From: Myxococcota bacterium
Lineage (GTDB): Bacteria > Myxococcota_A > UBA9042 > PHBI01 > JAWLBL01
NCBI GenBank assembly: GCA_041687695.1
Contig: JAWLBL010000012.1
Location: 200,991-235,924 of the forward strand
DNA: 34,934 nucleotides
Direction: 5' to 3'
In this document: piece after piece, positions 1 through 34,934 of the stretch
How the letters are laid out: each line of letters starts with the position of its first letter
How positions within the stretch are numbered: the first letter of the stretch is position 1
Position numbers and translations under genes: made by a program
The notes under the pieces: model-generated
Databases searched by the model: none
Told to the model about the DNA's origin: nothing
Seen by the model: the letters and a program-made list of their open reading frames with translations, nothing else

Positions 1-1
1 C

Positions 2-1888
2 GGCGTGCTCAACGGCGACGAGAGCGACGTCGACTGCGGCGGCGGCTGCCCCGCCTGCGACGACGGCGGGGCGTGCGAGGTCGCGGCCGACTGCGCCAGC
101 GGCGTCTGCGTCGACGGCGTGTGCCAGGCGCCGACCTGCGACGACGGCGTGGTCAACGGCGGCGAGACCGACGTGGACTGCGGCGGCGGCGCCTGCGAGC
201 CGTGCGAGGACGGCGAGGGCTGCGAGGTCGCCGAGGATTGCCTGAGCGACGTGTGCGGCGACGGGACCTGCGTGCCGGCGGAGTGCTCGGACGGCGTGAA
301 GAACGGCGACGAGACCGATGTCGACTGCGGCGGGGCCTGCGAGGCCTGCGAGGACGGCGAGGGCTGCGTCGACGCGGCCGACTGCGTCAGCGGCGTCTGC
401 GTCGACGGCGTGTGCCAGGCCGCGACCTGCGACGACGGCGTGAAGAACGGCGCCGAGACGGACGTGGACTGCGGCAACGGCTGCCCGGCCTGCGACGACG
501 GCGAAGGCTGCGACGACGCGGCCGACTGCGTCAGCGGCGTGTGCGACGGCGAGGTCTGCGCGGCGCCGCTGTGCGGCGACGGCGTGGTCAACGGCGACGA
601 GGGCTGCGACGACGGTAACGACGTCGACGGCGACGGCTGCGCGGCCGACTGCCAGGTCGAGGACGGCTGGGACTGCGAGTCCGGGGACTGCGAGACGACG
701 TGCGGCGACGGCATCGTCGCGGGCGACGAGGCCTGCGACGACGGCGCGGTCAACGGAGAGGGCCTGGCGTCCGAGCCGGTGGACGGCGACGGGTGCTCGG
801 CGGTCTGCACGGTCGAGGACGGGTGGGAGTGCCTGCCCGACGAGGTGACCGGGGCCAGCGTCTGCGGGCCGATCTGCGGCGACGGCGTGCGGATCGAGGG
901 CGTCGAGGGCTGCGACGACGGCGACGCCGAGGGCGGCGACGGCTGCTCCGAGGTGTGCGAGGTCGAGGCGGGCTGGACGTGCGAGGCGAACGACGTGGGC
1001 GTCGACGTCTGCGCGGCCACCTGCGGCGACGGCGCGCTGGCGCTGGGCGCCGAGGCCTGCGACGACGGCAACGACGTCGACGGCGACGGCTGCGCGGCCG
1101 ACTGCCAGGTCGAGCAGGGTTGGTCCTGCACCGACGTGGCCGGCGAGACCAGCCTTTGCGACCCCGGGTGCGGCAACGGCCAGCTCGACGCGGCCGAGGG
1201 CTGCGACGACGGCAACTTCGACGAGGGCGACGGCTGCTCGGCGGCGTGCGCGGTCGAGGCGGGCTGGGTCTGCGAGGGCGAGCCCTCGGTCTGCCTGCCC
1301 GACGCCGACGACGACGGCGTGCCCGACGACGTCGACAACTGCCCCGACGTGGCCAACGCCGACCAGGCCGACGCCGACGCCGACGGCGTCGGTGACGCCT
1401 GCGAGCCCGACGCCGACGACGACGGCGTGCCCGACGACGTCGACAACTGCCCCGACGTGGCCAACGCCGACCAGGCCGACGCCGACGCCGACGGCGTCGG
1501 CGACGCCTGCGAGGCTGACGGCGACGGCGACGGCGTGCCCGACGACGTCGACAACTGCCCGAGCGTCCCGAACGCCGATCAGGCAGACGCCGACGCCGAC
1601 GGCACGGGCGACGCGTGCGAGGACAAGGCGTCCGACGCGGATGGCGACGGTGTGGACGACCCGCTCGACAACTGCCCGGACGTCGCCAACCCCGACCAGC
1701 TGGACACCGACGGCGACGGCACGGGCGACGCCTGTGACCTGGACCCGGTGGACCCGACGGTCGACGTGCACGTCGCCGGCGGCGGCGGCTTCGGCTGCGC
1801 GGCCAGCGGCGGCAACGGCGCCCTGGCGGCCCTGCTGGCGGCGCTGCTGATGCTGGGTTACCTCGTACGTCGGCGCTACGCGCGCTGA
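2..1888 (+). CDS. 5'-truncated Cys-rich cell-surface protein: NGxETDVDCGG repeats, Myxococcus Cys-rich (CGDG...CDDGN) repeats, thrombospondin type-3 repeats, C-terminal MYXO-CTERM signal
   Basis: The frame is open from the window edge. It has repeated ETDVDCGG and CGDG..ExCDDGN..GDGC motifs and four DxDGVxDxxDNCPxVxNxDQxDxDxDGxGDAC units. It ends GGGGFGC, hydrophobic helix, RRR. Confidence 0.92.
   Translation, partial: GVLNGDESDVDCGGGCPACDDGGACEVAADCASGVCVDGVCQAPTCDDGVVNGGETDVDCGGGACEPCEDGEGCEVAEDCLSDVCGDGTCVPAECSDGVKNGDETDVDCGGACEACEDGEGCVDAADCVSGVCVDGVCQAATCDDGVKNGAETDVDCGNGCPACDDGEGCDDAADCVSGVCDGEVCAAPLCGDGVVNGDEGCDDGNDVDGDGCAADCQVEDGWDCESGDCETTCGDGIVAGDEACDDGAVNGEGLASEPVDGDGCSAVCTVEDGWECLPDEVTGASVCGPICGDGVRIEGVEGCDDGDAEGGDGCSEVCEVEAGWTCEANDVGVDVCAATCGDGALALGAEACDDGNDVDGDGCAADCQVEQGWSCTDVAGETSLCDPGCGNGQLDAAEGCDDGNFDEGDGCSAACAVEAGWVCEGEPSVCLPDADDDGVPDDVDNCPDVANADQADADADGVGDACEPDADDDGVPDDVDNCPDVANADQADADADGVGDACEADGDGDGVPDDVDNCPSVPNADQADADADGTGDACEDKASDADGDGVDDPLDNCPDVANPDQLDTDGDGTGDACDLDPVDPTVDVHVAGGGGFGCAASGGNGALAALLAALLMLGYLVRRRYAR
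1298..1513 (+). repeat. Near-identical 108-bp tandem duplication (two TSP3 units)
   Basis: 1298-1405 and 1406-1513 differ by one synonymous change (GGT/GGC). Confidence 0.85.
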
Positions 1889-1905
1889 CCCGAACGGGCT
1901 GACGT

Positions 1906-1965
1906 CCGCGGGGCCGGCGCGCCCCCCTCCCCCACCGGGGACGGGGCGGCGCGCCGGCCCCGCGG
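1906..1965. terminator. Long hairpin between convergent genes, probable bidirectional terminator or stabiliser
   Basis: Perfect 18-bp arms CCGCGGGGCCGGCGCGCC (1906-1923) and GGCGCGCCGGCCCCGCGG (1948-1965), with further pairing in the loop. Only a weak T tail. Confidence 0.6.
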
Positions 1966-1982
1966 CGTTTCGAAGGCCCGCG

Positions 1983-3890
1983 TCAGTCCCGGCGTCGCCA
2001 CAGGTGCACGGCGTTCTCCTGCCCGCCGGTGCCCATGGCGACGAAGCGGCCGTCCGAGGACACCGCCACCGCCAGGCCGTAGCCGTTCACGCCGGGCAGC
2101 ACGGCGCGCTGGGCCAGGGTCTTCGCGTCGCGCAGGGTCACCCGGGCGTCCAGCGACGAAACGGCCACGAGGTCGCGGCCAGGCCCGGCGACGACGGCGT
2201 GCCCCTGGACGCCCTTGGCGGCCTTCAGGGGCTTGCCCGAGGCGGCGTCCCACAGGCGCACGGCCTCCTCGCCGAAGAAGGCCTCGGTCGTGACGACCCG
2301 TCGCCCGTCCGCCGTGAAGGCGACCCCCGTGAACGCGACCTTGCCCGGCGGGGGCGTCAGGCTGGCCGGGCCCTGTCCCGACGGCAGGTCCCACAGGCGC
2401 AAGGTGCCGTCCTCGGAGACGGTGGCGAGGCGCCGCCCGTCGGGGCTGACCGCCACCCCGGTGACGGCGTCCGCGTGGCCCTCGAAGGCGCGCAGCACCT
2501 CGCCGGAGTCGGCCGCGACCCGCAGCACCCGCCCGTCGGACGCGCCCACGAACAGCGAGTGCCCGTCCGGGGCGAAGGTCATGGCCGCCAGCGGCCGGCC
2601 TCCGACCTCCCAGCCCCCGATCCTGGCGCGCGAGCCCGGGTCCCACAGCTGCACGCCGGCCGCGACGGCGACCGCGAGGCGCTGGCCGTCGGGGCGGAAG
2701 GCGAGCGCCCGCGGGGGACCGCCGACCGGCACGGCCGCGGCCAGGCGCGTCGCCTTGGCGGCGTCCCAGAAGTCCAGGGTCCCCGCGCTGGCGGCGCTGA
2801 CGAGGAGCGTACTGCCTGGCTGGAAGGCGACGGCGTCGACCACGCCGCCGGGGCCGGCGACGCGCCACAGGGGCTTGCCTTGGCTCAGCGAGACCGCGGC
2901 GACGCCGCCCGAGATGTCGCCCCACAGCGCGCGATCGCGCGCGGGATCGAGGTGGACGCGCCCGGTGGCCGAGCCCAGCCGGAAGGGGACGTCGCGGACC
3001 GAGGGCGGCGCGTCGGCGGCCAGCGGCCAGGACACGAGGCGATCGTGCAGGACGGCCAAGAGGCGCGCGCCGTCGGGAGAGAAGGCGAGGGACGTGATGT
3101 AGGTCTGGTCGTTCGGGGCTCGGGGGCCGGCCTCGAGCTCGCGGTGGATGAGGCGCTTGGCGACGTCCCAGACGACCACGCGGCCGCCCCACTGGCCCGC
3201 GGCGAGCCAGCGCCCGTCGGGGCTGAAGGCCAGCCCGTCGGGGACGGTGATGTACTTGGAGCGGTGGGCCGGGCCGGCGGCCGTGTCCAGGCTCATGGGC
3301 TTCGCCGCGGCGCCGGTCGCGACGTCCCACAGGCCCACGGCGCCGAACTCGCTGCCGTGGGCGACGGCGATGTGGCGGCCGTCGGGCGCGAAGGCCACGG
3401 CGCCGACGACCTCGCCCAGGGCGATGCGTCGGGGGCGGCCACTGCCGCTGGTCGGGTGGAGCGTGACGTCGCCGCCGGCGGCGACGGCCACGAGGTCGCC
3501 GCGATCCGCCCAGGCGAGCGCGGTGACCTTGCTCTTGGGGATCGGGAGGGTGCGGATCACGCGCCCGGTCGAGGCGTCGCGCAAGGTCACGGGGCCGGCC
3601 TCGCCGTCGACGAGGACCAGGCGCGCGCCGTCGGGGGAGAGGGCCAGGCGGCGGGACCAGGTGCCGCGGGTCAGGGGGTGGGTGGCCAGCGGGCGGCCGG
3701 TCGCCGGGTCCCACAGGCGGAGGCTGCCGTCGGGCGAGACCGTCGCGAGGCGCGTGCCGTCCGCCGAGGCCGCGACGTCGTCGACGGTGGCGACGTGGAA
3801 GCCGAGGTCGACCGCGGACCAGCCGGGAGAGATCGGGGGTGGCGGCGCGGCGAGGGCCAGCGCGGTGGTCAGCGTGAGCCAGAGGGTCAT
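1983..3890 (-). CDS. Secreted WD40-repeat beta-propeller protein
   Basis: GGAGG upstream of the ATG, signal peptide MTLWLTLTTALALAA, and many (F)SPDG...LATxSxDGxLRLWD repeats. Confidence 0.9.
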   Translation of the reverse strand: MTLWLTLTTALALAAPPPPISPGWSAVDLGFHVATVDDVAASADGTRLATVSPDGSLRLWDPATGRPLATHPLTRGTWSRRLALSPDGARLVLVDGEAGPVTLRDASTGRVIRTLPIPKSKVTALAWADRGDLVAVAAGGDVTLHPTSGSGRPRRIALGEVVGAVAFAPDGRHIAVAHGSEFGAVGLWDVATGAAAKPMSLDTAAGPAHRSKYITVPDGLAFSPDGRWLAAGQWGGRVVVWDVAKRLIHRELEAGPRAPNDQTYITSLAFSPDGARLLAVLHDRLVSWPLAADAPPSVRDVPFRLGSATGRVHLDPARDRALWGDISGGVAAVSLSQGKPLWRVAGPGGVVDAVAFQPGSTLLVSAASAGTLDFWDAAKATRLAAAVPVGGPPRALAFRPDGQRLAVAVAAGVQLWDPGSRARIGGWEVGGRPLAAMTFAPDGHSLFVGASDGRVLRVAADSGEVLRAFEGHADAVTGVAVSPDGRRLATVSEDGTLRLWDLPSGQGPASLTPPPGKVAFTGVAFTADGRRVVTTEAFFGEEAVRLWDAASGKPLKAAKGVQGHAVVAGPGRDLVAVSSLDARVTLRDAKTLAQRAVLPGVNGYGLAVAVSSDGRFVAMGTGGQENAVHLWRRRD

Positions 3891-3929
3891 GGAGCCTCCG
3901 TCGAGGGTGGGAGGCCGGACCGTAGCCGC

Positions 3930-4481
3930 TCAGAAGACGAAGGAGAAGGTGAGCTCCGGGAACAAGGAGGTGCAGTCGTCGCCGTCGCAGTGGTTCAGCA
4001 GGGTCTGCCAGCCCAGGCCGAGGCCGAAGAAGGCGCCGCCGGACAGCACGAACAGGCCGGCGCGGGCGCCGAGGGCGTCGAGGTCGGGCAGGCCGTCGCC
4101 GACGAAGAAGTGGCGGTAGAAGGCGCCGACGTAGGGCAGGACGGGGGTCTTGGTGTCGAAGGCGTAGCGGACCTGGGGGCTGACGTGGGCGAGGAAGGGG
4201 CCGTCCGAGAACAACAGGCTGGTGTCGGCGCCGACCTCGAGGCCATCGATGACGAAGTAGCCGACGCCGAGGGCGGCGCCGAAGGCGCTGTGCCCGGTGA
4301 AGGTGGTCGAGCCGCCGGCGCCGAGGGCGAAGCGGACGCGGCCGGCGGAGAGCGGGTGCGGGCGCGACTTCTGGACGGTCGGCTCGGCGGTCGGCTGGCC
4401 GGTCGGGGCGGGCTGGGCCGACGCGGGCGGAGGAGCGAGGGGGACCGCGAGGGCGGCGGCGAGGGCGAGGCGGGCGAGCAT
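3930..4481 (-). CDS. Small outer-membrane beta-barrel protein
   Basis: Start moved to ATG 4481 (GGAG upstream). Signal peptide, amphipathic strands (GVGYFV, PYVGAFY), C-terminal FSFVF. Confidence 0.75.
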   Translation of the reverse strand: MLARLALAAALAVPLAPPPASAQPAPTGQPTAEPTVQKSRPHPLSAGRVRFALGAGGSTTFTGHSAFGAALGVGYFVIDGLEVGADTSLLFSDGPFLAHVSPQVRYAFDTKTPVLPYVGAFYRHFFVGDGLPDLDALGARAGLFVLSGGAFFGLGLGWQTLLNHCDGDDCTSLFPELTFSFVF

Positions 4482-4642
4482 GGGTGGGGGCTCCGGGGGA
4501 GGGGCGGCGGGGGCGGGCCGGTCCAGGGTGGCCCACGGACCGCGCGGTCGCAACGCACGGGCCGCTGGCGCGTGGGAGGCAGGCTTTCCCAAGCCGAGAC
4601 AATCACTATGGTTTCGGAAAGTTCGCGGACCTGGAGACCGTC

Positions 4643-4915
4643 ATGGCCATCCTCATCATGCTGCTCATCGGGCTCGCCGTGGGCCTGGGCGCACAGTGGT
4701 TCATCCCGCGTCGCTACCGGGCGAGCCTCGTCATCACGGTGCTGGTCGCCATCGCCGGCGCGCTCGCCTTCGGCCTGGTGGGGCTTCCGCTCGGCCTGTA
4801 TCCGCGCTACATGACGGTGCGCGGCCTCACCATGACGGTCGTGGGCGCCATCTTCACGATGCTGGTGTACGGCGCGGTGCTCGCCGGCAGCGCGGGGAGG
4901 CGCCGACGGATCTAG
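4643..4915 (+). CDS. GlsB/YeaQ/YmgE (transglycosylase-associated)-like small membrane protein
   Basis: GGAG RBS then ATG 4643. 90 aa with three hydrophobic helices, LLIGLAVGLGAQWFIP...IAGA...VVGA pattern. Confidence 0.7.
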   Translation: MAILIMLLIGLAVGLGAQWFIPRRYRASLVITVLVAIAGALAFGLVGLPLGLYPRYMTVRGLTMTVVGAIFTMLVYGAVLAGSAGRRRRI

Positions 4916-4924
4916 GAGTCACCG

Positions 4925-5191
4925 ATGAGCCAGGCCAGCCTCGACGAGCGCTTCCAGGAGGCCCAGCGGCGGGTGCAGACCCTGTCGAAGCGCCCGGACA
5001 ACGCGACGCTGCTGGAGCTGTACGCCCTGTTCAAGCAAGGGACGGCGGGTGACGTGCAGGGCGAGCGCCCGGGGATGATGGATTTCAAGGGGCGCGCCAA
5101 GTACGACGCCTGGGCCCAGCGCAAGGGGACGACGCCCGAGGCGGCCAAGCAGGCGTACGTGGCCCTGGTGGAGCGTCTGGCGGGGACCTGA
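4925..5191 (+). CDS. Acyl-CoA-binding protein (ACBP)
   Basis: LLELYALFKQGTAGD, RPGMMDFKGRAKYDAW and AKQAYV are ACBP signatures. AGGAG RBS. Confidence 0.95.
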   Translation: MSQASLDERFQEAQRRVQTLSKRPDNATLLELYALFKQGTAGDVQGERPGMMDFKGRAKYDAWAQRKGTTPEAAKQAYVALVERLAGT

Positions 5192-5207
5192 AGGGGCCGC
5201 GCATCTC

Positions 5208-5216
5208 TGGTATCAT
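5208..5216 (+). promoter_or_regulatory. Candidate extended -10 promoter element
   Basis: TGGTATCAT (TGn-TATCAT) about 30 nt before the 5246 start, in otherwise GC-rich DNA. Confidence 0.45.
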
Positions 5217-5245
5217 CCTACGCGTCCTGAACCGGGGAGGCGGGG

Positions 5246-6655
5246 ATGATGCGGCGCGCGCTGGGGTCGCTGGGTCTGTGGACGATGCTGGGCGTTGTGG
5301 CGCTGTGTGGTCTGGGCGCTTGCTCGGACGGCGCGGCAGGCGCGGCCGGGGACGGGGCCGAGGTGCAGGCCGAGCACGACGCCACGGCGACGGACGCCGC
5401 GAAGGGCGACGGCGAGGAGGGCGACGGCGACCCGTGGGCGCCGGACGTCGCGGACGTCCCCGACGCGATCTGGGCGCCGGACGACGCCGTCGAGCCCCTG
5501 CCCGACGCCGGTGACGACGCCGACGACGTGAGCGGGGACGCCGCGGACGACGTCGCGCTCGAGGTGACCGTGCCCGACGCCGCCGCCGACGACGCCCCAG
5601 AGACGGACGATGTCGCGGACGACGCCTCGGGGGACGTCCCCGACGACGTGCCGGCGCCGCCGACCGGCATCGGCCCGACTTGCTTCGCCGAGATCTGGGA
5701 TCCGGCGACGGGCGCCGTCGGCCCGGACTACGACCAGTTCCCGGTGACCGCCGCCGAGCACTGCTGGGGCACCAACCACCAGGACATCCAGAGCGTCGAT
5801 CACGTGGTCTTCCTGGGCGACTCGGTCACCGTCGGCACGCCCAACCTGCAGCACGTCCTGCCGACCGACAACAACCACTTCTGGCGCAACGAGCTGGCGA
5901 CGTTCCTGCGCGACCACTTCGGGCTCGAGGACGGCGGGTTCATCGACTTCGGCCTGTGGAAGACCTGGGACGCCCTGAGCAACAAGGCCGGCAAGCTCGA
6001 GGCCGGCGACTTCAAGAGCTGCGCCAAGTGGGGGGCGCGCACCGACGATCTCCTGGCCGGCGGCGGGCAGATCCACGAGTGCTTCCCCACCGGCGGCTCG
6101 CCGCAGCGGACGCTCGTCGTCTTCACCATGGGCGGCAACGACATCTCGAAGATCACCCAGATCGGCGGCGAGGCCAGCCCCGAGGAGGTCGCCGCCGGCT
6201 ACCCGGCCGCCTGGGCCCTGGCGGACAGCACGGTCGCCTACCTGCGCGAGGCCCTGTTCTGGCTCAAGGACCCGGCCCGCTTCCCCAAGGGCTCCTTCGT
6301 CATCTTCGCCAACCCCTTCGAGTTCACCGACGGCACCGGCGACGTCGACGCCTGCCCGGCCGCCGGCCTCGCCGGTTACAAGGACTGGGCCCAGCCCGAG
6401 GTGCTCGAGGCCATCGTGGTCCACGTCCTCGAGGGCTTCATGCAGGCCGCCGTCGACACGGGCACCGACATGGTCTGGATGCTCGAGCACTTCTGCGGCC
6501 ACGGCTTCGTCGCGACCGGCCCCGACGCCGACCCGAACAACCGCTGCTACCGTGGGCCGGACGCCGCGCTGTACTTCGACGACACCTGCATCCACCCGAG
6601 CGACGCCGGCCACCACGCCATCTTCGAGATGTTCCGCGACACCGTACTCGAGTAG
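5246..6655 (+). CDS. SGNH/GDSL hydrolase lipoprotein with acidic N-terminal linker
   Basis: Lipobox LGAC, Asp-rich linker, block I FLGDS, block III GGND, block V DTCIHPSDAGH. Confidence 0.85.
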   Translation: MMRRALGSLGLWTMLGVVALCGLGACSDGAAGAAGDGAEVQAEHDATATDAAKGDGEEGDGDPWAPDVADVPDAIWAPDDAVEPLPDAGDDADDVSGDAADDVALEVTVPDAAADDAPETDDVADDASGDVPDDVPAPPTGIGPTCFAEIWDPATGAVGPDYDQFPVTAAEHCWGTNHQDIQSVDHVVFLGDSVTVGTPNLQHVLPTDNNHFWRNELATFLRDHFGLEDGGFIDFGLWKTWDALSNKAGKLEAGDFKSCAKWGARTDDLLAGGGQIHECFPTGGSPQRTLVVFTMGGNDISKITQIGGEASPEEVAAGYPAAWALADSTVAYLREALFWLKDPARFPKGSFVIFANPFEFTDGTGDVDACPAAGLAGYKDWAQPEVLEAIVVHVLEGFMQAAVDTGTDMVWMLEHFCGHGFVATGPDADPNNRCYRGPDAALYFDDTCIHPSDAGHHAIFEMFRDTVLE

Positions 6656-6680
6656 GCCCTCGGCCTCCGCCCCTCCGCCG

Positions 6681-7151
6681 TCAGGCGCTGCTGCCGGCGC
6701 GGCCCTCGATGTGCGCCTTGAGCGCCACGTGGTCCTTGGCGATGGCCTTCTTCATCGGGCCCATGAAGAGCTTGCCGAACAGCTCGCCGATGCGGCTCAG
6801 GCCGCTCAGCTCGCCGTCCACCGTCATCCGCGTGCCGCCGCCCTCGGGGGCCAGCGTGTAGGCGAAGCGGAAGGCGCCCTTGCCCATGGTGCCCTTGGTG
6901 CCGTCGACGAACAGCTCGACGCGCCGGCCCGGCTCGAACGCGACCACCTCGAAGTGCTCGGTCGAGTCGCGGCCGAACATCTTGCGCGTCTCGCGGAACT
7001 GGGTGCCGACCCCGAAGGGGCCCTCGGTCAGCCGCTCGACGCGCACGAAGTTGGGCATCCAGGCCCCGTAGTCGCCGATGGCCGCGATGGCCGCGGTGAC
7101 CGCCTCGGGAGGCGCCGCGATGTGCTCGATCTGCTGGAATCGAATCGCCAT
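6681..7151 (-). CDS. SRPBCC (polyketide cyclase/START-like) family protein
   Basis: Start at ATG 7151 with GGAG. IAAPPEAV, WMP, GVGTQFRETR, FEPGR and GGTR motifs, then a C-terminal helix. Confidence 0.88.
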   Translation of the reverse strand: MAIRFQQIEHIAAPPEAVTAAIAAIGDYGAWMPNFVRVERLTEGPFGVGTQFRETRKMFGRDSTEHFEVVAFEPGRRVELFVDGTKGTMGKGAFRFAYTLAPEGGGTRMTVDGELSGLSRIGELFGKLFMGPMKKAIAKDHVALKAHIEGRAGSSA

Positions 7152-7177
7152 GGGGCTGCTCCCTGCGATGGACCGGG

Positions 7178-10100
7178 TCAGTCGCCGGTCGTCCCGGTCG
7201 CCCCGACGGGCTGACGCCAGGCCTTCATCAGGTCGCGGTCGGCCACGCAGGCCGCGCTGGCCCAGCACGGGTCCTGCGGCACCGCGCGCGCCAGCGAGTG
7301 GAAGTACGCGGTGATGAGGTTCTGGTGGTACTCGGTGTAAGTGCCCTCATAGGTCTTGCCGTCCACCTCGAACTCGCCGAAGGCGTCGGAGCCCTTGGCC
7401 GAGGCGATGTACTCGTGGTGGCCGCGCACGTCGGCGATGCACAGCCCGGAGCGCGCCGGCTGCCCCGCGACGGTCGCGACGACCTTGCACATCCCGGGCC
7501 CGCCCTCGGGCCGGCCGGGATCGAGCGTCGGCGGCGCCACCTGCGGGTTGGTCAGGCCGCCCAGGGCGATGATCTCCTCGGTGTAGGGGCGCCAGGGGGC
7601 CTCGGGGCCCTCGTCGTCGCCCGGTCCGAACAGCCCCATGGCGCGCGCGAGCGCCATGCCGGCCGCGAAGTTCACCGTCTGGTCGCCCGCCGCGAGCGTC
7701 AGCAGCGTGTTGGTCGCCGGGTAGCCGGGCAGCGGCGCGCGCAGGACGCGGTCGGCGACCGTGATGGCGTCGGCGCCCTCGAGCACGTTGGCCACGCGCT
7801 GCACGGCCCGCCGGAACTCGGGCGTGTTGCGGGTCTTGGCCAGGCCCTGGTAGGGCGAGACCAGGTCGGCCTGCGCCGCGACGCGCCCGTCGGGCGCCAG
7901 CACCTCGACCATCACCTCGTCGGCGAAGTCGGCCGGGATGGGCAGCGCCAGCCGGCCGGCGCCGTCCGCGGTGCCCTCGCGCACCTCGCCGCTGCCCAGG
8001 TTGGTCGCCCGCACCCGCGCCCCCGGGGGCAGCGTCACGGTCGCCTGCACGATGGAGCGCTGCTCGGGCAGGGACAGGCACTGGCCGTCCTCGCCGACCC
8101 AGGTGGTCACCTCGGACTTCTTGCACTCGTCCGAGTCGTCGTTCCACGACAGGTGCGCCGTGCCGTCGGCCTGCGGGCAGGCCACGATCACCGGCCCGAG
8201 CGCCTGGTGCATGATGGGCGTGACGACGCCGTGCAGCTTGGTGCGGATGAAGATGTCGGCCAGCCCCGCGCCCGCCACGATGGGCGCGGCGGCCTGGATG
8301 TGCGGCTCGAGCGGCGCCGTGAGCGACGTGTGGATGCCGCCCAGCGACACGCCCATCATGAACATCGGCACGTCGGGGCCGCCCACGTCCAGCACGCCGT
8401 CGGCGTTGAAGTCGCCGGCCAGCAGGTTGGGGCGCAGCTGATCGGCCGTGGCCTTGCGCACGTCGGCGATGGCGGGCGGCACCGCGTCGGGGCGCAGCGA
8501 GCGCAGCATGCGGACGCCGACCATGTAGTCGAGCGTGGTCTGGCGCATGGCGTCGCGCATCTGGAAGGCGTCGGGCGTGTAGTAGGCCTCGCCGCCCTCG
8601 CGGTAGCAGTCGCCGTCGAAGTCGATGGCGCGCCCCTTGACGGTCAGCTGCTGCATGAACCCGTTGGCGTTGAGGACGTCGATGGCCTCGTCGAGGGTCA
8701 TGTCGGGGGAAAAGCGCGTGTCGTGGTCGGGGTAGACCAGCGGGCCGAGCAGCCCCGTCACGAGGGCGGTGACCAGGCTGGTCTCGCCGCCCGAGTAGTC
8801 GAGCAGGAGCTTCTTGACGTCGGTCAGCACGGGGCCGTGACCGACCGCGTCGATGCTGAACAGGGCGATGCCCGCGGCGGCCATCTTGTCGGCCAGCAGC
8901 AGCCCCTCGATGCGGCTGGTGGCGGTCGCGTGGGCGTGGATGACGACCGGGAAGGGCGGCTTGTGGTGCTCGGTCGTCTTGGGGACGGTCAGCAGGAAGG
9001 GCACGCGCTCGGCGCCGACGGTCGCCCGGCCGGTCTTCAGGTCCAGATCCCAGACCTTGTCGGGGGTGGCGCGGAAGTCGGGGGTGTCCATCTCGCCGAA
9101 GACGGCGTAGTCGACGTGGTCGAAGGAGGCCGTGAAGCCGCCCTCGAGCGAGCCGATGAGGTTCATCACCGACCCGATGTAGGGCCCCTGCAGGATGAAG
9201 CGGTGGTCCCGCGCGACGAAGGGGTACTGGTAGCTGGGATCCGGATGGCTGGCGTCGCCGTCGTGCTCGACCGACAGGTCGTAGACCTCGGCGATGCCTG
9301 GCGGGAACTGCTCGGCCAGCCAGGCGAACTTGCCCTCGCCGTACAGCCCGTCGCGCAGGGCGCGGAAGGTGGCCGCGAGATCGCCGGTCTTCAGGGTCCA
9401 GGCGAAGGCGATGTCCTCGACCTCGACGCCGGCCTCGGCCAGGGCGGGCAGCGCGCGGCGGAGATCCTCGGTCTGCGCCTCGTGGTTGACGAACGGGAAG
9501 GGGCTGCGGATGGAGCCCTTGCCGCCGTCCGCGTTCCAGCCCTGGATCCCGCGCGTCAGCACGACCGCGTAGCGGGCGCCCGCCTCCATCGGCAGCAGCG
9601 GCCGGATGTCCAGCGTGTGGGTGGCGACCTCGTAGTGGTAGACCCACTGGTCCGGCCAGCCGTCCTCGTCGCTGTCGACCTGGTTGCCCGGCGGCAGGAC
9701 GAAGCTGTCGAAGCCGGCCAGCGGGTCGTTGGGCAGGTAGGCGTGCGGGACCGCCTGGTGCGGGAACCAGCCGCGGCCCAGATCCAGGGCCAGGCGCTCG
9801 CCGAAGCGCGGCGAGCCCGGCTCGACGTTGACGACGAAGACGGTCTCGTCGTTGACCGTCGACAGGTCCAGCGGGCCGTCGAAGGCGACCGAGATGGGCG
9901 TCATGCCGGAGAACGACGGGACCTCGCCCAGGTGGCGGCGGAACCAGCGCTCGTACTCGGTGGCCCCGTCGAGCGAGACGTTGAGCGTCGTCGCCCCGTC
10001 CTCGCCGATGCGGGTCGCCAGATCGTTGGGGAAGGGGATCTCGGGGTCGGGCTTGCGGGTCGGGTCGAAGACCACCGAGGGGCCGACCGGCTGGCCGGGC

Positions 10101-10207
10101 ACGAGCGCCGGGTGCAGCCCGCGCGGGCCGTCCGGCTCGCAGCCGGCGAGGGTGGTCAGGGCCAGGGCCGAGGCCGCAAGGGCCGTCATCGCGAAGGTTC
10201 GTCGCAT
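7178..10207 (-). CDS. Large lipoprotein alpha/beta hydrolase (Pla-1/cef-like lipase architecture with N-terminal Ig-like region)
   Basis: Lipobox LAGC, PFPND, FPVVIHAH, IDAVGHG, nucleophile elbow GVSLGG, late GD and GHH motifs. The start overlaps the upstream stop (TGATG; GTG 10210 is an alternative). Confidence 0.8.
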   Translation of the reverse strand: MRRTFAMTALAASALALTTLAGCEPDGPRGLHPALVPGQPVGPSVVFDPTRKPDPEIPFPNDLATRIGEDGATTLNVSLDGATEYERWFRRHLGEVPSFSGMTPISVAFDGPLDLSTVNDETVFVVNVEPGSPRFGERLALDLGRGWFPHQAVPHAYLPNDPLAGFDSFVLPPGNQVDSDEDGWPDQWVYHYEVATHTLDIRPLLPMEAGARYAVVLTRGIQGWNADGGKGSIRSPFPFVNHEAQTEDLRRALPALAEAGVEVEDIAFAWTLKTGDLAATFRALRDGLYGEGKFAWLAEQFPPGIAEVYDLSVEHDGDASHPDPSYQYPFVARDHRFILQGPYIGSVMNLIGSLEGGFTASFDHVDYAVFGEMDTPDFRATPDKVWDLDLKTGRATVGAERVPFLLTVPKTTEHHKPPFPVVIHAHATATSRIEGLLLADKMAAAGIALFSIDAVGHGPVLTDVKKLLLDYSGGETSLVTALVTGLLGPLVYPDHDTRFSPDMTLDEAIDVLNANGFMQQLTVKGRAIDFDGDCYREGGEAYYTPDAFQMRDAMRQTTLDYMVGVRMLRSLRPDAVPPAIADVRKATADQLRPNLLAGDFNADGVLDVGGPDVPMFMMGVSLGGIHTSLTAPLEPHIQAAAPIVAGAGLADIFIRTKLHGVVTPIMHQALGPVIVACPQADGTAHLSWNDDSDECKKSEVTTWVGEDGQCLSLPEQRSIVQATVTLPPGARVRATNLGSGEVREGTADGAGRLALPIPADFADEVMVEVLAPDGRVAAQADLVSPYQGLAKTRNTPEFRRAVQRVANVLEGADAITVADRVLRAPLPGYPATNTLLTLAAGDQTVNFAAGMALARAMGLFGPGDDEGPEAPWRPYTEEIIALGGLTNPQVAPPTLDPGRPEGGPGMCKVVATVAGQPARSGLCIADVRGHHEYIASAKGSDAFGEFEVDGKTYEGTYTEYHQNLITAYFHSLARAVPQDPCWASAACVADRDLMKAWRQPVGATGTTGD

Positions 10208-11757
10208 CACCAGCTCCCCCTGACGCGCACCTGCCCCAGGGCCGCACCGACCGCCGCGGCCGCGTGGCCGTCGGCGTCGTCGAAGGCGCCGCCCGGGAAC
10301 AGCACCCCCACGTCGACGCGCGCCTCGACGGCCATCGACTGCCCGATGGGCTGGGTCCAGGCCACGGCGCCGTCCAGCTCGATCCCCAGGTTCCGCTCGC
10401 CCGCCGCGCCGCGCGGCCCGGTCGGGGCCCCGCCGGCCTGCGCCGTGCGGTAGGGATCGGTCACGTCGGTCGGCGCCCGCGCCAGCAGCACGCCGCCGAG
10501 CAGCGTCAGCTCGGGCAGCGGCCGGACGCGCACCACCGGGTTGACGTACATCGCCTGGCTGACGCCGCCGCCCGTGGGCAGGCGCTCGAAGCCGACCGGC
10601 GCAGAGCCGGTGAAGCGCTCGTCCTGCAGGTTGTAGGCCGCGACCGCGGTCGTGCGGCGCTGCAGCTCGGGGAACAGGACCAGCCCGACGCGGTAGTCGG
10701 TCGCGAAGGTCATCGCGTGCAGCGTGTCGTCGTAGGGACGCGAGTCACCGCTGGCGTAGCCCGCCTCGAGGCGCGCGCCGAACCGGTCGGCGTCCGCCTG
10801 CAGCCGCACGACGCCGCCCAGCTGCGACAGGTCGTAGCCCTCGGGCTGGCTGGGCGTGCGGAACCAGGTCGCCTCGCCGCCGATGAACGCCCACTCGGTC
10901 GCGACCTGCAGCTGCCAGGGGCCGGCCTTCGTCTTGAAGGCGCCGTAGACGTCGGCCGCGAGCGCGTCGATGCCCAGCCCGCGCGCGTCGCGGAGGTGGC
11001 GCGTGACGCCGTAGGCGCCCAGCTCGAGGCGCTCGTCCTTGAACAGCACCGCCGCGACCTTGCCGTCGCCGTGGTCGCCGTCGGCGGTGTCCATGAGGTC
11101 GTCGCGGACCAGCCGGTCGAGGGCGACCGTCACGTACAGGGGCAGCCCCTGGGGGTAGCGGGCGCTGGTCAGCCCCGCGGCGGGGGCTATCGTCAGCGAC
11201 GCCCGGTCGACCACGTGGCCCACCCGGCTCAGGCCGAAGGTGTAGGGGTCCTCGGTCGCCGCGTTCGCCAGCACACCCAGACCCCAGTGGCTCGGGGTGC
11301 GACCGACCGAGACGCGGCCGTAGTCGTTGGTCACCTCGAGCAGCGCCTGCCGCACCAGCAGGGCGTCCACGGGTTGGGACGGATCGCGCGGGTCGAAGGC
11401 CAGCAGCTCCTGGCGCGGCGCGTACCAGAGCGCGCCCCCGAAGAGATCCCCGCCCAGCGCCAGGCGCGCCTCACGCAGCCAGGCCGGCCCGCCCTCGAGC
11501 TTCAGCTCGGCGCCGACCCGCAGCCGGTGCTCGAGCGTCCGCGACGGCTCGAGCCGCGTCTCGTCGGAGGCCACCGGGCGCCCCACCTCGACGGCGGACA
11601 CGGTCCCGAAGGTCGCGCGCTCCTCGAACATCAGCGACGGCGTCAGCCGCCACCCGGGCTCTTCTTCCCGCGGCGGCGCCTCGGCCCGCGCCGCGCCTCC
11701 GGCCAGCACGCCCATCCCCAGCGCCGCCGCGGCGGCTCCCTTCACCCATGCTCTCAA
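10207..11757 (-). CDS. Outer-membrane beta-barrel (alginate-export-like myxobacterial porin)
   Basis: Probable TTG start at 11757 (GTG 11745 is an alternative). Signal peptide ending ARA, VGRTPSHWGLGVLAN, EAGYASGD, LGIELD and C-terminal W. Confidence 0.75.
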   Translation of the reverse strand: MRAWVKGAAAAALGMGVLAGGAARAEAPPREEEPGWRLTPSLMFEERATFGTVSAVEVGRPVASDETRLEPSRTLEHRLRVGAELKLEGGPAWLREARLALGGDLFGGALWYAPRQELLAFDPRDPSQPVDALLVRQALLEVTNDYGRVSVGRTPSHWGLGVLANAATEDPYTFGLSRVGHVVDRASLTIAPAAGLTSARYPQGLPLYVTVALDRLVRDDLMDTADGDHGDGKVAAVLFKDERLELGAYGVTRHLRDARGLGIDALAADVYGAFKTKAGPWQLQVATEWAFIGGEATWFRTPSQPEGYDLSQLGGVVRLQADADRFGARLEAGYASGDSRPYDDTLHAMTFATDYRVGLVLFPELQRRTTAVAAYNLQDERFTGSAPVGFERLPTGGGVSQAMYVNPVVRVRPLPELTLLGGVLLARAPTDVTDPYRTAQAGGAPTGPRGAAGERNLGIELDGAVAWTQPIGQSMAVEARVDVGVLFPGGAFDDADGHAAAAVGAALGQVRVRGSW

Positions 11758-11917
11758 AGGTCCCCCTGGCGCGTCCGGCCCCCGCGCCCTCGTGTCGCGA
11801 GGGCGCGGGCCTGGACGGCGGCGCGGAGCATAGTGCCCCGCGGCCCCAGCGATCCAGCCCCATCGCACGGGTCCGGCCCGGGATGACAAGCTGGGCCCGA
11901 TGGGTGAGACTCGGGGC

Positions 11918-12215
11918 ATGAGACCGCTCACGCTCGCGCTCCTCGTGATGGGGGCTCCTCGCGGCCTGCGAGGCCCGCTCCGACGACGGCCTCCGGCAGC
12001 TCCGACAGGGCCCCGGGCTCGAGGGCCCGCGCATCGTGCACCTGGGCCTCGCGGGTGACGGGACGACGCTGGACCGCCTCGACGGCGCGTCGTGGTGAGC
12101 GTTCGCCGTCATGCCGGGGGCGGGTGGGAGCCTGGCCGTCGGGTCGGGCGAGCGCATGTTCGCGACTCAGGACGGGGTGTTCGACAGCGGCGGTCTGTGG
12201 GAGCTGATCCGGTGA
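11918..12215 (+). pseudogene. Disrupted lipoprotein gene remnant (frameshift in a G5 run plus internal TGA)
   Basis: MRPLTLALLVMG is followed, after one extra G in 11950-11954, by LLAAC (lipobox). That frame has a TGA at 12096-12098 and continues to TGA 12213-12215. Confidence 0.55.
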
Positions 12216-12240
12216 CCGACCGAGGAGAGGAGCGAGATTG

Positions 12241-12924
12241 GTGAGGAGAACCTGGATGGCGGTGGGGTTGATGGGGGTGCTGGCGGGCGCGCCGGCCTGC
12301 GGCGAGGACAAGGAGGCGCGGCGGGCCGCGAAGGCGGCGGCGTTCGAGCGGGACCACGGGGCGGCGCTGCGGGACAAGGCCGCCAAGCTGGAGGCGATCG
12401 TCGCCGACGCGGCCTCGCGGGCGCCGTTGGGGTCGGTCGCGCCTGCGGCGGGCGTGGCGAAGCTGCACTTCGGCAAGGGCGGCAACGCCGAGGCCGTGAA
12501 CCTCGAGACGTTGACCCAGGCCAAGGCACAGGTGTTCCTGGCCTACAAGAATGGCCACGGTCTGAAGGCGCTGCAGGACCTTGCGGCCGGGCGCGAGCCG
12601 CTGCAGAGCTCGCTGCGCGACGCGGTCCCGCTCGACTACCTGCTGGTCGTGCGGCAGGCCGAGTTCGTCGACCCGGTGGAGAAGACGGGGACCCTGTTCA
12701 AGTTCAAGCCGGGCCGCGTCGCGGGTGACGCGCTGCTCTACGGGCTGGCCAAGGGCGAGTTCCTCGGCGGCGTGCCCTACCAGGCCGCCAGCTCCGAGAC
12801 GGTCACCGCCTCGCGCGAGCACACCGAGGCCGCGCTCCGTGGCGATCTCAGCCGCCGGGCCGAGGAGGCCATCGCGGCCGCCCTGGCGCCGCTCGCCGAG
12901 GATCTGAAGCCGCCGTCGCGCTGA
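12241..12924 (+). CDS. Hypothetical lipoprotein
   Basis: Strong GAGGAG RBS, GTG 12241 (or TTG 12238), signal peptide ending APAC, typical high-GC codon pattern. Confidence 0.8.
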   Translation: MRRTWMAVGLMGVLAGAPACGEDKEARRAAKAAAFERDHGAALRDKAAKLEAIVADAASRAPLGSVAPAAGVAKLHFGKGGNAEAVNLETLTQAKAQVFLAYKNGHGLKALQDLAAGREPLQSSLRDAVPLDYLLVVRQAEFVDPVEKTGTLFKFKPGRVAGDALLYGLAKGEFLGGVPYQAASSETVTASREHTEAALRGDLSRRAEEAIAAALAPLAEDLKPPSR

Positions 12925-12938
12925 ACCGCCGCCGGGGC

Positions 12939-12988
12939 TTGCCTTTGCGTGCGAACGCATGTAAATGATTTACGTGCGTTCGCACGCA
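12939..12988 (+). promoter_or_regulatory. Palindromic MarR-type operator overlapping a candidate promoter
   Basis: 21-bp arms 12946-12966 and 12968-12988 with one mismatch. TTGCCT-N17-TAAATG overlaps it. It ends 19 nt upstream of the marR-like start. Confidence 0.75.
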
Positions 12989-13007
12989 GCTGGCAGCTCG
13001 AGGTGGC

Positions 13008-13472
13008 ATGGCGATGGCGCGAGACGAGGCGCGAGGGTTGAGAGACGCGGTGCGGCGGCTGATGGTCGCGCACGGCGTGATGGACGAGGCGCGGCGGCCT
13101 TGCGGGGCGCCGGTGAGCCTGCCGCAGGCCCACGCGCTGCTCGAGCTGCTGGCGGCGACCGAACCCCTGACGGTCTCCGAGTTGGCCGACCGCCTGCCCC
13201 TCGACCGGAGCAACGTCTCGCGGCTGTGCGACCGGATGGCCGAGCAGGGCGAGCTCGCGCGCGCGCCCCACCCTCGCGACGGCCGCGCGCGCGCGCTCGT
13301 CTTGACGCAGCAGGGCCAGCGCGTCGCGCGATCGGTCGACGCCAGCAGCGCCGAGCACTTCGCGCGGCTCGCGGCGGCGCTGGGCGACGATGTGCCCCGC
13401 GTCGTCGACGCGCTGACGCTGCTCACCCGAGCCATGGAGCGGCTCGACCACTCGGACGAGGAACCCTCATGA
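13008..13472 (+). CDS. MarR-family transcriptional regulator
   Basis: SLPQAHALLEL, LTVSELADRLPLDRSNVSRLCDRM and DGRARALVLTQQG winged-helix motifs. Confidence 0.95.
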   Translation: MAMARDEARGLRDAVRRLMVAHGVMDEARRPCGAPVSLPQAHALLELLAATEPLTVSELADRLPLDRSNVSRLCDRMAEQGELARAPHPRDGRARALVLTQQGQRVARSVDASSAEHFARLAAALGDDVPRVVDALTLLTRAMERLDHSDEEPS

Positions 13473-14119
13473 AGCGTGCGATGAAGCGGTCGATCACCCT
13501 TGTCGCCTTCGCCGTGAGCGCGGCTTGCTCGCCCGAGCCCGAGCCGGCGCCCGCCGATGCCAGGTCTGCGCCCACCACGGCGCAAACGGCGCAGCCCGTC
13601 TCGGCGTCCGCCGAGCCGACGCCAGCCGCGGCGCCAACGGCGGACGCGGTCCAGGACCCGTCGTGCGACGCGACCGTCGCGCTGAACCAGCTGGACCCGC
13701 GCCAGCCCGTGCCGCTGCAGCCGATGATGGCCTGGCACCAGAAGCAGAACATGCAGCAGCACCTGGTCGCCGTTCAGCAGATCGTGGACGCCGTGGCGCG
13801 CGACGACTGGGACGCGGCCGCGACCGCCGCGCGGAGCATCGGCACCTCGCCGCAGATGCAGCAGATGTGCCAGCACATGGGGATGGGCGCCCAGGGCTTC
13901 ACCGAGCTGGCCCTGGACTTCCATCGCCGCGCCGACGGCATCGCCGAGGCCGCCACCCAACGCGACGCCACGGCCGTCCTGCGCGCCACCTCGCACACGC
14001 TGCAGGCCTGCACGGCCTGCCACGCCAGCTATCGGCAGGACGTGGTCGACGCCGCGACCTGGCAGGCCCGTACCGGCTCGGCGCACGTGCCGATGCAGGG
14101 CGGCCATCACGCCCCGTGA
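13469..14119 (+). CDS. Lipoprotein cytochrome c, class II (c'/c556-like)
   Basis: ATGA overlap with the MarR stop, lipobox SAAC, helical body, single C-terminal CTACH haem motif. Confidence 0.88.
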   Translation: MKRAMKRSITLVAFAVSAACSPEPEPAPADARSAPTTAQTAQPVSASAEPTPAAAPTADAVQDPSCDATVALNQLDPRQPVPLQPMMAWHQKQNMQQHLVAVQQIVDAVARDDWDAAATAARSIGTSPQMQQMCQHMGMGAQGFTELALDFHRRADGIAEAATQRDATAVLRATSHTLQACTACHASYRQDVVDAATWQARTGSAHVPMQGGHHAP

Positions 14120-14313
14120 CGGCGGGCGCGCTCGCCAGGGTGGGGCTGGTGTTGGCCTCGTTGACGCTGGCGGCGTGCGGGACGGCGACGGCCGAGCAGG
14201 TCTTCGGGCAGCTGGCCGAGGGGAGCTGCGAGCAGCAGTGCGATGACGCCCACGCCCGCGACGGGGACCTGTTCACCTTCAACCGGTGCATGGAGCGCTG
14301 CCGCGAGCCGTGA
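14116..14313 (+). CDS. 65-aa lipoprotein with twin CX3C motif
   Basis: GTGA overlap with the cytochrome stop, lipobox LAAC, CEQQC-x15-CMERC. Confidence 0.7.
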   Translation: MTAGALARVGLVLASLTLAACGTATAEQVFGQLAEGSCEQQCDDAHARDGDLFTFNRCMERCREP

Positions 14314-14316
14314 CGC

Positions 14317-17300
14317 TCAGGCCGGCACGGCGCCCAGCCGCCTGGCGGCCGCGGCCGCGCGGGCGTCCTCGCGCAGGCGCTGCCACTGCGCGAGCTCGAG
14401 GCGCCAGGCCTGATGGGCGCGGGTGTGCTCGCCCGCGGCGCGCGCCAGATCGCCGGCATGGCGCGCCAGCAGGGCCACGTCCACGTCGACCAGGGCGCCC
14501 TCGCCGGCCAGGGGCGCCGTCTCGGCCAGGTGGCGATCCCAGGCCGCCCAATCGCAGCGGGCGGCCGCGCAGGCCAGCAGCGCGGGCGCGACCAGGTGCG
14601 CGTCGGCGTGGCGCTGCATGGCGCGGTAGGCGTCGCGCACCCCCTCGAGCGACGCGCGGGCCGCCGTGTACTGGCGCCGCGCCATCTGCATCAACGCCAG
14701 CCCGTGATCGGCGTAGGCGACCGCGCTGGAGCCCAGGCGCAATAGCATCTCGCGGGCCTGGCGATAGCTGGCCAGCGCGCCCTCGGGATCGCGCCCCAGC
14801 CGGCAGGCGTCGCCGCGGATGACGTGCCCCAGCGCCACCTGCAGCGGCGCGCTCAGCGCCTCGAGGTCGCCGCGGGCCTCGTCGACCAGGGCCAGCGCCT
14901 CGTCGCGCTTCCATCGGCGCAGCAGCGCCTCGGCCAGCCGCTGCTTGCTCTGCGCGACCCCCGAGGCGTTGCCGATCTTCTCGTGCAGGTTCAGCGCCCG
15001 CACGATCTGGGTCTGCGCCCAGTCGAGATCCCCGGCGTAGCGCGCGATGACGCCCAGGTTTTGCATCGCGTGCGCCATCCCCATCCGGTTGCGCGCCGTC
15101 TCGTACAGCCCATAGGCCTCGTCGGTCAGCGCCACCGCCCGCGACAGGTGTCCCTGGTCGCGCGCCGCCACCCCCATGCCCAGCAGCGCCTGCGGCAGGA
15201 TGGTCGCCCACCCGTGCGCGCGCGCCGCCTGGCAGGCCCGCTCGGACCAGAACCAGGCCTCGTCGATGCGCCCCTGGTTCGAGGCGATCCAGCTGCGCAG
15301 CGTCCATCCCGCGCCCCAGCGCGGATCCGCCTCGGGCACGCCGCCGCGCTCGAGCGCGGCTTCGCGGAGCTCGAGCAGGGCGACGCCGTCGCGGTACTCG
15401 GCCGCGACGCGCTTGTGCGACGCACCATCGAGCAGGGGCGCCAGCGCCTCTTCGAAGGCCCCCGCCTCGAACAGGTGGCGCCCGATGCGCTCGCTCATCC
15501 CGGGGAAGTTCGGCGGATATTGGCGCCGCAGCATGCGGACGCAGGCCTGATGGAACAGCTGCCAGCGCCCTCCCTCGGCCGCGCGGCGCTCGAGCGCCTC
15601 CCGCAGGGCCGCGTGCGCGAAGGTCCAGCCGGCCTCGCTGCGCGCCGCCAGCCGCTCGCGGAACAGGCGCCCGACCAGCTCGGGGTCGAGGGTCAGGTCG
15701 GCCTCGGCGCAGGCGGTCACCCACTCGGTCGGGATGACCTCGCGGCCGAGCAGCGCGGCCAGCTGCAGCGTCGCCTCGGCCTCGGGGTCGGCGGACTCCA
15801 TCAGCCGCTCGATGCGGAGCGCCCAGACCTGGTAGAGGTCGTCGGGCAGGACGGCCTCCTCGCCAGGTCGCAGGACGAAGCCGCGCTCGCCGACCTCGAG
15901 CACGCCGCGCTGCACCCAGTCGCCGACCAGCTGGACGGCGAAGAGCGGGTTGCCGGCGGTGCGCTCCTCGACCCTGCGCGCCAGCTCGCCCTCGAGCCCC
16001 AGGAGCTGCTGGACCAGCGCCGAGTGATCCTGCGGCGCGAGCGGGCCCACCTTGATGGCTTGCGCCCCCGGGCGCGCCGCCAACGCGCGCATGCGGTCCA
16101 GGACGTCGGGCTGCAGAGCCAGCGCCTCGTCGCGCGCGGTCAGGACCAGCAGCGCGGGCAGAGGGACGCCGTCCGAGGCCGCCAGCAGGAACTCGGCGAA
16201 GTCGATGGAGTCGCGGCTGTAGTTGACGTCGTCCAGCCACACGATGACGGGGCGGTCGGCGGCTTCGCGCTGCAGCATGCGCCGCACCAGCGCGTAGCCC
16301 TCCTCGCGGCCGCCGAAGCGGATGCGCTGCGCGCCGGCGGCGATGTCGGCTTCGGTCGCCGGGGCGACGAGCTCGACCAGGGCGTTGTGTTCATAGGGGT
16401 CGGTGACGCCCTGCCGGACGAGCCGCGCGGTGACGCGGCGCAGCATGTCCGCGCGGTCCAGCCCCACGCAACCCAGCTGCTCGGCCACCATGCGGGGCAG
16501 GCCGTCCGCGGCGCCCGGGCGCGTGCTGTGGAAGGCCTTCCAGACGTGGGCGCCGCCTACCTCGTGGGCGCGCTGGCAGACCCACTCGACGACGCGGCTC
16601 TTGCCGGTGCCCGCGTTGCCGTGCAGGACGACCAGGCGCGGATGTTGCAGGTCCCCGACCTCGCGCAGGGCCTCCCACAGGGCGCTGCGGGCGCCCTCGC
16701 GGTCGATGAGCGGCACGGTGCGCAGGCCGTACAGCCCGAGGCCGGTGCCGACGAGCTGCATGGAGACGTCGGGGCCCGAGGGGCGGGACCAGGTGTCGGG
16801 CAGCGGGGGGGCGCGGCGGTCGCAGAGGGTCAGGGGGTCGTCGGGGAGCGCGAAGGCGGCGGTCGGCAGATCGGACGGCAGGGCGCGTTGGTCGGGCGAG
16901 GTGTCGAAGGCGTCCGAGTCGAGCTGCGGGATGGTGATGGCGACGGTGTCGCGGAAGGCGACCTCGTAGTCGCCGGTGGGTGAGGCGGCCTTTCCCGAGA
17001 GCTGCGCGGCGAGGAGGGCGCCGGTGGCGGGGTCGGGCTCGGGATCGGCGAGCTGCGCCAGGGCCCAGGCTGCGTCGGCGGCGGTCTGGAAGCGGTCCCA
17101 CGGCTCCTTCTGGAGCATCCTGCGGACCCAGGTCTCGAACCCCTCCGGGAGGGGGTGGGGCGCGCGCAGGCGGGGGATGGGGTCCTCGAGCTGGCGGTAG
17201 AGCAGCTCGAGGGGGGTGTCGGCGACGAAGGGGGGCGCCCCCGTGGCCATCTCGAAGGCCATGCAGCCCAGGGCGTAGAGATCGGTCCACGGCCCGTAGT

Positions 17301-17904
17301 CGCGCCACCAGGCGCGGCACTGCTCGGGGGCCATGTACTCGGGGGTGCCCTCGGTGACGCCCTCGGACAGCGAGTCGGCCTGGCGCTGCAGGGCGTGGGC
17401 GATGCCGAAGTCCGTCAGCTTCAGCCCGGGTCGCATGTCGCCGGGACCGCACATCAGCACGTTGGCGGGCTTCAAGTCCCGATGGACGACGCCGCGGGCG
17501 TGGGCGTGGGCCAGGGCGTCGAGGAGCACCAGCAAGACGCTCTTGAGGTCCGGCCAGACCAGGGGGAAGCTCAGCCGGTCCAGCGCGCCTCCGCTGGCCA
17601 TCTCCATGACCAGGTAGGGTGTCCCGGCCCGTAGACGACCGCCCGAAGCCTGCTCGGCCTGGGCGTCCACCTCGCCGTGATCGAAGACCATCACGATCGA
17701 CGGATGGTCCAGCCCGGCGACCGCCCGCACCTCGTTCTCGAAGGTCTGCCGGTAGACCGGGTCGGTGGCCCACGGCTCGGTGACGAACTTGATGGCGACC
17801 GGCGTGCGCTGCACGGCGTGAACGCCCGACCACACGACCGCCATGCCGCCTTCGCCGATGGGCCTGAGCAGCTCGAACGGGCCGACCTTCACGGGCGTCG
17901 TCAC
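14317..17904 (-). CDS. Hanks-type Ser/Thr kinase with STAND-like P-loop ATPase and TPR repeats
   Basis: GTG 17904 with GGAGG/GAGGGG. IGEGGM, VAIK, HRDLKPAN, DFG, GTPEYMAPE; Walker A GNAGTGKS; Walker B VIVWLDD; GNPLF; C-terminal TPR-like helices. Confidence 0.93.
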   Translation of the reverse strand: MTTPVKVGPFELLRPIGEGGMAVVWSGVHAVQRTPVAIKFVTEPWATDPVYRQTFENEVRAVAGLDHPSIVMVFDHGEVDAQAEQASGGRLRAGTPYLVMEMASGGALDRLSFPLVWPDLKSVLLVLLDALAHAHARGVVHRDLKPANVLMCGPGDMRPGLKLTDFGIAHALQRQADSLSEGVTEGTPEYMAPEQCRAWWRDYGPWTDLYALGCMAFEMATGAPPFVADTPLELLYRQLEDPIPRLRAPHPLPEGFETWVRRMLQKEPWDRFQTAADAAWALAQLADPEPDPATGALLAAQLSGKAASPTGDYEVAFRDTVAITIPQLDSDAFDTSPDQRALPSDLPTAAFALPDDPLTLCDRRAPPLPDTWSRPSGPDVSMQLVGTGLGLYGLRTVPLIDREGARSALWEALREVGDLQHPRLVVLHGNAGTGKSRVVEWVCQRAHEVGGAHVWKAFHSTRPGAADGLPRMVAEQLGCVGLDRADMLRRVTARLVRQGVTDPYEHNALVELVAPATEADIAAGAQRIRFGGREEGYALVRRMLQREAADRPVIVWLDDVNYSRDSIDFAEFLLAASDGVPLPALLVLTARDEALALQPDVLDRMRALAARPGAQAIKVGPLAPQDHSALVQQLLGLEGELARRVEERTAGNPLFAVQLVGDWVQRGVLEVGERGFVLRPGEEAVLPDDLYQVWALRIERLMESADPEAEATLQLAALLGREVIPTEWVTACAEADLTLDPELVGRLFRERLAARSEAGWTFAHAALREALERRAAEGGRWQLFHQACVRMLRRQYPPNFPGMSERIGRHLFEAGAFEEALAPLLDGASHKRVAAEYRDGVALLELREAALERGGVPEADPRWGAGWTLRSWIASNQGRIDEAWFWSERACQAARAHGWATILPQALLGMGVAARDQGHLSRAVALTDEAYGLYETARNRMGMAHAMQNLGVIARYAGDLDWAQTQIVRALNLHEKIGNASGVAQSKQRLAEALLRRWKRDEALALVDEARGDLEALSAPLQVALGHVIRGDACRLGRDPEGALASYRQAREMLLRLGSSAVAYADHGLALMQMARRQYTAARASLEGVRDAYRAMQRHADAHLVAPALLACAAARCDWAAWDRHLAETAPLAGEGALVDVDVALLARHAGDLARAAGEHTRAHQAWRLELAQWQRLREDARAAAAARRLGAVPA

Positions 17905-18158
17905 GGTCCCCTCGCCTCCGGGGCCACCCCTTCGGCCCGCGCGCGCGAGCGAGTCTACTGGCCCCCCGAGGCGGCGGCAAACCGAGGTGCCTTTGCGCCT
18001 CGCGCCCGCCGCGGGCCGCGACGTGGCGGGCCGCGGACCGCCGAGTCCCCAGCGCCGGGGTCCGGAGGCCTCAGATTCGGACACCCTGCGAGGCCTGGTC
18101 GGCCCCGCAGCGCCCGAGCCAAGCGTCCCCAACACAGGCCGACACATCGAGCGCTCGG

Positions 18159-18174
18159 TGGCACGGCACATGCT
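18159..18174 (+). promoter_or_regulatory. Candidate sigma-54 (-24/-12) promoter
   Basis: TGGCACGGCACATGCT has exact GG-N10-GC spacing, with one mismatch to TGGCACG-N4-TTGCW. It lies 64 nt before ATG 18239. Confidence 0.6.
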
Positions 18175-18238
18175 CTTGGACGCGCGCGAATCAGCCGCGC
18201 GCCCTTCAGCGACCGCGGCGTGCCACGGAGGCCCTCCC

Positions 18239-19162
18239 ATGTCACTCGCGCGTCCCGTCGAACCCGGTGTCACCTATCTCATCACCCGCCGGGCGCACCG
18301 GCGGCGCTTCGCCTTCGTCCCCAAGCGCAAGGTGCGGCGCCTGTTCGGCTATGCGCTGTCGGAGGCCGCCGCCAAGCACGGGATCATCTTGCATTCGGTC
18401 ATGGTCATGTCGAACCACTACCACATCGTCCTGACCGACACGCGGGGCGTCCTGCCGGACTTCCTGCGGGACTTCCACAAGGAGGTCGCCTGCTGCCTCA
18501 ACGCGAGCCACGACGAGTGGGGCTCGGTCTGGGAAGCCGAGCAGACGTCGGCCGTGCGCCTGCTGTCGGCGGACGACGTGCTCGAACACATGGTCTACAC
18601 CCTGGTCAACCCCGTCGAGGCCGGGCTGGTGGCTTCGCACCGCGACTGGCCCGGCCTGCACAGCAGCCCCGCGAGCTGCGATCGCGCGCCCGTCTGCTTC
18701 GAGCGGCCCGAGGCCTACTTCAGCCGCAAGCGCAAGCGCCCCGACCAGACCCGCCTGGTCATCACCGCCCCGCCGCAGTTCTCCCACCTCTCCAACGCCG
18801 CCTTCGCCGACCTCTTCGCCCGCCGCGTCGCCGCCGCCGAGGCCGCCATCCAGCGCCGCGTCGCCGAAGAGGGTGGCAGCTTCCTCGGCGTCGATGCCGT
18901 CCTCCGCACGCCCCGCCACACCCAGCCCACCAGCTGGGAGAAGCGCCGCGCCATCAACCCGACCCTCGCCTGCCGGGACACCGAAGCCCGCGTCCTCCAG
19001 CTCGCCGCCGACAAGGTCTGGCAGGAGGCCTACCAGGCGGCCCTCACCAAGTGGCGCCAAGGCGACCGCGAGGTCGTCTTCCCCCGCGGCACCTGGAAGA
19101 TGGTGCGCGTCCACGCCGCCCACCACGTTCCGCCGCTCGCTCGAGGCCGCTCAGCAGCCTGA
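18239..19162 (+). CDS. REP-associated tyrosine transposase (RAYT, Y1 HUH, IS200/IS605 superfamily)
   Basis: GGAGG RBS. TYLITRR, VMSNHYHIV (HUH), VW, YTLVNPVEAGLV (catalytic Tyr plus NPV) and WPGLHSS, with a C-terminal extension containing FPRGTW. Confidence 0.9.
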   Translation: MSLARPVEPGVTYLITRRAHRRRFAFVPKRKVRRLFGYALSEAAAKHGIILHSVMVMSNHYHIVLTDTRGVLPDFLRDFHKEVACCLNASHDEWGSVWEAEQTSAVRLLSADDVLEHMVYTLVNPVEAGLVASHRDWPGLHSSPASCDRAPVCFERPEAYFSRKRKRPDQTRLVITAPPQFSHLSNAAFADLFARRVAAAEAAIQRRVAEEGGSFLGVDAVLRTPRHTQPTSWEKRRAINPTLACRDTEARVLQLAADKVWQEAYQAALTKWRQGDREVVFPRGTWKMVRVHAAHHVPPLARGRSAA

Positions 19163-19423
19163 CCGCGGCCGCCCCGGCTCCGGCCTCCCTCCCCCCTCTC
19201 CCCCCTTGGCGTCCGCCCCCTCGAGCGGTCGCGGCGCCCCCGTGCGCCTTCAAGCCGATTCCGGCCCCTCCCGAGCCCACACTCACCCGCTCCCAGCGCC
19301 CCCAACTCCCCCAAATCGACCCTCGGGTGGCCCCCGTCGGCGCCTCCGTGCCCCGTCGACGCCTCCCCCCCAGATCCGCACCCTTGGTGGGGCCGCGAGG
19401 GCGGCGCGGGGCCGGCGGGGGCG

Positions 19424-20545
19424 TCAGGGCTCGGGCTGGGGCGCGGGGTCGCGGTCGCGGTCGAGGTCGCGCAGGCGCTCCTCGCGCTCGCGTTCGATGC
19501 GCTCGTACTTCTCCTGGGCGGCGCGGGCGCGCTCGATGTACTTCAGGTAGGCGGGGACGGCCGTGGCCGAGGCAACGCCCAGCAGCGGGAGCGTCGCGCC
19601 GACACCTTCGAGGCGCAAGGAGACGGCGTCGCCCGAGCGTTCGATGACCAGCAGATCGCGCAGCTGCCGCAGCTGGTGGGTGGCGACGATCGCGCCGAGC
19701 GCCTCGAGGGTGTCGCCGCCATCGACGATCTGCTCCTTGTGCTGGATCGCGCCGGCGACCGCGAGGTCCAGGCCGGCCTTCGCCTGGCGCTCGATGGCCT
19801 CGACCGCCTTGGCGTCGCCGATCGCGACGACCTGCAGGTCCCCTTCTGGCCCCATGGCGAAGCCCGCGCCCCGCAGGGCACCACCGCCCGTGAAGTTGTC
19901 GTACTTGTCGGCGTCCACGTTGCCCAGGTGCATCGTCGCGATGACGCCGCTCCCGACGCCCAGGGCCTCGGCGGCCGCCGCGTGGTTCTGGCCGGCCTCG
20001 GAGCCCGCCGCGAGCGACGGGACGCGGCCCCTCTGCACCGCCGCGATGGCGTCGAGGCCGGTCGGGCTGCCGATGACGAGCACGTCACCGAGGAAGACCG
20101 CCTCGATCTGCCCCCCCTCCAGGGTCACGACCTGCATCCCGTCGCGCTCGGACACGCCCCGCGCGTCCGCCTTCAGCCGCCCCTCGAAGTCGCCCTCGAG
20201 CAGGGCCGCCCCCCACGCGCCCTTGGCGCCCATCACGCCCGTGACCCGGTCGACGTCGTGCACGTGCACCCCCAGGCGGTCCACCAGCAGGGCGCGCACC
20301 TCGGCCTCGAGCGCCGCGTCGCCCCACATGCCGCCCCCCGCCGCCGGCCGATGGCCAGGCCCCATCAACGGCTCGAGCCACATCCGCCGCGCGCTGGCCA
20401 CGTCGACCCGCACCAGCAGCTGCGCGTCCGCCGGGACGAGCGCATCGACCGCCCCACGCGCCGCCGCCCCGCCCCGCTCGATCGCCATCGCCGCCACGGC
20501 CACCACGGCCGTCACGCCCACCAGGATCGCCCCTCTCGCGCCCAT
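19424..20545 (-). CDS. Hypothetical exported protein (DUF3352-like start) with pilin-like C-terminal helix
   Basis: ATG 20545, hydrophobic N-terminus, ALVPADAQLLVRVD, LVIGS and C-terminal LLGVASATAVPAYLKYIERAR. Confidence 0.7.
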   Translation of the reverse strand: MGARGAILVGVTAVVAVAAMAIERGGAAARGAVDALVPADAQLLVRVDVASARRMWLEPLMGPGHRPAAGGGMWGDAALEAEVRALLVDRLGVHVHDVDRVTGVMGAKGAWGAALLEGDFEGRLKADARGVSERDGMQVVTLEGGQIEAVFLGDVLVIGSPTGLDAIAAVQRGRVPSLAAGSEAGQNHAAAAEALGVGSGVIATMHLGNVDADKYDNFTGGGALRGAGFAMGPEGDLQVVAIGDAKAVEAIERQAKAGLDLAVAGAIQHKEQIVDGGDTLEALGAIVATHQLRQLRDLLVIERSGDAVSLRLEGVGATLPLLGVASATAVPAYLKYIERARAAQEKYERIEREREERLRDLDRDRDPAPQPEP

Positions 20546-20598
20546 GTGCCACCCCTCGCCCCGTCCGTTGCGCGCCGACGTTAGCCCGGACCGACCGC

Positions 20599-21804
20599 TC
20601 ACGGATAGAGCAAGTAACGCGCGCGCCGCTCGCCGAAGGCGGCCAGCTCGTCTCGCCAGCCCGCCTCGATCTCGCCGGCCGAGCGCCCCCGCCGCACCGC
20701 AGCGAGCACCTCGGGCGTGCCCCACACCCGCGCGACCGCGGCGTCCGCCCGCAGCGCGTGCTGCCCCGGGTACAGGCGCTCGAGCGTGGTCAAGAGCGTC
20801 AGCGCCGTGCGAATCGGTCGGAAGGCGAGCGGGTCGGTGACGACCAGCTGGACGCCGTGCAGCGTCTGCTTGGCGAAGCGGTGATAGTAGGGGACGAAGG
20901 TGGTCGGGCGGAAGGCCGCCCCAGGCAGGCGCGCCTCGGCCAGCGCGTCCGCGAAGGCCGCCGCGTCGACGAACGTGGCGCCGACCAGGGCGAACGGCAG
21001 CGTCGTGCCAACGCCCTCGTTCACGTTCTTGCTGATGCCGCCGACCATGCCGGTCGCCACGTAATGGAAGGGGCTGTCGGCGACCGGGATCCCTGGCGAC
21101 GTGGGAACCCAGTGCAGGCCCGTGTCGCGCCAGGTCATCGCGCGCCGCCACCCCTTCATCACCACGACCTCGAGGTCGCAGCCCAGCCCCAGCTCGCCGT
21201 TGTAGAACCGGGCCAGCTCGCCGACCGTCATCCCGTGCGTGACGGGCAGCGGCCCCCACCCGATGAAGCTGCGATGCTCGGGCCGCACCACCGGGCCCTC
21301 GAACACCAGCCCACCCAGCGGGTTGGGGCGATCGAGGACGACGAGCGGCACCCCGAACTGCGCGCAGGACTTCATGACCTCGCCCAGGGTCGACACGAAG
21401 GTGTAGGTGCGCGACCCCACGTCCTGGATGTCGAAGACCAGGACGTCCACTCCCTTCAGCGACGCGGCGTCGGGGCGGCGCCGCTTTCCGAACAGGCCCG
21501 TGACCGGGACGCCGGTCGCGGGATCGCGCTCGTCGGCGACGCGGCGACCCGCGGGCAACGCGCCACGCAGGCCGTGCTCCGGGGCGAACAGACGCGCCAG
21601 GGTGACGCGCGGGTCGCGATGCAGCCGATCGGCCGTCGCCACCAGCTGGCCGTCCACGCCCGACGCGTTGGTGACCAGCCCCACGCGCTTGCCGGCGACC
21701 AGCTCGGCGCGTTCGGTGAGCAGGACGTCGACCCCGAGGGTGACCGGCGCGGGCGCGGGCTGGACCAAGGAGGCGAGCAGGAGCGCGGCGAGGGCGAGCA
21801 ACAT
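20599..21804 (-). CDS. namZ: Exo-beta-N-acetylmuramidase NamZ (DUF1343)
   Basis: Signal peptide; GKRVGLVTNASG, LFAPEHG, FDIQDVGSRTYTF, LDRPNP, HGMTVGELA, WVPTSP, EGVGT; ends RYLLYP. Confidence 0.93.
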   Translation of the reverse strand: MLLALAALLLASLVQPAPAPVTLGVDVLLTERAELVAGKRVGLVTNASGVDGQLVATADRLHRDPRVTLARLFAPEHGLRGALPAGRRVADERDPATGVPVTGLFGKRRRPDAASLKGVDVLVFDIQDVGSRTYTFVSTLGEVMKSCAQFGVPLVVLDRPNPLGGLVFEGPVVRPEHRSFIGWGPLPVTHGMTVGELARFYNGELGLGCDLEVVVMKGWRRAMTWRDTGLHWVPTSPGIPVADSPFHYVATGMVGGISKNVNEGVGTTLPFALVGATFVDAAAFADALAEARLPGAAFRPTTFVPYYHRFAKQTLHGVQLVVTDPLAFRPIRTALTLLTTLERLYPGQHALRADAAVARVWGTPEVLAAVRRGRSAGEIEAGWRDELAAFGERRARYLLYP

Positions 21805-21882
21805 GCCCGTCGGTATAGCACGCGTGGACCGGCGCGCGCGGCCGGGGGTAAGGTGCCCCGGCGACGGCGAGCGAGGTGACCC

Positions 21883-24126
21883 GTGAGCGTGCAGCGGTGG
21901 TGGCGAGGGATGGCGGCGGCGAGCGCGCTGGCGCTGGTGTTGGCGGCGGCGGGGTCGGCGCAGGCGGCCGACCCGGCGATGCGGATCGCGGTCCTGGAGT
22001 TCGCGGCGGCCGGCGGCGACGCCGAGCTGGCGAGCCTGGGCAAGGGCCTGCAGAGCATGATCACGACCGATCTGGCGCAGATCGATCGCTTCACGCTGGT
22101 CGAGCGCGCGCGGCTCTCGGAGCTGGAGAAGGAGCTGAAGCTGGCGCGCTCGGGGCTGGTCGACAAGAAGACCGCCGTGAAGCTGGGCAAGCTGGCTGGC
22201 GCGACGCACTTGCTGAGCGGGTCGTTCACGGTGGTCGGCGAGCAGATGCGGTTGGACGCGCAGCTGTTCGCCGTCAAGGACGGCAAGGTCGCGCTGGCCG
22301 AGAAGATCGAGGGCGAGCGCGAGGCGTTCTTCGAGCTCGAAAAGGAGCTGGTCCGCAAGCTCGTCGGGGCGCTGGGCGTGAAGCTGGCCCCCAAGGAGCG
22401 GGCGAGCCTGGGCAAGGTGCACACGGCGGACTTCGAGGCCTTCCGGCAGTTCAGCCGAGGCGTCGCGGCCTTCGACGCCGAGCGTTGGGACGATGCGCTG
22501 GCCGCCCTGCGCGAGGCCTCGCGGCGGGACGCCGACTTCGCGCTGGCCAAGGTCACGCTGGCCGAATACGAGCGCATCATCGGGCGGCTGAGGTCGCGGG
22601 CCGACGAGATCCTGGCGGCGAAGAAGGAGCTGGAGCGGCTCGAGAAGCTGAAGGAGCGCGACACCGAAGCGGCAGTGGTCGGGCGCCTGTTCGCCATCGC
22701 GCAAGGCAAGGACCCGCGGCTGCAGCTGGCGGCGACGCTGGCCCTGGCGGTGGCCTACGCGCCGCTGGGGTCGAACCGAGGCCGCCTGCTGACCCTGCGC
22801 GGCAGCGAGGATCGCTTCGCGATGCAGCGCACGGCCGACGCGATGGTCCGGGCGTACTACGCCGCCGCGACCGCCCGCTTCCCGGCCGTGCCGGTGCTCC
22901 CGAGCGACCGCCTGATCGGGCGGATGCCCGAGCAGCCGGACGAGGTGGACGCGTGGGTCGCCAAGCTGGCCCAGCGGCTCGAGGAGGAGGGCGCCGACTA
23001 CCCCGACAACCGCAAGAACCTGATGCTGAACAGCCTGCGCTGGCCGGTCCCGGTGGCCGAGCGGCTGGGCCTGGACGTGGCCGGCGCCGCGGCGATGACC
23101 GAGCGCCTGTACGAGCAGGGCCTGAAGCTGGGAGCCGACGCCTTCTGGCGCGACGAGCAGCGCGAGCTGCTGGTGAAGCTGTTCCGGCGGACACTGGCCC
23201 TCGACCGCGCGACGAAGCTGCTGGCGGCGTGGAGCGGCGAGACCGACAACGCTCACAAGCTCAAGGGCTTCGCGAGCGAGCTGGAGAAGAACCGGGACCT
23301 CGCGGCGATCCTGGAGGGGGCCACGCGCCACCGGGCCGAGGTCGCCGAGTTCGTGCGCGGCAACGTCGAGCGGCTGGCCATCAAGACGATGAAGCGCATG
23401 GTGGACGAGCTGTTCTCGGGCGAGCGGCTCGGGGCGGCCGCGCTGGCCGAGCTGGCGCGGACGCGACAGGTGGCCAACGACGACTTCGTGCTGCTGGGTG
23501 ACCACCCGGTCTGGCCGCTCCAGGGGCACTTCTGGATGGTGACCGGGCCGCGGACGGACGCGCGGCGGGCTCAGGGGCTGCGCTATTACCGCGAAGCGAC
23601 CCGCGAGCCGTTCGACGCGCTGGCCATCGTCGACGGGACCCCTCGCGAGCGCCTGACGGCCCGCTTCCGGCTGGAGGCGACGCCACCGAAGGGCTGGTGG
23701 CCGCGCGGCAAGTCGGCCAAGGGCGCGGACTCCCTGGCGGATCTCGGGCTGACCCGCGAGCGGCCGGCGGCGGCCTTCCTGTTCGGCGTGTCCGACGTCG
23801 ACTGCGCGCCCAAGGACCGGCCGATGAAGGGGCACGCGGTCGTGTTCACGCCGGAGGCGGTGCGCCTCGTGCGCTTCACCGAGTCGGCGCGCGGCTCGTT
23901 CGGACGCAAGACGGCGTGGCAGGAGGTGGTGCTGGGCGAGCGGCGGCTGAGCTGGGGCAGCCGCCCGCTGGAGGTCGAGGTGGCCGTGCGCGGGGCCGAG
24001 GTGACGGTGAAGGCCGGCGGTGAGACGCTGAAGGTCAAGGCGCCCGAGGCCGGGAGCGGGTTCTACGGCTTCCGGTTCGGCGGGGAAGGCTACGTCGGGG
24101 TCGAGGCGCTGGAGGTGAAGCCGTGA
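21883..24126 (+). CDS. Exported protein with N-terminal CsgG/TolB-N-like domain, helical middle and beta-rich C-terminal domain
   Basis: GAGG RBS, signal peptide ending AQA, RIAVLEF...LGKGLQSMITTDLA...LVERARL...AVKLGKLAGATHLLSGSF. Confidence 0.85.
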   Translation: MSVQRWWRGMAAASALALVLAAAGSAQAADPAMRIAVLEFAAAGGDAELASLGKGLQSMITTDLAQIDRFTLVERARLSELEKELKLARSGLVDKKTAVKLGKLAGATHLLSGSFTVVGEQMRLDAQLFAVKDGKVALAEKIEGEREAFFELEKELVRKLVGALGVKLAPKERASLGKVHTADFEAFRQFSRGVAAFDAERWDDALAALREASRRDADFALAKVTLAEYERIIGRLRSRADEILAAKKELERLEKLKERDTEAAVVGRLFAIAQGKDPRLQLAATLALAVAYAPLGSNRGRLLTLRGSEDRFAMQRTADAMVRAYYAAATARFPAVPVLPSDRLIGRMPEQPDEVDAWVAKLAQRLEEEGADYPDNRKNLMLNSLRWPVPVAERLGLDVAGAAAMTERLYEQGLKLGADAFWRDEQRELLVKLFRRTLALDRATKLLAAWSGETDNAHKLKGFASELEKNRDLAAILEGATRHRAEVAEFVRGNVERLAIKTMKRMVDELFSGERLGAAALAELARTRQVANDDFVLLGDHPVWPLQGHFWMVTGPRTDARRAQGLRYYREATREPFDALAIVDGTPRERLTARFRLEATPPKGWWPRGKSAKGADSLADLGLTRERPAAAFLFGVSDVDCAPKDRPMKGHAVVFTPEAVRLVRFTESARGSFGRKTAWQEVVLGERRLSWGSRPLEVEVAVRGAEVTVKAGGETLKVKAPEAGSGFYGFRFGGEGYVGVEALEVKP

Positions 24127-25244
24127 GCGGGTCCGGGAACGGCGGCAAGGGGCTGGTCGGGGCGTTGGCGGTGCTGGCCGCGGTGGGGATCGGGGCGATC
24201 TTGTGGGGGACCGGGGTGTTCGGGGAGGCGGTGGCCGAAGCCGAAGCCGAGGCGGTGTCCGGGGCGGTGGCGGTGGCCGAGGTCGAGACGGTGGCCGAGG
24301 CCGAGGCGGTGGCCGGGGCCGAGGCGGTGGCCGAGGCCGAGGCGGTGGCCGGGGCTGAGGCTGGAGCCGAGGCGGGGGCCGAGGCCGGGGCCGTGGCCGA
24401 GGCCGGGGCCGGGGCCGGGGCCGGGGCCGAGGCGGTGGCCGGGGCCGAGGCGGTGGCCGGGGCCGGGGCCGGGGCCGGGGCCGAGACGGTGCCCGAGGCT
24501 GGGGAGGCGCCGGGTGGGGAGCGGGCCGCGATCGACGCGGCGCTGGCGAGCCTGGGGCCGGCGGCGCCGGCGGAGTGTCAGGCGGAGGCGGGCCTGGCGG
24601 TCGGGCTGCTCGGGCCGGCGGGGCTGCTGGCGGGCGGCGAGGTGGACGGCAAGCGGCCCCGGGACGAGCAGGCGGCGCGGCTCCTCGCCGCGCTGCCGGC
24701 GGGCGAGCGGGACGCCGAGCGGTTGGCGCTGCTCGCGCGGGCACGGCTGTTCGTGGGCGACGCCGAGGGGGCGTCGTCGGCGGCGCGGCTGGCGGCTTCG
24801 GCCTGTCCGGGCTGGGCGGCGGCCCACAACCTGGTCGGCAACGCCGAGCAGAAGACGCGCCGGCTGGAGTCGGCCGAGGCGGCCTACGCGAAGGCGAGCG
24901 AGCTGGACGAGGGCTTCCTGGCGCCGCGCTTCAACGGCGGGCTGCTGGCGCTGCGGCGCGGCGACGGGCCGGTGGCGGCCGCGCGGCTGTCGCAGGTGCT
25001 GGCCCTCGAGCCCGGGCACCCGATCGCCCACCTGGTGCGCGGGCAGGCGTGGCTGCTGGCCGACCAGGCGGCCCTGGCGGCGACCGATCTCGAGGAGGCG
25101 ACGCGGCGGCGACCCGACGACGGCGCGGCCTGGATGCTGCTGGGCCAGGCCCGCGACAAGGCCGGGCACGCCCAGGCCGAGGACGCCTATTGCCGCGCCA
25201 GGGCGCTGGGCGTGTCGGAGGCGGCCGCCCGCTGCACCCGCTGA
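24123..25244 (+). CDS. Membrane-anchored TPR protein with Ala/Glu/Gly-rich stalk
   Basis: GTGA overlap with the upstream gene, N-terminal TM helix, EAVA/GA repeats, and TPRs (AHNLVGNA, AHLVRGQA, AWMLLGQA). Confidence 0.82.
   Translation: MSGSGNGGKGLVGALAVLAAVGIGAILWGTGVFGEAVAEAEAEAVSGAVAVAEVETVAEAEAVAGAEAVAEAEAVAGAEAGAEAGAEAGAVAEAGAGAGAGAEAVAGAEAVAGAGAGAGAETVPEAGEAPGGERAAIDAALASLGPAAPAECQAEAGLAVGLLGPAGLLAGGEVDGKRPRDEQAARLLAALPAGERDAERLALLARARLFVGDAEGASSAARLAASACPGWAAAHNLVGNAEQKTRRLESAEAAYAKASELDEGFLAPRFNGGLLALRRGDGPVAAARLSQVLALEPGHPIAHLVRGQAWLLADQAALAATDLEEATRRRPDDGAAWMLLGQARDKAGHAQAEDAYCRARALGVSEAAARCTR
24225..24500 (+). repeat. Low-complexity coding repeat built from GAGGCC/GGGGCC/GTGGCC hexamers
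   Basis: Recurrent GCCGAGGCGGTGGCC and GGGGCC units encoding AEAVA/GAGA. Confidence 0.8.
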
Positions 25245-25248
25245 CGGG

Positions 25249-25983
25249 TCACTGCATCAGCTTGTCGAGCGCCTCCGAGGCCAGGGCGAAGTCGGGCTGG
25301 GCGGCGACCACGGCCTGCAGCGTGGCCTTCGCCTCGTCCTTGTTGCCCTGGTCGAGGGCGTCGAGGGCCTGGCCGAACTGGACGGCGGCGGCCGTCTTCA
25401 GGGCCTTGGGCCGCTTGGGACGAGGACGCGGCTTGGCGGGGGCCTGGGGCGCGGGCGGCGGCGCCGGGTAGCGCGCGAAGAACGCGCCCAGCGCGTCGGC
25501 CAGCTTGGCCTGGACCTCGAGGAAGTCCCCCGGCGCGCCCTGGGCGCCGATCGACGTCACGATCTCGCCCGTCTCGACCCGCACGAGGCGCGCGTCGGCC
25601 CGCAGGCGCCCCATCACGTCGAAGTAGCTGCCCAGCACCAGGTAGCGCGCGTTCAGCAGCTTGCCGATGCGGTTCGCGGTCGCCGGGTCGACCTTCTTGG
25701 TGCGGCCCAGCTCCAGCTCGGCCAGCACCGCCTCGAGGCGCTCGCGCTCGACCACGCGCAGCCCGTCGTGGGCCGCCAGATCCGTGATGAGCATCTGGGC
25801 GAGGCCCTTGCGCAGGGCCTCCAGCTCGGCGCTCTGCCCGGCGTAGTCGAAGTACAGCACCGCCACGATCGGCCGCGCATCGCCCTTGGCCACGGCCGGC
25901 TCGGCCGCCCTCGCCACGCCCGCGCCCAGCACCAGCGCCGCCGCCAGCGCCACGTTCACCCAACGCCTCGCCTTGCCCTGCAT
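25249..25983 (-). CDS. CsgG/HfaB-like exported protein
   Basis: ATG 25983, signal peptide ending ARA, VAVLYFD...LRKGLAQMLITDLA...VVERERL...RIGKLLNARYLVLGSY...RLVRVETGEI, TPR-like tail. Confidence 0.85.
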   Translation of the reverse strand: MQGKARRWVNVALAAALVLGAGVARAAEPAVAKGDARPIVAVLYFDYAGQSAELEALRKGLAQMLITDLAAHDGLRVVERERLEAVLAELELGRTKKVDPATANRIGKLLNARYLVLGSYFDVMGRLRADARLVRVETGEIVTSIGAQGAPGDFLEVQAKLADALGAFFARYPAPPPAPQAPAKPRPRPKRPKALKTAAAVQFGQALDALDQGNKDEAKATLQAVVAAQPDFALASEALDKLMQ

Positions 25984-26136
25984 CGCCCACCTCGCCGTCG
26001 CCTGCGCGCCATCGTGGCACACGGGGCGACCCGCCGCTAGGGACGCCCTCCGCCGCGGCGCTATCCTGAAGCTCCCGCCCCTCCCCCCTTGGGCTCCCCC
26101 CACCTCCCCCACCCTCCCCTCGCCAGGAGTGTCCCC

Positions 26137-26931
26137 ATGCTCCCAGGCCCCCTCGCGGCCGCGGCCCTCGCCGCCCTCGCGCTGCTGACCGCCTGCCCCG
26201 AGCGCCAGGTCACCGGCGCCCCGCCCCTGCCCCGCCCCGCGCTCGTCAGCGTCGGCGACCTCGCCCACACCCTCCGCCTGGCCGACCACCGCGTCGCCAT
26301 CGGCCCCGCCCTGAACCTGCCCTTCGTCCCCGCCCCGGGCCGCCTCCTGCGCGTCGACGGCCAGGAGGTCGTCGCCTTCGACTTCCCCTCCGTCGCCGAC
26401 CGCGCCGCCTTCACGCGTACCATTGGCGCCGCCTCCACACGCACCATCGCAGCGGCTGGCGACGCGGCTGGCGCCTCCGCCCCCGACGACGGCCCCGGCC
26501 TGGCCCACATGGGCGGCCGCGCCGTCTACTGGGCCCAGACCCCGCACCTGTGGGCCAACGGCCAGCTGCTCGTCCTGGCGCTCGACGCCGCCCCCTCGCT
26601 CCAGGCGCTGCTGGGCCACGTCCTGGGCCCTCAGCTGACCGCCCCCGACGCCCGCGGCGTCGCCCAGCCCCCCATGGGCGCCGCGCTGGCCCGCCGCGCG
26701 CTGGCCGATCGCCTGGGCCGCCCCGAGGCGGACGTCCGCCTGATCGCCTGGGAGCCGCTCGGCGACGCCAGCGGCCCGGTCGCGCCGGCCTACCGCGTCA
26801 GCCTGGCCCACCAGGGCGAGACCTGGGTGGTCGCCACCGACGCCGAGGGCGCGCGCGTCCAGGTCGAGCACGGCCCGCGCGTCCTGCCGGTCGACTATCG
26901 GCAGCCCGCCCCGACCCGCTGCCCGCGCTGA
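26137..26931 (+). CDS. Hypothetical two-domain lipoprotein
   Basis: AGGAG RBS, ATG 26137, lipobox LTAC. Confidence 0.75.
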   Translation: MLPGPLAAAALAALALLTACPERQVTGAPPLPRPALVSVGDLAHTLRLADHRVAIGPALNLPFVPAPGRLLRVDGQEVVAFDFPSVADRAAFTRTIGAASTRTIAAAGDAAGASAPDDGPGLAHMGGRAVYWAQTPHLWANGQLLVLALDAAPSLQALLGHVLGPQLTAPDARGVAQPPMGAALARRALADRLGRPEADVRLIAWEPLGDASGPVAPAYRVSLAHQGETWVVATDAEGARVQVEHGPRVLPVDYRQPAPTRCPR

Positions 26932-27090
26932 GCGTTCGCCCCACGGGACCCCGCTGTTATGCCCCGTAGGGTCCCTGGCATTTCTTCGGCCGGATGACCT
27001 CCGCTAGGCTCTCCGGGTCGCGTTGCGTCCGACGGGACGGCCCCGATCGGGCGCGGCGACGCACCGACCGACCCACGGGGAGCCGCCGCC

Positions 27091-28335
27091 ATGACCACCA
27101 CGACCCTGCGCCACCTCGCCCTCACCCTGGTCCTCGGCCTCGTCGCCACCCTGCTGGCCGCGTGCGGCGACGCCGACCCCGCCGCGGGCGACGACAAGAA
27201 CCCGCTCGGCGCCGACGCCGTCGCCACCGACACGGGCTCCGGCGGCGCCGACGCGACCACGCCCGACGACCCCGACGGCACCCACGGCGACGACACCGAC
27301 CCGACCACCGGGCCCGGGGATCCGGACGCGACCGCAGGCCCCGACGGCGCACCAGACCCCGCCCCGGGCTTCCCCGACGACTTCGGCGACGCCTGCACGG
27401 GCGAGGTCGACTGCTCGACCGGCTGGTGCGTCCCCAGCGGCATGGGCTCCATCTGCACGGTCCCGTGCGTCGACGCCTGTCCGACCGGCTGGCAGTGCGT
27501 CAAGGCCTCGGGCAGCACGGTCGACGTGGTCTACCTGTGCGTGCCCCAGCCCGAGCGCCTGTGCCTGCCCTGCCTGACGGACGCGAACTGCGGCGCCGGC
27601 TCTTGCCAGGCCTACCCCGACGGCAACGCCTGCACGATCCTCTGCGACGCCGCGGACCCCTGCCCCGCGGGCTACCTCTGCCAGGAGGTGACCAGCGCCG
27701 CGGACCCCAGCAAGACCTCGACCCAGTGCGTCCCCGAGACCGGCCTGTGCCACGATCCGGGCACCGTCGATCCCACGGACCCGACCGATCCGACCGATCC
27801 CACCGACCCCACCGACCCGACCGATCCGACGGACCCCACGGACCCGACCGACCCGACCGATCCCACCGATCCCACGGATCCGACCGATCCCACGGACCCG
27901 ACCGATCCCACCGATCCCACGGACCCGACCGACCCCACCGATCCCACGGACCCGACCGATCCGACCGATCCCCCGGTGAAGGACTCCGACGGCGACGGCA
28001 TCCCGGACGACGAGGACCTCCTGCCCTGCGTGGCCATCCTGCTCCAGGTGTGGAACCAGGGCGTGACCGCGGCCAGCATCTCGCTCAACGGACAGGTCGC
28101 CATCGCCTCCGGCGCCTTCCCGACCGACCAGGTGATCGAGATGTACGTCAACGCCAAGCCCGGCGAGAACGTGCTCGAGCTGGGTGGCAAGCTGGCGGGC
28201 GCGCCCAAGGACTCGCTGCACTTCCGCATCTCGGACACCTGGGGCAACGTCTACCTCGACGAGATCGTGGTGCGTCAGCCCGGCAACCCCAGCCTCGACG
28301 CGCTGACCTTCACCATCGACGTCTCCTGCGACTGA
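27091..28335 (+). CDS. Cys-rich lipoprotein with (DPT)22 linker and C-terminal beta-rich domain
   Basis: GGAG RBS, lipobox LAAC, Cys-rich block, DPT repeats, DSDGDGIPD Ca-binding-like loop. Confidence 0.88.
   Translation: MTTTTLRHLALTLVLGLVATLLAACGDADPAAGDDKNPLGADAVATDTGSGGADATTPDDPDGTHGDDTDPTTGPGDPDATAGPDGAPDPAPGFPDDFGDACTGEVDCSTGWCVPSGMGSICTVPCVDACPTGWQCVKASGSTVDVVYLCVPQPERLCLPCLTDANCGAGSCQAYPDGNACTILCDAADPCPAGYLCQEVTSAADPSKTSTQCVPETGLCHDPGTVDPTDPTDPTDPTDPTDPTDPTDPTDPTDPTDPTDPTDPTDPTDPTDPTDPTDPTDPTDPTDPTDPTDPPVKDSDGDGIPDDEDLLPCVAILLQVWNQGVTAASISLNGQVAIASGAFPTDQVIEMYVNAKPGENVLELGGKLAGAPKDSLHFRISDTWGNVYLDEIVVRQPGNPSLDALTFTIDVSCD
27769..27966 (+). repeat. 22 x 9-bp tandem repeat GAYCCSACS encoding Asp-Pro-Thr
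   Basis: 198 bp of uninterrupted units that vary only at third codon positions. Confidence 0.95.
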
Positions 28336-28338
28336 CCC

Positions 28339-29163
28339 TCAGCGCGGCGGCCGGCGGAAGCCCGCGGCCCGCGGGTGCCCGCCGCCGCCCAGCCCCTTGG
28401 CGATCTCGCTGACGTCCAGCCCGTCCGGCTGCGACCTCAGCGAGAACGCGCGCTGCCCGTCGGCGGTCTCGTGCCAGACGACCGCGAACGGCTCGCCGAT
28501 GGACAGGCGGTGGCCCAGCTCCGAGACGAACACCGGGCTGTTGACCGCCGGCACGTCGTGACCGGCGATCTCCATGCGCGTGGCCAACCGCAGCAGCCGC
28601 TCGACCTGCCGCTCCTCGAAGCGCAGGATGGCCCGCCCCTCGGGCACCAGATCCTCGGGCCGCGCCTCCTCGGCCAGGCGCGCCCAGGTATCGAGCTCCA
28701 TCGGGAAGGACGCAAGCGCCGCCGAGACCTCGCGGCTGTGCGGCAGCGCCCAGCGCCACAGATCCCGGTCCTCGACGTAGTCGACGATCCACGGCCGCGG
28801 CTTGCCAGGATGCAGCACGTCCCAGGCCAGCCCCGCCCCCGAGCGGTTCATGTCGAAGCGGCAGTACGGCAGGTCGCCCAGCTCGCGCTGCGCCGAGGCG
28901 TGGTGATCGGCCAGCAGCACGCTCCGCGCCGAGGCGGCCAGCGCCTCCATCGTCGGGCGATCGAAGGCGAAGTCGAAGACGTACACGTCGCGCCCGGCGA
29001 CCTCGGGCGGCGCCTCGCCGTGCGTTCGCGGGACCAGCTCGACCGCCGGGTCCCAGCGCCAGGCGGCGAAGGCGGCCCCGAAGCCGTCGCTGCAGCCGGC
29101 GTGGTAGACGACCAGGGGCGGCGGGCCGCTCGGGCGGGCTGTGACGGGCTTGCGCTTGGCCAT
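28339..29163 (-). CDS. DHH/DHHA1 phosphoesterase (NrnB-like)
   Basis: ATG 29163; YHAGCSDG, VFDF, ADHH, RSGA, DRDLW, FSLRS, GGGGHPRAAGF. Confidence 0.92.
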   Translation of the reverse strand: MAKRKPVTARPSGPPPLVVYHAGCSDGFGAAFAAWRWDPAVELVPRTHGEAPPEVAGRDVYVFDFAFDRPTMEALAASARSVLLADHHASAQRELGDLPYCRFDMNRSGAGLAWDVLHPGKPRPWIVDYVEDRDLWRWALPHSREVSAALASFPMELDTWARLAEEARPEDLVPEGRAILRFEERQVERLLRLATRMEIAGHDVPAVNSPVFVSELGHRLSIGEPFAVVWHETADGQRAFSLRSQPDGLDVSEIAKGLGGGGHPRAAGFRRPPR

Positions 29164-29168
29164 GGCGC

Positions 29169-29197
29169 GTCCTACCCGCTGGGGCCGGGGGTGTAAA
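29169..29197 (-). promoter_or_regulatory. Candidate sigma-70 promoter giving a leaderless DHH transcript
   Basis: TTTACA-N17-TAGGAC, then 5 nt to the ATG. No SD motif. Confidence 0.45.
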
Positions 29198-29213
29198 GCG
29201 CCCTCGGTGACCC

Positions 29214-30503
29214 TCAGGCGGCCGCGCGCTCCCACGCCTCGAGGTGACGGACCAGGAAGTCGATGCCGAAGATGTGCTCCGTGGCGTCGCCCTCGCGCCG
29301 GAAGACGACCTCGGACCAGCCCCGCAGGCCCGCCGGCACGTAGCGATCGCCGTCCAGGACCAACGCGTGCCCGCCGATGGCGCGGATGAGCACCCGCTCG
29401 TAACGCGAGCGCGCGACCACCTCGGGCGGGAACAGGTCGTCCCACAGGCACAGGCGGCCGACGTCCTCGTACTCGGGGGGCCGGTCGGGCAGCTCGAGCA
29501 GCGACGGCGTCTCGCCCGTGAAGATGCGGCGCATCAGCCGCAGCGTGAACGGGTCGGCGATGGCCTCGATGGCGGGAGCGAACCGCCGGAAGACGATGGC
29601 GGCCAGCTCGCGCAGGGACAGATGCGTGCGCGACTCTCCGGCCGCGCGGCGCCAGGCGTCCGAGACGCGCCACACCGGGGCGTCGACGTCCTCGGCGAAG
29701 GGGTTGCGCGGGTAGGACTCGGTGTTGGCGACCCAGCCGGTGCGCGAGCTGTGGGGTCTGGGCGAGAAGCCCTCGACGGTCGGCAGGCCCTCGGTGGCGA
29801 GGCGGGCGACGTCGTAGGCGGGCCAGCGGATGACCTCGCGGACGAGGCCGGTGATGAGCGTGGCCGTGGCGATCATCAGAGCCGGGCTGGGGGTGAAGTC
29901 GACGGTGACCTCGACCCGGCGCGGGCGCGGCCGGACGCCGACGCCGGTCGAGCGGCGGTTGGTCGCCAGCAGCATCACGGGCGCCGGCAGGACGTGGACC
30001 AGCAGCCAGGCAATGCGCTCGACGGTGCGCGCGCGGTCGCCCGACGGCACGTCGAAGGCGACGTTGTAGTGGGTGCTGAAGCCGACCAGGCGGGCGTCGT
30101 GGCCCTGGGCCTGCTCCCAGGCGTCCAGATCCTGGCGCACCTGGTGCATCGCCTGCCACAGCGAGCGGCCGGCGCGAGCGGCGCAGCCCGGGGCGATCTC
30201 GATGACCGGCGTCGCCACCTCGATGCCGCCCTTGTCGAAGTAGACGGCGGGCCCGCTGGGCAGGTGGTAGCTGGTGCCCGTGCGGTGCACCAGGTCTCCG
30301 CGCAGGAAGGCGCGCGGGTCGCCGAAGACGTGCTCGGGCCAGCGGCGCTGCCCGTCCAGGTACAGCTCGACCTCGGCCTCGAGGCCGATGACCGGCTCGG
30401 CGAGCGGGCCCTCGGCCGCCTCGGCGATGACGCCGCCCTTGGTCAGCGGCGCGCCCTTGTTGCCGGTCTCTCGCTCGCCCTTGGCCTTGCGCTCGTCGCT
30501 CAT
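29214..30503 (-). CDS. PafA/Dop-like (glutamine-synthetase-fold) carboxylate-amine ligase homologue
   Basis: IGLEAE resembles GhEx[20 protein letters not shown] resembles LxNGARLYxDxx[15 protein letters not shown] resembles GCHENY; RRVEV. Start is ATG 30503 or GTG 30509, which overlaps the upstream stop. Confidence 0.7.
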
Positions 30504-30505
30504 GC

Positions 30506-31108
30506 TCACGCGTCCTCTTCGCCCGGGGCCCCGCGCGGGACCAGCGTGACGTACCCGAGATCGAGGTGCAGGTGGTCGTCCGTGCAGCCGACGACGTGAC
30601 CGTAAGGACGCGTGAAGACGCCCGGAAGGACCTGCCGGGCGATGGCGCGGTAGCGCTCGAGGGTGTCGGCGTCGTGCAGGCGGTCGCGGCCGATGCGGTA
30701 GACGTTGGCGGCCGTGCCCCAGTGGTGCGTCGAGGCGTAGTGGCTGCTGGCGTGGCCGGGGGACCGGTAGCCGCCGTTGGCCGCGATGTGGACCAGGGCG
30801 CCGACCCGCTGGCGGAAGACGGCCAGGTGCGCCGCGAGCAGGGTGACCGCGCAGGGGACGTAGCGGGGCCAGCCGCGCAGGACCTCGGCGGCGCGCACGT
30901 CGGTCTGGATGAACTCCCACAGGTGGAACCCCGGCGCGAGGGCGGTCGCGTGGGCCTGCTCCCAGCTGTCGACGCGGTAGAAGTAGACCGGCAGGCGGCG
31001 GCCGCGGCCCTCCTCGTCCGGCAGGACCTCGCCGGGGCGCATGGCGGCGCGATAGGCGGCGGGCAGCGCCCGCGCGTCGACGATGGGCAGGTCCAGGCCC
31101 TGGGTCAT
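30506..31108 (-). CDS. Peptidase M15A-like (LAS/DD-peptidase fold) protein
   Basis: [23 protein letters not shown] and HLHLD motifs. No signal peptide. Confidence 0.8.
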
Positions 31109-31128
31109 GGTCGGGCTCCACCGAGGAT

Positions 31129-31366
31129 GGCTGTAGTGGATAATGGGATTTGTCGGATCCGAGCCGAGGTTGGAGCAGATCCGGTTCCGGGAGACCGAGG
31201 TGAACCGGGCGGTTCACCGGCTCCCTTCGGTCGCCGGTTCTTCTGGCCCTGTGGGCCAGCACGGCCGCGCTTCGCACGGCCGCAGCGTCTCCCGGGGCCG
31301 GAGCTGCCCAACACGAAGCGGGGCTCGGGGCCGCCGGCCCCGTGAATCAGCTTATTCACTACAGCC
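31129..31366. mobile_element. 238-bp MITE-like non-autonomous element
   Basis: 15-bp terminal inverted repeats GGCTGTAGTG(G/A)ATAA at 31129-31143 and 31352-31366, with internal hairpins. Excision restores the host gene's frame. Confidence 0.8.
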
Positions 31367-32194
31367 TCCAAGGTGGCGGTGGACGACGGCCGCGAGGTCG
31401 GCGACGGCCTGACGGCGCAGGCTGGGCGAGACGCCGCGGGGCCACTCGGTCAGGACGGCCAGCGCGTAGGGGGCGCGCCCGGGCAGGTAGACCAGGCCGG
31501 CGTCGTGGGTGACGGTCGAGATCTCGCCGGTCTTGTGGGCGACCCGCGCCCGCTCGCGGACGGCCTCGGGCAGGCCGGCGGGGATGCCGCTGCGGAAGGC
31601 CTGCTGGAACAGAACCTCGAGCATCTTGGCGCAGGCGCGCGGCGAGACGGCGCGGCCGTCGTGCAGGGCGCGGTAGAAGCCGACCAGGCCGCGGGCGGTG
31701 ACGCGGTTGGACAGGCCGGCCTCGAAGGCCTTGTCGTCCTCGACGCCCCGCAGGATCTCGAGGCCCGCCAGGCCGGCGCGGGCGGGCGCGCCGCGGGCGG
31801 CCTCGGCGCCGACCAGATCGAAGAGCACGTTGGTGGCGAGGTTGCTGCTGGTCACGATCATGTGGTGGACCAGCTCGCCGACCGGCATCGTCTTGCCGAT
31901 GGCCGCGTGGACCGCGTCGTTGGCGTCGGTCGCGGCCGAGACGCGGTAGGGCGAGCCGTCGGCGACGCTGATGAAGCGATTGCGGACGTGGACCGGCGCG
32001 TCCAGCGTCAGCCGCCCGGCCTCGACGGCCTCGAAGATGGGCAGCATCAGCGGCGCCTTGTAGGTGCTGGCCGCGTGGAACCAGCGGTCGCCGTCGAGCG
32101 CGTCCGCCTCGCCTCGCTCGAGGTCGTCCCACGCGACGCCCGCCGCCAGCGCTCCGGCGGCCGACGCCACGGCTCGCAGCTCGTCGTGGACCAT
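31352..32194 (-). CDS. Class A beta-lactamase-like serine hydrolase (cytoplasmic)
   Basis: GGAGG RBS, ATG 32194; SxxK (ASTYK), SxN (SSN), KTG (HKTG), HDAG. No signal peptide. The stop codon lies inside the MITE terminal repeat. Confidence 0.92.
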   Translation of the reverse strand: MVHDELRAVASAAGALAAGVAWDDLERGEADALDGDRWFHAASTYKAPLMLPIFEAVEAGRLTLDAPVHVRNRFISVADGSPYRVSAATDANDAVHAAIGKTMPVGELVHHMIVTSSNLATNVLFDLVGAEAARGAPARAGLAGLEILRGVEDDKAFEAGLSNRVTARGLVGFYRALHDGRAVSPRACAKMLEVLFQQAFRSGIPAGLPEAVRERARVAHKTGEISTVTHDAGLVYLPGRAPYALAVLTEWPRGVSPSLRRQAVADLAAVVHRHLGGCSE

Positions 32195-32259
32195 CGCACC
32201 TCCCTCGAGGCCGTCCCTAAGCCCCGTCTTGGCGTTCGGCAAACCCCGCGCCCGCCGGT

Positions 32260-32309
32260 CGCGTTCCCGAACGCGCATCGTTGACCGGCGGGGTGGCCGG
32301 GCGCACATT
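32260..32309 (+). promoter_or_regulatory. Palindrome plus candidate sigma-70 promoter in a divergent intergenic region
   Basis: CGCGTTC-CC-GAACGCG (32260-32275) lies just upstream of TTGACC-N17-CACATT (32281-32309). Confidence 0.4.
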
Positions 32310-32353
32310 CGGCCCGCGCGTCCCCTCACCTCCCGCTTCGGAGCCACCGCCGC

Positions 32354-33031
32354 ATGGCCGAAAAGCACGCCCCCTCGCTGAGCGTCGACATCCGCGACAT
32401 GGAGATAGACGACCTCGCGCCGGTCTATCACCTGGGCGAGGCGCTCTTCACGAGCGAGAAGTACCCGTTCCTGTACCGCACCTGGGAGCCCTGGGAGGTC
32501 GTCGGCCTGTTCCACACCGACAGCGACTACTGCCTGGTCGCCGAGGTGGGCGACGATCTGGCCGGCTTCGTGCTGGGGACGGTCATCTCGAAGGCGTCCT
32601 GGACCTACGGCTACATCATCTGGCTGGGCGTGAGCCCCGGCTTCCAAAAGCGCGGCGTCGCCGACCGGCTGGTGGACAAGCTGGTCGAGAGGATGATCGA
32701 CGACGGCGCGCGCTTCATGCTGGTCGACACCGATCCGCGCAACACGCCGGCGGTGAAGTTCTTCACCCGCAAGGGCTTCGGCTCGCAGCGCGACCACGTG
32801 TTCCTGTCGATGAACCTGGTCAAGCACGAGCGGTACGGCAAGATCATCCACCGCGAGCGCGAGCGCGAGCGCACCGAGAAGGAGGTGCGGCGCAAGACGA
32901 GGCAGGCGCGGCTGGCGGCATCTTTGGCGGCCAAGGAGCGGCCGGCGACGGCGACGGGGCCGGAGGCTGGCGTGGAGCTGGGCAGCGGCGGGCTCGTCCC
33001 CGGCGGCGGCGAGGGCGAGCGGTCGGAGTAG
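32354..33031 (+). CDS. GNAT-family N-acetyltransferase
   Basis: GGAG RBS; LGVSPGFQKRGVA acetyl-CoA motif; NTPAVKFFTRKGF; charged C-terminal helix. Confidence 0.93.
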   Translation: MAEKHAPSLSVDIRDMEIDDLAPVYHLGEALFTSEKYPFLYRTWEPWEVVGLFHTDSDYCLVAEVGDDLAGFVLGTVISKASWTYGYIIWLGVSPGFQKRGVADRLVDKLVERMIDDGARFMLVDTDPRNTPAVKFFTRKGFGSQRDHVFLSMNLVKHERYGKIIHRERERERTEKEVRRKTRQARLAASLAAKERPATATGPEAGVELGSGGLVPGGGEGERSE

Positions 33032-33198
33032 GCGCGACGTTGGGCGCCACGCGCGGAACTTCTTGACCGCGAGGCGCGGCGGCCGCATGGGAAGGGCCGC
33101 GTGCGTGGCGCGCGCGGGAAGCGGGGGGGCGCCGCCCGGGTTGGCGTCCGGCACGGTCCCGTGCGCCTTCGCGGCGGGCAGCGAGGAGAGAGGCGGCG

Positions 33199-34656
33199 TT
33201 GAGGATCCCCAAGCGTTTGCAGCCGCTCATCGACGAGGGGCTCGTCGACGAGGTCGTGCGTCCCGTGACCAGCGGCAAGGAGGCCGAGGTCTACATCGTC
33301 TGGTCGGGCGGCAAGCTGCGCGCGGCCAAGGTGTACAAGGAGGCCGAAAAGCGCAGCTTCAAGAACCGCGCGGACTACCTGGACGGGCGCGGCTCGCGGG
33401 GGACGCGCGGCGAGCGGGCGCAAAAGCGCGGCGGGCGCTTCGCCAAGGAGCAGGAGGAGTCGGCCTGGTACGAGGCCGAGGTGCTGGCGCTCGAGAAGCT
33501 GAGCGCGGCGGGGGTCCGGGTGCCCAAGCCGCGTGGGTTCCTGGACGGCGTCCTGCTGATGGATCTGCTGCTGGACATGGAGGGCGAGCCCGCGCCGCGC
33601 CTGGCGGACTGCGACTTCGAGGAGGACGAGGCGCGCGAGCTGTTCGGGTGGGTCATCGTCGAGGTGCAGCGGATGCTGTGCGCCGGCGTCGTGCACGGCG
33701 ATCTCAGCGAATACAACATCCTGCTGGCGGTCGACGGGCCGGTCATCATCGATCTGCCGCAGATGGTGAACGCGGCGGCGTCGCAGGTGGCGCGCAAGCT
33801 GCTGGTGCGCGACGTGGCGAACGTGCGGGCCTTCCTGGGGCGCTTCGCGCCGGATCTGGAGGCGACGCGCTACGCCGAGGAGATGTGGCGGCTGTGGGAG
33901 CGGGCCGCGCTGACGCCCGACACCGCGCTGACCGGGCGCTTCCACGAGGCGCGCGGGCCGGTCGACACCCGCCGCGTGCAGCAGGCCATCGGCGAGGCCG
34001 AGCGCGAGCGCGAGCGCGAGCTGCTGCGCCAGGGCGGCGGCACGGGCGGCGGGCGACGCAAGCGACGCGGCGGCGGCGGCCCGAGCCCCCAGGCGCAGGA
34101 CGCCGGGCAAGCCCGCGATCGCGGCAGCGAAGAGCGCGAGATGACCTACGACCTCCCCCCGCAGGGACGCCGCGAGCGCCCGCGTGACGAGGGACCGCGC
34201 CACCCGCAGGGCCCCCCGCCCCGACGCGACGACCGGCCGCGCGACGAGCGGCCGCGCGACGACCGGCCCCGCAACGACCAGCGGCCCCCGCCCCGGCGCG
34301 ACGACCGGCCGCGAGACGACCGACCGCGGGACGAGCGCCCCCGCAACGACCAGCGGCCCCCGCCCCGGCGCGACGAGCGGCCGCGGGACGACCGACCGCG
34401 CAACGACCAGCGGCCCCCGCCCCGACGCGACGACCGACCGCGCGACGAGCGGCCGCGCGACGACCGGCCCCGCAACCAGCAGGGCCCTCCCCCCCGGCGG
34501 GACGAGCGACCGCGCGACGAGCGGCCCCGCGACGAGCAGCGGCCCCCGCGCAGGGACGAGCGGCCCCCGCCCCGGCGGGACGATCGCCCGCGCCGCGACG
34601 ACGAGCGCCCACCCCGCGACGAGCGACCCCAGCGACAGCGTCAGCGCAACGGCTGA
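33199..34656 (+). CDS. RIO1-like atypical protein kinase with Arg/Asp/Pro repeat tail
   Basis: GAGGAG then TTG; SGKEAEVY, AKVYK, VRVPKP, VHGDLSEYNIL, IIDLPQ, RDVAN. Confidence 0.93.
   Translation: MRIPKRLQPLIDEGLVDEVVRPVTSGKEAEVYIVWSGGKLRAAKVYKEAEKRSFKNRADYLDGRGSRGTRGERAQKRGGRFAKEQEESAWYEAEVLALEKLSAAGVRVPKPRGFLDGVLLMDLLLDMEGEPAPRLADCDFEEDEARELFGWVIVEVQRMLCAGVVHGDLSEYNILLAVDGPVIIDLPQMVNAAASQVARKLLVRDVANVRAFLGRFAPDLEATRYAEEMWRLWERAALTPDTALTGRFHEARGPVDTRRVQQAIGEAERERERELLRQGGGTGGGRRKRRGGGGPSPQAQDAGQARDRGSEEREMTYDLPPQGRRERPRDEGPRHPQGPPPRRDDRPRDERPRDDRPRNDQRPPPRRDDRPRDDRPRDERPRNDQRPPPRRDERPRDDRPRNDQRPPPRRDDRPRDERPRDDRPRNQQGPPPRRDERPRDERPRDEQRPPRRDERPPPRRDDRPRRDDERPPRDERPQRQRQRNG
34212..34630 (+). 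repeat. Nested coding repeat of 15-bp RD[DE]RP units in PPPR...NDQR blocks
   Basis: About five higher-order blocks of 19-24 aa are visible in DNA and protein. Confidence 0.9.
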
Positions 34657-34746
34657 GGCCCCGCTCGCTCGGCTCCGAAGCCAGGACCCGCTCGCCGGCT
34701 TACCCACCAACCCGGGCCGGCTGGAAGAGAGGGTCGAAACAGGCCA

Positions 34747-34934
34747 ACCGGAGTGCTCCACCTTGGTGGAGCCCCCATCCGGCGCAGCTTGCTGCGCCAG
34801 GTTCGGCGGCCAGATCCCGGCGGCAAGCCGCCGGGGCCGGGGCTCCAGCAAGCTGGAGCACTCCAGGGGCGCTCCAGCTTGCTGGACCTACCGGAGTGCT
34901 CCACCTTGGTGGAGCCCCCATCCGGCGCAGCTTG
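34747..34934. repeat. REP/REPIN-like palindrome array (truncated by window end)
   Basis: 45-bp exact direct repeat (34747-34791, 34890-34934). The unit GGAGTGCTCCA(C/G)CTTG(G/C)TGGAGCCCC occurs at 34750 (+), 34839-34864 (-) and 34893 (+), with a degenerate copy at 34866. Extra hairpins at 34781-34798 and 34816-34835. Confidence 0.85.

Follow-up and report, generated by a model that had tools for sequence, protein, structure and literature searches.

Three genes lie side by side on the minus strand of the window, the whole 34,934-nt stretch of DNA analysed here. They encode a serine hydrolase (31352..32194, 280 aa) resembling PBP-A and class A beta-lactamases, an M15-like protein (30506..31108, 200 aa) resembling M15A/LAS-fold zinc peptidases, and a ligase (29214..30503, 429 aa from its ATG) with the carboxylate-amine ligase fold related to PafA/Dop. 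An alternative in-frame GTG start of the ligase at 30509 overlaps the M15-like stop as GTGA, and GGAGG stands directly 5' of the hydrolase ATG. No sigma-70 promoter or terminator pattern was found in 28200-32500. The initial annotation had listed three co-oriented genes, sequence motifs, a GTGA overlap and a MITE, and all were present. The trio had also been described as lacking signal peptides. None was seen in the hydrolase, whose alignment with the mature PBP-A core starts at residue 6. When 51 family rows were screened crudely for hydropathy, the top score (2.17) went to a separate, 44%-identical paralogue in locus L030, and the window's hydrolase with its Ala-rich start came second (1.76).

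The MITE (31125..31369, 245 bp, strand unassigned) has terminal inverted repeats and lies between the hydrolase and the M15-like gene. It is one of 13 paired-end copies in the host genome, with sizes of 166-245 bp. The 2-bp flanks of these copies were TA/TA in six and GA/GA in two, and those of the window's copy were GA/AA. The last five codons and the stop of the hydrolase are supplied by the MITE. When the MITE and one 2-bp flank were removed and the site was read by hand, the hydrolase frame stayed open for a few codons and its stop overlapped the M15-like start as ATGA, as predicted beforehand. The same stop and start overlap by 1, 4 or 8 nt at 25 of 34 loci of relatives. The MITE is a host-specific insertion outside the conserved cassette.

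The ligase sequence matched nothing in Pfam, NCBIfam or PDB, and Pfam Pup_ligase (PF03136) matched none of 24 family members. The ligase motifs G40-x-E42-x-E44, Y88-x-D90...E95-x-A-T98-P99 and H145-x-N147 were near-invariant in 146 aligned relatives. The GS/GCS ligase superfamily is characterized by a six-strand cradle, GhExE, acidic residues on strands 2 and 3, HxN on strand 4 and arginines near strand 5 (PMC2588565). The predicted fold (pLDDT 91.6) and the near-invariant residues place the ligase among these carboxylate-amine ligases. The model matched Dop, PafA and YbdK at Z 18-19. Against PafA/Dop, the Foldseek E value was 8.5e-8 and the VIA Z scores were 18.9 and 18.1, which bears out the earlier description of the protein as PafA/Dop-like. 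The PafA match spans ligase residues 36-429 and reaches residue 471 of the matched chain. PafA and Dop carry a small C-terminal domain with a nucleotide-contacting Arg and Trp (PMC12053664). A small beta-barrel C-terminal domain of this type is found in the ligase at about residues 365-428, with conserved R365 (139/141) and W396 (137/138), which from motif order would be equivalent to R418 and W440.

GhExE, YxD-x4-E-xATP and HxN are common to the ligase and PafA/Dop (PF03136; PDB 4bjr, 4b0r, 7oyh, 9cku), but identity is 11-13%. Like PafA/Dop, the ligase has an Arg two residues before the strand-6 ligand and no Arg two residues after it. This ligand is Glu in the ligase and His in PafA/Dop; the strand-6 motif [QH]x4D of PafA/Dop is absent, with R-x-E-x-T-x-D in its place, and the distance from HxN to strand 6 is 50-55 residues versus 81-94 in PafA/Dop. 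The ExE-to-YxD spacing was 44 in 131 of 132 scorable rows, equal to that of PafA-type relatives, versus 75 in Dop-type loci; by this spacing, the Dop loop before strand 2 is absent. In the alpha-loop region, on which PafA relies for protein targets (PMC7947786), the ligase is also some 30 residues shorter. PafA-like and Dop-like features are mixed in the residues that follow the catalytic Asp, and the sequence does not reveal the direction of the reaction. The core fold is also common to GCS2/YbdK and plant glutamate-cysteine ligases (PF04107; PDB 1tt4, 1r8g, 2gwc), with Z scores of 18.0 and 16.3 tied with those of PafA/Dop, and the RPR-x-x-x-x-E segment of the ligase resembles that of GCS2. 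However, the YbdK match ends at ligase residue 353, so that the C-terminal domain is extra, and the GCS2 ExR arginine is replaced by Thr (E198-x-T200). The ligase has neither a PF04107 match nor the strand-6 Ex[RK]x2D motif, and the hhalign match probability of its profile was 1.6% for GCS2 versus 72-80% for PafA/Dop. The host carries its own GCS2 genes.

The hydrolase carries S43-x-x-K46, S116-S-N118 and K221-T-G and matched Pfam Beta-lactamase2 (E 5e-46). These three motifs are shared with PBP-A of Thermosynechococcus elongatus (Tll2115; PDB 2j7v, 2j9o), its best PDB sequence match (residues 6-253). PBP-A is a DD-carboxy/endopeptidase that strongly prefers D-isoGln peptides (PMC11189452). 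It is membrane-anchored outside the cytoplasm and has no omega-loop Glu (PMC11189452), whereas the hydrolase is without an anchor and carries Glu there. This Glu and the weak similarity to PBP-A (E 6e-20) count against the reading preferred below. Glu96, the discriminating residue of PBP-A, aligns with Ala78 of the hydrolase, and the adjacent residue is Asp79 in 42 of 51 rows. In Ambler numbering, which we take to run from the SxN serine, Glu152 is at the equivalent of position 166, that of the deacylation base, in 50 of 51 family rows, and the Asn170 equivalent is Ala in all 51. Thus, of the class A beta-lactamase features, SxxK, SxN, KTG and Glu166 are present, and Asn170, an export signal and a sufficient NCBIfam score (86 bits; curated cut-off 200) are absent.

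M15 peptidases have the zinc-ligand motif His-x6-Asp...His. In the M15-like protein, R115, H128-x6-N135 and H179-x-H181-x-D183 were invariant or nearly so, and the second zinc ligand position is Asn instead of the usual Asp (H128-x6-N135...H181 in 119/119 rows); the non-canonical site may be inactive. The model has the LAS fold, with PDB 1lbu aligned at VIA Z 9.0 (rmsd 3.0, 109 aligned) and LAS-fold proteins in all of the top seven VIA rows. Foldseek gave no match at E 0.001 or better, the best rows being Hedgehog and Ply500, and the profile had only two chance matches in PDB. Peptidase_M15_3 was matched by 58 of 119 members at E up to 1 (best 6.4e-4), and the window's own protein had no M15 Pfam match; its Atlas neighbours carry the names M15A/MepK. 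The LAS fold, GYRSP, SxH and HxHxD are common to this protein, the M15A D-Ala-D-Ala peptidase of Streptomyces albus G (1lbu) and MepK-like proteins. In contrast to these, it has the Asn described above, 55 extra N-terminal residues, and neither a signal peptide nor a wall-binding domain.

The trio was intact at 35 of 40 related loci in four phyla and is thus conserved across phyla. Cultured environmental Ramlibacter isolates also carry the cassette, with apparent frameshifts. The outcomes named in the initial annotation as refuting it, namely no fold match, no conservation of the trio or a Pup locus elsewhere, did not occur. The GNAT and DHH genes, which it had offered as accessories, were dropped together with RIO1, as they occurred with the trio at none of the 40 loci. 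No fourth conserved gene was found beside the trio at related loci. Among 251 sampled Gemmatimonadota genomes, the ligase was present in 11 and the M15-like gene in the same 11. The ligase family comprises at least 3,525 sequence clusters, and in five genomes there is an additional, solitary ligase copy that has no peptidases with it. In a quick IQ-TREE analysis of the ligase (6 rows left out: 5 betaproteobacterial loci, one a fragment), the window's copy was unplaced, so no donor is claimed.

The gene mpl occurred in 27 of the 251 Gemmatimonadota, including all 11 trio carriers (Fisher p 2.6e-12, a significance overstated by ignoring kinship). Restricted to the only 3 non-centre carriers with mpl on another contig, the test gave p 4e-4. 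In Acidobacteriota, mpl was present in 6/6 carriers versus 74/151 (p 0.012; genomes related). An mpl-like match was found in 37 of 38 carrier genomes, 28 of them above the curated cut-off. At 10 loci, all in Gemmatimonadota, mpl adjoins the trio or is one gene away, in two orientations, and it is physically linked to the trio in 7 of the 11 carriers of that phylum. In locus L038, ldcA-mpl is divergent from the trio. At four related Acidobacteriota loci, dap genes lie upstream of the trio and two lytic transglycosylase genes downstream. Locus L028 was dropped as mpl-adjacent because its Mur-like genes are of the cyanophycin synthetase type. The host mpl-like gene, on a different contig from the trio, scored 384.6 bits, just under the cut-off of 388.7 (MurC model, 278.5), and the host also carries AmpG, amidase-2 and S66 genes. 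There was no trio in 16 of the 27 mpl-positive genomes; in 9 of these 16, ldcA is no more than about 2 kb away from mpl.

The trio thus co-occurs with Mpl as expected of a peptidoglycan-recycling accessory, kinship being uncorrected. Relative to AmpG-AmpD-LdcA-Mpl recycling, it often adjoins mpl but replaces neither LdcA nor MurE. LdcA was present in 32 of 36 carriers and missing only in 4 Blastocatellia MAGs, so trimming to the tripeptide is already covered in most; MurE was kept in 5/5 carriers, which makes the cassette dispensable for de novo synthesis. Literature searches for this pathway yielded no enzyme of the glutamine-synthetase fold. Several observations were counted against the preferred reading: the lone ligase copies, the M15-like zinc site, the mpl genomes without the trio, the separate contig of the host mpl, the restriction of mpl adjacency to Gemmatimonadota, the physical linkage of mpl in 7 of the 11 carriers there, the relatedness of the genomes, and the retention of LdcA and MurE.

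We believe that the likely role of the trio is to rebuild cell-wall peptides that have been salvaged, and not to tag proteins, and it is probable that it works on peptidoglycan peptides upstream of Mpl. We infer a cytoplasmic stem-peptide editing module, with peptidases that trim recycled peptides. The initial annotation had assumed a cytoplasmic amide-bond module acting on a peptide, a wall precursor or a protein; the likely cytoplasmic location and the amide bonds were retained, and the substrate was narrowed to peptidoglycan-derived peptides with a link to Mpl, in preference to a protein tag. Import by AmpG or Opp and an amidase would release stem peptides. The PBP-A-like serine enzyme would remove D-Ala5 or cleave 4-3 cross-links, and the M15A-like protein would trim or bind another stem bond. 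The PafA-like enzyme would use ATP to phosphorylate a C-terminal D-Glu, such as that of L-Ala-D-Glu, at its gamma-carboxyl and couple it to mDAP, or a foreign third residue could be exchanged for mDAP via the same acyl-phosphate. Mpl would then join the tripeptide to UDP-MurNAc. PafA and Dop act on L-Glu, and action of the ligase on D-Glu is our assumption. The specific chemistry, in which the ligase makes or exchanges the gamma-D-Glu bond and yields the tripeptide preferred by Mpl, is proposed only tentatively. PafA activates a peptide C-terminal Glu and can transfer it between amines (PMC2588565, PMC5358908). The Mpl rates per min (PMC3060825) are 260 for the tripeptide, 5.9 for the tetrapeptide, 5.3 for the pentapeptide, 1.4 for L-Ala-D-Glu and 0.25 for the Lys-tripeptide.

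Alternatively, the stem peptide might gain or lose an amide (ammonia) through the ligase, which could for example deamidate D-isoglutamine or amidated mDAP of peptides taken over from other bacteria, with the peptidases trimming amidated peptides. The D-isoGln preference of PBP-A points this way, Dop is a deamidase (PMC8599861), and the mpl link is explained equally well. No MurT was found in 5/5 carriers, which therefore probably do not amidate their own stems in this way. However, the amide of D-isoGln is on the alpha-carboxyl, whereas the ligase fold acts on gamma-carboxyls, and the Dop loop is lacking; we consider this explanation unlikely.

It is quite improbable that the module is catabolic, with a Dop-like ligase that splits the bond between gamma-D-Glu and mDAP by hydrolysis, the wall peptides serving as food and not for reuse. 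The same residues serve Dop in the hydrolysis of gamma-glutamyl amides, and Xaa-Pro dipeptidase, S9 and S51 peptidase genes lie near some trio loci, but the trio has no further conserved neighbour and the ligase spacing is PafA-type. Strict co-occurrence with mpl, which needs an intact tripeptide, also argues against it.

Protein tagging independent of Pup, with the ligase coupling protein lysines to an amino acid or small peptide as a tag that the peptidase folds process or remove, would fit the closest profile and fold relatives of the ligase, which are PafA/Dop, C-terminal domain included. Unlike PafA/Dop, the ligase is linked to two peptidase folds and mpl, without Pup, ARC/Mpa or 20S genes. 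As initially noted for the window, Pup and proteasome genes are lacking: a genome-wide search of the 99%-complete host found no Pup, PafA/Dop or 20S proteasome gene, and its only PF00227 match was HslV. PF03136 was found in 0/21 carrier genomes, and no pup/ubact gene, usually accompanied by proteasome genes, adjoins the trio. No Pup-like ORF was found in 61 stretches (780 kb), apart from two Arg-rich spurious matches; the same scan found one in 9 of 15 PafA/Dop control loci. The M15-like protein was rejected as a Pup-like modifier because its tails are variable and lack a conserved terminal Glu/Gln. With no fourth conserved gene, a shortened alpha-loop region and the mpl link unexplained, tagging is highly improbable. 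The trio and PafA/Dop (11 and 7 of the 251 genomes) did not overlap, but chance would give the same, and mutual exclusion was discarded.

The least probable explanation is that a small D-amino-acid or beta-lactam compound is detoxified or synthesized by a cytoplasmic beta-lactamase-like hydrolase and a ligase that gamma-glutamylates the product; Glu152 is in its favour, but the low NCBIfam score, the Ala at the Asn170 equivalent, the missing export signal, the lack of a conserved transporter, regulator or biosynthetic gene nearby and the unexplained mpl link are against it.

To our knowledge, the C-terminal domain of PafA and Dop has been described in no other enzyme, and both are said to act only on Pup. 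The ligase family has a PafA/Dop-like architecture without Pup and without a family annotation, and it stands together with two wall-peptidase folds in a fixed cassette that is linked to mpl. It is possible, if rather doubtful, that it is a third PafA/Dop branch of small-peptide enzymes that, with no Mur ligase involved, build or swap the peptidoglycan bond between gamma-D-Glu and the diamino acid. If so, soil bacteria would convert foreign or over-trimmed wall peptides to their own mDAP tripeptide for Mpl, and the ligase would represent, as a living model, the peptide ligase that gave rise to pupylation. Action on stem peptides would make the ligase a new enzyme class in peptidoglycan recycling in abundant soil phyla and would bear on the origin of pupylation. 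At four related Acidobacteriota loci, dap genes lie upstream of the trio and two lytic transglycosylase genes downstream.

Three genes on the minus strand of the window form a cassette that is real, uncatalogued, conserved and assembled from known folds: a serine hydrolase (ORF 32194-31352, 280 aa), an M15-like protein (ORF 31108-30506, 200 aa) and a ligase (ORF 30503-29214, 429 aa). Its genomic associations are a strong pointer to a putative function in cell-wall recycling. No published description of the ligase family or the cassette was found in the literature covered, which was partial and mostly without subscription papers; the alignments in the supplements of PMC2588565 and PMC7947786 could include family members.

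Of 40 GTDB loci from Gemmatimonadota, Acidobacteriota, Rhodothermota and Pseudomonadota, 35 had the trio intact and in unchanged gene order. Conservation of the trio across taxa, a check named in the initial annotation, was borne out in four phyla. Two of the five remaining loci were truncated by contig ends and three were lone ligases, with the hydrolase-M15 pair elsewhere in the same genomes, once as a full trio. The distribution is patchy. The ligase occurred in 11/251 Gemmatimonadota and 8/251 Acidobacteriota genomes, and the trio was present in all 19 of these carriers; the M15-like family was found in exactly the same 11 Gemmatimonadota. None of 300 other genomes from the host's phylum yielded the cassette. 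GNAT, DHH and RIO1 genes adjoined the trio at 0/40 loci, so the GNAT and DHH genes should be dropped as suggested accessories, and the neighbourhood survey revealed no general fourth gene.

Several variant arrangements were seen. In two Acidobacteriota genomes (loci L001/L158 and L026/L159) the ligase and the hydrolase-M15 pair lie on different contigs. Five Acidobacteriota genomes (L073, L074, L080, L082, L025) have an additional ligase gene that stands alone and retains its catalytic residues. Four of the additional copies form one well-supported clade; two adjoin an Xaa-Pro dipeptidase, and an ATP-grasp gene precedes one. In the two cultured Ramlibacter genomes (L036, L037) the reading frame of the hydrolase and/or ligase is broken, which may reflect sequencing error or decay. 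In a Rhodothermales MAG (L028:9674-15745) the trio abuts a cyanophycin synthetase and a cyanophycinase-like gene.

In the window, a 245-bp MITE with inverted ends (31125-31369) lies between the hydrolase and M15-like genes and supplies the hydrolase stop codon. The GTGA overlap of the M15-like and ligase genes, noted in the initial annotation, is produced by an in-frame GTG at 30509. The ATGA overlap reconstructed without the MITE agrees with the 1, 4 or 8 nt shared by hydrolase stop and M15 start in 25/34 loci of relatives. The host genome contains 13 paired-end MITE copies, including this one, and a single copy of each cassette gene. Members of the MITE family are 166-245 bp long, carry terminal inverted repeats and have 2-bp flanks that are mostly TA (the window site and 12 other host sites). 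The window copies of the cassette proteins diverge at conserved positions more than most relatives do: the ligase broke 10/141 of the 90%-conserved columns (as many or more in 10% of 131 rows), the M15-like protein 5/67 (2% of 118 rows) and the hydrolase 6/76 (6% of 48 rows), with rows drawn largely from other phyla. All three keep their catalytic residues. Together with the MITE, these departures may point to drift or relaxed selection following transfer. The GC3 of the cassette is in line with that of its neighbours.

The window ligase had no Pfam or NCBIfam match and no match among PDB sequences, and 0/24 members of its family matched a ligase-family profile; its relatives comprise at least 3,525 clusters. 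Its AlphaFold model (pLDDT 91.6, built on 146 sequences) gave PafA 4bjr as the top Foldseek match (E 8.5e-8). In VIA-align, Dop (Z 18.9, rmsd 3.2, 278 aligned), PafA (Z 18.1, rmsd 4.3, 335 aligned) and YbdK (Z 18.0, rmsd 3.6, 259 aligned) were tied. The model supports the PafA/Dop-like fold first suggested from motifs. Unlike Dop and YbdK, PafA also covered the C-terminal domain. PMC12053664 describes this domain as unique to PafA/Dop and as the source of R418 and W440 in the nucleotide pocket; in the aligned ligase family, R365 and W396 are conserved. Profile comparison gave a probability of 80% for PafA/Dop (E 1.4e-5, N-terminal 58 columns only) and 1.6% for GCS2. The core motifs described in PMC2588565 are present except in strand 6, where R-x-E-x-T-x-D is intermediate between those of PafA and GCS. 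PafA-type relatives share the ligase's ExE-to-YxD spacing of 44, compared with 75 in the Dop type, and the HxN-to-strand-6 stretch is 50-55 residues against 81-94 in PafA/Dop-type relatives. We read the ligase as a sister of PafA/Dop rather than a member. Acidobacteriota ligases L072, L075-L078 and L081 carry a long low-complexity Arg/Pro-rich insert ahead of the C-terminal domain.

The host assembly (99.3% complete) had zero PF03136 matches and HslV as its sole proteasome-family match, in line with the Pup-less setting initially described. PF03136 was found in 0/21 carrier genomes. Searching 61 stretches (780 kb) for short ORFs that end in GG[EQ] returned two Arg-rich artefacts and nothing else; the same scan found Pup-like ORFs in 9/15 control loci. 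PafA/Dop pairs with Pup/UBact-like ORFs (L099-L118) occurred in 7 of the 251 Gemmatimonadota genomes sampled; one of the seven had a cluster of five ligase-family matches.

The hydrolase matches Pfam Beta-lactamase2 and scored 86 bits against a cut-off of 200 for true class A enzymes. Its top PDB match was cyanobacterial PBP-A. Glu152 occurs in 50/51 rows; this column is Glu in 2j9o, presumably the engineered L158E variant, and Leu in 2j7v. The Asn170-equivalent is Ala in 51/51 rows. PBP-A is a DD-carboxy/endopeptidase preferring amidated stems (PMC11189452). The model of the M15-like protein (pLDDT 92.9) aligned with 1lbu, the zinc DD-peptidase of Streptomyces (Z 9.0), and Pfam and Atlas lent weak support. 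The Asp zinc ligand of M15 is Asn in 119/119 rows, and the protein may coordinate metal in another way or hold its substrate without cleaving it.

The mpl gene surfaced in neighbourhood clustering and was then tested against baselines. It was detected in 27/251 Gemmatimonadota (22 over cut-off), including 11/11 carriers (p 2.6e-12; three of their matches partial or under cut-off), and with only the three non-centre carriers having mpl on another contig p was still 4e-4, values that overstate the association because the genomes are kin. In Acidobacteriota, mpl was found in 6/6 carriers versus 74/151, a tally that counts one unpublished genome (G594) and gives the same result either way. Overall, 37/38 ligase-holding genomes had an mpl-like match, 28 over cut-off. 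The gene lies beside the trio in 7/11 Gemmatimonadota carriers and adjoins it at 10 loci, all Gemmatimonadota: eight downstream-convergent and two upstream-divergent, one of the latter with ldcA in between. In mpl-positive, trio-negative genomes, mpl lies at most about 2 kb from ldcA in 9/16. At four related Acidobacteriota loci, dap genes lie upstream of the trio and transglycosylases of the SLT and RlpA types downstream of it; a peptide ABC transporter is found upstream at four related Gemmatimonadota loci. The host genome encodes mpl-like, ampG, amidase-2, S66 and murE genes unlinked to the trio, and no murT match.

PMC3060825 reports rates at which Mpl uses mDAP tripeptide about 45x faster than tetra- or pentapeptides, about 190x faster than L-Ala-D-Glu and about 1,000x faster than Lys tripeptide. 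The cassette would convert poor Mpl substrates into mDAP tripeptide; such a module pays only alongside Mpl, which matches the observed co-occurrence. On peptides with a terminal Glu, PafA activates the gamma-carboxyl and is able to shift it between amines (PMC5358908), and L-Ala-D-Glu offers the same group. By this analogy we tentatively favour, at somewhat less than even confidence, a scheme in which the two peptidase folds trim stem peptides and the ligase forms or exchanges the gamma-D-Glu-mDAP bond. However, LdcA is already present in 32/36 carriers, D-Glu specificity is an assumption, the M15 site is atypical, lone ligase paralogues occur, and sequence does not tell reaction direction. 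That the ligase instead adds or removes an amide is unlikely, and catabolic hydrolysis by it is improbable. Protein tagging, set beside the Pup results, is more doubtful still, and small-molecule detoxification is the least probable.

Outside the cassette, the plus strand encodes a likely lipoprotein (27091-28335, no Pfam match) that contains Cys-rich repeats and a long tandem tract of Asp-Pro-Thr, and a RIO1-like kinase of the PA4780 family (33199-34656) that has a long tail of Arg/Asp/Pro repeats. At the window end, about 34690-34934, non-coding blocks of some 60-130 bp recur.
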